DNA from: Octopus vulgaris | Lineage: Eukaryota | Assembly (NCBI GenBank): GCA_951406725.2 | Contig: OX597815.1 | Location: 96,286,001-96,350,000 of the forward strand | Reading direction: 5' to 3' | DNA: 64,000 bases | Shown here: piece by piece, positions 1 to 64,000 of the stretch | Layout: every line of letters starts with the position of its first letter | Position numbering within the stretch: position 1 is the first letter of the stretch | The notes under the pieces: generated by a model | What the model was told of the DNA's origin: nothing | What the model saw: the letters and a program-made list of their open reading frames with translations, nothing else | Databases searched by the model: none | Made by a program: the position numbers and the translations under genes

Positions 1-289
1 CATAAAGTAATACTATTACGATTATACACATAGTTTTGAATACTCTCTCTCTCCCTAAAAAATGATATAACAATAGATCAGACTCCTCCACACTCACAGT
101 GATTTAACCTCGAGCTTTGACAGCACCATGGGTATTTCTACCATCGTACACACATATAGATTGCCACTACTCTAAGTTAGAGAAAACTAGAAACAATAGT
201 GGCTAGGTGTTCAAAAATCCTTGAAATCCTGGAATTCAGGAAGCAGAGACCTACTACAAATATGTGCGCACGCATGTATGTATATATAT

Positions 290-684
290 ACTCTTTTACT
301 CTTTTACTTGTTTCAGTCATTTGACTCCGGCCATGCTCGAGCATCGCCTTTAGTCGAGCAAATCAACCCCAGAACTTATTCTTTGTAAGCCTAGTACTTA
401 TTCTATCGGTCTCATTTGCCGAACTGCTAGGTTACGGGGACGTAACCACACCAGCATCTGTTGTCAAGCCATGTTGTGGGGACAAACACAGACACAAACA
501 AACACACATATATATACATATACATATATACGGCGCGCTTCTTTCAGTTTCCGTCTACCAAATCCACTCACAAGGCTTTGGTCGGCCCGAGGCTATAGTA
601 AAAGTCACTTGCCCATTTTGCCACGCAGTGGGACTGAACCGGGAACCATGTGGTTGGTAAGCAAGCTACTTACAACACAGCCAC
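290..684 (-). mobile_element. tRNA-derived CORE-type SINE, near full length
   Basis: Minus strand reads an A-box-like TGGCTGTGTTG, B-box GGTTCAGTCCC, CORE-like GGGCAAGTG, an internal (TA)/(TG) tract and an A-rich AAAAGAGT tail. Related copies occur throughout the window. Confidence 0.9.
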
Positions 685-1617
685 CGTGTGTGTGTACGCA
701 TATACATAAACACACACACATGTATTATATGCCTAAATATTTTCCAGTAATGCTTATTGGCAATGCATTCAAACCTTAACACAGAATTGTGTATATTATT
801 AAAAACACATACACATCAACATCAATATTTCTGTAGATACTCTGGTGCAATGTTGCAGGTGTGTTTTCCATGTTACTTAATTAAGCTTTGCATATTTTCA
901 TTTTATTTTCTAAATCTAACTGGTGAATGGAGTATACATCTTGCCGCGTTAATATAATGTAAATGTAATTCGTGTAATTTCAGCATTCAAAACCATATGT
1001 ATAATCGTAATAGTATTACTTTATGCAGCTGTTGCTAGGATCGTTCCTATATAATTTTAGATTTCATATAATTTTTATTCACAGATTATCTCTTTTTACT
1101 CTGTATCTTCTGTATCTAACTGTATTAAGAGTTTATCCTGTAAGGAGTATATTACATATACAATTTAATTATTTACATCACTTCGATTCGTGGTTATATG
1201 TTGGTAGAGAATTCTGTAAGACCATCGGAATGATAATGTATTTATATTACTGTATTTCTAGTTTTTATCATTTGTTTCTGCTTTTCTTTACATTGCTTCG
1301 TAGATTTCAGTTGCTCAAATTATATCCATATATGAAACATTGGTGCTTTCTTTTTGTATGTGGCTTAAGCATAATATCTTCATATATTTAAATTCCACCA
1401 GAACTAAACTCTGAATGATATAGTCTTTCACAACTGCATTTCGTTGTATGTCTGTTAGAGCTTACACACCATGTGCTTGTTATTTTCTTCTTCTTATGTT
1501 TTCTTTCTGTTACAAACATATAAGTACATAAAAATGATATCCACAAGCATATAAAGACACACACACGCGCATGTTTACACACACAAACACAAACACACAC
1601 ACACACACGCACACACG

Positions 1618-1650
<33 letters not shown>

Positions 1651-2159
1651 TCCAGGTGTCTGTTAAAAATAGCTGTATTATTGAGTCATCCCATAAATAA
1701 TGCAATTCTTTCATGCTTTTATTTTTTTAAACTAAGATAGACTAATTTCTTTTGAAATCTAAAATATACTCTCCTACATTTTCTACAATGTTCTTCATCT
1801 ATCAGATGCTTGGCTTTGAAGGTGGTAGTGCGTTGTTTCATTAATTGTTTGGCATTTAGAAACAGATTTATTTTGGCAGCCCTGCCTCTCAAACATAAAA
1901 CAAACATCTCCACCCTCACTTCTCATATCAGAGCCCCGTTCTGACTGCCTTGTGACATACACCATACACTTGATGGATGTACACCATGCAAGCACTGGTA
2001 TTTGGCACTATTTTTGGTAGTGGTGGTTGTACTTATATTGATTTTAGTGCCAGTGATGGTAGTTGTGTAACTGTTGGTGAAAGTGATGGTCTTAAAATTG
2101 TTGATGGTGATGCTAATAATAGTAGCTGTAGTAGTGTTTTGGGTCAAATTCCACTGCAT

Positions 2160-2240
2160 AGAACCTTGGGAAACTGCCCTCTGCTATAGTCTCAGGTGGA
2201 ACAAAGCTTTGTAAGTTTTGTTGGTAGATGGAAACTACAA
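2160..2240 (+). mobile_element. Decayed SINE fragment (CORE region)
   Basis: ccttgggaaactgccctctgctatagtctcagg...ttggtagatggaaact aligns to the reverse complement of 540-620. Confidence 0.6.
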
Positions 2241-2286
2241 GACAAAGCTTTAAGAAAATAAGAAAATAAAACTTCAAAATCGTATA

Positions 2287-2715
2287 GATTCTCAGTATGC
2301 GACGATATCCTGAAGTATGTGTAAAGATCTGTAGTACCGACTACATTAAAAAAAAAACCTTTATTGCAGCAATCTCACAGGGGACACATGGAAATTTCAA
2401 CGATTAAAGCTCTGATGAGAAGCTACGTCTATTAAACGCCTATGGGACGGGATATCGAAAATTTGGTGAGAACTTGTCGGAAATGGCTCGCTTGAGGACA
2501 AATCCCTGCCGGTAACATATCAATCGTGGCCGAAGACCTGAGAACCCATGGTCTACGTTACCTATCTACTATGCCGGACTGGTGAATAGCGCTTACTATA
2601 TAATCTGTACAAAGAGACCAAAGGTATGCAAGTGCAATAAACCCATCGCTAAGACAACTACATAGCGCCTATATGAATTGTTTGGACGATATGGTGTTCC
2701 AGACACAAAACTGAC
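2287..2715 (+). pseudogene. Ty3/Gypsy integrase remnant (HHCC zinc domain and start of core)
   Basis: Manual translation with stops and shifts: FSVCDDIL..VVPTTL..SHRGHMEISTIKALMRSYVY*..DIENLVRTCR...LYELFGRYGVPDT, matching the H-x2-H..MK.L.RSYVYW..DIE..V..C and F.RYG.P motifs. Confidence 0.8.
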
Positions 2716-2839
2716 AGGTACAATAAATGCCAGGCTTTAAAATGTACTGGGGTCGATTTATTCGACACTCAAATAATGATTGAGATAATCAAATGATAAA
2801 ATATAATACCACACTTTTCTCTCTCTCTCTCATTCTATA

Positions 2840-2886
<47 letters not shown>

Positions 2887-3646
2887 TTGTTGCAGTAAAT
2901 TTTCCTTCCTGAGTTTTGATTTGCAAATATGCTCCTAAAATCACCAAAGACTTAACACAGTTCATAAATGTATATTTTCATCAAATGGAATATGATTTCC
3001 CACTCTGTACAAATCTGATACACGAAGACATTTTCTAATTCAGGGCATGATCAATAAAAGTAGAGTGCTTCACAGCATGATTTACTGTCTGGCGTTCGTT
3101 TCGGGTTCATGAAGATTACAACACACTAGTTGCAGTTTTTAGAAACGTAACAAGATTGATATTATCTGAAGACAAGTATGGTTAAAACTGAAAAAAAAAA
3201 ATTTTTAATTTGTTTAAACGAATATATCAAGTTGCTGTTTTACGATATATACTGCATCTCTAATTGCTCGGATTATATTTAATATAAATCTGCCTCAATA
3301 TGTTAAGCTAAAATTAATCAGACGCCGAGAATACATTACATTACTGTGGCGCTAAACAACATATATAATCTCTGAAATTTAACGTAAAATATGAGGTCTG
3401 CAAGAAATATGATTCTAGACAAAGGAAAACATTAGATTATGCAATTTTGAGTAATGGGTTTTACAAAAAATAAATGTTGGTGCTTAATAAATGGATTCAA
3501 TCAAATATGATTTGTGTGTCTGTACGACTGTAGCCTTATGTACGTATATACATACAACGTACTGCCATACACAAAGTACACACACACGATCACACGCACA
3601 CACACATATATATGTGTGTGTTTATATGTATATCTACCTATCTATC

Positions 3647-3710
<64 letters not shown>

Positions 3711-3979
3711 AGTATAGTGATGCACATATATGCATACATAGATACATACATATACATAATACATACATATATATATATATTAAAAGGATCTGTTATAATA
3801 CTATTCCAAATATACAAAAACAGCCATACCAACAATCCAACATACTACCGTTATCAACTGACCACGGATATTATTATATATATGTTTACATACATATATG
3901 ATTACATACACACACATTAATAACGCGCACACGCGGACACACACACATATGTTCCCACATTATGCAATGGTATCGGAGA

Positions 3980-3980
3980 T

Positions 3981-4038
<58 letters not shown>

Positions 4039-4049
4039 CTCTCTCACTC

Positions 4050-4115
<66 letters not shown>

Positions 4116-4116
4116 G
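3980..4116. repeat. (AAT)n tract flipping to (ATT)n, interrupted by a 12-bp insert
   Basis: Read directly from the sequence. The orientation flips near 4080 and gctctctcactc lies at 4038-4049. Confidence 0.95.
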
Positions 4117-6744
4117 TAATTCTATTATTATCATAAATATCGACATCGACATTACGAATAAAATCAAAAAATTCTCCAACCGTATCGTTATATCCAATCA
4201 TATAAAATGGCATTAAATAGTTTTGCTATTAATAAAAAGTAGTGAATAATAAAAAGTAGTGAATAATGTTGATGATGAAGATGATGATGAGAATGATGAT
4301 GATGACGACGACAACCACAACGACGATGACTATGAATATGATGACGATGCCCATAACGATGATGATGATGAATAATGATGATGTATGCCTATATGCTTAG
4401 GTCTAAAGAGAGTGGAGGATAGAGTTAAACAGAGAATGACTGAGTTATAATGCAAATATCCGGATATATATTTTGGTATTGTGTCGCATTAAATGATACA
4501 GTCTAATATTTCTCATTTTATGAAGTTACATTACGAAAAGTGTATTAAATTATGTCTGCTACATATTTGATATATTTGAAATATCGGCCTAACAAAAGCT
4601 TATATTTATATTTATTTGTATATATATTCTATCATATGACTACGTTATTCAAAAATATACGAAAGTGGTGATCAATAGCTTGAAGAATAAAGGAATATTG
4701 AAGAAAACATTTCAATATGAATTTTTAGGATTATTCTTTTTATTAATGTTGGAAATATAAAACGGTCGTAATAAATCGTTAGAGATTTCGAATTGTGTTA
4801 TAATAATTTCAAATGCCATTCCTTTAACATACATAATATTCCCAGTGAGATAATTCTCAGACATAGTAAACTTCTTAATGGAGGAGTCATTGTTTCGCTG
4901 TTAATATAATGGGACATGACCATTCCAATCTCAACCTCAATCTGTTGCAAAATTATAAATATATACTATTAGCTATCCCCTTTAAAACTCAACTTTAACA
5001 AGAAGTCTCTAAGCGATCGTTAAATCTGAAATAACTACTGAATTTTCCGCAAATAAAAACATACCGTATTCTGAAAGAGAATATATTTTGTGTTACGTTT
5101 ATCTAGACACTATATATGAATAATATAAGCACACAGGCGGATATGTTTTGTTGACCCCTATATCCGGGAATAATTAACAATAATATCAAATACAGAGATA
5201 ACAGAATTAGTACGATACAAGTATTTTCTAAAATTCCCAATGCAAAACCATAATGCAAACGTAAGCTCTACGTTTTCTTGAATAAAACAAAATGCCCCGG
5301 TCTCCAGGTCACCTTAACACATACATTGGCATTCGTCACTGAGACTATAGAAAGTCAGACCGGATAGTTGTTTAGATAACTTATATCCCAAAATCGAAAC
5401 AAGTCATCTTAGAAGCATGATTTTATAGGTATAAATGACAAATTTTGTTATAAGAGTGAAAAATAACGACGAATGGAAATAAATTATGGAGTCCTTATAA
5501 CGAAAGACAGAGAGAAAATAATGCACGTCACCAGAAACCTTAGCATAAACAGTTTCTTTTGCTGGAATTTTCCTTCATATATATCTGTGAATTGCAATGC
5601 ATCTGTATAGATGTTTTTCACAGCTAAGAATACGGGCAATTTCTACTCTCTCTGTCAAATATTGCCGTTAAGGACTATCCCATCAGTATATATCTTGACT
5701 TGCATTCAGGAACAACGGTGTTTCTTTCATCTAAATGTTTCGATATATAAATATTTATTATTCATATTTAAGTAGAAGCCTCAAATGAAAGTGTGTTGGA
5801 ATTATATTTAATTAAAGCAAATCCGGGAATTTTTGCTATGTATTGAATTTTTTATATTAGTTACAAAATCAACGATTGTTCCTCTAAATTTCGAACTAGC
5901 TTATAGAGCAACGAATTCCTAAGAACTTAATCGGAAACACTTCTAGTTATAAGCACCCTACTAATTATAGTTATTTTCCCCCGGCACATCGTCCACCACC
6001 AACAAGAAAAAAAAAGGGAAAAGAATCAGGCACTTTAATTCATTTCATTAATATACGTGTCTTTCCTTACAGGAATACGACAGGAATAATGCAAAATATA
6101 TTTTCTCAAATATACTATACCTCCCTAACGTTGCATTCTAATTGTTTCCTGTATGGCAAAAGCGCTATAATCCGAAGGATCTTGAGATTCTAAACGTTTT
6201 GTCATGTGCAGAAAGAAAGTGCTCATAGACATTCTTGATTCACTTATGGAGATTGAGAAAATGGAAGCATGTCATTCTCTGACTCAAACTTTTTGACCAA
6301 ATTATTTTAACAGAATGATTTCTGTGAAAGTTACCTGACAGCCCAGCAGTGATGGTTGAACATGATGTCGAATTAAGTGTACCAACTATAAACAGGGATG
6401 CTTCTCTGCAAGAAGGAAAACGTATAGTTTCTTCTTATTGCATTTCATTCCCACTATTTTGCTCAATCGGAGTATATATTCCAATGAATTTCCTTATATG
6501 GTGAGCTGTTGTATGACGTCTATGATCCGTAATTTTCAATCAAATGCCATAACCACACAAAGATGTATACAACTGGTAATGGAAAAATATGTGACTAGTT
6601 TGCATCTGACAATTACTGAAAATTGAATCCAAAACTAGGATCATAACTACTTTTCATCCGGTCTACGACTATCATAAACAAACGTTTAATTATTAATTAA
6701 TTCTGGTTTTGTATAATCGTGACTGCGTGCTAAGAAGTTATGTG

Positions 6745-6920
6745 TTTGTGTGTGTCTGTGCCCCCCGCCCGAGGTTGGAGTGTTTACGTTCCAGTAAATT
6801 GGTGGTTCGGCAAAAGAAAACGATAGAATAAAACCTGGTGTCGAATTCTTTGGCTAAAACACTTTAAGGCGGTGATGCAGCCTGGCCGCAGTCAGATGGC
6901 CGAAACAAAAAAAAAAGAAT
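6745..6920 (+). mobile_element. SINE 3' half, decayed
   Basis: ggttcggcaaaagaaaacgatagaata...taaggcggtgatgcagcctggccgcagtcagatggccgaaacaaaa matches the reverse complement of 300-470. Confidence 0.75.
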
Positions 6921-7869
6921 ATTAACAATCCAGGCCTGTCATGATATGATGAACCGTGAAGCCTGGCGTAGCATGGTAAATTCTATTGTCTCGACCACGG
7001 TGGAACAATGATGATGATATTGATAGATAATAGCAATCGGGAAGATAAACCGAGATTTCAATATAATTTCAACTTATATTTGAAGCATGAAAATTGCAGC
7101 CACTGTCATCGGGGATATTGCAAAGGATACATGCTTCTATTATTCACTTCATGCAGTTATGATGCAAGTGCAAGACATTAACATTTTTCGTATACACATA
7201 TTCATTCAGTATTTGGCGGAAATCCGGGTATAGTTTAATACGTGGAATATAGGTCAATGATAGGATATTATATTCCATATATAATCGAAGTAACATTTGG
7301 GAAATTGGAGCAAAAATATTTTCCTACAGTTAATATCGTGAGATTCATGCTTTTATGAGAACATGTTCTATATCATGAACATGTCATATATATATATATA
7401 TATATAAATTTCACCTTTACACATTTGACATTTGAAGTATATAATTATATTTCAAAAGTTATATAGTTTACAATAAGTAAAATCGAAAAACTATATATAT
7501 ATTCATTTATTTATTGAGTATACAGAAGTACTTTTTCTGAAGTTTTATAGTAAATAATGTAATTTTAAAAATAATAGTAATTTCTACTTATATAAAATTT
7601 CAATATCAGGGAGAAGAAAAACAAAAGTTAAATATATATTTAGAATGATTCAGGATATAAGATACACGAAATCTCTTCATTTATAGACAAATATTTATTG
7701 ATAGACATATCTGATCCTAAATTTACTATTCTTTCTGAAGTTCTTTATCACATTGTAGATACTTGTAGATACGAAATCAAAGGCAGTGCCTAAATAGTTT
7801 TATGAAATTGACTTCAATAATGCTTTCTAAAGCCAGTTAGTATGTTAAAATGTGAATCGGATTAAGTCT

Positions 7870-8300
7870 AAAGCTGACGGATAATGACGGTTCTCTTCAG
7901 GAAAGCTTCAGAACGGCTGTATTTCACTGAGACCTCTTTGATTGACTCACATCTGTTAGTGTACACTGTACCGTACCGCTCACTCAACCTGCTAGAAATA
8001 GATGGACAAGTGTTCCAAATCACAACCCACTGACAACTAGAGAATTGTAGCTTAGATAACTTAGATATGTGTCGCCTCACGTGTGACCATACGGGAGTAA
8101 ATGATTTCCCGCTTTCTGTGGATAGGACACGTTCTACTGACCAAGTGCTGAATTTGTTGACAACATCCGGTGATTGAAGGACTTGGTATGCGAGGATGAT
8201 GATATGCCGACATACGCTGAAAATGCGACATATGCCGTAATTCTCTCACGCTGTGTAGTAGCAGTTTTTCATACCGATATTTCTTCATTCCATACATTTA
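7870..8300 (-). pseudogene. Possible highly decayed DNA-transposon C-terminus (Academ-like XPG/Cys-rich region)
   Basis: Higher-GC, coding-like stretch. One frame reads RHIIILAYQV...FTPVWSHV followed by scattered cysteines. The resemblance is weak. Confidence 0.2.
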
Positions 8301-9000
8301 GGAGAACTGCAAAGACCAAGACAGAATAATTCGTATCTGGAATGTTTAAGGCACTCAGATCCTTCTACCAATATGTCAATCAAAGCAATCGATAAAGTTC
8401 CATGTTCGCTTTGTGTAGGGTTAGTACTGGACAACAGAGATGGTGTGGACGAAATTTAGCAGACTGTTCTGTTCCGGAGTACTTTTCGGTCGCAGCTCAT
8501 GGTTAATCTTCAAACTTTTGTAGCGCTACAACACTACCAGGGTGAGGGTGCATTGTCAGTTTGAGATAAACACTACAGGCATGGAAGCACCGTCAAACTG
8601 CGTCTATAGTCCGGGAATTACTGAGATGCGGAACTATGCCGAGCACATGTTGTTACGTGTAGGACGTATCCGTTTGCTAATAAAATCCATTCTAAAGAAA
8701 GATACACAACTTTCCTTTAACATGAATGACGGGTGGTGTTTGTCTGTCTGATTTTCTTATTTTTATGAAAGTAGTTTTGTGCTGGACCAAGTTGAAAGGG
8801 AGTGAAAGAATAATCATTCGCTTTAGGCAACCTCACATAAGATTATTACTTGAATAGGAATGTAGGGTAAAGAACGAGCCTCTTGATGATAATGGCCGAG
8901 ATAAACAGGATTACTACCAGCATGCACCTAGAGATTGAAGAAGGATATCAGGACAGGACACTGGTTACCAAAGAAAATATTGTTGTTGTTGTTGTTGTTT

Positions 9001-9530
9001 ATGGTTTCCTGTCATTATAACTTTATTTTAGCTGCCTTAGTATCGGGCATCCTCCGGATGATAAGAGTGGCTAGGGCACTTTTGTTTTAGTATGCATGCT
9101 AAAATTATCACGACATTTCATTTTCGATGGAAAGTACTTTTCGTAGTATATGAGCTGTACCCATCAAAGTTATCTTTTGTAGTTCATGGATATTGAAGAT
9201 GCGCCCCTCTTTTATCATTCCCAGCGCAACATTTACTACTTGTATTATCGTAGTACTTAGCTTTCACATTCTTTTGATTTCAATTTGTAGATCTTTATAG
9301 CGAGAAAATTTATCGTATTCCGTTCTGAAGATATTTCGATCTTGTGGGACAGACACATCTATAAACAGACAAGTTCCACTGTTGTAGCCCTTGATCAAAA
9401 TGTCTGGTCGATTGGAGTCAATTTGTGCGTTTGATTTGGGGAAGTTCCAAAGGATGGTAACACTCACGTCATTTACTACTTCCTCTGGATGGTGCGTGTA
9501 CTACTTAAAGGATTTAATTTGTAGTATTTA
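9001..9530 (-). mobile_element. 3' fragment of an RLE non-LTR retrotransposon (Dong/R4-like)
   Basis: ILWNFP..NRPDILIK..LFIDVSVP..KFSRYKDLQIEI..LQKITLMGTAHILRK is the PD-(D/E)xK RLE domain. The 3' end abuts an (AAC)n tract at 8978-9000. Confidence 0.9.
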
Positions 9531-9544
9531 CAAGCACTCCAATG

Positions 9545-9630
<86 letters not shown>

Positions 9631-9634
<4 letters not shown>

Positions 9635-10120
9635 GCTAGAAATACCAGCGAAAATAATTATTTTCATTTTTATTTTATCGCAATTTGATTTGTTTACATA
9701 TTCCTCGATAAATTTTGAGCGCTAGACGATATACCAGAAATCCCTAGTTTTGTCGGGACGTTCGGAGTCTGCGCTTTGATCTGATTAGTTAGAGAGAGTA
9801 AATCATTAGAAGCACATGCTTCTAGTGAGTTAGGATCTCAGAACAACAGGGCTCTCACTGATGAATTCTCCCTGAGCAAATAAATTATCTTTATTGCTGA
9901 AAAGAAAGAAACTGCAGTCTGAGAAGAACCGAGTTAGTAAATGTTTTTATCTTCATTTCACTAAATTTATCCAGCTTCTGTGTTCCTAGCACATATTTCG
10001 CCTTAATGTAAAATATATGGCTTGTGCTAGAAATATTTCGCCTTATGAAAAATATATGGCTTGTGCTAGAAATACCAGCGAAAATAATTATTTTCATTTT
10101 TATTTTATCGCAATTTGATT

Positions 10121-10123
<3 letters not shown>
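9631..10123 (+). mobile_element. 430-bp hammerhead-containing unit with 63-bp terminal direct repeats (retrozyme or Penelope pLTR-like)
   Basis: 9631-9693 is repeated at 10061-10123. The unit is flanked by (TA)n on both sides and has no meaningful ORF. Confidence 0.8.
9853..9924 (+). ncRNA. Type I hammerhead ribozyme motif
   Basis: TCTCA-CTGATGA-[long stem II with AGCAAATAAA/TTTATTGCT]-GAAAC-TGCA-GTC-TGAGA. Predicted cut after 9919. The base of stem II is mismatched. Confidence 0.8.
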
Positions 10124-10171
<48 letters not shown>

Positions 10172-10186
10172 GTATGTATATTTATG

Positions 10187-10305
10187 ACTTACGGTCATAT
10201 CAGGTTGAAAACACCGGTTACATCCGATCACCGAAGTTAAACAATATTGAGCCTAGTTAGTCCTTAGATGGATGGCCGCTTGAGAATCCTAGGTCCAATA
10301 AGCAT
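10187..10305 (+). pseudogene. 5S rRNA pseudogene
   Basis: acttacggtcatatcaggttgaaaacaccggtt..ccgatcaccgaagttaa..gagcctagttagt..ggatggccgcttgagaatcctaggt..taagca followed by a T-run. About 119 nt, colinear with metazoan 5S rRNA but with many substitutions. Confidence 0.9.
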
Positions 10306-10315
10306 TGTTTTTATA

Positions 10316-10350
10316 GACGCAGGAGTGACTGTGTGGTAAGTTAGTTGCTT
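10316..10350 (+). mobile_element. SINE 5' head (A-box), split from its body by a 2.07-kb insertion
   Basis: gcaggagtgactgtgtggtaagt. The SINE resumes at about 12426 with agtagcttgcttaacaatcacatggttccgg. Confidence 0.85.
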
Positions 10351-12425
10351 CCACACTGAATACTGTCAAGACATGCTTTCGTAGCCGTCCTGAATTGAAG
10401 AAATATTGAAGGTGCGCCAGTAAGGTAGGCATCTATTTGGGGGGGATTCAGTGGGGTTTTGTTGTTTGATATTGTTTTTCTTTTTTCGAATGAGATATCC
10501 TTACTGGGTGCTGGATATTTGTCTGCCTGCAGTCGTGCTAAGTGTCTCACTTAGCTGTGAGAATTGTTGTTCGGCGGGCGTGTCTCGCCACCAAAATTTG
10601 TTAAAATTTTATAAAATCTTCTACCAGTTCGTGTGGGATATTTTCTGTGTTCCTACCTCTGGACCTAGAGTACCTGATTGGAGTACCAATTTGTGGAACA
10701 ACTGTCGGCCAGGATTACCGGAGGCCGGAAGGATATTTACCATGATTTTAACTGTCTTCCTTCCTTCTTTTCCTCTGAGCTGTCATTCTGCTCTTTTATT
10801 TATTTTGACTGTGTTAGACTGTGTATTTTGAACGATTTAAGTTTCTTTGTCTGCAAACATGGCAAAAAATACTGCTTTGGATTGGTAAATTGTGCCTCCA
10901 GGGCAGTGGTTGGAAAGTTTCAATAAGTGAACCGTGGTGTTGGGAACGTATTGTAAATCTGTCGACACCATTACGGTATTCCCTCGAATTGAGATAGAAA
11001 AAGAGTTGGCAGAATATCTGTCAACTATTAAGTTTATTGCCAGGAGTGTAAAATTTGCAACGGTGTGGTTGCTATTTGACATCACTGAGGAGGCCCTCTG
11101 TTTACGAGCCAGCCCTTAGAAGGGCAAAAATTGCTGTTTCTTCCCACATTGGAGGGAGGAAATTAACAAGGCCTTGAGTCTGTGGGCTGCCACCCGGAAT
11201 AGAACCCGAGTGCATAGAAGACACTATCCGCCGGGGTCTGGGTGGCAGCGGATCCAAGCTAATTAATGTTAGTGTTGCTTTCGGTTGATTGGGTGGGGTC
11301 GAATGCAGTTTTGGCCCTGAGGACCCAATCAGCCAATGATCTGGTTTTTCCAGATTTTATAAGGATGGCCGGTTCTAGGTATCCGGTGATTCTTGAGGGA
11401 CGATCCCCCCACCCAAGTGTCACCTATGCCTGGAACCGGACCTCATTAAGAAAAACTGCCCCTAGGACCAAGGTAAGTTCTTGGAGCAGTAAATAGAAGC
11501 AGTGGCCCAGCTCCCGCATCAGAAGGAGAGATGGAGGCAGTAGATGAGGTTAAGACCTCGAAAAAAGGGAAAAAGAGAAACAAGGTGGGCAACAGTGGTT
11601 GCCCACCAATGGATCCTGAGGAAGCGGAATGGAAGGCAGATGTTTCGGACAAAACGAAAGAACTCTCCCCTCCAGTCATAAATGAGAAAAGAAGAAACAA
11701 GAAATATGGGGCATTGCCAGCTGTTGCTAGTACACTGCTGTCATGTCCCGAAACCCCTTCGGTGGAAGTTCTGCCACCGAAGAGGAGATTTGAGGACTCT
11801 CCCTATGTCGAGGAGGAATTTGTAGTCCTGTGCCACAGGGGAGGGGAAATTAATAAAAATTATCAAAACGTTTAATAAAAAGGGTCGATGGGAAAGAAGT
11901 ATTGCCTGTATCAAGAACCGTGATTAGCCTCCGCTGCGGAGGTCGTGTGGAGAAAAAAACCTTGTTTGAGGTAATGGGTTCCTTCCATGAGGACACGTTT
12001 CACTTTCTGCAGAAAAGTCCCAACCTAGCACCAATGAGGTGCTTGAGTGAGGCACTGAGCCCGGTCGGGTGACGGCGGGCGAAAGAATCAAGAGGCTTAG
12101 TGCCTCGTATTATGTATCCACATTATAGTAGGAGGTTTACGCCCCGGTCTGTTGTTTTGATTTGTGTTTTGAGTTTATTGTTTGTAAGAGGCTGAGGGCC
12201 TAAATTTATTATGAAATATGGAACTAAAGTAAGAGGTTTAATACTTCGTATTGTTTTTACTGTGTAAAAAAAAAGAATAATGTTTTAAAGAATCAAAAAA
12301 TCGTTGGGCGTCTTTTGCCTTCTCCCATCAATATCGTCCTTTTTCATCACTCATCTTATCAATGTTTTTGTCCAGCCTGCAAGCTACTCCCTCTGTGTTA
12401 TGCCTTTATGACAAAATTTGAAATA
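10351..12425 (+). mobile_element. ORF1-only Tx1/L1-type retroelement (HAL1-like), decayed
   Basis: Interrupts a SINE. Layout is an ~500-bp 5' UTR, one broken ORF, a T-rich 3' UTR and an AAATAAA end. The SINE segment is imperfectly duplicated at both ends (aagttagttgctt / aagtagcttgctt). No endonuclease or RT motifs seen. Confidence 0.65.
10859..12072 (+). pseudogene. L1/Tx1-type ORF1 (gag-like) with degenerate CCHC knuckle
   Basis: MAKNTALDW*IVPPGQWLESFNK*TVVLGTYCKSVD... then VILEGR..PKCHLCLEPDLIKKNCP (Cx2Cx4[H>L]x4C), followed by a K/E-rich disordered region. About 400 codons with stops and shifts. Confidence 0.65.
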
Positions 12426-12552
12426 AAGTAGCTTGCTTAACAATCACATGGTTCCGGATTCAATCTCACTGTGTGGCACGTTGGGCATATGTCTTCTACT
12501 ATAGCCTCAGGCCTACCAAAGCCTTGTGAGTGGAAACTGAAAGAAGCGCGTC

Positions 12553-12598
<46 letters not shown>

Positions 12599-12725
12599 AT
12601 GTGTGTGTGTGCGTGTGTGTGTGTGCGTATGTATGTGTGTGTGCGTGTTTGTGTATTTGTCCCCCCAACATCGCTTGACATAGCGGTTGAGCAAAAACGA
12701 CCGATAGATAAGTAGCAGTCTTACA
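12426..12725 (+). mobile_element. SINE body (B-box, CORE, microsatellite), continuation of 10316-10350
   Basis: ggattcaatctcactgtgtggcacgttgggca...ccaaagccttgtgagtggaaactgaaagaagcgcgtcg matches the 290-684 family. Confidence 0.9.
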
Positions 12726-14039
12726 ATGAATAATGCTAATTGGTGTTTATACTAAAATTTAAAACGGGGGTGACTTTGGAAATGATGCAGTTAATCTATC
12801 GAATTCCGAATGTCATTCATTATACAATATTGCATATAGAAGAAAGAGATCTGTCACTGAATGTATTATTCCTTTATCATCGTGCTACGAACATAGAAAT
12901 ATCAATAAAAAATTCCATCCCTAAATTAAGTGTAATTTTGAAATTTATTGACATAACAAGTCGTTATTTCATTCTACTTGTCTTGTATATACATGTTGAA
13001 AAATCAATAAATGTCCATGTTTTCTTTATTTAGCATACTTTTATTTAATCTTCATTTGTTTATTTTATTTCGTAGTTCTTCGCTCATTTATTTAACAAGT
13101 TCGTATCTGAAAACTAACAGAGGTTATGTGTTAGAGCAATCATTCTCCGCTAATTTTATCTCTGGAACGTTTGCTCTGCTGCAGATGGAGCAATGTCAAA
13201 GTAAAGATAAAATAGACTTAGTTGTATAGGCAAAATAAGATTAAACTGACGTAAATTTGAATTTAGTTAAAGTAAAGACGTGAATTGTCTTGTCGTCTAA
13301 AAGAAAAAAAAAACTAACACATATATTTCCACATGATTCTATTACGAAACAGTCAAATATTTTATTAAACTACTGTCTATTTCGACTGGAAAGTGTCTTT
13401 TAAGCTCTAGGTCATGAATCACTATTAATTATCATTGAGATACTACATAAAATAACAAACAAGGTATGTAAAATATGCATAAATTGTTTTCAGTATAACT
13501 GGTCATGTAATTTATGATAAATATGATTTTCGATAGTATTAGAGATGTAAATATTTTCTGTTCGACATTTCACTCCGATCTCTCGAGTAATTACATCTAT
13601 TCTTTGTATCTCGTTATTCCTCATTCTCATTGACAGACATAATGTTCTGAACACGCTTACAGAATTTTTAGGCTATTATGTTACATTTTGAATATTAACA
13701 CGGTGTTTACTATTGCTTTCACACTTTTATTATTTTATATTTTTCAAAATATATTTTCACTTTTAAAATCGATATGCTTATCTTCTGTTAATAAGAATAT
13801 TACTACAACGTTATAACTAGCTTCTGACACACCCATTGATTTAAATATTGTGAAGTGACACATTCCAATTTATTAGATACTTGTACTTGTATGATGAATG
13901 TATATATATATATATGTATGTATGTATGTACTTGTATATCATATACATACATACGTACATACATACATACATACATACATACATACATACATACAAACAC
14001 ACACACACTCACACACACACATACATACATATATATATA

Positions 14040-14600
14040 TCGTTTTTATATCTGGTTGGCAAGATACTTTATGTGAATTCGTGTGTTGAAGCATATTTTA
14101 TTGCGTCTGGAGAGAGACATTATCTTTTAATGCCTTATTATTTAATGCACTCACCGGTTCGATTTCCACTTAATGTTTTGTTTTTTCTTAAATTTTCGTT
14201 GTGTCTTTTTTTATCTAGTTTCAGCTCAGAGCTGTGGCCGTGCAGATGCACCGCTGTTTTGCTACACTCATGCACCGCCGTTTTGCTACACTGTTATTAC
14301 TAAGAGTCTCTTCTGATATGTGGCACTTGGTGAAGCAATGAGTTTGATATAGCTACCCTCATTTGCACCTCTTGCTGTGATGTAGGTTCATCTGGGGTTC
14401 TCGACCGGAAGAGGTCCAGCTTTGTTTTAAAAAACCCTACATCTACTTTGTGCAAGTTCATTAGTCTCTTTGGGAGAATATAAAAAGCTGTGGGCCCTTG
14501 AAACCCAGTAACTGGTCTTGAAGCGTGATAGCATTGCTGGGACCTTTGGCACTATTTAGGCAGAATGGTATACGTATAAGATTCATGTGTGTAAGTTGCA
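14040..14600 (-). mobile_element. CR1-like LINE 3' end
   Basis: Minus-strand translation VPKVPAM..GFKGPQL..LPKRLMNLHKVDV..KTKLDLF..TPDEPTSQQEVQMRVAISNSLLHQ resembles the C-terminus of CR1-group ORF2. Confidence 0.7.
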
Positions 14601-15121
14601 ATAGTATTTAAATTTGGAAATGTGTTTGTAAGGTCAAATCAAAAAGGGGGCGAGGAAAAAAGAAAAGAAAAGAAAAAAGGAAAGAAAAGCGGGGAGAGAG
14701 GTAATAAAGATGTGAATAGAGGATAAAAGAGGGTAGTGGCCAGTCAAGATGAATTGATAGAAGGAGTACACTTCCTCTCTCCTCATTCCTTTATTATCTC
14801 TCTCCCCACATTTCGTTTCTTTTTTTCTTTCTTCCGGTTTTTGATTTGACTTTATAAACACATTCCTAACTTTTAAGTCACTTCAAAAACCCTCGATTCA
14901 ATAACACCGTTTACAAACTCTATGTTTGGAATGACCAATTTTAAATACTAATGGAACTTACATACACGGTACAGAAATCTTATATGTATACCATTCTGCA
15001 TAAACAATAGAACTACAGATAGAATATCCCAGAATATCTCACGTCAATTTTCATTCCTCCACTTCACTCTGTATTTCATATCTTATCGAGAATAACTGTT
15101 GCTTAACCATTTTCTCACACC

Positions 15122-15169
15122 GTCTCCGATGAAATAATAAATAAAATATCCCGGAAACAGCTGTAAGAC
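15122..15169 (+). ncRNA. Hammerhead ribozyme motif, decayed
   Basis: GTCT-CCGATGA-...-GAAAC-AGCT-GTA-AGAC. Stem III is palindromic and stem II is poorly paired. Confidence 0.6.
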
Positions 15170-15274
15170 CTTCTCTTTATAAATGTTCTGAAATCTTTCA
15201 CAGCCTTGGATTTGTATTCAGAATGCAATGAAAACATCGACCGCTAAAGAATAAAATACTGTTATTATGTAAAG

Positions 15275-15560
15275 GGTAAAAATCACCTCAGTCGCGAATG
15301 ACCTCACGATTCCACCTTAAAAGATCCCTTCCGAGACACAGTTTCCGGCAAGCTTCTCTGTAGAAGATCAGCAGTCGCCTATGCAAGCCGGTCTATTCTC
15401 TCCACGTCACCGATGACATCGCATCTCGTTTCTACAGCTCAATGAACTGGAATGACGGAAAAGTAAGTGTTTTGCTCAATAACACTCACACAGCCCCCTC
15501 AGGGAATCGAACTTAAAACCACCTGATTTTAAATCCGATGCTCTAATCACTGAACAATGT
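15275..15560 (-). mobile_element. tRNA-derived SINE, second family
   Basis: Minus strand has cagtgattagagcatcgg..gttcgattccc (A/B boxes) and a CORE-like ttgagcaaaacactta. Confidence 0.65.
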
Positions 15561-16599
15561 CCTTTACTTTGTGTAAACCTCATCTGTGATAATCACAAAT
15601 AAGAACGACAACGAAATGGCGCGCAATTTCATTCATAAAATAATCTTTAAAATCTCTCACAAACACACCACCTCTCATCGCCGACAAAGAAACAATACTA
15701 GATTCAAAATGTTACATCAGCTAGATTATTAACTGTTCCAGTAAAACTTCATCTCACATCAGGCACAATGTTTTGCCACAGCTCTTCCGAAATCCTTCAA
15801 TAGTGCAAAAATAAAACTGGAACCGAAACAAAACCTCTTAGTTTTGCTAAAATAAAGAAGACTGACTGTTCAGTTTAACTAAATGCTGTTTAAGACTCCA
15901 AATCCTTCTATTTGTTCCAATAGATATGAAATCTTTCTTGCTTATCTAACCAATGCTAGATGCAAAATATGAACTCGGAATATATACATATGCATGGTTT
16001 TTTTATACTTGCATTAGCAACATCTACCAATATATTGCAAGTAATTGCATCTAAATGAATCGACTCAGGTGACAGATAATGGACACATTGTCTGCTCTAA
16101 ACTTAATGTTACAGTTATCAGCACTGCTTATTATATGTAAAAAAAATTAACAAGCTATGTTATTCTCGACTAAATTAGAGAATTCGAAGAATCTGGTTAG
16201 AATCTTCTGCGACAGTGTTTAATCAGAAAAAAAAAGAACTGAGAAATAAATAAATTTAAACTTCAAACAATGGAGTAAATTATTTTTATCTTCCATTGTA
16301 TTTGATGCCGCATAAAAACTTTTTAAGAATGATGTTTTTTTTTAAATGAAGAATCTAAAAATGATAGCGTTTAGATACAATCTGTGAAAATTTTTTTATA
16401 TATAATTGTTCTGGTAAGTTTATACATATTGGCAAAGAAATTTGCGTAAAGATATTTTGATATCAATTTATACAAATTTCAATGTGAATCACTGAAAGAA
16501 TATATATTATTTTGTGTTTTAATAATATTTAGTACTGTATACTATCTGCTTGAAAATATCATTTTTAGATCAAGATCTATAACTCTCAATTTAAATCTT

Positions 16600-17700
16600 A
16601 GACTTTTTCACAACGTTTATTCCGGTATATATCTGTGCGATGTATCTGTACAACATACCGCGAGATTCCATGTCTAACTCTGGAATAGCAATTAGGATTA
16701 GGTTACACTGTTACATTATTGATTTTTCCAAGCATATAGTGTATCCATGGGCATCCGCTTTACCAATCTGTTCCTCTTCAGCCCCTAATCCTCGAAGTCT
16801 TTAACATATTTACTAAACGAACACGACCAGACATGAGAAGTGTAAAACACTGATACAATTACCTAACATGTGTCAGCATGCAATGATCTTCAATGAACTT
16901 GCACACTTCACAGATAGCGGAACTGTTGACCCTCTAAGATACGAATGAAGCTTGCACATAGTGGTGTACACCTACAAGGATGTTGATACATGCATGCAAT
17001 GCTAAACGTATGCGGTGAGTGTACAATGACGCACAGGCATGCATTTGTGGCTTTTGGTCCCAGTTCAAAATATCTGAGAGGTTTCTCTGATAATCAGCAA
17101 TTAAGTCAAAATCTTCTTCACTGGTGTTCGCAGTCAAACTCTGCCGAGCACCACATAGAGTACGCCAGCGACTGACTTAACAATATGTCAAATGAAACAT
17201 TCTCCCTGAAGAGAAGACAAGAAAATGTTCGTTCTTCTACCTGTGTTGATATTTCACTCGCTAAATATGTCTTGAAAGCCTTTTCTCCAATTGCAATAAA
17301 TGGTCAGTTATCAACTGGCATTTAAAGGATCGCAAGAAATGCTATCGAAAGTTTATTGTACCTTCTTAGAGAATGTTGATGATCGTTATAGGCTATCACA
17401 AAATATTGGTCTAGTACACACATTACTAGCCGATTCCTTAGTATATCACTTTTCATAAAATTCTTAAAGATAACGGTACAACACAAATACAATAAGAAAT
17501 TTCAATTCTCAACAACCCATTTGTATCCTGCAGAATCAGTAAATGAAATTACTACCACGAGTTTTTTTTATTGAAACGAAATCTGCCTAAGAAGATGTAA
17601 GTGTAAACTACTACCAATACAAATGTTTCGAACACATGTTAATGAAGCTGCCATTCTGTGCAGTTGTGCCAAGTATGAGTGTGTTATTATTTTAGGAATA
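16600..17700 (-). pseudogene. Ancient CR1/L2-like reverse transcriptase remnant
   Basis: TFDSIS (cf. KAFD.V) near 17350 and ..ADYQRNLSDILNWDQKPQM (cf. LQ.DL..I..W....M) near 17060. Heavily degraded. Confidence 0.4.
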
Positions 17701-20700
17701 CTTCATCCAATCAGCTTTGCCATTTCAGTTCGAGTGCCTTTATGTTCCGCTGATACTGTCTGTATTAGCTATGATCTCTAGCAACATAAAGTATTGTTGG
17801 AGAGTTGAACTGACAAGACTTGGCTTCTTTGAAGGTTAGCTTCATTTTACAAGCTTATCTTTCTACCAGGCAGGAATATGTTCATAGGAGCGCGAATCTG
17901 TCGAACAAAACAATTTTGTTTACACACTTCTCTTAAAATTGATTATGCGTTGCATAAATTCTGACACTAGAACAATATTTTTGGTTTCTATACAGAGTGC
18001 GTTTTATGAAATAATTCTAATGGAGTGTCATCTGAAGTTACAATTTTTAATAATATACATACTGTTTCAATATTTTATGTTCGTTTCTAACAAACTGTTT
18101 ATTTATTTATGTATCTATGTTTGTGTATGAACTCGTAGATACAGACAAATGGTTGATAAGCTATTTTCATTGAATGTATTTCTTGATACCTAGCCACAAA
18201 ATGTCTGGATGTTCTTCCGTTTCCTCTTTTTACTTATCCATCCTTTCCGATTAATATTCTGTTCTGATTTACCCTCAGTTACAATTTTCCACCACGTTGT
18301 ATGAAATTTGCCGAACAATCAGTATTTTACGATACCCAATTACTCTTTGAGCATAATTTGTGTGTCTCTTTGAATTTGTTAATTCTCCTTTAACAGTAGC
18401 ATATTCTACACTGGTGCATATTTTCTAGTGCATCTTTAGGAGATTTTACACTGTAACCATGAATTTGTGTCGTTTTAATGTTACGCGTGCCTCGTCAGTG
18501 TGGTCATGAACTTTCATTATGTTGCTATATTTCTGGTCTAGCATCGACTTCAGTAATCAGTTGTTCGTCTTATCTTTTCTTTTTATACTGCGAGGCTGTA
18601 CACTAATTTTGTTTTTATTACTTCGTAATATGTTCATACAAATATGTTCACACAAAATACTAGTTATAGTGAAGTGTTTCATTAAGTTGACAATTGGCTC
18701 CAAATTTTAATTTGACCTGCTATGTTAAAATATGCTGGCAAGAATAGCCTAAATGAATAATGCAATTTACTTCACAGCTTAAAGAGTCACTTTGCTCCTT
18801 CTTTGTATATCAATACGTATTCATTTTGTACTTTGTTTCTCGATGCATATATAAATATCTACCTCTTTCCTACACGTTCATGATACTGAGCCTTTGAAGC
18901 AACAATTGTATTTTTAAGAAGAGTAATTTTGAATTTGGGTATTTACAGATAAGGAATTTTGACACCATAGTCGAAAATACACCCTGGGCCTTCGTATTTA
19001 ATGTTGGCATGCAATTTAACAGTTGCTGTATTTGGTGGCACTAATATAAAGTAAAACCGTCTGGATAAATGCTTGTTAACAATAATAAATCTGTTGGAAA
19101 ATGTTTCTACATTATTCAAATATTTCTACGCTTCTTTATCAGAATTTCTACTACACATTACAAAAGAATTCCGATTGTTTTTGAAGCAATAACTCATTAC
19201 AAGCACGCAGATATGTCGAGATGTTTAACATTTTAGAACTAAGTAACCATGGAGCTACTTAGGCACTTCAATGCACATGATAAAACAAATATGCACCCAC
19301 AAAGTGTCATTTAGTCCATTTATTATTTTTGGATGATGGGTTAACATCGTGGAACTGGAAATTGCTAAATAACTTGCAAAATGTTTTGAAAAATAAATTA
19401 CACTTTAGTCAAAAGGATACTTTACGTAATCCTCCACCTGAGAATTCTCTAATGAACACTGCTCCGATTTAACTCCGTGAGAACCAATGTTGTACACTTT
19501 TAATCTTGTCGTCATCGCTAGTCTTATATCATTTCGTTTTTACTTAGGTAAAACTAAATTCGTAACTAATTTTGTATTCCATTGTTGTGCACTGGCTGTA
19601 GTAGTTGAACTTTTCATAGAGTAAATATTTATCATTCCGTAAGTTGCAATAGTATATGGTCATATAAACTTTAAAACGCTTGTCTCTGAAATTACAAGTA
19701 CCACGTGGGAATTGTCACCGATAGCTGCTGAAACCAACCAGTACATAAGAAAAAGTGGAAAGTACAAAAAATACATCTCTGATCCGTACCCCATAGGGGA
19801 GAATGTTATGCGTTGTCAACCCTGGCCAGGCAGTTTCATTTGAGCCTAGAATTCCAATAAGACCAAATCATTATCTTCTGAAGTAAGGATTCCCCTCAAA
19901 CCGAGCATTCATTACATAGATATAAGAATTTGATAAATGTTATAGTGTATATGGTGTAATAAAGTGTAAGAAAATGTATATTATAATTATATGTATGTGT
20001 TTGTGGTAGCCCGTGCTATTATTGATTGCGCTTATATGTATACAATATTATAACTACAAATGCGCAGGTACTTGGACCTAGATATATCAACAACTTTGCA
20101 CGTGGGAATGTGTGTATACTCAAGTAAAATATGCCTCGATGTTGAAATAAATTATGGACGGTTAAACTCGATAAAATCTATTTTATAATAACTAACCCCC
20201 ACAATAATGATACAAATAACAACAGAATGAAATGCGTTCCTGTCAAATAAATCTATAGTGTAATAAGAGCAATCCAAGAGAAACAACCAACGGCGATAGC
20301 AACAATAAATGTATATACTAATATATATAAATGAGTATGAAATGTGTATGAATGCGTGTGTTCGTAAATTAAACTAAAACAAAAAAACATAGAGGTTCAG
20401 AAAATTACATGTACAACTGAGCACGCACACTCAGACACAAACACAGAGAAACACGACAAACATTTAGAAACATTTAAATACGTAACACAACAAACGTAAA
20501 TAACAATCGTGTTACGAACGACTTTGAGAATTCTATCTGTGAATTAATTAATTATTTAATTAATTAATTTCTCGATAATACATGGGAAATGCAATCCTTT
20601 TACTGCCATGAGGAATCTCCATGGAAAACACGGAGCAGCATTTTATTGAACAACGTCACTTGTAAAGTTTGTTTTGCACACGGTTATTTCCACAATGCAT

Positions 20701-22422
20701 TGCTATCCACGTAGTCATATGAAAGCCTGTGACGAATTCGTTTAGTTCTACCGATTTCGATTATGTATAAAAATTGACTTTTGAACAGGGATGCAAATGC
20801 TGAAGGAAAGAAAGGAATAACTCCTTTGTAGATTATGGCATTCTACGTTGATAACGAACATTAAAGGAACTATTCTACATATTTCAGCGAATATCAAGGC
20901 ATTACGCGAGTTTCGACAAAGAGAAAAATACAGTATATCCAATGCAAGTATGGATTAAGAATTACGGTAAACTGAATTAACTTAACTCTGAATGCAAAAA
21001 CACTGACAAACCATTTATTTGACGCATATTTAAATAAAAGTATATATGTGTGCGTGATAAAGTAGAATTTTAGGAGCTTTATGAATGATTCTATCACTTA
21101 ATCAGGTTCAAAAGAGAAGCTCCCATGAACTTAATCCGAGCATCCGAACCCGTGGAGAATGCAGAAATATGTTTGCTATTAGCAGACCAAAAACCAACTG
21201 TTTGATTTCAACAGAATCTATTCTGCGGTGACACACAAAGGCAAGATTTTATAGTTAAAATACTATTCGCGCTCCGTTAGTCTTTCACACTATTTTCACC
21301 CAGACAATTTTCTTTAGCAGGATTCAGTTGAATCAACGTTAGGGCAAAATATAATGTCCTCAGGAGATATACAGTCGAGCCAATACATGCACAAACTAGT
21401 TAAGTAGCAAAGTATTTATTAATAAATCTATATTTCTGTCTTCTATTTCTATATAGGTCACCTGAATACAAAGAGCTATATATTCATTTAAAAAGTGCAT
21501 TAGCTGAAATAAATAATTGGATGTAAACGTAAAAATAGATGAAAGAAAGGAGGAAATGAGTTGTCCATGCACATTTCAAGGTTTTGCACAGGAATTGCAA
21601 GCATTATCTTGCAATTCAGAAACACATAAACCAATGAAGGATCTGAAACAAATGACACAAATTAAGCAACCAGCGGAGATATTTATGGGCAATTTCATAT
21701 AAATTTAACAATTTCATTTGGAAATAACAGCATAAGGGCCTTTACTGAGAACCTACTACAAACAGGTAACCGATTATATACGTAATATCTTAATGTGCTG
21801 GACATCTAAACCAATTCACTTAGTGGAATAGAAGTATAGTATCATTTCGGAAGCGTTATAGCATCGTGCCAAATGTGTACCAATTAAATGAAGAGAATAT
21901 GAATATGGCTGCAGTATAATCTAATATCTAAAATTGAAATTAGTATAAAGCAATACAATGAGCCTGAGCTAGGGGATTATATTTGAATAAAAGAGTGAAA
22001 ATAGAAATATAATTACAGGTGCATAATGTGTATCACCCAAAGTTTCACTCAGTTGCTTGACCAATTATTGCCCAAATCATATATCAAGAATTTGAGTGTA
22101 ACTAGCGAAAATGAAGCGAACGAAAACAATTCAAAATAAAATAAATGTAGCATTTAATGAAAGGTAGCAATGTTCTTAATAAATTATACAAGTGATTTAG
22201 AAAAGTCTCAACTTCCTCTTATACTGTTGAGAATTCTCCGATCTGGTCTTTCTTATCAAATATATCAGGTGGGGTTAATAATAACCAGAGAAATACAACG
22301 ACAAATTAGAAAATTGCCATTTTCTAAATACCTACATTGTGCCAGTTAAGACATCCAAATATGTCCATACAAAAATTACAATGATTATTTACAGTACACA
22401 AGCACACATACATAACCAACAC

Positions 22423-22461
<39 letters not shown>

Positions 22462-22763
22462 AATCACTGTCTGTATCTCTTTCTCTGGCGCTGTCTCTCA
22501 ACACAAACACACAGATATACTGTGAAAATAATAAGGGTAGAAAACTTAGAAACATTTTCGTATTGGTGGCTAGCATGCGCAATAAATTCAATAGACGACA
22601 TATTTTCATATATAATAGTGTAGTAACAACTCGTGTATTTATACACGAAAGAGGTGACTTTTAACGGGACACTCTACATGCTAGAAAGGGCAGCTAAAGC
22701 CTAAACCACGAATAAGAGCAATTTCAAAGGGAATGAAACTAAAAAAAATAATTGTTGTAGTTA

Positions 22764-22834
22764 CCCTCAGACTCGAGTGTCGGTATCAATATGCAAAATA
22801 AATTAATTTGCCATCCGAACTTCTTCAGTGAGGG
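22764..22834 (-). ncRNA. Hammerhead ribozyme motif with mutated GAAA
   Basis: CCCTCA-CTGAAGA-[long stem II with GCAAA/TTTGC]-GACAC-TCGA-GTC-TGAGGG. Same architecture as 9853-9924. Confidence 0.7.
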
Positions 22835-22847
22835 CTCTAAAATTAAT

Positions 22848-22960
22848 GCATATTTATGCATCAAATAGCACCGAAAATACTTGCTATGTTATAATTTTCA
22901 AATCCACCGTATAAGTTGTTAGCACGTGTATTTTCGGTGCTATCTGCAACATAAATATGC
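22848..22960. repeat. Imperfect inverted repeat / hairpin
   Basis: gcatatttatg..atagcaccgaaaatac pairs with gtattttcggtgctat..cataaatatgc. Confidence 0.85.
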
Positions 22961-23954
22961 GCTCACTCCTTCCAGTTTCCCCTCATATCATTATACGTAT
23001 CTACCCTCTTAATGCCCTCCCCTCCTACATAATTTCTTCCCCAGAGACCCAACCTGTATACACACTTTAAATTTTTTCTGTTTTATTTCCTCCCGATACT
23101 TTCATAACAAGATCTGATAGACGCACAATGTAATACCATGAGTTTGATGCAAGTTTGACGACGTCTAACAATGCTTAAAGCCGCAAATATTACGTTATAT
23201 TTTTTTCTAGAATTTTCGCATAAACTAACGTTGCACATGGAGATGACACGGAAATGTGTAATTTATAATTAAACATGTGTTAAAGAATTTTGCTTGTGTT
23301 CTTCTTTTCATTGGATCATATGTGTATTTGTGCGTGCTTGTGTTTGTGCGTGTATGCATACATGTGTGTGTATGCCTGTGTGTGTGCGTTTGCGCTCGCT
23401 CTTGTGGTTGCACTTTGATTTACATTATATGAATAAGAGCTGTGTTCTCATTCCCTGTAGGGTGTTATGAAATTTATTAAATCTGAAACTCAATATCTGC
23501 CTCACGATTCGAATTTCACGCCACTGCGAGTTGCAGATGAGAGCTGTAATAACCTGCTGTTAGTTATATAGTAATATACTCATTATGTGTATGTAATTTG
23601 GTGCTGGTTTATTTTCAATTGTTTTATGTTAATCCTATATCGATTAGGTACCATTTTTTCAGGCCTGTTCTTTAGTTATTAAGTTTATTGCATGAAGCGC
23701 CGTGCCTATATTTCTTGTAGCTTGTGGTGTGAGGGTTTTCTAGTAATTGAGTTCGTTCACATCATTGCGTTTCTTTATTGATCGTCTTTTATTTTTCTGC
23801 CGTCATTTGTAGTTTAGGTTATTTTATTATTTTTGAATTGTATTCTATCAATGTTGGGTAAAATGGTCTGGTTTTAATTAATTTGCGATTTGCTAGCATA
23901 GCATGGTGTGGATAGGGCTCGTTATTACAGATTATATGAGCAAGCAAGGGTAAT

Positions 23955-24147
23955 GAAATAATATCCCAATACAGGCTCCAAACAAATTCCATTAAAAACC
24001 GATAGTACTTCAAATTAATAAATAAACTTCAAACTCAAAATAAATACCGAAATAATATCCCGATACAGGCTCCAAAAAAATTCCATTAAAAACCGATAGT
24101 ACTTCAAATTAATAAATAAACTTCAAACTCAAAATAAATACCGAAAT
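23955..24147. repeat. Tandem duplication of a 94-bp unit (2 copies)
   Basis: gaaataatatccc..acaggctccaaa.. starts at 23955 and again at 24049, nearly identical. Confidence 0.95.
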
Positions 24148-25669
24148 CCCATAGCCATACATTCGACACATTGAGACACATGCACGGTCTGAAACATATA
24201 AAATCTTCTAAACAAAACACAAAAACATATCCATACACTCACAACAACGATATATCACAAAATAAAGTTTAAAAGCCTGAGATGGTCACATATATGCGAT
24301 GTGTGTGTACACAGGCACACCATTATACAAACCCAAATTACAAATAAACAATAATATACCACTTGATATCCGAGCCAAAACACGCTAAAAATAAATATTT
24401 CCTCAAAACAAGAAAATAAAAATATTCTAACTCACCCTACAAAGCATCCCACTACGGCACACAAAGTACAACTCAATAAATATTCGCGTAAATAAGACAC
24501 TAAAACCATTCTGCCATAAAAATATTATTCATTAAAAGCCTATCAATGCAGAATAGATATGTCCTTAATTTGTTTCACAGCCAACGTTTGACGGAGATAT
24601 CAATGAGTCAGAAACACTGTGGACATATTTTTTCCTCTCTTATTACCGTTTCACATTTCAAATGCAAGATAAGTTTTCTAAATCTTGAAGAAATTACGTT
24701 AAGTTTAAAGATTCTAGCTTTATTTATTGTCGCTATATTCATTGAAAAAATATCCTGTTTACAGTTCTTTGTGCCATTTTCAATACTCCAAGAACTATTG
24801 AGTTTTCGGATCATTTTAGAGAACAAAAGAATTTGATTTGCATCGATGAAAATAAAGTGCTAAAGTTCAGAGAATAAGATTACCAGAACATTGGAAGATA
24901 TCTAGGGACAGAAATGAACAAGAATATCAAGAATATTCACTTAATTTGAGTAAGTTTATGAGATGTGTTATTACATGCAACTGTAAAAAATGTGTGAAAT
25001 TTTGAAATGCGTCTGCTGATACATCCATACCCGAGTCGAATTTTGCAAAATGTAATGAAGGAATGTAATAAACCCTCATCATTGGAAAAACAATTTTAAT
25101 GTGTGAAGTGTAGTGATGATATGCACTACTATCAAATCATTAAGTGGTAAAACATGGATGTTTAAAGTATAAGTACACTTATTTGAGGATTATATTTTTT
25201 AAATATCACTTCCTAAATAAGCCCATATCTCCAAGAGGTTAATATTTAATTGTAATTGAAGAAATTTGCGTGACATCAAACCTTTTCATTACTGACTTCA
25301 AGATTTTATTGGTAAACTTATCCTTTTTCAAAGAAATATAATTTTATTGTAGAGGATTATAGATATCTCTCAGAAGCATGAAACAATCCTCTTCAGAATT
25401 TTAGTTTCCAAATGGATGCATTTAAGTTGGGCATAATCTTTATAAAATTCTATTTGAAATTAAATGACTCTGGGGGTGGAGGGAATCAGTTATATGCAAT
25501 ACTTCTCTTATGAACTTTGTTAACGAGAATATTTTACAATATTTTACAATATGTTCCAGATATATTTTGTAAAGATAAATAGTTCGAGATAAATACTTTT
25601 TCTCGAATGACATTTACATTTAAGTTTAAAGTATAGTAGTTATAATGCATTATCTTTTATTTCAGGAAA

Positions 25670-27790
25670 GGCTGCAATTGATCTACATTTGGGTGACCCT
25701 TTATAAGGATCCCTCATTGCCTGGTTCCAAATTTTTCATCGGACCTGTTCCTCTGCTAACGAAATCAATCCCATTATCTTTTCTCCTTTATGTTACTTTC
25801 CTTTTTGTAAAAGTGTGAATAAACTCTTTCCTCAATGTTTCATTTACTTTTTCCTACCTTTTGGGCTATCTATATTCTACAATTATTCCTCTACTCGTTA
25901 CAATTTTTAACGCGTGCATCTTTGTCTGCTAGTTAGGAGTCTACAACTCTTTCATCGAGCTCCACTGTTTCCACAGTTACTAAGGGTCTTCCTTCGACTT
26001 TTTTCCATGCAAAACCGGTTCGTATATACATGCCTCTCTAAATTGTGACTTGCTTTCTTTTTTGTCCTGCCCATATGCACGAGCTTATCCTGTCCTAATT
26101 TAATAATTCATGTTTTATGCTTTAATAATGATGTTGCCCTCGGTTTCATTGCTTGTATGATGTGTACCGTATTCCTTTCAGATTTAAAACACTTTTCCTT
26201 AATTTCTATACTTATCGTTTTGTCGTTTCACTATATCTTATATATTTCTTCTGTATTTAACAAGGGCATATGCTTATTTGCCAACTCAAATTCTGGTGAG
26301 TAAACAAACTGCTTAGCAGCATTTGTTTTGCAATTACGTTTTGGGTTCAAATGTCACCAAAGTCGATATTACTTTCCATCATTTCGATGTCGATAAAATG
26401 AAATATCAGTCAAGTACTCGCGGTGATGTAATCGACTAACCCTCCAAAAATTTCAGTCTTTATGCTTAAAATAGAAAGAATTATTACGCAAATCTCCTTT
26501 AATACATTATTATGAGTTTCCATTGATCCTCGTTTTCACAGCGCATTTCTTGATTTCGAAATCTATCACAGTGCCGTTAATGAACGTTGTTACTGTTTAC
26601 ATGTAGGTATAATTCTTACATTCATTATAAAGCTTTAACACTCCTAATGTAGCAGATGATTCACTATTCTTCATATCTTTCCCACCGAGTGCTCTTTCTC
26701 CTTCTAGTTTCCTTTAATATGGACGACAATGTATCTGAGCAGTTACAAATTCGGGAAGATTTGTCCTCTTTCGAAATTTAGATCTTATAAACATTTTCAC
26801 TCAGTAAACTAAACCTTTCCAAGATCTTGCATGGTTGTGAGACTAGGTTGTACGCTTGTTTGCAGTACTCTACGCACTGCATACTATAATCTACCTCTCT
26901 CTACAATTCTCGAAGTCCAAGCGATCGATCACTACTTCGTATTTCCTTAGCACACACGTTTTTCGACAATTTTCTTTTGTGCATATCAGGCGTTATATGT
27001 TTCTCATAAATCAGTGTCAATATCACTTTTCTGCATTTAACCCTATCAGACGTTGTATGTAGTACACATGTAAATTGTTGATAACTTGCCTTAGAGTGTT
27101 GCACTAGTTCTTCCTTCTGTTAAGTGCAGTGGGACTTTCCCTTTCCTATGAACTCAATTAGTTGTGTCCCTATACAATTAGGGAGACTCGTAAAAGTTTT
27201 AAGTCACGAGATAAAATCTCCGGCGCAGCAGCTTTCCGATGTTGTACATATTCCATTGCTTTTCAGTAACTACTTTTGTTATGGTAATATTTCGGTCCCT
27301 GAAAAATTTTGGTGTAATTGTTCATTGCATTATCCGTCGTGTGCTATCACCGGTGTGTGGGAATTCTTTTACTAAATTTCATTCTCGATCACTTGATTGC
27401 TGCAGAATTTGGGTATAAGTTATTTCCTCGTGTCTCCTTCACGAATAGAAAATAGACACCACTTCTTTGATGCATAAAGATGATATTGATTATTTCGGTT
27501 GGTTGTTTATTCGTATTTTCAGACTTTTGCCATTTTTACCATTATTCTCTACTTAAGTTCTCCGTCCGATATCCCTTATCTTATTTTGATACTTGCTACA
27601 TTCACCCACAACAGCGTTAATCTGCTTTCTTCCATACACCATGCAACCACTGCTCCAACTTAATAATTCTTTCTTAAGGTAGATAACCTTTATTTGTACC
27701 CCTCGGAACATAGAAGTCCAGATGAACTTAGAAGACCATATAACTTAACTGTCTTGTAGTATCTACCAAGTGAACATCTTTGACAAGTCG
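25670..27790 (-). mobile_element. Ancient RTE-like LINE remnant interrupted by a SINE
   Basis: Decayed GKVP..GRT...GK segment near 27130 and a terminal G.RP.K-like segment near 25740. Many stops. Confidence 0.4.
26290..26485 (+). mobile_element. SINE, third family
   Basis: B-box gggttcaaat, then tttccatc..gtcgataaaat..cagtcaagtact..gatgtaatcgactaacc and an agaattatta tail. Confidence 0.6.
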
Positions 27791-28559
27791 TTAAGAATAT
27801 TATGAAAGATCAGTTACAAGAGAGTAAACCACTGACAATAGTAGCAATATTAGTAACAACAATAACAACAACAACAATAATAATAATAAAATTCTGCAGC
27901 GAATAACGAAACATGACGGACGTGTACGAGCGAGCTCCTTGCGGTGCTCGATTAAAAATGTGATCATCGGCAAACAGGATTTATGAAACACCAAATTTAA
28001 GAAAGAAAAAAAAGTGGTCCCTAATGTAAATTAGATTAGGATATCGAAATATTTCTGTCATATATGAAATATAGATACTGTCAGACATGTTGTCGCTGAA
28101 AAACAAGCGTGTGATAATATAAGCAACATGCGGTAATGAGACTTTCCTGTGCATGAATTAAAATAATGTTGCTACAGAAGAACAATACAAGTACAAAAGA
28201 TAATCGTATATGTAATATCATCTCTATACAGATACACATAAATGTAATATTTATATAATTCGCACATGCACCAGTACGTCTAGTACATAAACAAGATATA
28301 GTAGAGACATAGTAATGGCAGTTGATGCAAAATGTAACAAGTCTCATTTTAAATCGAGAAAAAAGAGATATGCTCGGAAACAGATAAAAGCTAACTTCTA
28401 TCTGTGGGGCTAAGCAGCTTAAGATGCGAAAAATAGCAAACAACAAGAGACGATGATCAGCGGAAAAGTTACCTCCGACGGGGAAGGCCCCTCTACAAAT
28501 GTCACTGCCCAAGTAGACCTAGCGGATGAACTACAAAGGATGGTCGGGGAGAGGTAGAA

Positions 28560-30490
28560 GTTGAAACAAGGGAGAGAGTAGACTGTTAAGGATGAGGAAC
28601 AGGAGCATTATACAGTGAACTCCGATACTCTGATGGGTGGATATGCAGTGGAAATGATTTAAGTACATAATGAATTGCTTGAGATTCAAAGACGACTCAC
28701 AGAGTTGATGAATGATCCGGAAGAAAAATCGCCATGGATATGAGAAGTGTAGATAGGAGTATGTGAAATAAAGAAACAGAAAAGATAAATACTGTCATAC
28801 TATACATCCAGACGGAGGACATAACACAAACAAGGAATCTTCTCCGAGCTATTTCACTACTTGCTGAGGAGGAATTACAACTTCAGAAAACAGAAAATGC
28901 TGGAGCAAAAGAATCGTGGTGGCAACAACGCATTGAAAGAGACATAACGCGGGCAAGGAAAAAGTGAACAATGGTTAAGAGGGAACATAAAAAATGGGAA
29001 AAAGACTGATCGAGAAAAATTAAAGAAATATAAAATACGGAAGAATGGGGATGATGCAGAAATAGAGTTAAAAGAGAGGATCATGTCAGAAAGCCAGAAG
29101 CTCAGAAGATCTGTGAACATAAATAAGCAGTTCGAGGAGGACAGATTGTTCAAAAGTATTCCGAAGCAATTCTTCTGAACGTTAGGAGAGAATGGAGAAA
29201 ATGTTGCCCCTGATGCAAATCAAGCCAAGAAGGTCTGTAGCAGAATATGGGGAAACAATGTGAAAAGAAACAAAGGACTATTGTCATAAGCACGGGTGAC
29301 GTAAAAAAGCAAGCGGTAAGCGCCTAACTGGAAAGCCCCAGGCGCAAATGGGATTCATGACCTTTAGCATGAAAGACTAGCAACCCAACTGAATGCATCC
29401 AGAATGGTGCAGTCTCCTCGTTGATGGTGATTGGAAGCACAACATTTGTAATGAATTATAGAAGAAAAGGAAATATTGTGAGAAACTATCGTCCCATAGC
29501 ATGCCTAACCATAATCTGGAAGTTACTCACTGGAATATGTGCAGCAGAGACTCATACTTTCCTGGTACAGAAGAAATACTACCAAGGGAACAAAGCCGGT
29601 GTTGGAAGAGTTCTCAGAGTACAGTGGATCACATGGTCATCAATAAGACAGTTTTGAGGCATTATAAAAGGCAGCATACAAACATGTTTGTGGCTTGGAG
29701 GGACTTTAAGAAAGCATATATGTTGCCTTATTCTTGGATCGTTGAATACCTGCGGATGTTGGTGTTGCTGATAACATCACAAATTTTCTGATGCATAGCA
29801 TGAAGAGTGGAAAATCAAATTGTACTCAAGTAATGTATTTGTCGGGGAAGTGAATATTAGAAGGGATATCTTCCAAGGTAACTCGTTTTCTGTTACTATT
29901 TGTAATTGCACTAATACCCATAACAATAGCACTTAAGAAAGTTAAGATTGGTCACCGATGTGGGAAGAAAGACCCATCATTGAACCATCTTCTGTTTATG
30001 GATGACCTGATATGTTTTGGGAAATCAGAAAAAGCAGATATATTCCGTAACGAAAACTGTCCAGAAGTATGGTAGTCATATCGGTATGAAATTTGGGATT
30101 ACGAAATGCTCAGTACTTAATATGAAAATAGGTTAAGAAGCCATCATTTAGAGGACTGCGATTACCATCAGAAGAGACCATGGGTGAATCCGACGGTAGT
30201 GGGTATAGATATTTAGGTATTTTGGAGCTGGATGACATTCTACACAGGGAAATGAAAGTCAATGTCAGCGATGGGTAACAAAGAAGGGTGAAGATGGTGT
30301 TGAATGCCAAAAAAATTGATTACCGCAATGAATATTTCGACAGTTGCGGTGGACAGATAAAGTGCGTCCATCTTCAAATGGACTAAGGAGGAAATATCAA
30401 CGCTGGATAGAAAGACGAGAAATTTGATGACCATGCATGGCGTGCTACACCCTAAAGCAAACGTAAACAATCCGTACGTAAACAGACCGT
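28560..30490 (+). mobile_element. Dong/R4-like RLE LINE, decayed RT region
   Basis: NYRPIACLTIIWKLLTGI, VAWRDFKKAY, IFQGNS, HLLFMDDL, YRYLGI and HGVLHPKANV occur in order across frameshifts. Confidence 0.9.
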
Positions 30491-30504
30491 ATATATTCTT
30501 TTTC

Positions 30505-30912
30505 GCTGAGTTGGTCCCGGGCCGCAATGATTAGGCTCTCAGTATTCTATTTTTAGGTCACCTTGTTTGAGCCCCCTCCATGGTGCTCCTTGGTCTTTAA
30601 ATTTGTTGGTTTCACGGTGGAACTGACCGTGTAATTCCATACAGAGTAGGGTTTATTCTATCTCATTGGGGGTTCTTGTTCGGAATTAAATTAGCACTCT
30701 CACGTCCATTTTTGTTAACTTCTACTGAACTAGCAGCATTCTGTATGCCATATATTTTGCCATATTCCCTCTTTTACTCTTGATGCACTGACGTACGCTA
30801 ATCAACCCACGTTCACCCTTACCTCTCTTCATGTAGAGCCTGTGTACATTTGCATTAGGGTGGAGGGCGCCATGCATTGTCATTGTCTTTTGGGCAGTGC
30901 GACCGAATTGGT
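30505..30912 (-). mobile_element. Dong/R4-like LINE post-RT fragment
   Basis: MTMHGALHPNANVHRLYMKRGKGERGL..LHGQFHRE..TESLIIAARDQ. Its 5' end abuts (TAA)n. Confidence 0.85.
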
Positions 30913-30914
30913 CA

Positions 30915-31001
<87 letters not shown>

Positions 31002-31010
31002 ATTATCATC

Positions 31011-31935
31011 ATCCTTATTGGTGATACACTTCACTCTCCTCTCTGGGTGTCTTTCACCACTCTGCTTCAGTTTCGTACTGTTTCTCCCGAGACAATATGT
31101 TTGCCCAGGTCTTTTGCTTTTTTCAGCATTCGGCACAGCTTTTGCACCCATTTCTTTCCCATCCATTCATGATAGACTCGTTCATGAATTTGTTCGAAAA
31201 CTCTGCTCAATTCTCTGTTCATATATCTTTAGTCTACGTGCTTTAGCTTTCAACCCTTGTTTTCAATCCTCAATCTCAACATTCATCCTATACTTCCTCT
31301 CTCGCTCAGCATATTTCTTTCTCTAAGCTTAATTTTTTTCCGTTCCTGCATATTAATATATTTTGTTGTCTAGTTAATAGACTGCGTTATTCTTCTTTTC
31401 CACCATGGTTCATTCAGGTTATGCTAACATTTGCTTTTGGCTTTCAAACTAAACTTCCGGTCTATAAAGTTCGAGATTTCATTTACCAGATTGTTGGTGT
31501 CTCTGGTGTTTTCAGTCCTGATATCACCAGCGATATCCTTTATCTTCCTGACCCATTCATTGAGTTTCTTTCTGTCCACTTTCTTAAAACTTGTATAAAA
31601 TCTCTGTTCACCAGAGGTCCAAATATCAAAGATTTCAATTAAAATAGATATCTGTTTCCCGGTACTCTCATCGCTCTCCTGATTAATATTCTCAGCCTTA
31701 TGCTCGTTTTCTTCATTCAACTCTACTGCCATAGTTTCACTATCTGCATTCTCTTCCTCATCCTTCCGTTAATCGCTGGTCTTACTATCCCTAAGCACCC
31801 GTCTCTTGATGCTTTCTAGTTCAACTGGAGATAACTTTTCATTCTTTCTGATGGCTCTAGCTCGGTCGCAAGGATTTTTCACTTAATACAAATAGACCTC
31901 TGTCGCCCCATGCCTTGTGTATTCTTTTTCTATAT
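31011..31935 (-). mobile_element. Dong/R4-like LINE N-terminal fragment
   Basis: DRARAIRKNEKLSPVELESIKR..DTNNLVNEIS..EPWWKRR, similar to the N-terminus of the 34991-38675 element. Confidence 0.7.
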
Positions 31936-31968
31936 CCCCTACAGGGTACTTTATTTTCTATACATTTC

Positions 31969-32155
31969 TATATTTAAGAGATGAGGAATTATGTACAGTA
32001 ATTACATTATTTACATTATTTACATTTGACGGATATTTGTCCTCATATTTGTTGTTAACACAACGTTTCAGCTGATATAGCCTCCAGTCTTCATCAGGTG
32101 TCCTTGGGAGATTTCGAACCTGGGTTCTCATACCTAAGGGATTTTCGATGTTGTT
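31969..32155 (-). mobile_element. Short hammerhead-bearing repeat abutting (AAT)n (Penelope pLTR-like)
   Basis: Same family as 44681-44835 (+) and the fragment at 42892-42930. Confidence 0.75.
32058..32101 (-). ncRNA. Minimal type I hammerhead motif
   Basis: ACAC-CTGATGA-AGACTG..CAGCT-GAAACGTT-GTGT. Stem III is the palindrome AACGTT and the cleavage triplet is GUU. Confidence 0.75.
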
Positions 32156-32164
32156 GTTGTTCTA

Positions 32165-32239
<75 letters not shown>

Positions 32240-32244
32240 ATTAA

Positions 32245-32296
<52 letters not shown>

Positions 32297-32476
32297 ATTA
32301 TTATTATTATTATTATTCTTTTCCTCGTAAGAGTTCAATAGCCTTTATATAGAAGGTTTTTCTTCCTGTAGGGTGTCAAAATAGCAAGAATCATATACTC
32401 TCCTCAGAGCAATCTCTGCAGGGCTGTTGATTTTGTCACCGACATCCCGACCAGAAAAAAGGAAATAAAAACAATG

Positions 32477-32527
<51 letters not shown>

Positions 32528-32619
32528 AGAGAGAGGGAGAGAATGGCAGAGAGAAAATATTTGCCTCGCCCACAGTTTGGTACCGGGAAAAGTTGGTAGG
32601 GTGGAAGGGTGTTCGCATC

Positions 32620-33060
32620 AGCCTCATGGCAAAGCCGTCTTTTCATTAGAGTAGCTAGTTAGGAATATCTGAAGGAGATAAACAACACAAAAAAGGAAAG
32701 AACGAAGAGAAATATTTAACTGATTTTCTTTGACATAGCTAGGTAGGAATATTTGAAGAAGATAACAGAAAAAGATAAAGACGGAGAAGAAACTGTTAAC
32801 TGATTTTCTTTGGCCTTGTGCTGCTACCCTCATGGTAAAGCTGTCTTTTCATTAGTGTAGCAAGGTGGAATATCTGAAGAACATAAAGAAAACAATGAAA
32901 AGCGGGCAAAGACATTTTTAGCTGACTTCCTTTGGCGTAGCTAAGTAGGAATATTTAAAGAAGATAAACAAACAAAATGTGTAGTGGGAGAAAAAAATAA
33001 CAAACCTTTTTTGGCGTCGTGCTGCTAGCTTCATGGCAAAGTCGTCTTTACATTAGAGTA
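32620..33060. repeat. Degenerate tandem repeat, ~205-bp period with ~100-bp subrepeat
   Basis: tcatggcaaagccgtcttttcattag recurs at about 32624, 32830 and 33031. The submotif aggaatatYtgaag recurs about every 100 bp. Confidence 0.8.
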
Positions 33061-33158
33061 ACGGGAAGCTTTATGAAAATAGACAAAAGACGAAGGCAGG
33101 TGGAAAACAAACAAACAAATGTATTAGTATGGCGCTCAGGAAATATAAATAAAACAAG

Positions 33159-33196
33159 TCTTTAACGTTTCGAGCCTACGCTCTTCAACAGAAAGA
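33159..33196 (-). ncRNA. Hammerhead-like motif with non-canonical core CUGUUGA
   Basis: TCTTT-CTGTTGA-A-GAGC-GTAG-GCTC-GAAACGTT-AAAGA. Confidence 0.55.
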
Positions 33197-33361
33197 TACA
33201 CAGAGAGAAAAAAACACAGAAAGAAGGAGAGAAAAAAAATGCGTGCAGTAACTAACGAATCAACATGGCGATCTGATTTCGGCCAGAGGTCAAAGATCAA
33301 ACATGAGACGCGAGAGCGAAATTAGGGGAGATAATAGGGTTGAATGACTAGCTCCAACATA

Positions 33362-33745
33362 AGGGTGTGTGTGTGTGTGTGTGTGTGTGTATGAGAGAGT
33401 ATTAGTGCGTATGAGAGGTCTGGACGTGTGTATGTATTGGGTTGGTGTATGTATTAGTATGTAGTAGTATGTATAAGGATGTGTGTGTGTGTGTGTATGA
33501 GAGAGTATTAGTGCGTATGAGAGGTCTGGACGTGTGTATGTATAGGGTTGGTATATGTATTAGTATGTATTAGTATGTATTAGTACGTATTAGTATGTAT
33601 AAGGGTGTGTGTGTGTGTGTATGAGAGAGTATAAGTGCGTATGAGAGGTCTGGACGTGTGTATGTATAGGGTTGGTGTATGTATTAGTATGTATTAGTAT
33701 GTATTAGTACGTATTAGTATGTATTAGTTGGTGTATGTATTAGTA
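33362..33745. repeat. Three-copy ~120-bp minisatellite with internal (TG)n and (GTATTAGTAT)n
   Basis: atgagagagtattagtgcgtatgagaggtctggacgtg occurs three times. Confidence 0.9.
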
Positions 33746-34001
33746 TGGCACATCATATATGATGTGATGTGTAAAGTCGTGTGGTGTAGTGTGGAGAGAG
33801 GAGAAGAGGGGAGGGGGAGGATAGGAGGGGGAGAGAGGGGGAGAAGGAAGGGGAGGAGGAGGGGGGAGGAAGGAGGAAAGAGAGAGAGGGGGAGAGAGAA
33901 GGGGAGTGAGGGAGCAGAGGGAAGGGGAAGAGGGAAGGAGGGAGGTTGAAAGAGGGAAGAAGGGAAGGGGAGTAGGGGTGAAAGGATGAAGGACTGAAGA
34001 A

Positions 34002-34290
34002 TTAGGGGTCGGGGGGAAGGTAGGTGAGGAAGGGGGGAGAGTTGAGACCAAATGGCGTATAAGAGTGAAGAGAGAAGATTAATTCCTGTTCACGGCGCAA
34101 ACGGGAATCCGGATGGCCTCTGTGTAAGGACAAACCGAACACAGATAGGTGTTGCGAGGAGTGACCGGTGGAGCGGAAATGGCGTGAGACCGGTGTGTCG
34201 TTCGCAAGGTGGATGTCACGAAGGTGTTCCGCGAACCGGTCAGCCAAGCGGCGTCCCGTTTGTCCGATGTACAAGGAATGGCAGAGAGGT
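34002..34290 (-). pseudogene. Penelope GIY-YIG endonuclease, C-terminal part
   Basis: LCHSLYIGQTGRRLADRFAEHLRDI..PVSRHF..GH..RLRREQELIFSLHSYTPFGLN. Truncated at the 5' end at 34290. Confidence 0.92.
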
Positions 34291-34688
34291 AATAAGCGGA
34301 CAGCTTTATTCTTATTTTTATAAGAATGCCATATTAGTATGGCGATAACTATTATTTTCCAGGAACGCTGCCGTGATCTCTTTTAGAGAGACTTAGTAAT
34401 TTTAATATTTCTATTATTGAAAACAAGTGGATGTATTCCACCGAAACTAGGTAAATAACACCTTCGAACAGAGATTGTCAGAAGCGACACCTACTGGTCT
34501 GACTACGCTACATTGAAAAGGGGCAATACCCCGAAACGCGTCTGTAGCTGTCGATCAAGTAGTGTGGAGCGACTGACCTCCCTTGTTCGAAGGTTATATG
34601 GATACAGTTTGTGTATCAAATAGCTAACTTAAGGCGATGGCCTCATGGAGCAAATAAGCGGACAGCTTTATTCTTATTTTTATAAGAA
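34291..34688 (+). mobile_element. 362-bp hammerhead-containing unit with 36-bp terminal direct repeats
   Basis: aataagcggacagctttattcttatttttataagaa at 34291-34326 and 34653-34688. Non-coding, followed by (ATT)n. Confidence 0.85.
34507..34548 (+). ncRNA. Type I hammerhead ribozyme, U3:A8 core variant, apparently intact
   Basis: GCTACA-TTGAAAA-GGGG-CAATA-CCCC-GAAAC-GC-GTC-TGTAGC. Predicted cut after 34542. Stem I extends out to ccttcgaaca/tgttcgaagg. Confidence 0.85.
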
Positions 34689-34689
34689 A

Positions 34690-34754
34690 TTTTTAATTAT
34701 TATCCTCATTATCGTTATTATTATTATCATTATTATTATTATTATTATTATTAC

Positions 34755-34811
<57 letters not shown>

Positions 34812-34901
34812 CATCATTATTATTATTATCATCATCATTATTATTATTATTAATATTATTATTATTATTATTGTTATTATTATTATTATTATTATTATTA
34901 A

Positions 34902-34973
<72 letters not shown>

Positions 34974-34990
34974 CATTATTATTATTATTA
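34690..34990. repeat. (ATT)n microsatellite
   Basis: Read directly. Similar tracts at 30915-31005, 32165-32317, 38676-38735, 39686-39789, 40307-40404, 41137-41312, 42930-43030, 43884-43952 and 44525-44680. Confidence 0.98.
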
Positions 34991-37900
34991 TTTTTCCTCT
35001 TCTTTCAAATTTGCTTCCATTTCTTGCCGAGTGTCTTCCCGACTCCTAGGGCTAACAAACTCATAGTATACATTGGTAGACCATTAAACTAAACTCACTA
35101 GTTCGTTCATTTTTTTAAAAGTTAAATTAAAATACATGGGTAGTAATAGTTCTCACATCGTCAATGCTCTTCTCAATACGTGTGATGTACCAGTTAAGAC
35201 AAACTTTTGCACTTCTTGCAGGGATGATAAGCCAGGGATCATTCTCATATAATTTTCGGTTCCCTTCTTGATCATTCCTAGTGCTCCTACGATCACTGGT
35301 ATTGTAACCGCCTTGAGATGACACATTTTCTCAATTTCAATGAGTTGGTCTTTATATTTTCTGAGCTTGTCAAACTCTTTCGCCGAGATATTATGATCAC
35401 AGGGGATGCTCATGTCGATCAATAAGCAAACTTTATTGTTTTGGTCTTTCACAACAATATCCGGTTTATTGGCTTTCATGGTTCGATCTGTATGTACTGG
35501 AAAGTCCCACAGAATCGTTACATTTTCTCCTTCAGTTACAGCTTCAGGGTGGTGATTATACCACTCGTCGGAAGTTTGATATTGTAATGCCGACTTATTA
35601 GCCAGTGTAGATATTGGCCAACTCTGTCATGTCTTAATTTATACTCCACTGGTGCTAAGACTTTACATCCAGAGATTAGGTGGTCCACTGTTTCAATCAT
35701 GTTGTTGCAGAATCGGCATTTTGGGTCTGCTCCATTTTTCATCACATTGGGCTGGTAGTTCCGGGTTAATAGGCTTTGATCTTGAGCAGCCAGGTTGAAA
35801 CATTCGCTCTCTGCTTTTAGCCCGTAGCCACTGAAGGGTTTGCTTCTGGTCAACATCAGCTTGTTTGCTACGGGTCACATATTTGCCGTGCAGAGGTTTC
35901 TCCTCCCACCTATCAGCCAATTGCTCGTGCGCTTTTTTCGTTGCCATTATTTTCACCTTCTTTGCAACAATAGTTGCCTTGCTTCCCTCGGGTTGTTCAG
36001 TTTGGGTATCCTGCACGAGATCAATAGCAAATTTTTTGCTTTCCTTTATGATAGAATGAATCTTCTTTCGTCTCTCGTGATTTTCCACGAGCTTTAGCAT
36101 CCAGTCATTCGTTATTTCAAGATATTTGGCCAGTCCAATTGTGGTTGTTTTGTAAGCTAGTTCAAATTGGGTCAGGCCTCGACCTCCTTGAGCTCTGGGA
36201 AGTTAAAGGCAATCTACGTCTGCCTTTTGGTGGTGCATCCTATTACAACTCAGCAGCTTGCGTATTTTCCTATCTATATTCTTTGCTTCACTCATATTCC
36301 AGTTCAACACATTGTAGCTATAAGTAACAACTGGAACTGCTAAGGAATTTATAGCTAACACCTTGTTACGTGCATTTAGTTCAGGTTTCAGGACTGCACG
36401 AACTCTCCTATAACATTCCTTCCTGAACTTCTCTTTCATGCTTGCATGCTGAATACCAGAGCCTTCATTTATCCCTAAATATTTGTATGTTTGTTCTTGC
36501 TAAAGCTCTCTTATGACTGTGTCAACATCTAACAAGACTGAATTTGTGGTCTTCACTTTCCCTTTGTGGAAAGTGGCCTTGGCACACTTCTCAAGCCCAA
36601 ACTCCATCCCGATGTCATCGCTGAATGCTTTCACAGTGCGCAATAGGCCTTCAAGTTCATTATCGTCTTTACCATGTAGTCTTAAGTTATCCATATAAAA
36701 TAGATGGCTTATTTTTTTATTGGCAATTTTATACCCATACCTTGTTCTGTTTAATTCACTTGTAAGGGGTATTAGGGCTATGCAGAATATTAAAGGTGAA
36801 AGTGAGTCACCTTGAAAAATTCCACATTTGATGTTTATATTTTCTGAGGCAAGTACTCCATTAGAGTGGTATAATTGGAGATTCGTATTCTACAACGACA
36901 TATTGTGCTTCAGGAAGCTTGAAATCACAGGGGCCCCTTTTTGAAATCACAGGGCCCCCTTTTTGTTCAATGGGGAAAATATCGTTCTTCTCCATGAATG
37001 CATATGTTTTCTCCGCCAGGATAGATGTTAGGATTTTATACGTGGTGGATAGACAGGTTATAGGCCGGTAGTTTTTTGGAAGGTTAGTTTCGTTGTTCTT
37101 TGGGAGTAGGTAAGTAATACCACTTGCTAACTATTCAGGTGTTTTCTTTGGGTCTCTCATAATTCCATTGAGCAGCTGAACTAGTTTACCATGTGCGCAT
37201 GGGAGCGATGCGAGCGAGAAATGCGGCACCCTATATTTAACGGGGGATTTCCAATTATGGGCCTTCGTTAGTGCCTTTCTTAGGTCTGCTATTGTGATGT
37301 CTACCCATGCTTATTGTAAATTTTGGTAGGATCCTTCTGTTTGTATAATCCAGTCTGCACTTATGTTGTACGTCTTCTTGTCACTCCAAATCCTTTTCCA
37401 AAAGTTTTGAACTTCTTCCATGGGAGGGGGGTCTTTAACGGTTACTTTCTCCTTCCCTATTTCTATGTAGAATTTTTTTGCATTGGATGTGAACAGCTTA
37501 TTTTGCTTGTAAAACTTGTTTCTCTTCTCAAATCGTATTCTTTGGGCTTTTGCTTGGACATTTTGCTTCAGCGTTTCTTTTATTGATATCAGTTCTTCTC
37601 TTGATGAGGATCCAAATTTTCTCTTCATCTTTCTTCCTGTTCTGGATCTTACATCATTTCCAAATATTAGTTCATTTAATATCGATATTTCTCCTCTCAT
37701 AAATTCAATCTCTTTTTCAATTTTACTTCTCCAGGTTTGATTTCTTCCCAGGTTTGGTTTTCTTTGTTTTTTTGGGAGCAGACAGTTGGTTTCAATTGCC
37801 CTAGCAGAAGCGTAAATAATTTCATTTAACTCAGTAAAATCAGGTTTTAATTCTTGTATTATTTCATTTGTTACATAGTTGCCAATTTGGATTTGTTTTT

Positions 37901-38671
37901 TTATTTTGGTTTGTATTTGAGAGTTTATGAAGTGGTTCTCTATCATTCATACTTGTATGTCTTGCAACTTCAAGCGTATTCAGGATGTTCTGCCTCATTT
38001 CTGCCATAGACTCTATGTGTTCTTCAGCAAATGCGAGATCTTCAGTTACTGTTGTTTTATCATTTTCCTGGCTATCTTTAACAGGTTCAATAGAATTTCT
38101 TTTATCTTCAGGCCTTTGCGTACTTTGGTCAGATGGCAGTCTTTCAATTAAACCTCGTTGCGGGCTATACTGTTCATCTGATTCTTCATTTCCTTTGTGT
38201 CTTATATTTATGTCATTTTCCGTTGCGTGCTTGATCGCGCTTATTTCACTGTCTGTGAGTCTGTTATTTCTAAGGATATCCCTCCACACATTTGCCAATT
38301 TGTTCTCGTCCAAATAGGGCCTTCTGTCTTGATTCCGTGTTCTCCATATACTGTAAGAGTTTGCGGTGTGTCTCTCTTGAGATGGCCTACCTAATGCATA
38401 GTAATAAGCGTATATTACTTCTTTATACTCTTCTCGGGTCCATTTGTTCCGCTTACATTTTTTCTTTCTGTGGTGGTTGTGGTGGTGAACTTCGAGAGCT
38501 CGAGTTGGGGAATTTCCCGTTCAAGTGACCATCCATGTCCGTTTCGGAGAAGAGTTTGTGCCAGTTGATGAATGTTCGATCCCAGGCTGGCTCTTCCGTG
38601 GGGCACGCGCTTCCAGATTAACCATAGGACAAGCGATTTGGTATACTGATTTAGTTTTCTTTTTAGTTTCC

Positions 38672-38675
<4 letters not shown>
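34991..38675 (-). mobile_element. Near full-length Dong/R4-clade RLE non-LTR retrotransposon in (TAA)n, inactivated
   Basis: In order: DENKLANVWRDILRNNRLT; NYRPITCLSTTYKILTS; GIFQGDSLSPLIFCIAL; YMDNL; CRFCNNMIETVDHLISGC..RHDRVGQYLHW; KPDIVV..LIDMSIP..KYKD. Many frameshifts and an RT deletion with a 22-bp duplication at about 36920-36965. (TAA)n on both sides. Confidence 0.95.
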
Positions 38676-38729
<54 letters not shown>

Positions 38730-38739
38730 ATTATTGACT

Positions 38740-40390
<1,651 letters not shown>

Positions 40391-41020
40391 CATTATTATT
40401 ATTACTGGTGTTTCTATAAAACAAACGTCGTTGTTCTACAGTTAATAACACTGTCCAGGATGTGTGAAAAGCAAACTGAAAATTATATATCAAAAGTAAA
40501 AGTCTCTTGCATGGCAAATGTCCCTCCGTGAAGCAGGATGGGTCTGGTCCTTATTATATTACACCTGCAAAAATTAGAAGCTGGTTTCGAAAAATCTGTA
40601 GAACCGTGGTGGAGAGTGGCTGCAGAAGCAAGCTTACTAGTATAGTATAGAGAATAGGTATGTATATAATATGGATGGTGAATGATGTTCCTTGGCAAGG
40701 AGCAATATTTTTAGAGGACAAAAAGTTAATTATACAATGACACTGGCTAATCCCATAGGAAATAGAGGGTATCTCCACAAGAGTGAAGAATGAAGAACAC
40801 GGATACATAAAACAAAAAGGGGAAATCGGGTGTCTAATAGATTATCAGGAGAGAAAGTAGCAGCACAGACGAATATTTTATTTTTCTGCAAAATGAAAGG
40901 AGATAATGGTGAAAGAAATGTGATTGTAACTACTGCCAGAAAGAGACTACAATCTTTGAGAGGAACAGAAAGAGAAAAACATTAGTTTGTAAAGAATTTA
41001 GAGGAAATGTTAACGAAAAT

Positions 41021-41083
<63 letters not shown>

Positions 41084-41224
41084 GTACCTCTACTGCTGCT
41101 GCTGCTATCCTGAGCATCATCATCATAGTCGTCGTTATTATTATTATTATTACAATTATTATTATTATCATTGTTATTGTTATTATTATTCCTATTATTA
41201 TTATTATTATTGTTATTATTATTA

Positions 41225-41313
<89 letters not shown>

Positions 41314-42953
41314 TTTCATTATTGTCATCAACACCATCAACAGAGTGATGGAGATAAAGACATGTCTGGGTTACTAGTATATACACCATTAACGTTTACT
41401 GCAATTCTTAATGTTATATAAAGTTATCTGTCTACTGCAACAACAACAGAACATATTCACATCCTGTTGTTGCAATAAAAAGTTTTTCTTAATTCTATTT
41501 TCCATTCAATCTTCAGTTAATTGTTAATCTTATTTGTCGTTGGCGTATTTCTTTAGTAACTTTTTCTCGTATTTGTTCAATTTAATCGATTTACAGCGAA
41601 TAAGGCATTTGTATTTTTTCTTGCGACTGAATTTTAAACAATACTTCAGTATTCCTTTGTTGTCCAGTTGTTCTGCTTAAATTATTTTCTTTGATTGTAG
41701 TCCAGTCAATATACTCATATCTCTGATAATAATTTAGGAAGTTTGGAAAATTTAATTGCAGTTGAGTCTTTGGTGATTATTTATGGGTGGAATCCAAGCT
41801 TAATGTTTTATTCTACAATCTACAATAAATCAAAGAATCATTGTTGCCAATCCAACAAATAGAAATACTTATTAGCATTATATATAAACTGGCATTTGGA
41901 ATGCCTTTACTACAACTTGTTTTAAAAAAACCTTCTCTAAATATCTGATCAGTTTAAGAAGACTTATATAATTTTTACACTGCCATTCAGAACAATTATT
42001 TTCACTACTACAAAACTGAACAGAAGTTATCTAAGATATCTGTACAAATTCAAATGCGCGTCAGTTTTAAATATATAAAAATAGAATTGAAATGATACAA
42101 TATATTAACATACGTTTTAGAGAAGCTGATAAAATATTGCTGTCCTCTGTGTGAATAAAACTACCAAATAGGTCAAAATCAAAATATCATTTGCAAGGAG
42201 ATATCATTTCACAGAGTTCGTGTAGAGGTATACATAAAATAGAATTTTCACTCCGAAATCATTGGATTTTGTTTACGTAAACTTGCTTAAATACATCTGT
42301 ATAAACATTGGGCATTTTGGTTGATATATTTGATTATGGAACAATACTTTTGCACATGCTCATGGATGCAAACCACTCTAAAGTGAAACGTAGCGTGTTA
42401 TTCGTCATTGATTGCCCTTTTTATCAGTAGCCGTGTGTTTTTGCGCTGACAAGATCTCGTATCTCTCATCTCGCATGCATAACATTCAAATAATTTGCAA
42501 TCACTATCATGTCGATTTAGGCATGCACAGGTCATGCATTGGGTTCATTGCATGTTGATATGGAATGATGCTAGTTTTCTTTGGAAAGTGTTGAGTTTAC
42601 TTCAACCAATGAAGGCATTTTGAATTTACAGGAACAGAACATGTGGACGTGACGCGGCCAAGTTCATATTATCAAAGTAGCTTGGTTACGCCCTCTTGAC
42701 TATATTTTTTAGTTACCATTGTCTGTCATTATTACTGTGCTGGTTATGTCAGAGTTTCCATTCATTTGAGTAATTCTAGGATTTATTTTCAATTTTTCCC
42801 CTCTTTTAAACAACGGATATGTTTTCTTTTCATTTGAAATTTCGTATTTTTGCAGATGATATCTTTTATTTATTTTCATTACTACAGTTATATATTTAAG
42901 AGATGAGGAATTATGTACGTTATTTACATATAATAATAATGATGATAATAATG

Positions 42954-43030
<77 letters not shown>

Positions 43031-43032
<2 letters not shown>

Positions 43033-43880
43033 CCCTTCATGGTAAATACTGGACTAAACTAAACGCAAAAGAAATAGACAAAGAAAAATCCCAGCAATGG
43101 TTGAGAAGCTGAGGACTCAAAGCAGAAACAGAGGGATTTTTAATTGCAGCACAAGACCAAAGCCTCCCCACCAGAAATTACCAAAAACATGTAATGAAAA
43201 TAAATATTACAAGTAACTGCAGAATATGTGGAGATGGACAAGAAACAATAAATCATATTATCTCTAGCTGCCCAGTCCTGGCTAAGAAGGAATATATTCA
43301 CAGACATGACAGAGTTGGAACCTACATACACTGGAAGCTATGCCAACATTATGGAATAACAACAGAAAAAAGATGGTATAGGCACACACCAGAAAAGGTC
43401 ACAGAAAACGAGAAAGCAACCATACTCTGGGATATGCCCATACACACAGACAGAGAAATTAAGACCAACAGACCAGATATAGTTGTCAGAGACCATGAAG
43501 AAAAAAATGCTTTCTAATTGATGTATCAATACCGGCTGATGACAACGTGTCTCTAAAAGAAATGGAGAAACTCTCAAAATACAAAGACCTGGAAATAGAG
43601 GTAACTAGAATGTGGAATCTGAAAACAGAAACAATTCCTATCATAGTAGGTGCATTAGGCATGATAAAAAAATATTCAGACAAATACATAACAAAAACAC
43701 CAGGACTTACAAACACATATAACATACAGAAAATTACACTACTAGGCACTGCACACATCCTACGCAGAACACTTTCCATACAATAACCATCAGAGCATCA
43801 CAACAAATCACAGCACATACCCACGGCACACAGAGCTACGCTCGGTAGTGAAGTGAGAGCACGCTATAAAAATAAAACTA

Positions 43881-43883
<3 letters not shown>
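43031..43883 (+). mobile_element. 5'-truncated young Dong/R4-like LINE (CCHC, RLE, 3' UTR)
   Basis: PLHGKYW..CRICGDGQETINHIISSC..RHDRVG..NRPDIVV..KYKDLEIEV. (AAT)n on both sides. Confidence 0.95.
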
Positions 43884-43952
<69 letters not shown>

Positions 43953-43953
<1 letters not shown>

Positions 43954-44524
43954 GCCCTGGTGCAGTACCAGGCAGTGGCTCCCATGGCTTCTGATCTTAA
44001 TTGATTGGAAGTGTTATCATGTACATTGTTTTGTCTTGGTATAACAGATGGGCTACATCAAATATTCTGCTCAATGCCACAGATTTGCTTGTAAGTTGTT
44101 TGACCATAACCAGTTGAGCATATCCCTTAATGCCTGACGATATGTGCATCTCTGATCATGAGCAGAATTAGTGGAGGAGCATCATAACCATGTGTGGAGA
44201 GGGATTCTTTGGGGTTTGAATAATTCACCTTTAGAAACACGGGTGTTTCCTTCAACATCCTTAAACAACCCTTATTCGGGGACCATTTGAGTGGGATGGG
44301 TTACTTGATTAGAAGAAAATTCTAACTGGGCCCCACCTGTAAGGCCATGTGCTGTCTATCTTGATATGAGATCACCATGTCGCACACATACATTTATCGC
44401 GCACATATATTTGTAAGGCATGTGCCTAGTGTACCCTTATCAGACAGGTATTTATGGTGAGCATTCTGGGCTTCGTATATTTTACCCCAGTGTCACTGCG
44501 ATAGTATACTCTGCTCTCTCACTC
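43953..44524. mobile_element. Unclassified non-coding ~570-bp element inserted in (AAT)n
   Basis: Sharply bounded by (AAT)n on both sides. Its last 12 bp recur alone in an (AAT)n tract at 4038-4049. Confidence 0.6.
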
Positions 44525-44546
44525 AATAATAATAATAATAATAATG

Positions 44547-44835
<289 letters not shown>

Positions 44836-46163
44836 TTCATTGCTGTTGTTTTCTTCTTTTAAATTAATTTTCTATGGTGTCGGTTTTGATGGAAGCTACG
44901 GGGACATTATTGCTTGAAATTCGTGTTTAGGTTCGAAAATGTTGGAGGAAACCACAGCAATTCCTTCAAAGAAACATTTAGAATTATTCTTAACTCAGAC
45001 GTCTAACATTAATTCGTGTCCCAGAAAGAGACCCACTAAAGGAATTCAAATAATAAACATTGATAAAATAATTGACACGGATTAGAACTATCAACCAGAA
45101 GTCGGGAACATACATAAAATTCCAAAAATAGCTTGAATACCTAATTTCACGTTAAAAGTTTCATCCGACTCGAAAAGTTTAGTGGATTGCACTATTTTCT
45201 TACATACTAGAAGCTTGGCTGAAGCTAGTGCTTTCAGAAGTTATCTAAATGATGTAGCCATGCTGCTGTCACATTCGTAATCACTTATCAGATAGATGAT
45301 GCAACTTTCTTGGAATTATTTTACCCGACTGTGTTTGAAAATTAAGTATATGCATTGTGCTTTTTTTTAAAGATTAATAGCAGGAAAATTGAATATGTTT
45401 TTCATCACAGAGTGACTCAGCCAATTTGAACATGTTAAATTCAGATAGGTTCTTCGGTTGTGTATGTTCTTGTCTTATGTTGAACAATTTAATAATGCAT
45501 TGGAGTTTTCCTGTTACTAATCTCTTTCTAATTGCATATTTATATAGTTTAATATTTCTGATTATAGTTATATAGTTTAATCTCCAGAAAACAAGGCGTC
45601 TGCAGATTATTGAGACTTCAACTATAATAGCAATTTCTCACAGTTTTGACTATATGGTTAGTCACTATATGGTTATATTATTACTATGACTTCATTCGAA
45701 GTATATAATGCTGAGTCCGAAGTTTGGGATGTAAATGCACCTGGTAAAATTCTGTAATTTGAACACCGAAAGGTTAATATTGTTATGCATCGGAAATGAT
45801 ATCTTTGACAACTAATTTTGAAGTATACTATAGTGACATATGTTTTTCGTCTTTTATAACCATCTTTAAAATTACAGAGCTATTTCTTGCTATTCATTTA
45901 TCTAAAAAGACAATAGCAATCATATAGTAATTTTCTAATTATATGAGACGTCACCAGTCTTCTTCCTGTTAGTAAGTATAGATAGCAAAGTCTCTTTTCC
46001 AGTCTCTATCAAAAGATACTCGGTCATTTTCTAGTTTCATTTACAAGTCTACTAAAGTTACCATCTAATTCAATAGATTATATATACATCGTGTAAATAT
46101 ATTGAATTTTGTAGACGTACAGACATGCGTATGTGTGTATGTATGTATGTGTGTATGTGTACA

Positions 46164-46216
<53 letters not shown>

Positions 46217-46228
46217 AGAGAGAGAAAT

Positions 46229-46271
<43 letters not shown>

Positions 46272-46890
46272 CATATAGATGTAACTGTCTATCTATTTGA
46301 CAATATGTGTCTATGCGTATATACGGTTATATATATATTTGTGTATGAATTCAAATTACGATCATTGTATAATATTTCGTGAATCACATTTTCTGTCGCA
46401 AATTTTATCTTTATGGTATACATTGACGCCATCTTATATTTGCAAATAAATTTTGTATATCTATTTATCTATCTATCTATCTATCTCTCTCTCTTTCGCT
46501 CTCGCTCTTCTTCTCTCTTTCTCCTTCTCTCTCTTCTTATATTCACTGCTTCCAACATTAACTCGAAATCGCCCGAAGAAATGAACGCATGAATATGACC
46601 CACTCGATATCCATGGATATTACGTACTGTACTGTAATCATCCCAGGAAAACGGAATATGAACTAAAGGAACATGTGAAATGTGGAAACGGGTGTAACGA
46701 TGCATTGAAATATTTATAAATTCCATTCATGGTTTATTATTATCGTTACACTACTAATCCTGTATTGTATCGGCACAGCTCGGTACAAATCCTAAAACTG
46801 ATATTGACGATTAATATGTAACGGGCACATGCATATACAAACTTACATATATATATATATAAACATACAAACATACATGCATACATACAT

Positions 46891-46944
<54 letters not shown>

Positions 46945-46949
46945 GTATG

Positions 46950-46992
<43 letters not shown>

Positions 46993-46994
46993 TC

Positions 46995-47695
46995 TAAAAT
47001 GATAATTATATATATAAATTATATAAGGGAACAGGTAAACATCCTGCTTCAACATATTGTAAGAATACACCAAAAAACGTTGTAAAACCACCTGTTGTTC
47101 CTGCAAATATACGGGTTGTATAGGAGCAAATGAAAAATAGAAATTCCATAGTCAATTGTGTATTGGTCCAATTTCGAGATTAAAGCAGTAAAATAGCTTA
47201 TTTCTCATCCTCAGCACAATATTCAAAGAAAACACAGTCACGAATATTTCTACATACGCCCACGAAACAAATTCGTACGATCATGTGAAAATATCCGCAC
47301 TTATGCTTGAAAATAAAGTCAAATATTTACTTTTCATTTGAGCCGTTTATTTTAAAATCCGAAATAACCTCAAAGCAAAGCAATTCCGATCCGGAGCATA
47401 AAAATTTAATTTATTCATATAAACAAGGATAAAATCATGTAAATGATAAAAGTAAGTGACCAACGTGCTATAAAACATTGTGGTTAAATTATACTCAAAT
47501 AATAATTATATATATAAATTATATAATTATATAAGGAAACAGAAAACTTCTGCTCCAACATGTTGTAAGAATACGCCAAAAACGTTATAAATACGGGTTG
47601 TCGACAAGCATATGTAAAATACTAAATAAAACTCAACAGTAAATTGTGTATTGGACCAGTTTCGAGATTAAAGCAGTAAAATGATGTTATCCTTG

Positions 47696-47700
<5 letters not shown>
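46995..47700 (-). mobile_element. ~490-bp hammerhead-containing unit present as about 1.4 tandem copies
   Basis: ~46995-47208 is repeated, with divergence, at ~47500-47700. (TA)n on both sides. Confidence 0.8.
47155..47220 (-). ncRNA. Type I hammerhead ribozyme motif, apparently intact
   Basis: ATTGTG-CTGAGGA-T-GAGA..TCTC-GAAA-TTGGACCAA-TA-CACAAT with an AUA cleavage triplet. A truncated second copy lies at 47643-47700. Confidence 0.8.
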
Positions 47701-47750
<50 letters not shown>

Positions 47751-47755
<5 letters not shown>

Positions 47756-48010
47756 TGCAGCGTGGATGGTGTTTATAAGCCATTTAAGAAACACACAAAA
47801 GCCGTTCGATTCACTTCAGCATTTAAGTTTAATTTGTCAAAATATTTTCGTCGCTAAAATCCGCGACCTGTTCACTGACAAAGTCCGTGCTGCATCACGG
47901 ATTTTAGCGACGAAAATATTTTGACAAATTAAACTTAAATGTTGAAGTGAATCGAACGGCTTTTGTGTGTTTCTTAAATGGCTTATAAACACCTTCCACG
48001 ATGCAATTGT
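47751..48010. repeat. 116-bp near-perfect inverted repeat with 28-bp spacer (Penelope inverted pLTR-like)
   Basis: Arms at 47751-47866 and 47895-48010. The element continues to about 48068 and is flanked by (TA)n. Confidence 0.92.
47833..47882 (-). ncRNA. Hammerhead motif, G3:C8 core variant
   Basis: TTTGTCA-GTGAACA-G-GTCGC-GGATTTTA-GCGAC-GAAAATATTT-TGACAAA. Confidence 0.7.
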
Positions 48011-48126
48011 TTTCGTTTCAGCACACGATCTCAGATCAAATTACTTGCTATGCGAGTACATCTCCGTAATATATATATATATATATATCCTTAAATCCTT
48101 AAAAATGTTTTAGCTCGAAGGCCGCA

Positions 48127-48164
<38 letters not shown>

Positions 48165-48167
<3 letters not shown>

Positions 48168-48320
48168 AGAGTTTACAAAAAAGACAAAAGACGAAGACAG
48201 GTGGTGTACAAAACAAACAGATATATTAGTATAACGCTCAGAAATAGAAAAAAGTATTTTACGTTTCGAGCCTACTCTTTTCTACACGAAGGGACACAGA
48301 AAAAACAAGGAGAGAAAAAA
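48165..48320 (-). mobile_element. Solo Penelope pLTR-like copy (33060-33240 family), decayed
   Basis: gacaaaagacgaagacaggtgg..acgctcagaaa..acgtttcgagccta. Confidence 0.8.
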
Positions 48321-48390
48321 GGAGTGAAACAAATATATATAACAAATATATATGAAAGATGGTATAAAAATGCAATTTTAAAGATGTTTA

Positions 48391-48438
48391 TTCACATTAC
48401 CGGTTTCACTTTTTTAGAATAAGATTGTCAAAAGTAAA
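48391..48438 (-). ncRNA. Hammerhead motif, U3:A8 variant, slightly decayed
   Basis: TTTACTT-TTGACAA-TCTT..AAGT-GAAAC-CG-GTA-ATGTGAA. Confidence 0.55.
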
Positions 48439-48495
48439 GTCCAAATCTTTGTATGAGCTTCATTGTGTTAATCAACTTTTTTTCAAAAACAAGGC

Positions 48496-48582
48496 TTCTT
48501 CTTCTTCTTCTTCTTCTTCTTCTTCTTCTTCTTCTTCTTCTTCTTCTTCTTCTTCTTCTTCTTCTTCTTCTTCTTCTTCTTC
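48496..48582. repeat. (CTT)n microsatellite
   Basis: Read directly from the sequence. Confidence 0.98.
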
Positions 48583-49280
48583 GTCTCTCGCTGCTGCTGC
48601 CGCTCCTAATTTTTATTGTATATTTTATGTGTGTTGGTCAACTGTTCTAGGATCTTTAATATTACTTTCCGTTTGCTGTCCCATATCAATATAATCCATC
48701 TCATTCGCTCTGAGAAAACATCGGACTTCTTATAGATTCACTCCTTCTCTCCACCATCTCTCCGTTCGCCTATATCTATGACTTCTCAGGGTTCAGCAAA
48801 TTCCGTAAGTCAGTAATTTTCTTATTTTTCTCCTGCGTTTTGTTTATCCTCTCCATATCTTAAGGTCTAATATGCTACAGGCTCCATTAATATATCTAAC
48901 TATCGAGTCCATTTCGTCCACACAACTTAGTATTCTACATTATTATATAATATATTGGTGTCCAACTTGGCCACGCATTTCTATATTACATATATATAAA
49001 CCTTTTGTTTACTCTTCGAACATAACATTTTATTTTGAAACCGGAAAGAATCATTACTAATCAGGTGATATCATCTGCATACAAAGCTCCTCACACACTC
49101 ATGCACAGTCCTGCGTTTGTTTTTCCACGCACTCAGTTCTTGCTATATGTTTATATATCATTACGTATAAGAGTGTTTCGTATATGTAAACCTAATGAAT
49201 AATGACATCTGCGAAATTCTTTGTGGGTTAGCATGTAATATATATTTGCAACTATTCATCCAGTATACATATATCCTAAA

Positions 49281-50008
49281 CTAGCAGTATAGCCCGGCGT
49301 TGTTCGGGTTTGTTTTTAGTTGTGCTTAAAACAGCAGACTTTGATGTCGCATTAAGAAAGTTTTGACATAGTTTCAATCTATTAATAACAGTATAGTGGG
49401 GCGATACTCGAGTTTGCTCTGAATGTGCTGCAAATGTGTAATGCCGACTTGTTGGTATTGTTGTATAATATTCCTTCTATTAACATAATGGAGAAAAAAA
49501 TTACCCGTAGATTTAAAGACAAATGAAGCTCAAGTTTCGAACTGCACTGAAAATCTATTAAAAAGTTAGCACTGCAATAGTATTCATGAAGAAAAAGTAC
49601 AGGAAAATCCATTGTTTACTCAAAACCACTAACATCACAAAAAATTCGTTTCGACCCTTTACAATTGGAATTTTTGAAAAGTAAAAGTTTTGCATTATGT
49701 AGTTTGTTATTTCTTTAAGTGAACAGTGTTCTGGTAGAAATACACCGGAAAAGGGCGATACTGATTTATACAATCGTAAAAAAATAAGGATTTTCATAGG
49801 AAAAATGCACCTTTTGATGTAAATAATCTTTGGTCATAACATGGTCTGATTTGAATTTTTCTTCTACGGAATGAGGAGCAAGGCATCATCTATCATACTC
49901 TCAATTTTGTTCAACTGCGCCGCAGGTTCTCGGAGGAGATAGCGTTAGTTGAAGGCTACCAAACCTGCCACACACACACACATACAACTTCAGATTTATA
50001 TATACAGA
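49281..50008 (-). mobile_element. Non-autonomous Helitron
   Basis: On the minus strand: 5' TCTGTATATA at 50008, subterminal GC hairpin (plus-strand cccggcgttgttcggg) and 3' CTAG at 49281. Inserted between A and T. Confidence 0.8.
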
Positions 50009-50805
50009 TTAACATTATTAAGTTGGTTGTATTCTATAATCGTTGTTTAACTTAATGCATGACTGATTTCGGACAACTAAAACCGAGTTATCAGAATCGT
50101 AATCAAGAGGGCATATCTTCCCCAAAATACAGATTCAGCTTCTACATTTGCTATTTCACACTCTTCCATATAGTTCCTTAATCTACCAGGTATAGTTTTC
50201 CTTCCCCTCCCTGCTCTGCTTGTCTCTCTACTTATTCTATCATTTCAACCAAATGTTTTTTTCAACATTCATGTAATATATCTATATATATATATTCTTC
50301 CCACTTTTGTAGATTCTTTCCACTACGCACATGCAGTAGCCTCAAATAGAAACAAGTAAAAGTTCTCCAGTCCACATTACATTAATCCATACGATGCTAC
50401 TTCAATGCGAATCAGGAACTGATTTATACTCTACCAACAAAATCGATACAACCACGTGAGCGCTATGTAAGGCGAGAAACTTACCCTATTACAGCACCAA
50501 ACACCGCAGATGCTTCGAAATGACTTTCAGTCTCTCCCTTGAAACTCTGTATGTATGTATGTATATATGAATGCATATATGTGTGTATGTATGTATGTAT
50601 GTATGTATGTATGTATGTATGCATGTATGTATGTATGTATGTATGGATGTATGTATGTATGTATGTATGTATGAATGTATGTATGTATGTATGTGTATGT
50701 ATGAAAACATTTATCTATCTATTTATCTATCTATCTGCGTATATATATATATATATGTATATTAAATAAATATACGTATTAGGTGTATGCATAGATGCAA
50801 TTGTT

Positions 50806-51000
50806 GTTTGTTTCAGTCATCTGACTGCAGCCATGCTAGAACACCACATTAAAGGATGTTAGTCGAAGAAACCGACCCTAGGACTTATTCTTTGTGTGCC
50901 TAGTATGTATTCTATCGGAACAGTTTGCCGAACCGCTAGGTTCCGGTGACATAAACGCACCTGCATCGGCTATCAAGCGATGGCGAAGAGACAAACACCC
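50806..51000 (-). mobile_element. SINE 3' half
   Basis: tgtttcagtcatctgactgcagccatgct..ggacttattctttg..tttgccgaaccgctagg matches 305-490. Confidence 0.85.
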
Positions 51001-51043
51001 CCACAACTCCACGCACATGTATTTACCTGTGTTTTTACTGTGC

Positions 51044-51098
<55 letters not shown>

Positions 51099-51099
<1 letters not shown>

Positions 51100-51213
51100 T
51101 AGCAGTATAACCCGGACTTGCCCGGGATTAAGTTACGATTATTAAGCTAATCATTATTTCAAACCAAACTAAGTAATATCGACGTCAAATTTGGGCAAAA
51201 TCCGTTGAAATTG

Positions 51214-51256
<43 letters not shown>

Positions 51257-52209
51257 TATATATATATATATATAATATAATATAATATAAATATATATAG
51301 GCAACAGACACGAACACGTGCACCTATTGCATGTTTTGTGCATGCATACATGTTCATGAACAGAAATGAATGGAAAAAATGTTGTTAAATTTGTAGATTA
51401 ACACTTGTACGATTTTCACTAAGAAAAATAATCGTTTTTCTTTTGCGTGGAATCAACTACTATGGCCTCCTAATATGCTGCAAAACCCTCTTTGTGGTCC
51501 GTGAAACGGAGTGGGTGTGGTGGAAGCCTCGGAATTTGTATACATTTATATTGTGCAATTCACTGACAAATTGCTACTCACTTCTTTGTTTCTTTGTTGT
51601 TAAATAAATGGATTGTCACCAAAACACTTTTTTACTCGGCGTAAAATAAAAACAAAATTCTTTCGCACCCAAAGTAATGTGTGTGTGAGAGAGAGGGGAG
51701 AAAGATGAACGATTTAAAATAAATAAATGATTTAAAATAAATATATTGCAATTGTTGTGTGAGAAAGTATATATATTATGATTATAAAATATAGTGTCTT
51801 TCAAAAACATCCCGAATTGAACACTATATCTCGTGTTTAAGAAAAGACTAAACAATTTACATTTTATATTTTATGAACGTCAGCACTTACTCTCTGTCCC
51901 TCTCTCATTTTGTCTTTCCCGTGAAACTCTCTGCCTCTCTTCTTCCACTTTTCTTTCTTTTTTTTTTTTTGTTACACGCCATCAAAAAGCTATGGCTGAA
52001 AATAGATTTTTACCGCTAAAAGTTATGGCTGAAAATGGATTTTTACCGCTATCCGCGGGTGCCTCGGGAAAAAAATAAGTTGATAAAACCCAGATAGGAT
52101 GTTGACGAATCTCCTAAAATTTGAGCGACATGCGTGCTAATTTGCGGATGTGCATAAACTACAATCACATACACACACACACACATCTTACCGTATATAT
52201 ACACACAGA
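51099..52209 (-). mobile_element. Non-autonomous Helitron
   Basis: Plus strand a|ctagcagtataacccggacttgcccggg gives the 3' CTAG and hairpin. The likely 5' TC end is at 52209. Confidence 0.7.
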
Positions 52210-52232
52210 TATATATAAATATATATATATTC

Positions 52233-52350
52233 ACAACCACATGGTTCTGGGTTCAGTACTATTGTGTGACACCTTGGGAAAGTGTCTTCTTCTATAGACT
52301 CGGGCCGACCAAATACTTGTGAGTATATCTGTTTGACGCAAACCGTAAGA
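52233..52350 (+). mobile_element. SINE head/CORE fragment
   Basis: caaccacatggttctgggttcagt..ccttgggaaagtgtcttct..cgggccgaccaaa..agaagcccgtc. Confidence 0.85.
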
Positions 52351-52439
52351 AGCCCGTCTTATATATGTATATATATAATTATAGTATATTCTGTTAAGAA
52401 CATAGTAGAATACAGTATAAAGCTCGCTCGTCCACTTTC

Positions 52440-52900
52440 ACATTTAAACTGTGCTTTCCAGTAGTAGTATTGTATGTATTTCCAGGTTTGCGTTTGGGCA
52501 TATGTTGTGTGTGAATAGATAATTGAAAAATTTGGAGTCAACAAGAAGGGTACTGTCGGACATTTATTTTTTAATCACTACAATTGTTTGCACACAATGT
52601 AGTTCTCCAGATGTGCAGGTTCTTGATCGAGAAACTATTTCCCTGCATTGTTGTATTTCCTCAGGTTGAGATCTAGTTGTGTTTCCTCAGGTGATATGTA
52701 AATATTGACTCTGTAAATTTAAAATCCTCGGCTTCAAGAAAATTCTATCTCTCTGTCGTGGCCTTAATTTAGTAGTAGTCACAAAGCCTATTAGGGTATG
52801 TTGTTGGTGAAGGGCCGTTGGCAAACTGCTTTGAATGCGTAAATGTAGTGGGATGGTGATTCTCGTACTCTTAAAGTGGTTGCCGTTTTAAAGAGATTGG
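52440..52900 (-). mobile_element. Probable Penelope-like 3' remnant with a decayed hammerhead at 52574-52695
   Basis: ATCAC-CTGAGGA-AACACAA..(long insert)..TTGTGT-GCAAAC-AATT-GTA-GTGAT. The upstream coding similarity is weak. Confidence 0.5.
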
Positions 52901-53453
52901 TATTTTATTTCTTTGTACTGTTGATTTGTTCTTCATGGTTGGTTACACATATGATTCTCCTTTGCTGGCGTTCAAGATTCTACACTCTGACACATACACA
53001 CATATATGCGCGCGTGCACACACACACACATATATACATTCACATACATACACATATATAAAATCTACACGCACATATACATACGGATATATACATACGC
53101 TCACATATACGGATATGTACGCGCACTCACGTACATATATATAAGCACACCTACACTCGCTCGCATATACATACACAGATGCTCTCAAGTGCATACACAC
53201 ACTTACACACATGTATACATATCTACTTACACACACACACACGCACTCCCACTCACACCATGCATATAAATATATATATTCAATCACAAAGGAAAAAAGT
53301 GTAGCTTATTAGCAATTAAATAAAGGCGATTTTATAGAGGTCAAAAAAAGTGACAGATGGTACTGACTAGCACAGTTTTTGTTAAAATAACTCAAAGCCA
53401 CAAGAGCACTGAACTTAATGACCGATAAAGAGAGGTAAGTCCCCAGCGTGCAT

Positions 53454-53509
53454 AGCCGGATCGCAATTTCAGATTTTGATGCAGGCCATCTTAATCTTCA
53501 TCAGCGACT
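53454..53509 (-). ncRNA. Type I hammerhead ribozyme motif, apparently intact
   Basis: AGTCG-CTGATGA-AGATT-AA-GATG-GCCTG-CATC-AA-AATCT-GAAAT-TGCG-ATC-CGGCT with an AUC cleavage triplet. Confidence 0.82.
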
Positions 53510-53579
53510 CTTAAAGCCCAGATTTAAACACAGGTGCCTCTATCAGTCTTACAAGAAAAACCGTTGAAAACGTGCTGTT

Positions 53580-53735
53580 ATTTTCTCTGTTTATGTCCTC
53601 GTGTTTCTTTCTGTTGAAGAGCATAGGCTCAAAACGTAAAAGACTTTCTCACCTTCTCGAGCGTTAAACTAATACACCTGCTTGTTGTTTATACACCTGT
53701 CTTTGTCTTTTGTTTTTCTGTTCATTTCAACTATA
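53580..53735 (+). mobile_element. Solo Penelope pLTR-like copy with the CUGUUGA motif (53606-53643)
   Basis: tctttctgttgaagagcataggctcaaaacgtaaaagac..cacctgtctttgtcttttg matches the reverse complement of 33070-33200. Confidence 0.8.
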
Positions 53736-54738
53736 TATATATGTAAGTATGTATGTATGTATGCATGTATGTATGTATATATATACGTATGTATATAACA
53801 ACGCATCAGTGCTACATCAAATCAACACCCAACTAAGACAGATGTATTCTTCAAGACACTGGGAGATGTCCGCTTTGCAGACCCATCAGGGGGACATTGT
53901 TCAGCAGAGATGGGACTCTCTCAGGGACATCATCCATAGAACTCCATTGAGAGCCTTTGTTAGTAGAAGGAAAATGACGAAAGTTCTTCATCCAGATCGT
54001 TTAGTCAGTCTCTCCAGAAAGAAAACTCCGATGTAACATGTGCAATTCTGTTTGCATCCAATGATTTAGATAACTCTTTAGTTTTAGGTAATTCTATACG
54101 TTATTTAGAGAGCTAGATCGACCTTGTACGAGGCCTTTCCTTATTACGAAATGTTTCAGGTACACGAAACGCTTGATTATTTGATATCTCTATTAACGTC
54201 TCCATTAGGAGCTGCATCATATGAATGGCTATAACCGAAAAAAAAATAATCAACGAAAACTTCCATGATAAAATGAAAGCATGCGTCAATGGGTGATATG
54301 TTCTCTGAACAGCTGCTTCAGGAGGCATCCATCATAGCCACATCTATGCAAAAAATGAAGATCTCGAGCGGTAATGGAAAGCCATAACCATTCCGTTTAT
54401 GCTTTAGCAATGGCATTGATCAAAATTAAGTTGCAGTCATCAAGTATGTAAATGCGTACATTCCTGATGACTGTTTTTTCTTTGCATGCATTTATGTATA
54501 TTGCACACACACACAAGCACACACAAAGACGCTCGTAGCAGTAACACCTAGTATCACTGGGGTTTATATTATAAAAAAGGATCAGAAACAGTTACAAAAC
54601 CCGAGGCCATATCTTTAAAGTGATTTGTCCTTACGCATATGTGATGTACCAAAGTCTAAAACTGTAGTCTACAAATTCAAGCATCGATACATACATACAT
54701 ACATAATATATACATACATACATACATACATACATACA

Positions 54739-54772
<34 letters not shown>

Positions 54773-55199
54773 CATACAGACAACAGAATTACATTGTTTC
54801 TTAAGTACAAGATAATAATACAGATTCTTTGATTATTTTCTTTATTCTATTTGGAAAGAGATCTTTTCCGAAATTTTAAGATCGTTAAGTAAGAGAATAT
54901 CTATCCGCTTTGTTTTTCCTTATGGACATCAACTTATATTGTTTAACTAAATTATCATCTACATTAATCAAGGTTTACTTCAAGCGTTCATATAATTTAC
55001 GAAAACGAACATTACACTACTTCGAGCAAATTCAAACTATCTTTTATTAATTCATTATATTTTTGATCGAGTGTTTGAAAAAGATGCTGATATTTTGTAG
55101 TTCGTCTTAGAATGTTGATATTGAACACGTACAAACACGTACAAACACACACAAACACGTACATTTATTTATATATATTTATATATATTTATATATATA

Positions 55200-56830
55200 C
55201 TTTTTGAAAATTTTCTCCGAAGACTTTTGAAAAATTTTCTGAAAATTTTCCTCAAAAACTTTTGAAAATTTTCCCCAAAAATTTTTTAAAAATTTTTTGA
55301 AAGGCTTCCGCAAAAGTTTTTGAAATTTTAAAAAAATTTTCAAAAAATTTTGGGGGAATATTTTCGAAAATGTTTGAAAAATTTTCAAATAAGTTTTTGA
55401 AAATTTTTGGGGAAAACTTTTAAGAAAATTTCTAAAAATTTTTGGGGCAAATTTTCAAATAATTTTCAAAAAATTTTCAAGAATTAAAAAAAAATTTTGG
55501 GGGAAAATTTTCAAAATGTTTGAAAAATTTTCAAAAAATTTTTGGGTAAAATTGAGGAAAATTTTCAAAAAAGTTTTGAAAAACTTTTGGAGAAAATTAT
55601 CAAAAACATTTTTCTAAAATTTTCGGAAAAATTTTCAAATAATATTTGAAAAATTTTAGGGAAAATTTTCAAAAAATTTTTGAAAAATATTTGGGGAAAA
55701 TTATTTTATTCTAAAATTTTTGGGGAAAATTTTCAAAAAAGAATTTTTAAAACTTTTTGAGGAAAATGTTCAAAAAAATTTTTCTAAAATTTTTGGGAAA
55801 ATTATTGAGAAAAAATTTTCAAAAAACTTTCAAAAAATTTTTGTGGAAAATTTTCGAAAAATTTTTCTAAAGTTTTGTGGAAAATTTTGAAATAATTTTT
55901 CAAAAATTTTGGGGGAAAATTTTCAAATAATTTTTCTAAAATTTTCGGGAAAATTTTTGAAAAATTTTTGATGAAAATTTTGAAAATATTTAAAAAATAT
56001 ATTGGGGAAATTCTTCAAAAAATGTTTCTAAGATTTTGGGAGAAATTTTCAAATAAGTTTTCAAAAATTTTTGGGGAAAATTTTCAAAAAATTTTCAAAT
56101 TATTTTCACAAATTTAAAATAAATTTTGGGGGAAAGTTTTCAAAGTTTTCTAAAATTTTTAGGGAAAATTTTAAAAAATGTTTTCAAAAATTTTTGAAGA
56201 ATTTAAAAAACTTTTTGAGGAAAATTAAAAAAAAAATTTTTGAGAAAAGTTTTCAAAAAATTTTCAAAAATTTTTGTGGAAAATTTTCAAGGAATGTTTG
56301 TGGAAAATTTTCAAAAAATTTTTCAAAAATTTTTGGGGAAAATTTTCAAATAATTTTTCTAAAATTTTCGGGAAAATTTTTGTAAAGTTTTTTGGAGAAA
56401 ATTTTGAAAATATTTAAAAAATATATTGGGGAAAACCTTCAAAAAATTTTTCTTAAATTTTGGGGGAATTTTTAAATAATTTTTCAAAAATTTATGAGGA
56501 AAATTTTCCAAAGATTTTGGGGAAAATTATTACAAAAAGTTTTTGTAAAATTTTGGGGGAAATTTTCAAATAATGTTTCAAACATTTTTCGGGAAAATTT
56601 TCAAATAATTTTTCCAAAATTTTCTGGAAAATTTTGGAATAATTTTGGGGAAATGTTTCAAAAAATTTTAGAAATATTTTGTGGGGAAAACTTAAAAAAA
56701 AATTTTTTTTAAGTTTTTGGGGAAAATTTTAAAAAAAGTTTTCAAAAATTTTTGGGGAAAATTGTCAAAAATTATTCAAAACTTTAGGGGTTAATTTTCA
56801 AAAATTTTTGAGGAAAATTTTGAAAATATC
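55200..56830. repeat. 1.6-kb degenerate satellite built on palindromic GAAAATTTTC
   Basis: Alternating A4-6 and T4-6 tracts with a short period. A longer block recurs at about 55912 and 56335. Confidence 0.92.
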
Positions 56831-57001
56831 CCTGCCATAAATTTCGTGTAGATGGGTAATATCACATAATTCAATCACAACATATATTTAAATTCAACAT
56901 GGATAAATTGAAATATTATTTTTCAGTATTTTATAAGATAAAATCTGAAATTATTGACACGTTATTACTTATCTTATAACAGTAATATCTGGAAAAATCA
57001 T

Positions 57002-57348
57002 GATTATAAACCTGGAAAAGTACAGGACATGTTATTACACCTGTGAGAGTATAGGACAAGCTATTACTTCAAGTAAAGATTAAGAAACATATTTAAGTAC
57101 ACTTTGGCTACTTTTCTAATTTAAATACCGAAAATAGTGACTAATTAGAAAAACTTGCAAATTAGCTGAACAGTTTTACGCAATAAAAGATGAAAACTCT
57201 AAAGAGTGATAAAATAGAAGAAGTGGCATTCTTTGGTGCAATATTTTAAGTAAAAAGTTTATTATTCTTTATTTTACTTGAGGTAGTAGTTTGTCCTATA
57301 CGTTTACAGGTGTAATAACTTGTCCCGTACTTTTCCAGGTTTATAATC
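57002..57348. mobile_element. MITE-like element with ~77-bp terminal inverted repeats
   Basis: gattataaacctggaaaagtacaggaca..ttcaagtaaa pairs with tttacttgagg..tgtcccgtacttttccaggtttataatc. Confidence 0.85.
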
Positions 57349-57399
57349 TTAAGAATATTACTTTTCATGCTTGCATTTTTTCATGTATATGTATATATA

Positions 57400-58445
57400 C
57401 TAGAAGAGATACCCGGCGTTGCCCGGTTACATTCAATTGAAGAATTAGACTTTTCTGTTAAATATATATATAGACACACACACATATATGTATATTAATA
57501 TAAATACATAACAGTACATGAAGTTTGTTAAAAAAAAGGGGATCATATATATATACCTCCTGGCTGTTGAGATTATAACAACTCGTTGTAAACACTGTTC
57601 CTTGTTTTTCCTTGTGGAGCATATACAAAAAGGTTTCTTTTGGTTCCTACTCTTGAGCAGCCAACATACAGTTGCCCATGCGAGAAACAGGGCTCTTCCA
57701 AGAGAAGACCAGCTACAGAGAGGGTTTGGCCCTGAGATTTGTTAATGGACATGGCAGAGCTGACACGAAGGGGGAATTGCAGTATTCTGAATGTAAATGG
57801 AATTTCTGCTCCTGATGGAGTAAGAGGAATTCTTGGAATAAAGGCGTCATCACCTTTTCCACATCCAGAAAGAATGATCACCTCGATAACGTGTGACATC
57901 ATTTTCTTTATCACCAGTCGTGTTCCATTGGAAAGTCTTAGTGGTTCCAGATTGCGGAGTAGCATTACAGGAGTTCCAACTTTAAGTGCTAATATGTGTG
58001 GAGGTAGTCCAGGAGGCTCCAGTAAATTGAGAAAGTCAGGAGGATAGTTCACAACTTCATTTATATCTGGAATTGTATCAACAGACTTGTAAGTGTGTAT
58101 AGTGCCGGGAAGAGAATGCATTAGCTGTTGATTAATTTTCTTAACAACGACGTTTTTTGGAGCTAATATTGCTCTTTCACACAGCCAATTGTGATTTTGG
58201 TAGTTTTGTGTGAAATTGGGAAATACTTTGTTTTTGAGGTCATCTAAAGAATTAACAACAGCGGAAAGTGACCACACTTCCATTTGTGCGGCAGCATCGA
58301 GAGGCATCTTGCCTTCACCAAGTGTTAAAATGTTCTGTGCAAACTTTGTGGACATTTTGTCGCCGTGTAGCTGAGCTCTCATGTTAGTAGTGAGACTGAG
58401 GATTGTAACATGATGCCACAGGGTAGAGGACTTTAGGCATGCTTG
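57400..58445 (-). mobile_element. 3' end of an autonomous-type Helitron
   Basis: Helicase C-terminus followed by a GC hairpin (57411-57428) and CTAG|T at 57400-57403. Confidence 0.9.
57573..58445 (-). pseudogene. Helitron RepHel Pif1-family helicase, C-terminal ~290 aa, frame still open
   Basis: LTTNMR, RAILAPKN, PPHILALKVGTPVMLLRNL, NGTRL, QFPLR..MSINKSQGQT, FSHGQLYVGCSRV. Walker A/B and the Rep domain are absent. The first ~60 aa of the predicted ORF come from microsatellite and SINE sequence. Confidence 0.93.
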
Positions 58446-58505
58446 GACTGAACCCAGGACCATGTGTTTGGAACGTAGTTTGTTACCACACAGCCACATC
58501 TGCCC
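58445..58505 (-). mobile_element. SINE tRNA-like head fused to the helicase fragment
   Basis: Minus strand reads gtggctgtgtggtaac..cacatggtcctgggttcagtcca and then runs into helicase sequence. Confidence 0.8.
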
Positions 58506-58689
58506 CAATGTATGTGTGTATGTGTATGTGCGTATGTGTGTATGGGTAGATATATTATGCATGTATATATGTGTACATATTACATGTACATCTATATATA
58601 AACATCTACACATAAAATACAACATACAAAGTTATATCTTGATATCGCTAGTGATAACAATACTCAAAACATATAATAGACTGGAATTG

Positions 58690-59510
58690 TAGGCCCGTCT
58701 CTTGCAATTTCGATCAATTGGATCTAGGTCCTCCCTCTTGTATAGAAGTGTACGGCTGCAGCGAAATTCATTTTTGAACTTTCTTCTATCGAAGGCATTT
58801 TAACAAAAAGGCTTCCGTAAAGACGGTGAAAATATTGTTAATTTCCCCAAGTAGGGACACAATTCAATTTTTAAACAATAACCAAAGCCCCTTCTCTGAA
58901 AGGGGGAGGGTTACGGTTTAAAATTATTTAACAAATGCAACACAACAACGTTTCCCTGATGTGGAACCAACAAACGTGATTACAATAGTCAAACAGTAAT
59001 AACAATAACAAAACATTTTAATTTATCCCCATTTATGTGAAACCACTTATTCAAGTTCAAGTCATTGATGCAATTTTATACGCATTGCTAATACACACAC
59101 ACACATAATAAGGGTGAAAAATTGAATATTAATTTGATTAATATTAATTGAAAACCAGTGGTATAGCATATAAGACCATAGAGGATATTCTTCTAGCAAA
59201 ATGGATGACCATTGTTAATGCTTCATCCCTGTTATATAATACTTTCACTTTAATAGTGAAAGTGTCTGCATTACAAAAGAGAGATGTTTTTGTTTCACAT
59301 TTAACACGTAATACTGAAATAGTGGAGAAGATATGATATTGCTGTGGGGTCGCCCAAGGGAAAAAGTTAAGATATTTTGCCGATGACACTCACCGGACCT
59401 TAAGTAAGGCATGTGTAAAATTTGAATGAAGTTGGTTGTGTAGTTCTCAAGTTTTAGGGAAACACACAGACAGACAGACAGACATTCTCAGTTTTATATA
59501 TATATATAGA
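58690..59510 (-). mobile_element. Helitron-like 5' portion
   Basis: Minus strand starts TCTATATATATATAAAACTGAGAATGTCTGTCTG at 59510, like the 5' end at 50008. The inner boundary is uncertain. Confidence 0.5.
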
Positions 59511-59539
59511 TATATATATGTGTATATATATGTATATTC

Positions 59540-59715
59540 GATTGGCTAGTTCCAGTTTCTTTTCCCCAAATATACTCATGTGGTCGAGGCTCTAGTAGAT
59601 GACTATTGTAGAAGGCTATATTAGAAGACACTTGCTCAAGGTCTCACGCAGTCGAACTGTCGAACTGGAACGATGTAGTTAGGAAGCAAATTTCGAATCA
59701 CGCAACCAAGCCTGT
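59540..59715 (-). mobile_element. Decayed SINE head/CORE
   Basis: ggctatattagaagacacttgctcaaggtctcacgcagt..gaactggaacgatgtagttaggaagcaa. Confidence 0.7.
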
Positions 59716-60431
59716 AGCGTTTTCAATTTATATTTTAGTGGTCTTCTCATGCGGTTGGTATAAGTATATTACAGTTTGTTTAGAACGAAAACACATTATA
59801 ATTCTTATACTCAATTATAATCCTTATATTCTAGACTTGCATCCTCTAATGATCATAATGCCAAGTGATATTTGTGTCTGTGACTGCCTCATTTTATGAA
59901 AGCCAAATTGATTTTTGTAGACATTTTGCCTGATACTTTAAATTATTTTGCATTTTTTTCTAATTTAATATTTAGTTTACACGCAATTATTCAATATTTA
60001 TTTTGCGTTTGACGTGTGTTTATCTAAGCAACTTGTAGTGTTATGAGTAATGTTTTTCTATTATTAATCTTCTAATTTGGGGAGATTCGTATATAATGTG
60101 GATGTATCATCCTGAAATGACGTTATATCTATATATATTTCACGACGCTCTCGTTGTCCGTTGTAATTTGTTTATGATCTAAGGGCATGGTGAAATTATG
60201 GTAGGGTTTTGTGCCAGCGCAACTACAGATTGGATGTCATTGGTTTTAATATCTCTTTTTGTACTAGGATATATCAATTACATTACAAATTTCCAATTTG
60301 GTTCCTAAGCTTGCAGTGTGTTTATCTGCTGTTGGTTTGTTATTAATTTTTAACCAAATGTCTATGTCTATAACTATAATATATTTAATATAATATATAC
60401 CAATACACAATATATATATATATACCAATAC

Positions 60432-60506
<75 letters not shown>

Positions 60507-60963
60507 TTATACACGCAAAAATAAATATGTGATTCATATTTAAATCCAAATTTATATTTAGGCGTTTTATCTATAGTTCACACAGAAACACAAACACACA
60601 CGCATACATACATGCAAACACATACACGGGCGTACACACATGCACTCACAAACGCACACACTCGCACACGCACATATATATAGAAGTATATGCATACATG
60701 CGTGTACACATATACTATTTTTCGAATATATTTTCTCATTTTAGTAATAAATATTATGAAATGTGACATTTTGTTTAAATTGCTTAAACATTCATAGAAC
60801 AAAAACACACACAAAAAACAGCCCAGTTTGTTGAAGAAATGTAACTGTAAACAATGATAGCAATGTAATCAAAAGGATATGAAACGGCTACGCCGGCAAG
60901 GAAGCGTTTCATCTTAAAGGTTTTATCTAAAAGTGGGTATGACAAACAACATAATAACTGCCA

Positions 60964-61022
<59 letters not shown>

Positions 61023-61251
61023 TAAAAACTACATTATCTGTGTTGTTTGTAACAACACTGAGAAGAAATGATATATCGTCAAGAAATGATGCATTTTTCA
61101 TTCTTTGTAATTTATATATATTTTATTATAAATAACATAGTTATTTTCAATTTCAAATTGTAATATACATTCCTGTCCACTTTTCGATGTATGTAATTCT
61201 ATGTTATGTATATATGATTGTCTTCATTCAAGTTGGGTGATTATGAGTTAT

Positions 61252-61346
<95 letters not shown>

Positions 61347-61910
61347 ACATATGTGGGTTTGTTTATGTTAAGGAGCGGAAGAAATAAGAGATTATAATGG
61401 TGGGTAGGAAATGACAAAAATAAGCGAGTTCTTATAAAGCAATAACCATTTAATATGAATTAGAATGTTTTTTTTTTATTTAAATTTCTGAGGTGAAGCG
61501 GATAATTAAACGTCATAATTTTGAACAAGGATATTTTGCTCTAACTGTACTTGTTACTATATTGGTAGGGGGAAAATGCCAAGTATGCATATGTATTATA
61601 TTTTTTTTATTTCTAATGACACAATGCAAGTAACACGAAATCTGTACATCTTTAATAAAATAATGAAAAAGCAGGTATGTGAAAATATAGTTAAAAATAT
61701 GACCGATATATGCCTGAATGTGATTAGCTTCGGGGAGAATGAGGCATGTGTGTTTATTATGTTAGTGATTACCGAACATAAATCATTTTGTAGAGGTGAT
61801 GTGCGATTTAGTGAAAGGGACACACGCCATAAATGATATAAATGATATGTATATGCATACAAATAAATGTCTCTGTATGTATGTACATACATACATACAT
61901 GCATACATAC

Positions 61911-61981
<71 letters not shown>

Positions 61982-61993
61982 TGTATGTATGTA

Positions 61994-62031
<38 letters not shown>

Positions 62032-62139
62032 TATATATATATATATATATGTATGAATATATATATATCTTTCCGAATATGTGGAAATGAGTATCGAATA
62101 TACACCCCACCCCCCAAAAAATAATAAATCGACAGATTT

Positions 62140-62435
62140 TCATAATTGCACATAGAAACTGCAAAAGCAGAAATTTAATCTACTACATTAAATGCCCTAA
62201 TTATGGGAACTACATATTGGCGAGACAGGGAATTCTTTATCGAAACGCTCATGGCTTTGCAGACAACAAATCTGGAACACTAATTTTTGCCAAATTCCAT
62301 TGGATGAATATATAGAAAGATGTAGAAAGAAAATGTTTCTAACTTTTCCTTTAACAAACTACATGAAAAAAGTGAGGTTCGGAGAAAGATAAAAGAAGAA
62401 CGTTTTATTAATATGTTTAAACCTGTTCTGAAGGG
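62140..62435 (+). pseudogene. Penelope GIY-YIG endonuclease remnant
   Basis: With frameshifts: [47 protein letters not shown]. Confidence 0.75.
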
Positions 62436-64000
62436 AAATAACAACAATAATATAACAACCAGTTTATGATGTGGATAAAAAATATCTTTAACATATGAAT
62501 ATAAGCAAATTACACGAGACTCCCATGGATTGAAATAAAAAAGGAACGTTCGAAACCAACTAAATTTGCCCATTCATAAAACCATTACATGTAAACCGCA
62601 ATATAATTGGTTAAACTATAGGCAGAATCTATGCCAGTAATATCGGTACGCCCGGAAATCCATGCTGTTTAAGCTGCATGATGATTGCTCAAAACTTTAT
62701 TCGAAAAATTCAGGCTGTCGGAGCCTTCTAAAAGGTATAAAAAGGAAGTCAGTCATTTTACTACAGTTGTCAAGCACTCAACTGTCAATAATGCATTTTG
62801 AAGTCTGATGATTACTACAAATTGATCTTTATGAACGTTACAAAATATTTTCTTACTGCTTCAAAATATTTTCTTACACACTTCAACATTGTATAAAAAC
62901 ATTTTTAGATGCAATAATGAAAAAAGTGAAAACCAGAGTATGTCGTAACTATATTCGTCTTATATATATATGTGTGTGTGTGTGTGTATGTGTGTATATA
63001 TATGTATGTGTATATGTATATATATATATATATGTATGTATATATATATATATATATATATATGCGTGTGTGTATGTGTGTGTAGAAATGTCTCTGATCA
63101 CATGCACATGCACAGACGAACCGCCTACACACACACACACTCACACGCACACAAGTATGCGGAAGTTATTCTAGATTTACTCCGATTAATTTTATAAATA
63201 AATCTAATGGCCCATGCTACCATGTAAAGATTAAATATATTTCATATTTTTTGATCATATATTTTTTGGGTGTGGTATATATGAATGCATTAATTAACGT
63301 GATTTTGTTTTACAAATGTACAATACCATATGACAAAAGTTTATCATCTCTCTTTATTTCATTTGTTTTATATTTGTATGTTTTAGCCAGGGAAACGGGT
63401 ACTTAAAGGCCCACTCTAGGATTCGTATAGTGTTTGTGTATTAATAATACCGAGGAAATTCGTTCAATTAACGACGTTAAAATTAGAATGACTCGGTCGT
63501 GTTAAATGTCATACCACCTTTGATTCTGAATGTACAGAATGATCGGTGACATGGTCGTGAACACTCTGAATCTTTTTGTACGTTGAGCATTATTTTGTCC
63601 ATAGGTTGAGCATCTAGAGCTGCGATGTCTAATATGTAGGGTGACAGGTTTGTAGGACAGCTTGAGATATAACATTGTTATTTATTCACATACATGATTG
63701 CTTATAGCTTATATCGTATTTTATACCCAGACAAACAAAAAAATAATAATAAATACGAAATAGTAGAAACTTCGGAATGTTTTTCTTGGATTGGATAGAA
63801 TATCTTGCGCAATGTGTTACGTCACACGGAACCACGATTCCAATTCCTCTCAAAATCAGCAATCCATTTTATTCATACGAGGACTAAAGATAAATTCAAA
63901 TTGCTTTAACATATCAGATGACGCCTTCCAGTATCTATTTTACTTGTTCGAGTTCTGAGAAATTTGACCTGTGTGCGAAGGGTATCCTCAGGAGCCGCGC

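Follow-up and report, generated by a model that had tools for sequence, protein, structure and literature searches.

The closest described relatives of the locus analysed here are the metazoan non-LTR retrozymes. In the available text of Cervera and de la Pena (2020, PMC7229834), units of 350-390 bp are described in mussels and units of 330 and 350 bp in the axolotl. Most invertebrate retrozymes are described there as cleaving as monomers, while the axolotl motif, which has a 1-bp helix III and a palindromic loop, was cleaved to 6% as a monomer and far better as a dimer (PMC7229834). Among predicted retrozyme dimers from Xenopus, one of nine was cleaved in vitro, as stated in the accessible part of the preprint (bioRxiv 2026.07.22.740005). 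Li, Clavereau and Pollet treat retrozyme monomers as Penelope derivatives (bioRxiv 10.64898/2026.07.22.740005). As to the catalytic core, U3:A8 was published in 2011 as a natural covariant of the C3/G8 consensus (PMC3088659). In 2014, hammerheads with U3:A8 were described in the Penelope repeats of Schistosoma mansoni (PMC4209133), as minimal motifs of the element Cercyon; S. mansoni has about 1,300 of them, and they are stated to be active in vitro. In a paper on the giant squid, 235 hammerhead-1 matches were counted.

The Penelope elements themselves leave characteristic insertions. Inverted, 5'-truncated partners and tails of 30-40 bp are reported as typical of them (PMC8557442). The copies are usually arranged head-to-head and junctions with microhomology occur; in the portion of PMC3846280 at hand, no cross-mobilisation between two Penelope types was found. 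At ATT, both strands were cut and extended by a purified Penelope protein, for which a dimer was modelled and which started inside the RNA near a stem-loop (PMC11167929).

In the window, i.e. the whole 64-kb stretch of DNA that was analysed, both kinds of element meet. The locus probably represents 1.1 units, standing alone, of a highly repeated 362-bp family that is non-coding, carries a U3:A8 type I hammerhead and is likely a non-LTR retrozyme of animals. Penelope enzymes likely reverse-transcribed this copy and placed it head-to-head with a cDNA of Penelope. The window as a whole is AT-rich, animal-type and dense in microsatellites and retroelement pieces. The features referred to below are the following.

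33063-34288, minus strand: Penelope-like element, truncated at its 5' end, recognised by protein similarity and repeat comparison.
33159-33196, minus strand: minimal hammerhead of the Penelope element, core CUGUUGA, with position 6 changed.
34002-34288, minus strand: C-terminal GIY-YIG piece of the Penelope element, recognised by similarity to protein P0002.
34286-34290, no strand: head-to-head junction, placed by contig comparison.
34290-34652, plus strand: one family unit (the 362 bp are 34291-34652; T34290 is also a family letter), read as a non-LTR retrozyme monomer.
34324-34344, plus strand, against 33116-33132, minus strand: complement to the Penelope sense RNA, including the hairpin 34328-34343.
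34391-34453, plus strand: motif B, a three-way junction, recognised by pattern and shuffles.
34461-34593, plus strand: long extended stem I, from fold prediction and variant pairing.
34507-34548, plus strand: type I hammerhead A, recognised by pattern search and folding.
34653-34688, plus strand: terminal redundancy, an exact duplicate of 34291-34326.
34696-34992, no strand: (ATT)99 array in the right flank, context outside the element.
About 35153-38520, minus strand: LINE pieces with reverse transcriptase (RT), beyond the (ATT)99 array, context outside the element.

Like the metazoan retrozymes as described in the available sources, the unit is non-coding, 362 bp long and below 50% GC, its hammerhead has a 6-bp helix I and a 4-bp helix II, its stable fold leaves the ribozyme exposed, and it co-occurs with Penelope. 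Its weak palindromic helix III resembles that of the axolotl HHR_Amex1. Unlike the retrozymes described in PMC7229834, the family has U3:A8 as its majority core, a defective second junction lies within the unit, and the window locus is a solo 1.1-mer fused to Penelope. In contrast to most invertebrate retrozymes, the window unit is predicted to depend on dimers. The retrozymes of Li, Clavereau and Pollet show the same coexistence of solo full-length copies with dimers and multimers, and mobilisation by Penelope enzymes is proposed for them as well. Their proposal, as far as the consulted part of the preprint goes, is based on co-occurrence and on pLTR homology in vertebrates, whereas here there is a physical head-to-head junction and no homology to the neighbouring pLTR. 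The compensatory core is the same as in the Schistosoma mansoni motifs and in the covariants of Perreault et al. 2011 (PMC3088659). In those sources, however, the U3-A8 hammerheads are minimal motifs with a long helix II in pLTRs, or single motifs, while here the core sits in a canonical geometry and in a short non-coding unit.

The family was followed in the contigs of public sequencing runs. The stretch or part of it is present in 20 of the 24 listed runs, under 5 organism labels. The contigs of four of the 24 were aligned to 34150-34720 at 80% likeness, namely X2 and X11 (probably DNA) and X13 and X19 (possibly RNA). The RNA status of X13 and X19 is a guess, as no listed holder is recorded as RNA, and depth was not taken as expression. 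X11, with 9 records only and 7 of 29 bins uncovered, was left out for claims of absence. The unit clearly belongs to a highly repeated family, of which many variants are observed; in X2 the summed contig depth, which is not a copy number, is 38,790-1,511,902 over the unit versus 105.6 in the right flank. A second copy of the unit was not found anywhere in the 64-kb window.

The unit is bordered by a direct repeat of 36 bp (34291-34326 and 34653-34688), exact and with a period of 362, just as the first-pass annotation had it. It measures just 36 bp because 34652 deviates from the family letter, which is T in 99.99% (X2) and 98% (X19) of the aligned contig depth. If the family sequence is taken as the standard, the redundancy amounts to 37 nt, and to 41 nt when the microhomology at the junction is included. 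It stops at the 3' base of a hairpin, 34671-34688. That the repeat could be a target-site duplication was ruled out, as the family sequence itself reads through it. With a GC content of 40% and a longest ATG frame of 21 codons the unit is non-coding, and it shows the sequence properties of a metazoan non-LTR retrozyme (150-450 bp, non-coding, GC below 50%, a type I hammerhead). The retrozyme-like nature that had been proposed for it is supported.

The predicted fold is stable. The whole 398 nt have a z of -7.6 on the plus strand (0 of 100 shuffles as good) and the minus strand is also stably folded, with a z of -7.4. Folded as a circle, the unit reaches -113.2 kcal/mol (z -7.4, 0 of 100 shuffles), which corresponds to a stable self-paired monomer. 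The long extended stem I that had been reported could be confirmed at -59.3 kcal/mol (z -7.0, 0 of 300 shuffles), with the qualification that it contains bulges.

Hammerhead A lies within this stem. Its helix I is formed by 34507-34512 with 34543-34548 (6 bp, pair probabilities 0.94-1.0) and is followed by the core TTGAAAA (34513-34519), with U3 at 34513 and A8 at 34518. Helix II, GGGG/CCCC at 34520-34532, has a pair probability of 0.98. The GAAA is found at 34533-34536 and the GUC at 34540-34542, with the predicted cut after C34542. The UUGAAAA core and the GUC site described before were thus recovered. The core and cleavage-site elements of a type I motif are present: the 3-8 pair, the GAAA, the A15.1-U16.1 pair (A34536-U34541) and an NUH site. 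The stems had been called perfect, which is true of helices I and II and not of helix III (34536-34541). The latter consists of an A-U and a C-G pair with a 2-nt loop, and its pair probability in the monomer is 0.0. The same letters form the palindrome ACGCGU, for which folding predicts a self-duplex of -8.9 kcal/mol. By this prediction only the palindromic dimer form of helix III is stable, a known dimer-type condition that does not disqualify the hammerhead, and self-cleavage is predicted to occur chiefly in dimers of the RNA.

The strict hammerhead pattern has two matches in the real window, hammerhead A and a site at 53504 (minus strand); over 60 shuffled windows it matched 3 times, or 0.05 per window. 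In the Rfam search, hammerhead A had no match at the gathering score or at E values up to 10, and pattern scans of the minus strand of the unit gave no hammerhead motif. The exact pattern had 0 matches in viral contigs. Its sole match among metagenome contigs (L001) falls on the last part of a bacterial gene, has no helix I and was dismissed as chance. When the pattern was relaxed, two loci of viral contigs matched (L002 and L003); both lack helix I and any likeness to the unit and were likewise discarded. Other hammerhead-like motifs, all with a C3:G8 core, were seen at about 32060-32100 (minus), 53504 (minus), 47214 (minus) and 9858 (plus); among them only 53504 passes the strict pattern.

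The U3:A8 core is compensatory, as had been claimed from the pairing of the two positions, and it departs from the C3/G8 consensus as a known covariant (PMC3088659, PMC4209133). As a published natural variant, and as the majority state of the family, it is no longer a surprise. In the 40 of 57 variant rows listed, no variant falls in the core (34513-34519), in the GAAA (34533-34536) or in the GUC (34540-34542). For X11 and X19, the tally of the kinds of change rules out that C3 or G8 reaches 5%; for T>C and A>G, one place each in X2 and three each in X13 lie outside the listed rows and may be in the core. U3:A8 is therefore the majority state of the family, which the window copy inherited and did not gain by itself.

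The variants also bear on the fold. Among the 30 listed in the unit, 18 are unpaired, 7 keep their pair via a G-U wobble, 3 break a pair, and the remaining 2 are the two sides of one double change in the extended stem, 34502 A>G and 34551 T>C. Pair-breaking variants would be expected 8.9 times, and as few as 3 were reached in 66 of 20000 randomisations. This test is supportive only, given that the variants do not count as independent and that the predicted fold is that of the window copy. The wobble-keeping variants are of the class expected for the plus (hammerhead) strand in 7 cases versus 1 of the reverse class. The family variants thus avoid the core and spare the predicted plus-strand fold, which gives supportive indications of constraint on an RNA. 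The selection that had been postulated is retained in this form, as constraint on the RNA of the family, and not as selection of U3:A8 in the window copy. RNA editing as the source of an excess of A>G changes is not supported, as the same variants are present in DNA runs. By eye, a loose end before 34327 in X13 and X19 appears to be a diverged version of the hairpin 34309-34326 with two pairs exchanged.

It is quite unlikely that the unit is a satellite or SINE-like repeat with a fossil hammerhead that no longer cleaves. The weak helix III would agree with a fossil, many predicted retrozymes fail in vitro (one of nine was cleaved in the preprint as available, bioRxiv 2026.07.22.740005), and motif B demonstrates that hammerhead-like remnants may persist in the unit. 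Yet the 14 core and cleavage-site positions of hammerhead A are without a listed variant while the matching position of motif B varies, and the variation spares the fold of one strand.

Motif B is the second hammerhead-like junction of the unit and is absent from the first-pass annotation. It has the same core UUGAAAA (34417-34423), a 5-bp helix II (34427-34441), a GAAA (34443-34446) and a 7-bp closing helix (34391-34397/34446-34452), with a GUA (34396-34398) in the position of a type III site. The core pattern was obtained in 67 of 20000 shuffles and the full pattern in 11 of 20000. The base that matches A15.1, 34446, is changed from A to G in 9% (X2), 20% (X13) and 34% (X19) of the aligned depth. 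Motif B was rejected for now as an active ribozyme, because in the type I as well as in the type III reading its helix I does not come into register; a substrate in trans was not found in the unit or in Penelope. It is probably structural or a remnant, and may go back to a ribozyme that decayed or to an old duplication within the unit.

The contigs run from the end of the unit back into its start. Joints that go back by one unit length were found in X13 at depth 126 and in X19 at depth 2.2, where the shorter side has 62 and 45 letters, respectively; both extend past the terminal repeat. Two head-to-tail joints of one unit length occur in the DNA run X2. Such joints, present in three of the four runs, do not separate tandem arrays from permuted solo copies at the level of contigs, and a terminal repeat longer than the 31-letter assembly word may alone close a cycle in the assembly graph. 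Since they are also found in DNA, a joint in the putative RNA does not demonstrate a circle. The search for circularising reads in RNA-seq that had been suggested is uninformative on this point: closure at the ribozyme site restores the sequence that the genome already has, and with head-to-tail joints present in X2, reads across the junction are unable to demonstrate a circle. A joint of opposite strands within the unit (34312/34381), seen in X2 and X19, suggests a family copy with an internal inversion.

These contigs also speak to the very unlikely case that the unit is not an independent retrozyme and represents the pseudo-LTR and tail of another autonomous Penelope-like family, in a 5'-truncated insertion. 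Hammerheads with U3:A8 are known from Penelope repeats (PMC4209133), the redundancy of 36-41 nt has the size of a tail, and retrozymes and pLTRs are related according to the part of the preprint seen (bioRxiv 2026.07.22.740005). The contigs, on the other hand, loop from the unit end into the unit start, and none of the 24 loose ends examined (of 251, a sample that leaves this explanation some room) gives a common coding flank or an RT or GIY-YIG frame for the unit. The unit contains no ORF start of more than 21 codons. Its hammerhead has the canonical 6-bp helix I, and a 4-bp helix II directly after A9, without the long helix II or the extra base between 9 and 10.1 of the Penelope minimal motifs as described in PMC4209133.

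The neighbour of the unit on its left is a Penelope-like element on the minus strand. In its GIY-YIG piece, 82 aa match the C-terminal end of P0002, a protein with an RT (RVT_1), at 44%. The other protein match, P0001, hits GIY-YIG weakly and below the cut-off, and the fragment alone has no Pfam match. The 3' region is rich in simple repeats, with the 3' end near 33063. In X2, X13 and X19, loose ends show that other Penelope copies extend beyond 34288 and are unlike the window there; by eye, their continuation reads in frame as the cysteine-bearing stretch ahead of the YIG motif in P0001. The window element is therefore truncated at 34288. Its minimal hammerhead has an extra base before helix II and no helix III loop, and is also missed by Rfam. 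Three 3' ends of this one family are found in the window, at 33159-33196 (minus), at about 48177-48333 (minus) and at 53582-53713 (plus); the other two copies stop at about the same point of the element as the present one does near 33063, finish in (TA)n and have decayed hammerhead regions. The remainder of the element, i.e. the RT part, was not found elsewhere in the 64-kb window.

The unit (plus) and Penelope (minus) are joined 5' end to 5' end. The Penelope match ends at 34288, and the GAG at 34286-34288 is common to it and to the end of the family unit, giving a 3-bp microhomology; G34289 fits neither partner and T34290 fits the family. At its other end, the unit copy is followed by ATT. 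None of the contigs shown spans the retrozyme-Penelope junction, and no target-site duplication of at least 5 nt was found around the composite. Judged from their letter differences to the closest contigs (2 of 139 for the Penelope piece; 1-4 of 89-129 for the unit), both parts appear similarly young. A direct join to a 5'-truncated Penelope had been noted before and is correct, with the amendment that the two parts are opposite in orientation.

Like the composite Penelope insertions described in the available parts of PMC8557442, PMC3846280 and PMC11167929, the locus combines a 5' head-to-head arrangement, microhomology, an extension of tail size and an AT-rich or microsatellite target. In size, the 36-bp redundancy matches the 30-40 bp Penelope tail, which is a resemblance only (PMC8557442, PMC11167929). 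The copy also ends at the foot of a hairpin and has ATT beside it, as would suit the start near a stem-loop and the cutting at ATT seen with the purified protein (PMC11167929). In those insertions the inverted partner is a copy of the same element, whereas its place is taken here by a non-coding family that is unrelated. That the published partners come from the same Penelope family counts against a co-insertion, and so does the lack of cross-mobilisation between two Penelope types in PMC3846280. For this one locus, co-insertion by Penelope enzymes is plausible, at slightly less than an even chance.

The same retrozyme family could also have met Penelope by separate insertions in a repeat-rich patch, joined later by insertion at a truncated end or by a microhomology-mediated deletion. 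This history is possible and carries real weight, at clearly less than an even chance. Both families are abundant, with three Penelope 3' ends in 64 kb, and the 3-bp microhomology would fit end joining. Deletions of this kind have been described for Penelope copies (PMC3846280, as far as available), and one of them might at the same time have cut a tandem array down to 1.1 units. The lack of a target-site duplication agrees with it, as does the left-flank repeat that is not resumed at the right. However, the head-to-head geometry without a gap, the tail-sized redundancy and the similar young ages match a single Penelope-type event, and the Penelope remainder is absent elsewhere in the window.

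A plain template switch had been the explanation first offered, in which the Penelope RT would have left its own RNA at 34288 and gone on along a retrozyme RNA. This is improbable. The direct junction with microhomology agrees with it, and antisense templates have been proposed for head-to-head Penelope structures in the text at hand of PMC3846280. Because the parts lie in opposite orientation, though, an antisense retrozyme RNA would be needed; had the RT moved to the sense RNA, both parts would point the same way, and they do not. The constrained strand is the plus strand, by the 7 wobble-keeping variants versus 1, and the minus strand of the unit is without a hammerhead. The head-to-head arrangement with its 3-bp microhomology fits a Penelope-type inverted 5' junction better than a plain template switch. 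The link with Penelope itself is supported.

The surroundings contain further repeats. On the left, a degenerate tandem repeat of about 205 bp (32600-33062, 76% alike) abuts the 3' end of Penelope and is not resumed at the right. The ATT array and the LINE beyond it together span 34696-38520; the LINE is frameshifted and holds an RT and part of a restriction-like endonuclease. The best named relative of a neighbouring LINE piece is an Octopus sinensis protein at 69% (2 of 97 matches are named), and we take the element to resemble the TAA-targeting R4/Dong group. Together with the repeat landscape, this match hints at a cephalopod, although a transposon match is not proof of the host. An inverted pair of 586 bp (39722-40307 and 43366-43951, 97% alike, 3 kb apart) apparently consists of pieces of the same LINE type. 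A 5S rRNA-like sequence at 10187-10304 (plus; Rfam 71.6 bits), with several broken pairs and beside (TA)n, is probably a pseudogene or SINE head, and a degenerate minisatellite of 11-12 bp with A/T tracts extends over about 55200-56800.

Under the preferred explanation, co-insertion of a retrozyme and a Penelope cDNA, the following sequence of events may be proposed. Following the published retrozymes as described in the accessible text (PMC7229834, PMC7761336), tandem copies elsewhere would be transcribed by read-through. By the same analogy, two ACGCGU palindromes would pair to give a 6-bp helix III, the RNA would be cleaved after each GUC, and a host ligase would close the 362-nt monomer; such circles would come only from the tandem copies elsewhere. 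A cDNA longer than one unit, copied from a circle or a multimer, would yield the 1.1-mer. The remaining steps are the weakest. A Penelope RT-endonuclease would cut and extend both strands. One cDNA would be primed on the Penelope RNA and run from about 33063 rightwards, and the other would be primed on the retrozyme RNA, start at 34688 and go leftwards for one full round and a further 37-41 nt. At the 3-bp microhomology, the two 5' ends would finally be joined.

The unit has no sense-strand similarity to the adjacent Penelope (the longest shared word is 10), and a short complement to its sense RNA. At 34332-34344, 13 nt are exactly complementary, or 18 nt with a bulge. The predicted duplex has -21.4 kcal/mol with a 3-nt bulge, and 22 of 3000 shuffles were as good. 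It lies just downstream of the Penelope hammerhead and near the position of the unit copy's 3' end. The complement was spotted post hoc, is partly locked in a hairpin, and differs in the other two Penelope copies of the window. A more inclusive reading would have one Penelope RT-endonuclease dimer copy its own RNA on one strand and a retrozyme circle on the other, with the retrozyme docking via the 13-18 nt complement beside the priming site and with U3:A8 fixed beside a silenced second hammerhead. Taken together, this combination is unlikely.

The window copy itself had been put forward as the best candidate for an active circular RNA. This cannot be maintained: there is one intact hammerhead with a helix III of the dimer type, and with a single hammerhead the copy could be cut at most once and could not release an RNA of unit length. 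By the definition in the available part of the preprint (bioRxiv 2026.07.22.740005), an active retrozyme has two consecutive hammerheads; the window locus has one and fits the monomer class. Its letter at 34459 is shared by no aligned contig of the four runs, that at 34652 by hardly any, and that at 34510 by none of X13. By these differences the contigs do not seem to stem from it, a comparison in which the contigs come from other individuals and lose rare variants. The copy is likely a dead-end by-product and not a source of RNA circles, and has no known promoter.

Neither a retrozyme family of canonical geometry with U3:A8 nor a head-to-head fusion of retrozyme and Penelope was found in the literature searched (partial journal coverage, main texts only). 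For now, the locus extends the list of retrozyme-like families by one, which has two unusual features and a junction that is suggestive. A U3:A8 core fixed in a family of canonical geometry is a warning that searches based on C3/G8, as well as Rfam, miss such families. The enzyme that mobilises animal non-LTR retrozymes has so far been inferred from co-occurrence and sequence kinship, as presented in the available parts of PMC7229834, PMC7761336 and bioRxiv 2026.07.22.740005. If the co-insertion is true, this locus would be direct genomic evidence of Penelope enzymes mobilising animal retrozymes in trans. Head-to-head retrozyme-Penelope junctions with a tail-sized redundancy, if enriched genome-wide, would then be a countable footprint of mobilisation that names the partner family.

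Follow-up and report, generated by a model that had tools for sequence, protein, structure and literature searches.

The minus strand of the window (the whole stretch of 64,000 nucleotides analysed here, an AT-rich animal-type DNA, seemingly cephalopod-like, that is rich in microsatellites and retroelement remnants) carries between 47882 and 47833 a 50-nt sequence with the layout of a minimal type I hammerhead, in which the 3:8 pair is G3:C8 and not C3:G8 (Table 1). According to the descriptor scan U4, G5 and A6, A9, G12, A13 and A14, the A15.1-U16.1 pair and H17 are all intact, and the predicted fold contains both stems I and II (z = -3.4, with one of 200 shuffles equally stable). Descriptor and fold confirm the G3:C8 hammerhead of the original prediction with its core GUGAACA, 7-bp stem I, 5-bp stem II and UUU site, a description to which the extra G at 47868, between A9 and stem II, is added here. 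Since GUGAACA (47875-47869) departs from the literal CUGANGA box, the motif is filed as a hammerhead variant and not as a consensus member; the 3:8 pair is Watson-Crick, as G3:C8, throughout the repeat family to which the motif belongs. A strict descriptor (stem I of at least 6, stem II of at least 4, palindromic stem III), composed after the motif was known, matched twice in the window, here and at +34513, and never in 60 control windows obtained by block-wise dinucleotide shuffling. The Rfam hammerhead families were absent from 82 hits and, at E <= 10, from 36 hits, and the same models also missed the other minimal hammerheads of the window. Apart from 5S rRNA, Rfam matched only miRNA-like hairpins below threshold, and these hits were set aside as products of the inversion and of AT repeats.

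Table 1. Features of the inverted element and its hammerhead, in positions of the window.
Feature	Position	Strand	Remarks
Left flank, (AT)26 microsatellite	47699-47750	.	likely insertion target
Arm 1	47751-47866	- (family sense)	holds 3' part of hammerhead and 82 nt downstream of stem I
Whole motif with G3:C8	47833-47882	-	descriptor scan, fold; family-wide in contig alignments
Stem I, 3' strand	47833-47839	-	descriptor scan, fold
U17	47840	-	predicted cut 3' of base; site UUU
Stem III, palindrome AAUAUU	47841-47846	-	A15.1 to U16.1; predicted dimer interface
G12-A13-A14	47847-47849	-	descriptor scan
Stem II	47850-47867	-	5 bp, G10.1-C11.1, 8-nt loop; 47867-47863 pairs with 47854-47850
Extra unpaired G between A9 and G10.1	47868	-	
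Core positions 3-9, GUGAACA	47869-47875	-	G3 = 47875, C8 = 47870
Stem I, 5' strand	47876-47882	-	7 Watson-Crick pairs with 47839-47833
Spacer, 28 nt	47867-47894	-	G10.1, extra G, core, stem I 5' strand, most of leader
Leader, 13 nt	47883-47895	-	at apparent 5' boundary of family
Arm 2	47895-48010	+	starts within stem II; lacks core and stem I 5' strand
Half hammerhead of arm 2	47895-47928	+	3' half only
One-sided extension (tail), 58 nt	48011-48068	+	
Right flank, (AT)10 microsatellite	48069-48088	.	

The stretch or part of it is contained in 20 of 24 listed runs (12 studies, four coded organisms), one of which may be the window's own source; none of the runs containing it is listed as RNA, and six rows marked as RNA by guess were left out of the alignment. 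The family was aligned in four of the 24 runs, one per organism, over 47751-47922 only, so that the tail is visible through loose ends alone. In organisms A-D, 7470, 5511, 3843 and 2307 contigs aligned, with a likeness of 90% or more in about 85% of them. As a rough estimate the family would have 5,000-20,000 copies, obtained by dividing the summed depth of the core by that of single divergent contigs; depth in contigs cannot be equated with copy number, and the alignments under-count contigs that are clipped at loop II or less than 80% alike.

The hammerhead core is standard in the family. None of the 20 positions in 47863-47882, and likewise not U17, carries a substitution reaching 2% of depth in any of the four runs, and this includes the whole core (47869-47875) with positions 3 and 8; the sole change listed in 47863-47882 is one additional A (0.9-2.3%), which lengthens the run at the outer tip of stem I. 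Loop II is variable at five of eight positions, and all four runs contain a clipped subfamily with a different loop II (loose ends behind 47855) followed by the identical core. Across the rest of the motif five of 22 positions vary, four of them by CpG transitions, including G12, while the fifth (47837, the commonest change, 4-13%) retains a U.G pair in stem I. Since G12 is altered in 0.2-3.6% of depth, copies decay. The motif (5 of 42 positions variable) is thus less variable than loop II (Fisher p = 0.005), but no better conserved than the downstream flank, of which 7 of 72 positions vary (p = 0.76; the count leaves 47819, private to this copy, as non-variable), and 47761-47800 has no variable position at all. 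Consequently, the youth of the family alone can explain the invariance, and the constancy of G3:C8 and U17 does not by itself prove selection. G3:C8 and U17 are nevertheless the family's standard form and not accidents of this copy. The original prediction had staked the hammerhead partly on conservation of the core among copies, and the G3:C8 core is indeed standard in four organisms. As in the minimal hammerheads of Penelope elements, the genomic family is large, keeps its core and varies in its loops, with a flank that is equally conserved.

Both ends of the inverted element sit in (TA)n. The predicted 116-bp inverted duplication was recovered, its arms (47751-47866 and 47895-48010) being complementary at 112 of 116 positions around a 28-nt spacer. 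That the hammerhead lies within this duplication holds for its 3' part, located in arm 1, but not for the core and the 5' strand of stem I, which fall in the spacer. Arm 2 starts inside stem II, where the breakpoint of the inversion had been placed, although a template jump out of the leader into loop II, across 4 nt of microhomology, would also account for the first bases of the arm. Against the family majority arm 1 shows a single difference (47819) and arm 2 shows three, from which it follows that both arms derive from one master. Loose ends show that family copies apparently stop 5' at about 47895-47897, and that many stop near 47752-47754; they suggest that the 5' boundary is fixed and lies 13-15 nt upstream of stem I. 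The first ~25 nt of the tail recur past the end of arm 1 in other family copies, to judge from X1 and X6, whose loose ends ahead of 47752-47753 match it with an agreement of about 0.5. When inverted, the 3' end (47756-47766) agrees with the leader (47884-47894) at 9 of 11 positions, and on the plus strand the two apparent ends of the family form a complete duplex in which two of the pairs are G.U. Both end versions (47756-47766 and 47884-47894) could stem from one CpG-rich ancestor via CpG decay. Strand-switch joints occur in other copies as well (e.g. 47795/47882 in three of four runs). Further joints lead from 47882 to 47825 (depth 3227 in X3) and from 47882 to 47763 (depth 1587 in X3 and 95 in X6); their kind is not stated in the data, and they possibly mark tandem arrays, with one unit of ~59 nt that holds the hammerhead only and another of ~127 nt. 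The locus at 47751-48068 is itself inverted, with no head-to-tail tandem.

This anatomy points to a Penelope-like insertion. Statements on published work here and below refer to portions of the papers cited. For Penelope-like elements, insertion into (TA)n is described, together with a copy that is inverted and truncated at its 5' end and an extension of 30-40 bp on one side (PMC8557442). The locus likewise has an inverted 5'-truncated copy, a tail at a single end and a (TA)n microsatellite as target, but differs from these insertions in that its tail is longer than described (58 nt, not 30-40), no ORF lies between the repeats and the 5' boundary is apparently fixed (PMC8557442). In the anole element the protein nicks both strands and extends them, with reverse transcription beginning internally, 85-92 nt beyond the cut of the hammerhead (PMC11167929), which would account for the tail. 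The copy would have arisen through priming of reverse transcription on both strands of a nicked (TA)n tract, such that one product would end at about 47751 and the other would carry the 58-nt tail, the two being joined at the centre. Arm 1 ends about 88 nt past U17, which is a resemblance only to the internal starts of the anole element (PMC11167929). The inverted, truncated pLTR of the original prediction therefore fits the anatomy and the literature, but no RT gene could be tied to the family: no RT or endonuclease frame was found linked to it, and the locus has no RT-GIY-YIG frame. Peptide searches with the 41-aa and 30-aa frames of arm 2 and the tail gave no matches, a weak result as the queries are short. 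Taken as a whole, we consider it probable that this abundant repeat family with a G3:C8 minimal hammerhead is a Penelope-like pLTR, and that the motif would cut weakly after U17 as a dimer.

The resemblance extends to the hammerhead itself. The signature of Penelope hammerheads comprises an extra base after A9, G10.1-C11.1 and a palindromic stem III (PMC4209133), and the motif has the G at 47868, G10.1-C11.1 (47867 with 47850) and the palindrome AAUAUU. It shares with them the type I layout, the single unpaired base after A9, the loopless stem III and a U as H17, and its family shares the mostly solo copies, the large numbers and the nearby opposite-strand pairs (PMC4209133). Unlike them, it has a G3:C8 core, a G as inserted base (found in 1 of 56) and no linked RT frame found, and its stem I is 7 bp long compared with the 4-5 bp described for Schistosoma (PMC4209133). 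By our count, the 56 representative motifs of Figure S3 in PMC4209133 comprise 53 with C3:G8, two with U3:A8, one with U3:G8 and none with G3:C8, an absence that is to be expected, since that search used fixed core descriptors. The natural covariant at 3:8 is U3:A8 according to Perreault et al. (PMC3088659). The same base-pair swap has been engineered as C3G/G8C (anole Poseidon, PMC11167929; PMC8495972), but those are laboratory mutants, whereas the large family described here carries the swap naturally, as its standard.

The exact motif occurs once in the window. Scans for it gave two matches in metagenomes, in bacterial coding or intergenic DNA without likeness to the window, and four in viral sequences, none with a hammerhead layout. 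The main catalogue of Penelope hammerhead variants is, as we take it, Lunse et al. 2017. No natural G3:C8 family appears in the portions compared of PMC6765202, PMC10085705, PMC7229834 and PMC11300833, or of PMC11014351, PMC6155905 and PMC13282606, a comparison outside which lie Lunse et al. 2017, the figures and the supplements of the bioRxiv retrozyme paper. What is added to the known hammerheads is G3:C8 fixed family-wide in the four sampled organisms.

Three Watson-Crick states of the 3:8 pair had been taken as natural covariation within one window. C:G, U:A and G:C do all occur, C3:G8 in hammerhead-like motifs at -53504, -47214 and -32097, but the argument from covariation is weak, because the elements with the three states share no detectable sequence likeness, U3:A8 is already published, and one U3:A8 case was found instead of two. 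The case found is that at +34513; scans of the window gave no second one, as the loose matches at +27780, -59726, -35373, -25331 and -12362 failed the stem tests.

The U3:A8 motif is a minimal hammerhead (34507-34548, +) with the palindrome ACGCGT and C17. It lies inside a segment bounded by a 28-nt direct repeat (34291-34318 and 34653-34680) and on the opposite strand to a GIY-YIG endonuclease remnant (34002-34286, -), the best hits of which include a 932-aa protein with RT and C-terminal GIY-YIG (P0002, 44% identity), whose cysteine linker we take to be Neptune-like. The motif at 32097 has a decayed relative near 44669-44834 with changes in the core, and a further C3:G8 hammerhead-like motif is placed at about +44745-44790. 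Next to the inverted element, another repeat family (46990-47320 and 47490-47698) carries at -47214 its C3:G8 hammerhead with an extra U and A17; its second copy (47490-47698, 74% alike) ends at stem II, truncated by the very (TA)n tract that adjoins the 47751-48068 element. Elsewhere the window contains a solitary 5S rRNA-like copy with several broken pairs (10187-10304, +, 71.6 bits), either a pseudogene or the head of a 5S-derived SINE, a 352-codon PIF1-like helicase remnant (57573-58631, -), probably from a Helitron, and broken non-LTR retrotransposon frames at 35153-38520 (-), 39308-40174 and 43113-43786, with an RVT_1 match at 36500-36889.

According to PMC4209133, minimal Penelope hammerheads are weak cutters that act as dimers, and a comparable path can be proposed for the G3:C8 motif. 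Two transcripts would pair through their AAUAUU palindromes, the swapped G3:C8 would bring the 2'-OH at position 8 into place just as the engineered C3G/G8C rescue does, and U17 in place of C17 would weaken an inactive 3:17 pairing, so that the motif would cut weakly after U17. G8C alone costs 10^5-fold (PMC8495972). C3G/G8C partly restores cleavage in the Poseidon Penelope hammerhead of the anole, a ribozyme that requires its protein (PMC11167929). The predicted probability of 3:17 pairing is 0.67 with U17, compared with 0.98 for C17 and 0 for A17, and PMC3884650 states, with its data not shown, that a G3-C8 variant has lower activity when position 17 is C than when it is G. U17 is present in 24 of the 56 Penelope hammerheads in Figure S3 of PMC4209133 (our count) and is thus common anyway. 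Three G3:C8 patterns gave 58 loci in viral contigs, one of which (L027:81-109, -) folds as a complete type I hammerhead; this phage motif carries C17, a single case that bears on a possible avoidance of C17 by G3. For the active fold, a double hammerhead, -27.2 kcal/mol is predicted compared with -29.4 for two monomers, so that the G3:C8 motif pays a penalty of 2 kcal/mol, versus 0.3 for the U3:A8 motif. With arm 1 alone, stems I and II form with a pair probability above 0.99, but with both arms this falls to about 0. A minus-strand transcript across both arms is accordingly predicted to fold into a long hairpin that would sequester the ribozyme of this copy, and on this model the interest lies in the repeat family and not in the locus at 47751-48068.

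By our own arithmetic, the chance that two random changes among 11 conserved positions hit positions 3 and 8 and still pair is about 1/55 x 1/3 = 0.6%, and this is the main reason for proposing selection on the founder lineage. Judged from sequence, the G3:C8 form is likely a natural, selected variant of a Penelope-like self-cutting RNA, its cutting being a prediction. The alternative that survives best, although we think it unlikely, is that of a Penelope-derived repeat with a dead or nearly dead hammerhead, in which G3:C8 was fixed by the founder and copied passively, as insertion would need no cutting. Catalysis was dispensable for insertion in vitro, where catalytic mutants of the lizard (anole) element still inserted (PMC11167929), and minimal Penelope hammerheads cut poorly (PMC4209133); a motif conserved no better than its flank, the predicted G3.U17 trap and the rare inserted G (1 of 56) also agree with a dead hammerhead. 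Against it, the core departs from the consensus at only two positions, and these are exactly complementary, as expected in ~0.6% of cases by chance; furthermore, loop II differs between subfamilies while the core is constant, and the commonest change in a stem retains pairing.

It is quite improbable, by contrast, that a ~145-bp non-autonomous paired-end element (a MITE-like or retrozyme-like monomer) captured the hammerhead, instead of the repeat being a fragment of an autonomous pLTR. MITEs are bounded by matching terminal inverted repeats, and a MITE was rejected here, as the ends are only 9/11 identical and family sequence continues past one end, namely as the tail. The apparent 5' stop at about 47895-47897 and the many 3' stops near 47752-47754 would suit such an element, as would the full pairing of its 9/11 inverted-identical ends on the plus strand with two G.U pairs, but a fold-back with one truncated arm is the pattern of a retro-insertion. 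Non-LTR retrozymes, proposed to derive from pLTRs, are likewise short, non-coding, hammerhead-bearing repeats of animals (PMC7229834; bioRxiv 10.64898/2026.07.22.740005). They are defined by head-to-tail tandems and circular RNAs (PMC7229834), whereas the locus is inverted and not tandem, and tandems in the family are only hinted at by the joints from 47882 to 47825 (X3) and to 47763 (X3 and X6), which possibly represent short units in tandem. The main mechanism proposed here would in any case also accommodate a Penelope derivative that is non-autonomous. That the likeness to a hammerhead arose by chance in an AT-rich repeat is hardly conceivable, for despite the lack of an Rfam hammerhead match even at E <= 10 and a descriptor tuned after the motif had been seen, strict matches are absent from the 60 shuffled windows, four independent Penelope-type features coincide, and the identical descriptor recovers the published U3:A8 type in the window.

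Going beyond the Penelope-like pLTR with a weakly cutting G3:C8 hammerhead, we tentatively raise a bolder and, as a whole, rather doubtful possibility: an active natural G3:C8 hammerhead, kept functional through the avoidance of C17, may be spread in ~10^4 copies across several related animal species as a short, non-autonomous, paired-end Penelope derivative, tandem ~59-nt hammerhead-only arrays included, and such families may be invisible to searches with CUGANGA or Rfam. The 3:8 pair was proven by laboratory swaps, and the natural alternative reported in the portions of the literature compared is U3:A8. G3:C8 as the standard of a multi-species family would complete the natural set of covariation, and would show that searches with a fixed core miss entire ribozyme families. 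It also bears on whether Penelope hammerheads are selected to cut, since a double transversion via a dead intermediate would be hard to explain without selection, yet for one element insertion in vitro needed no cutting.
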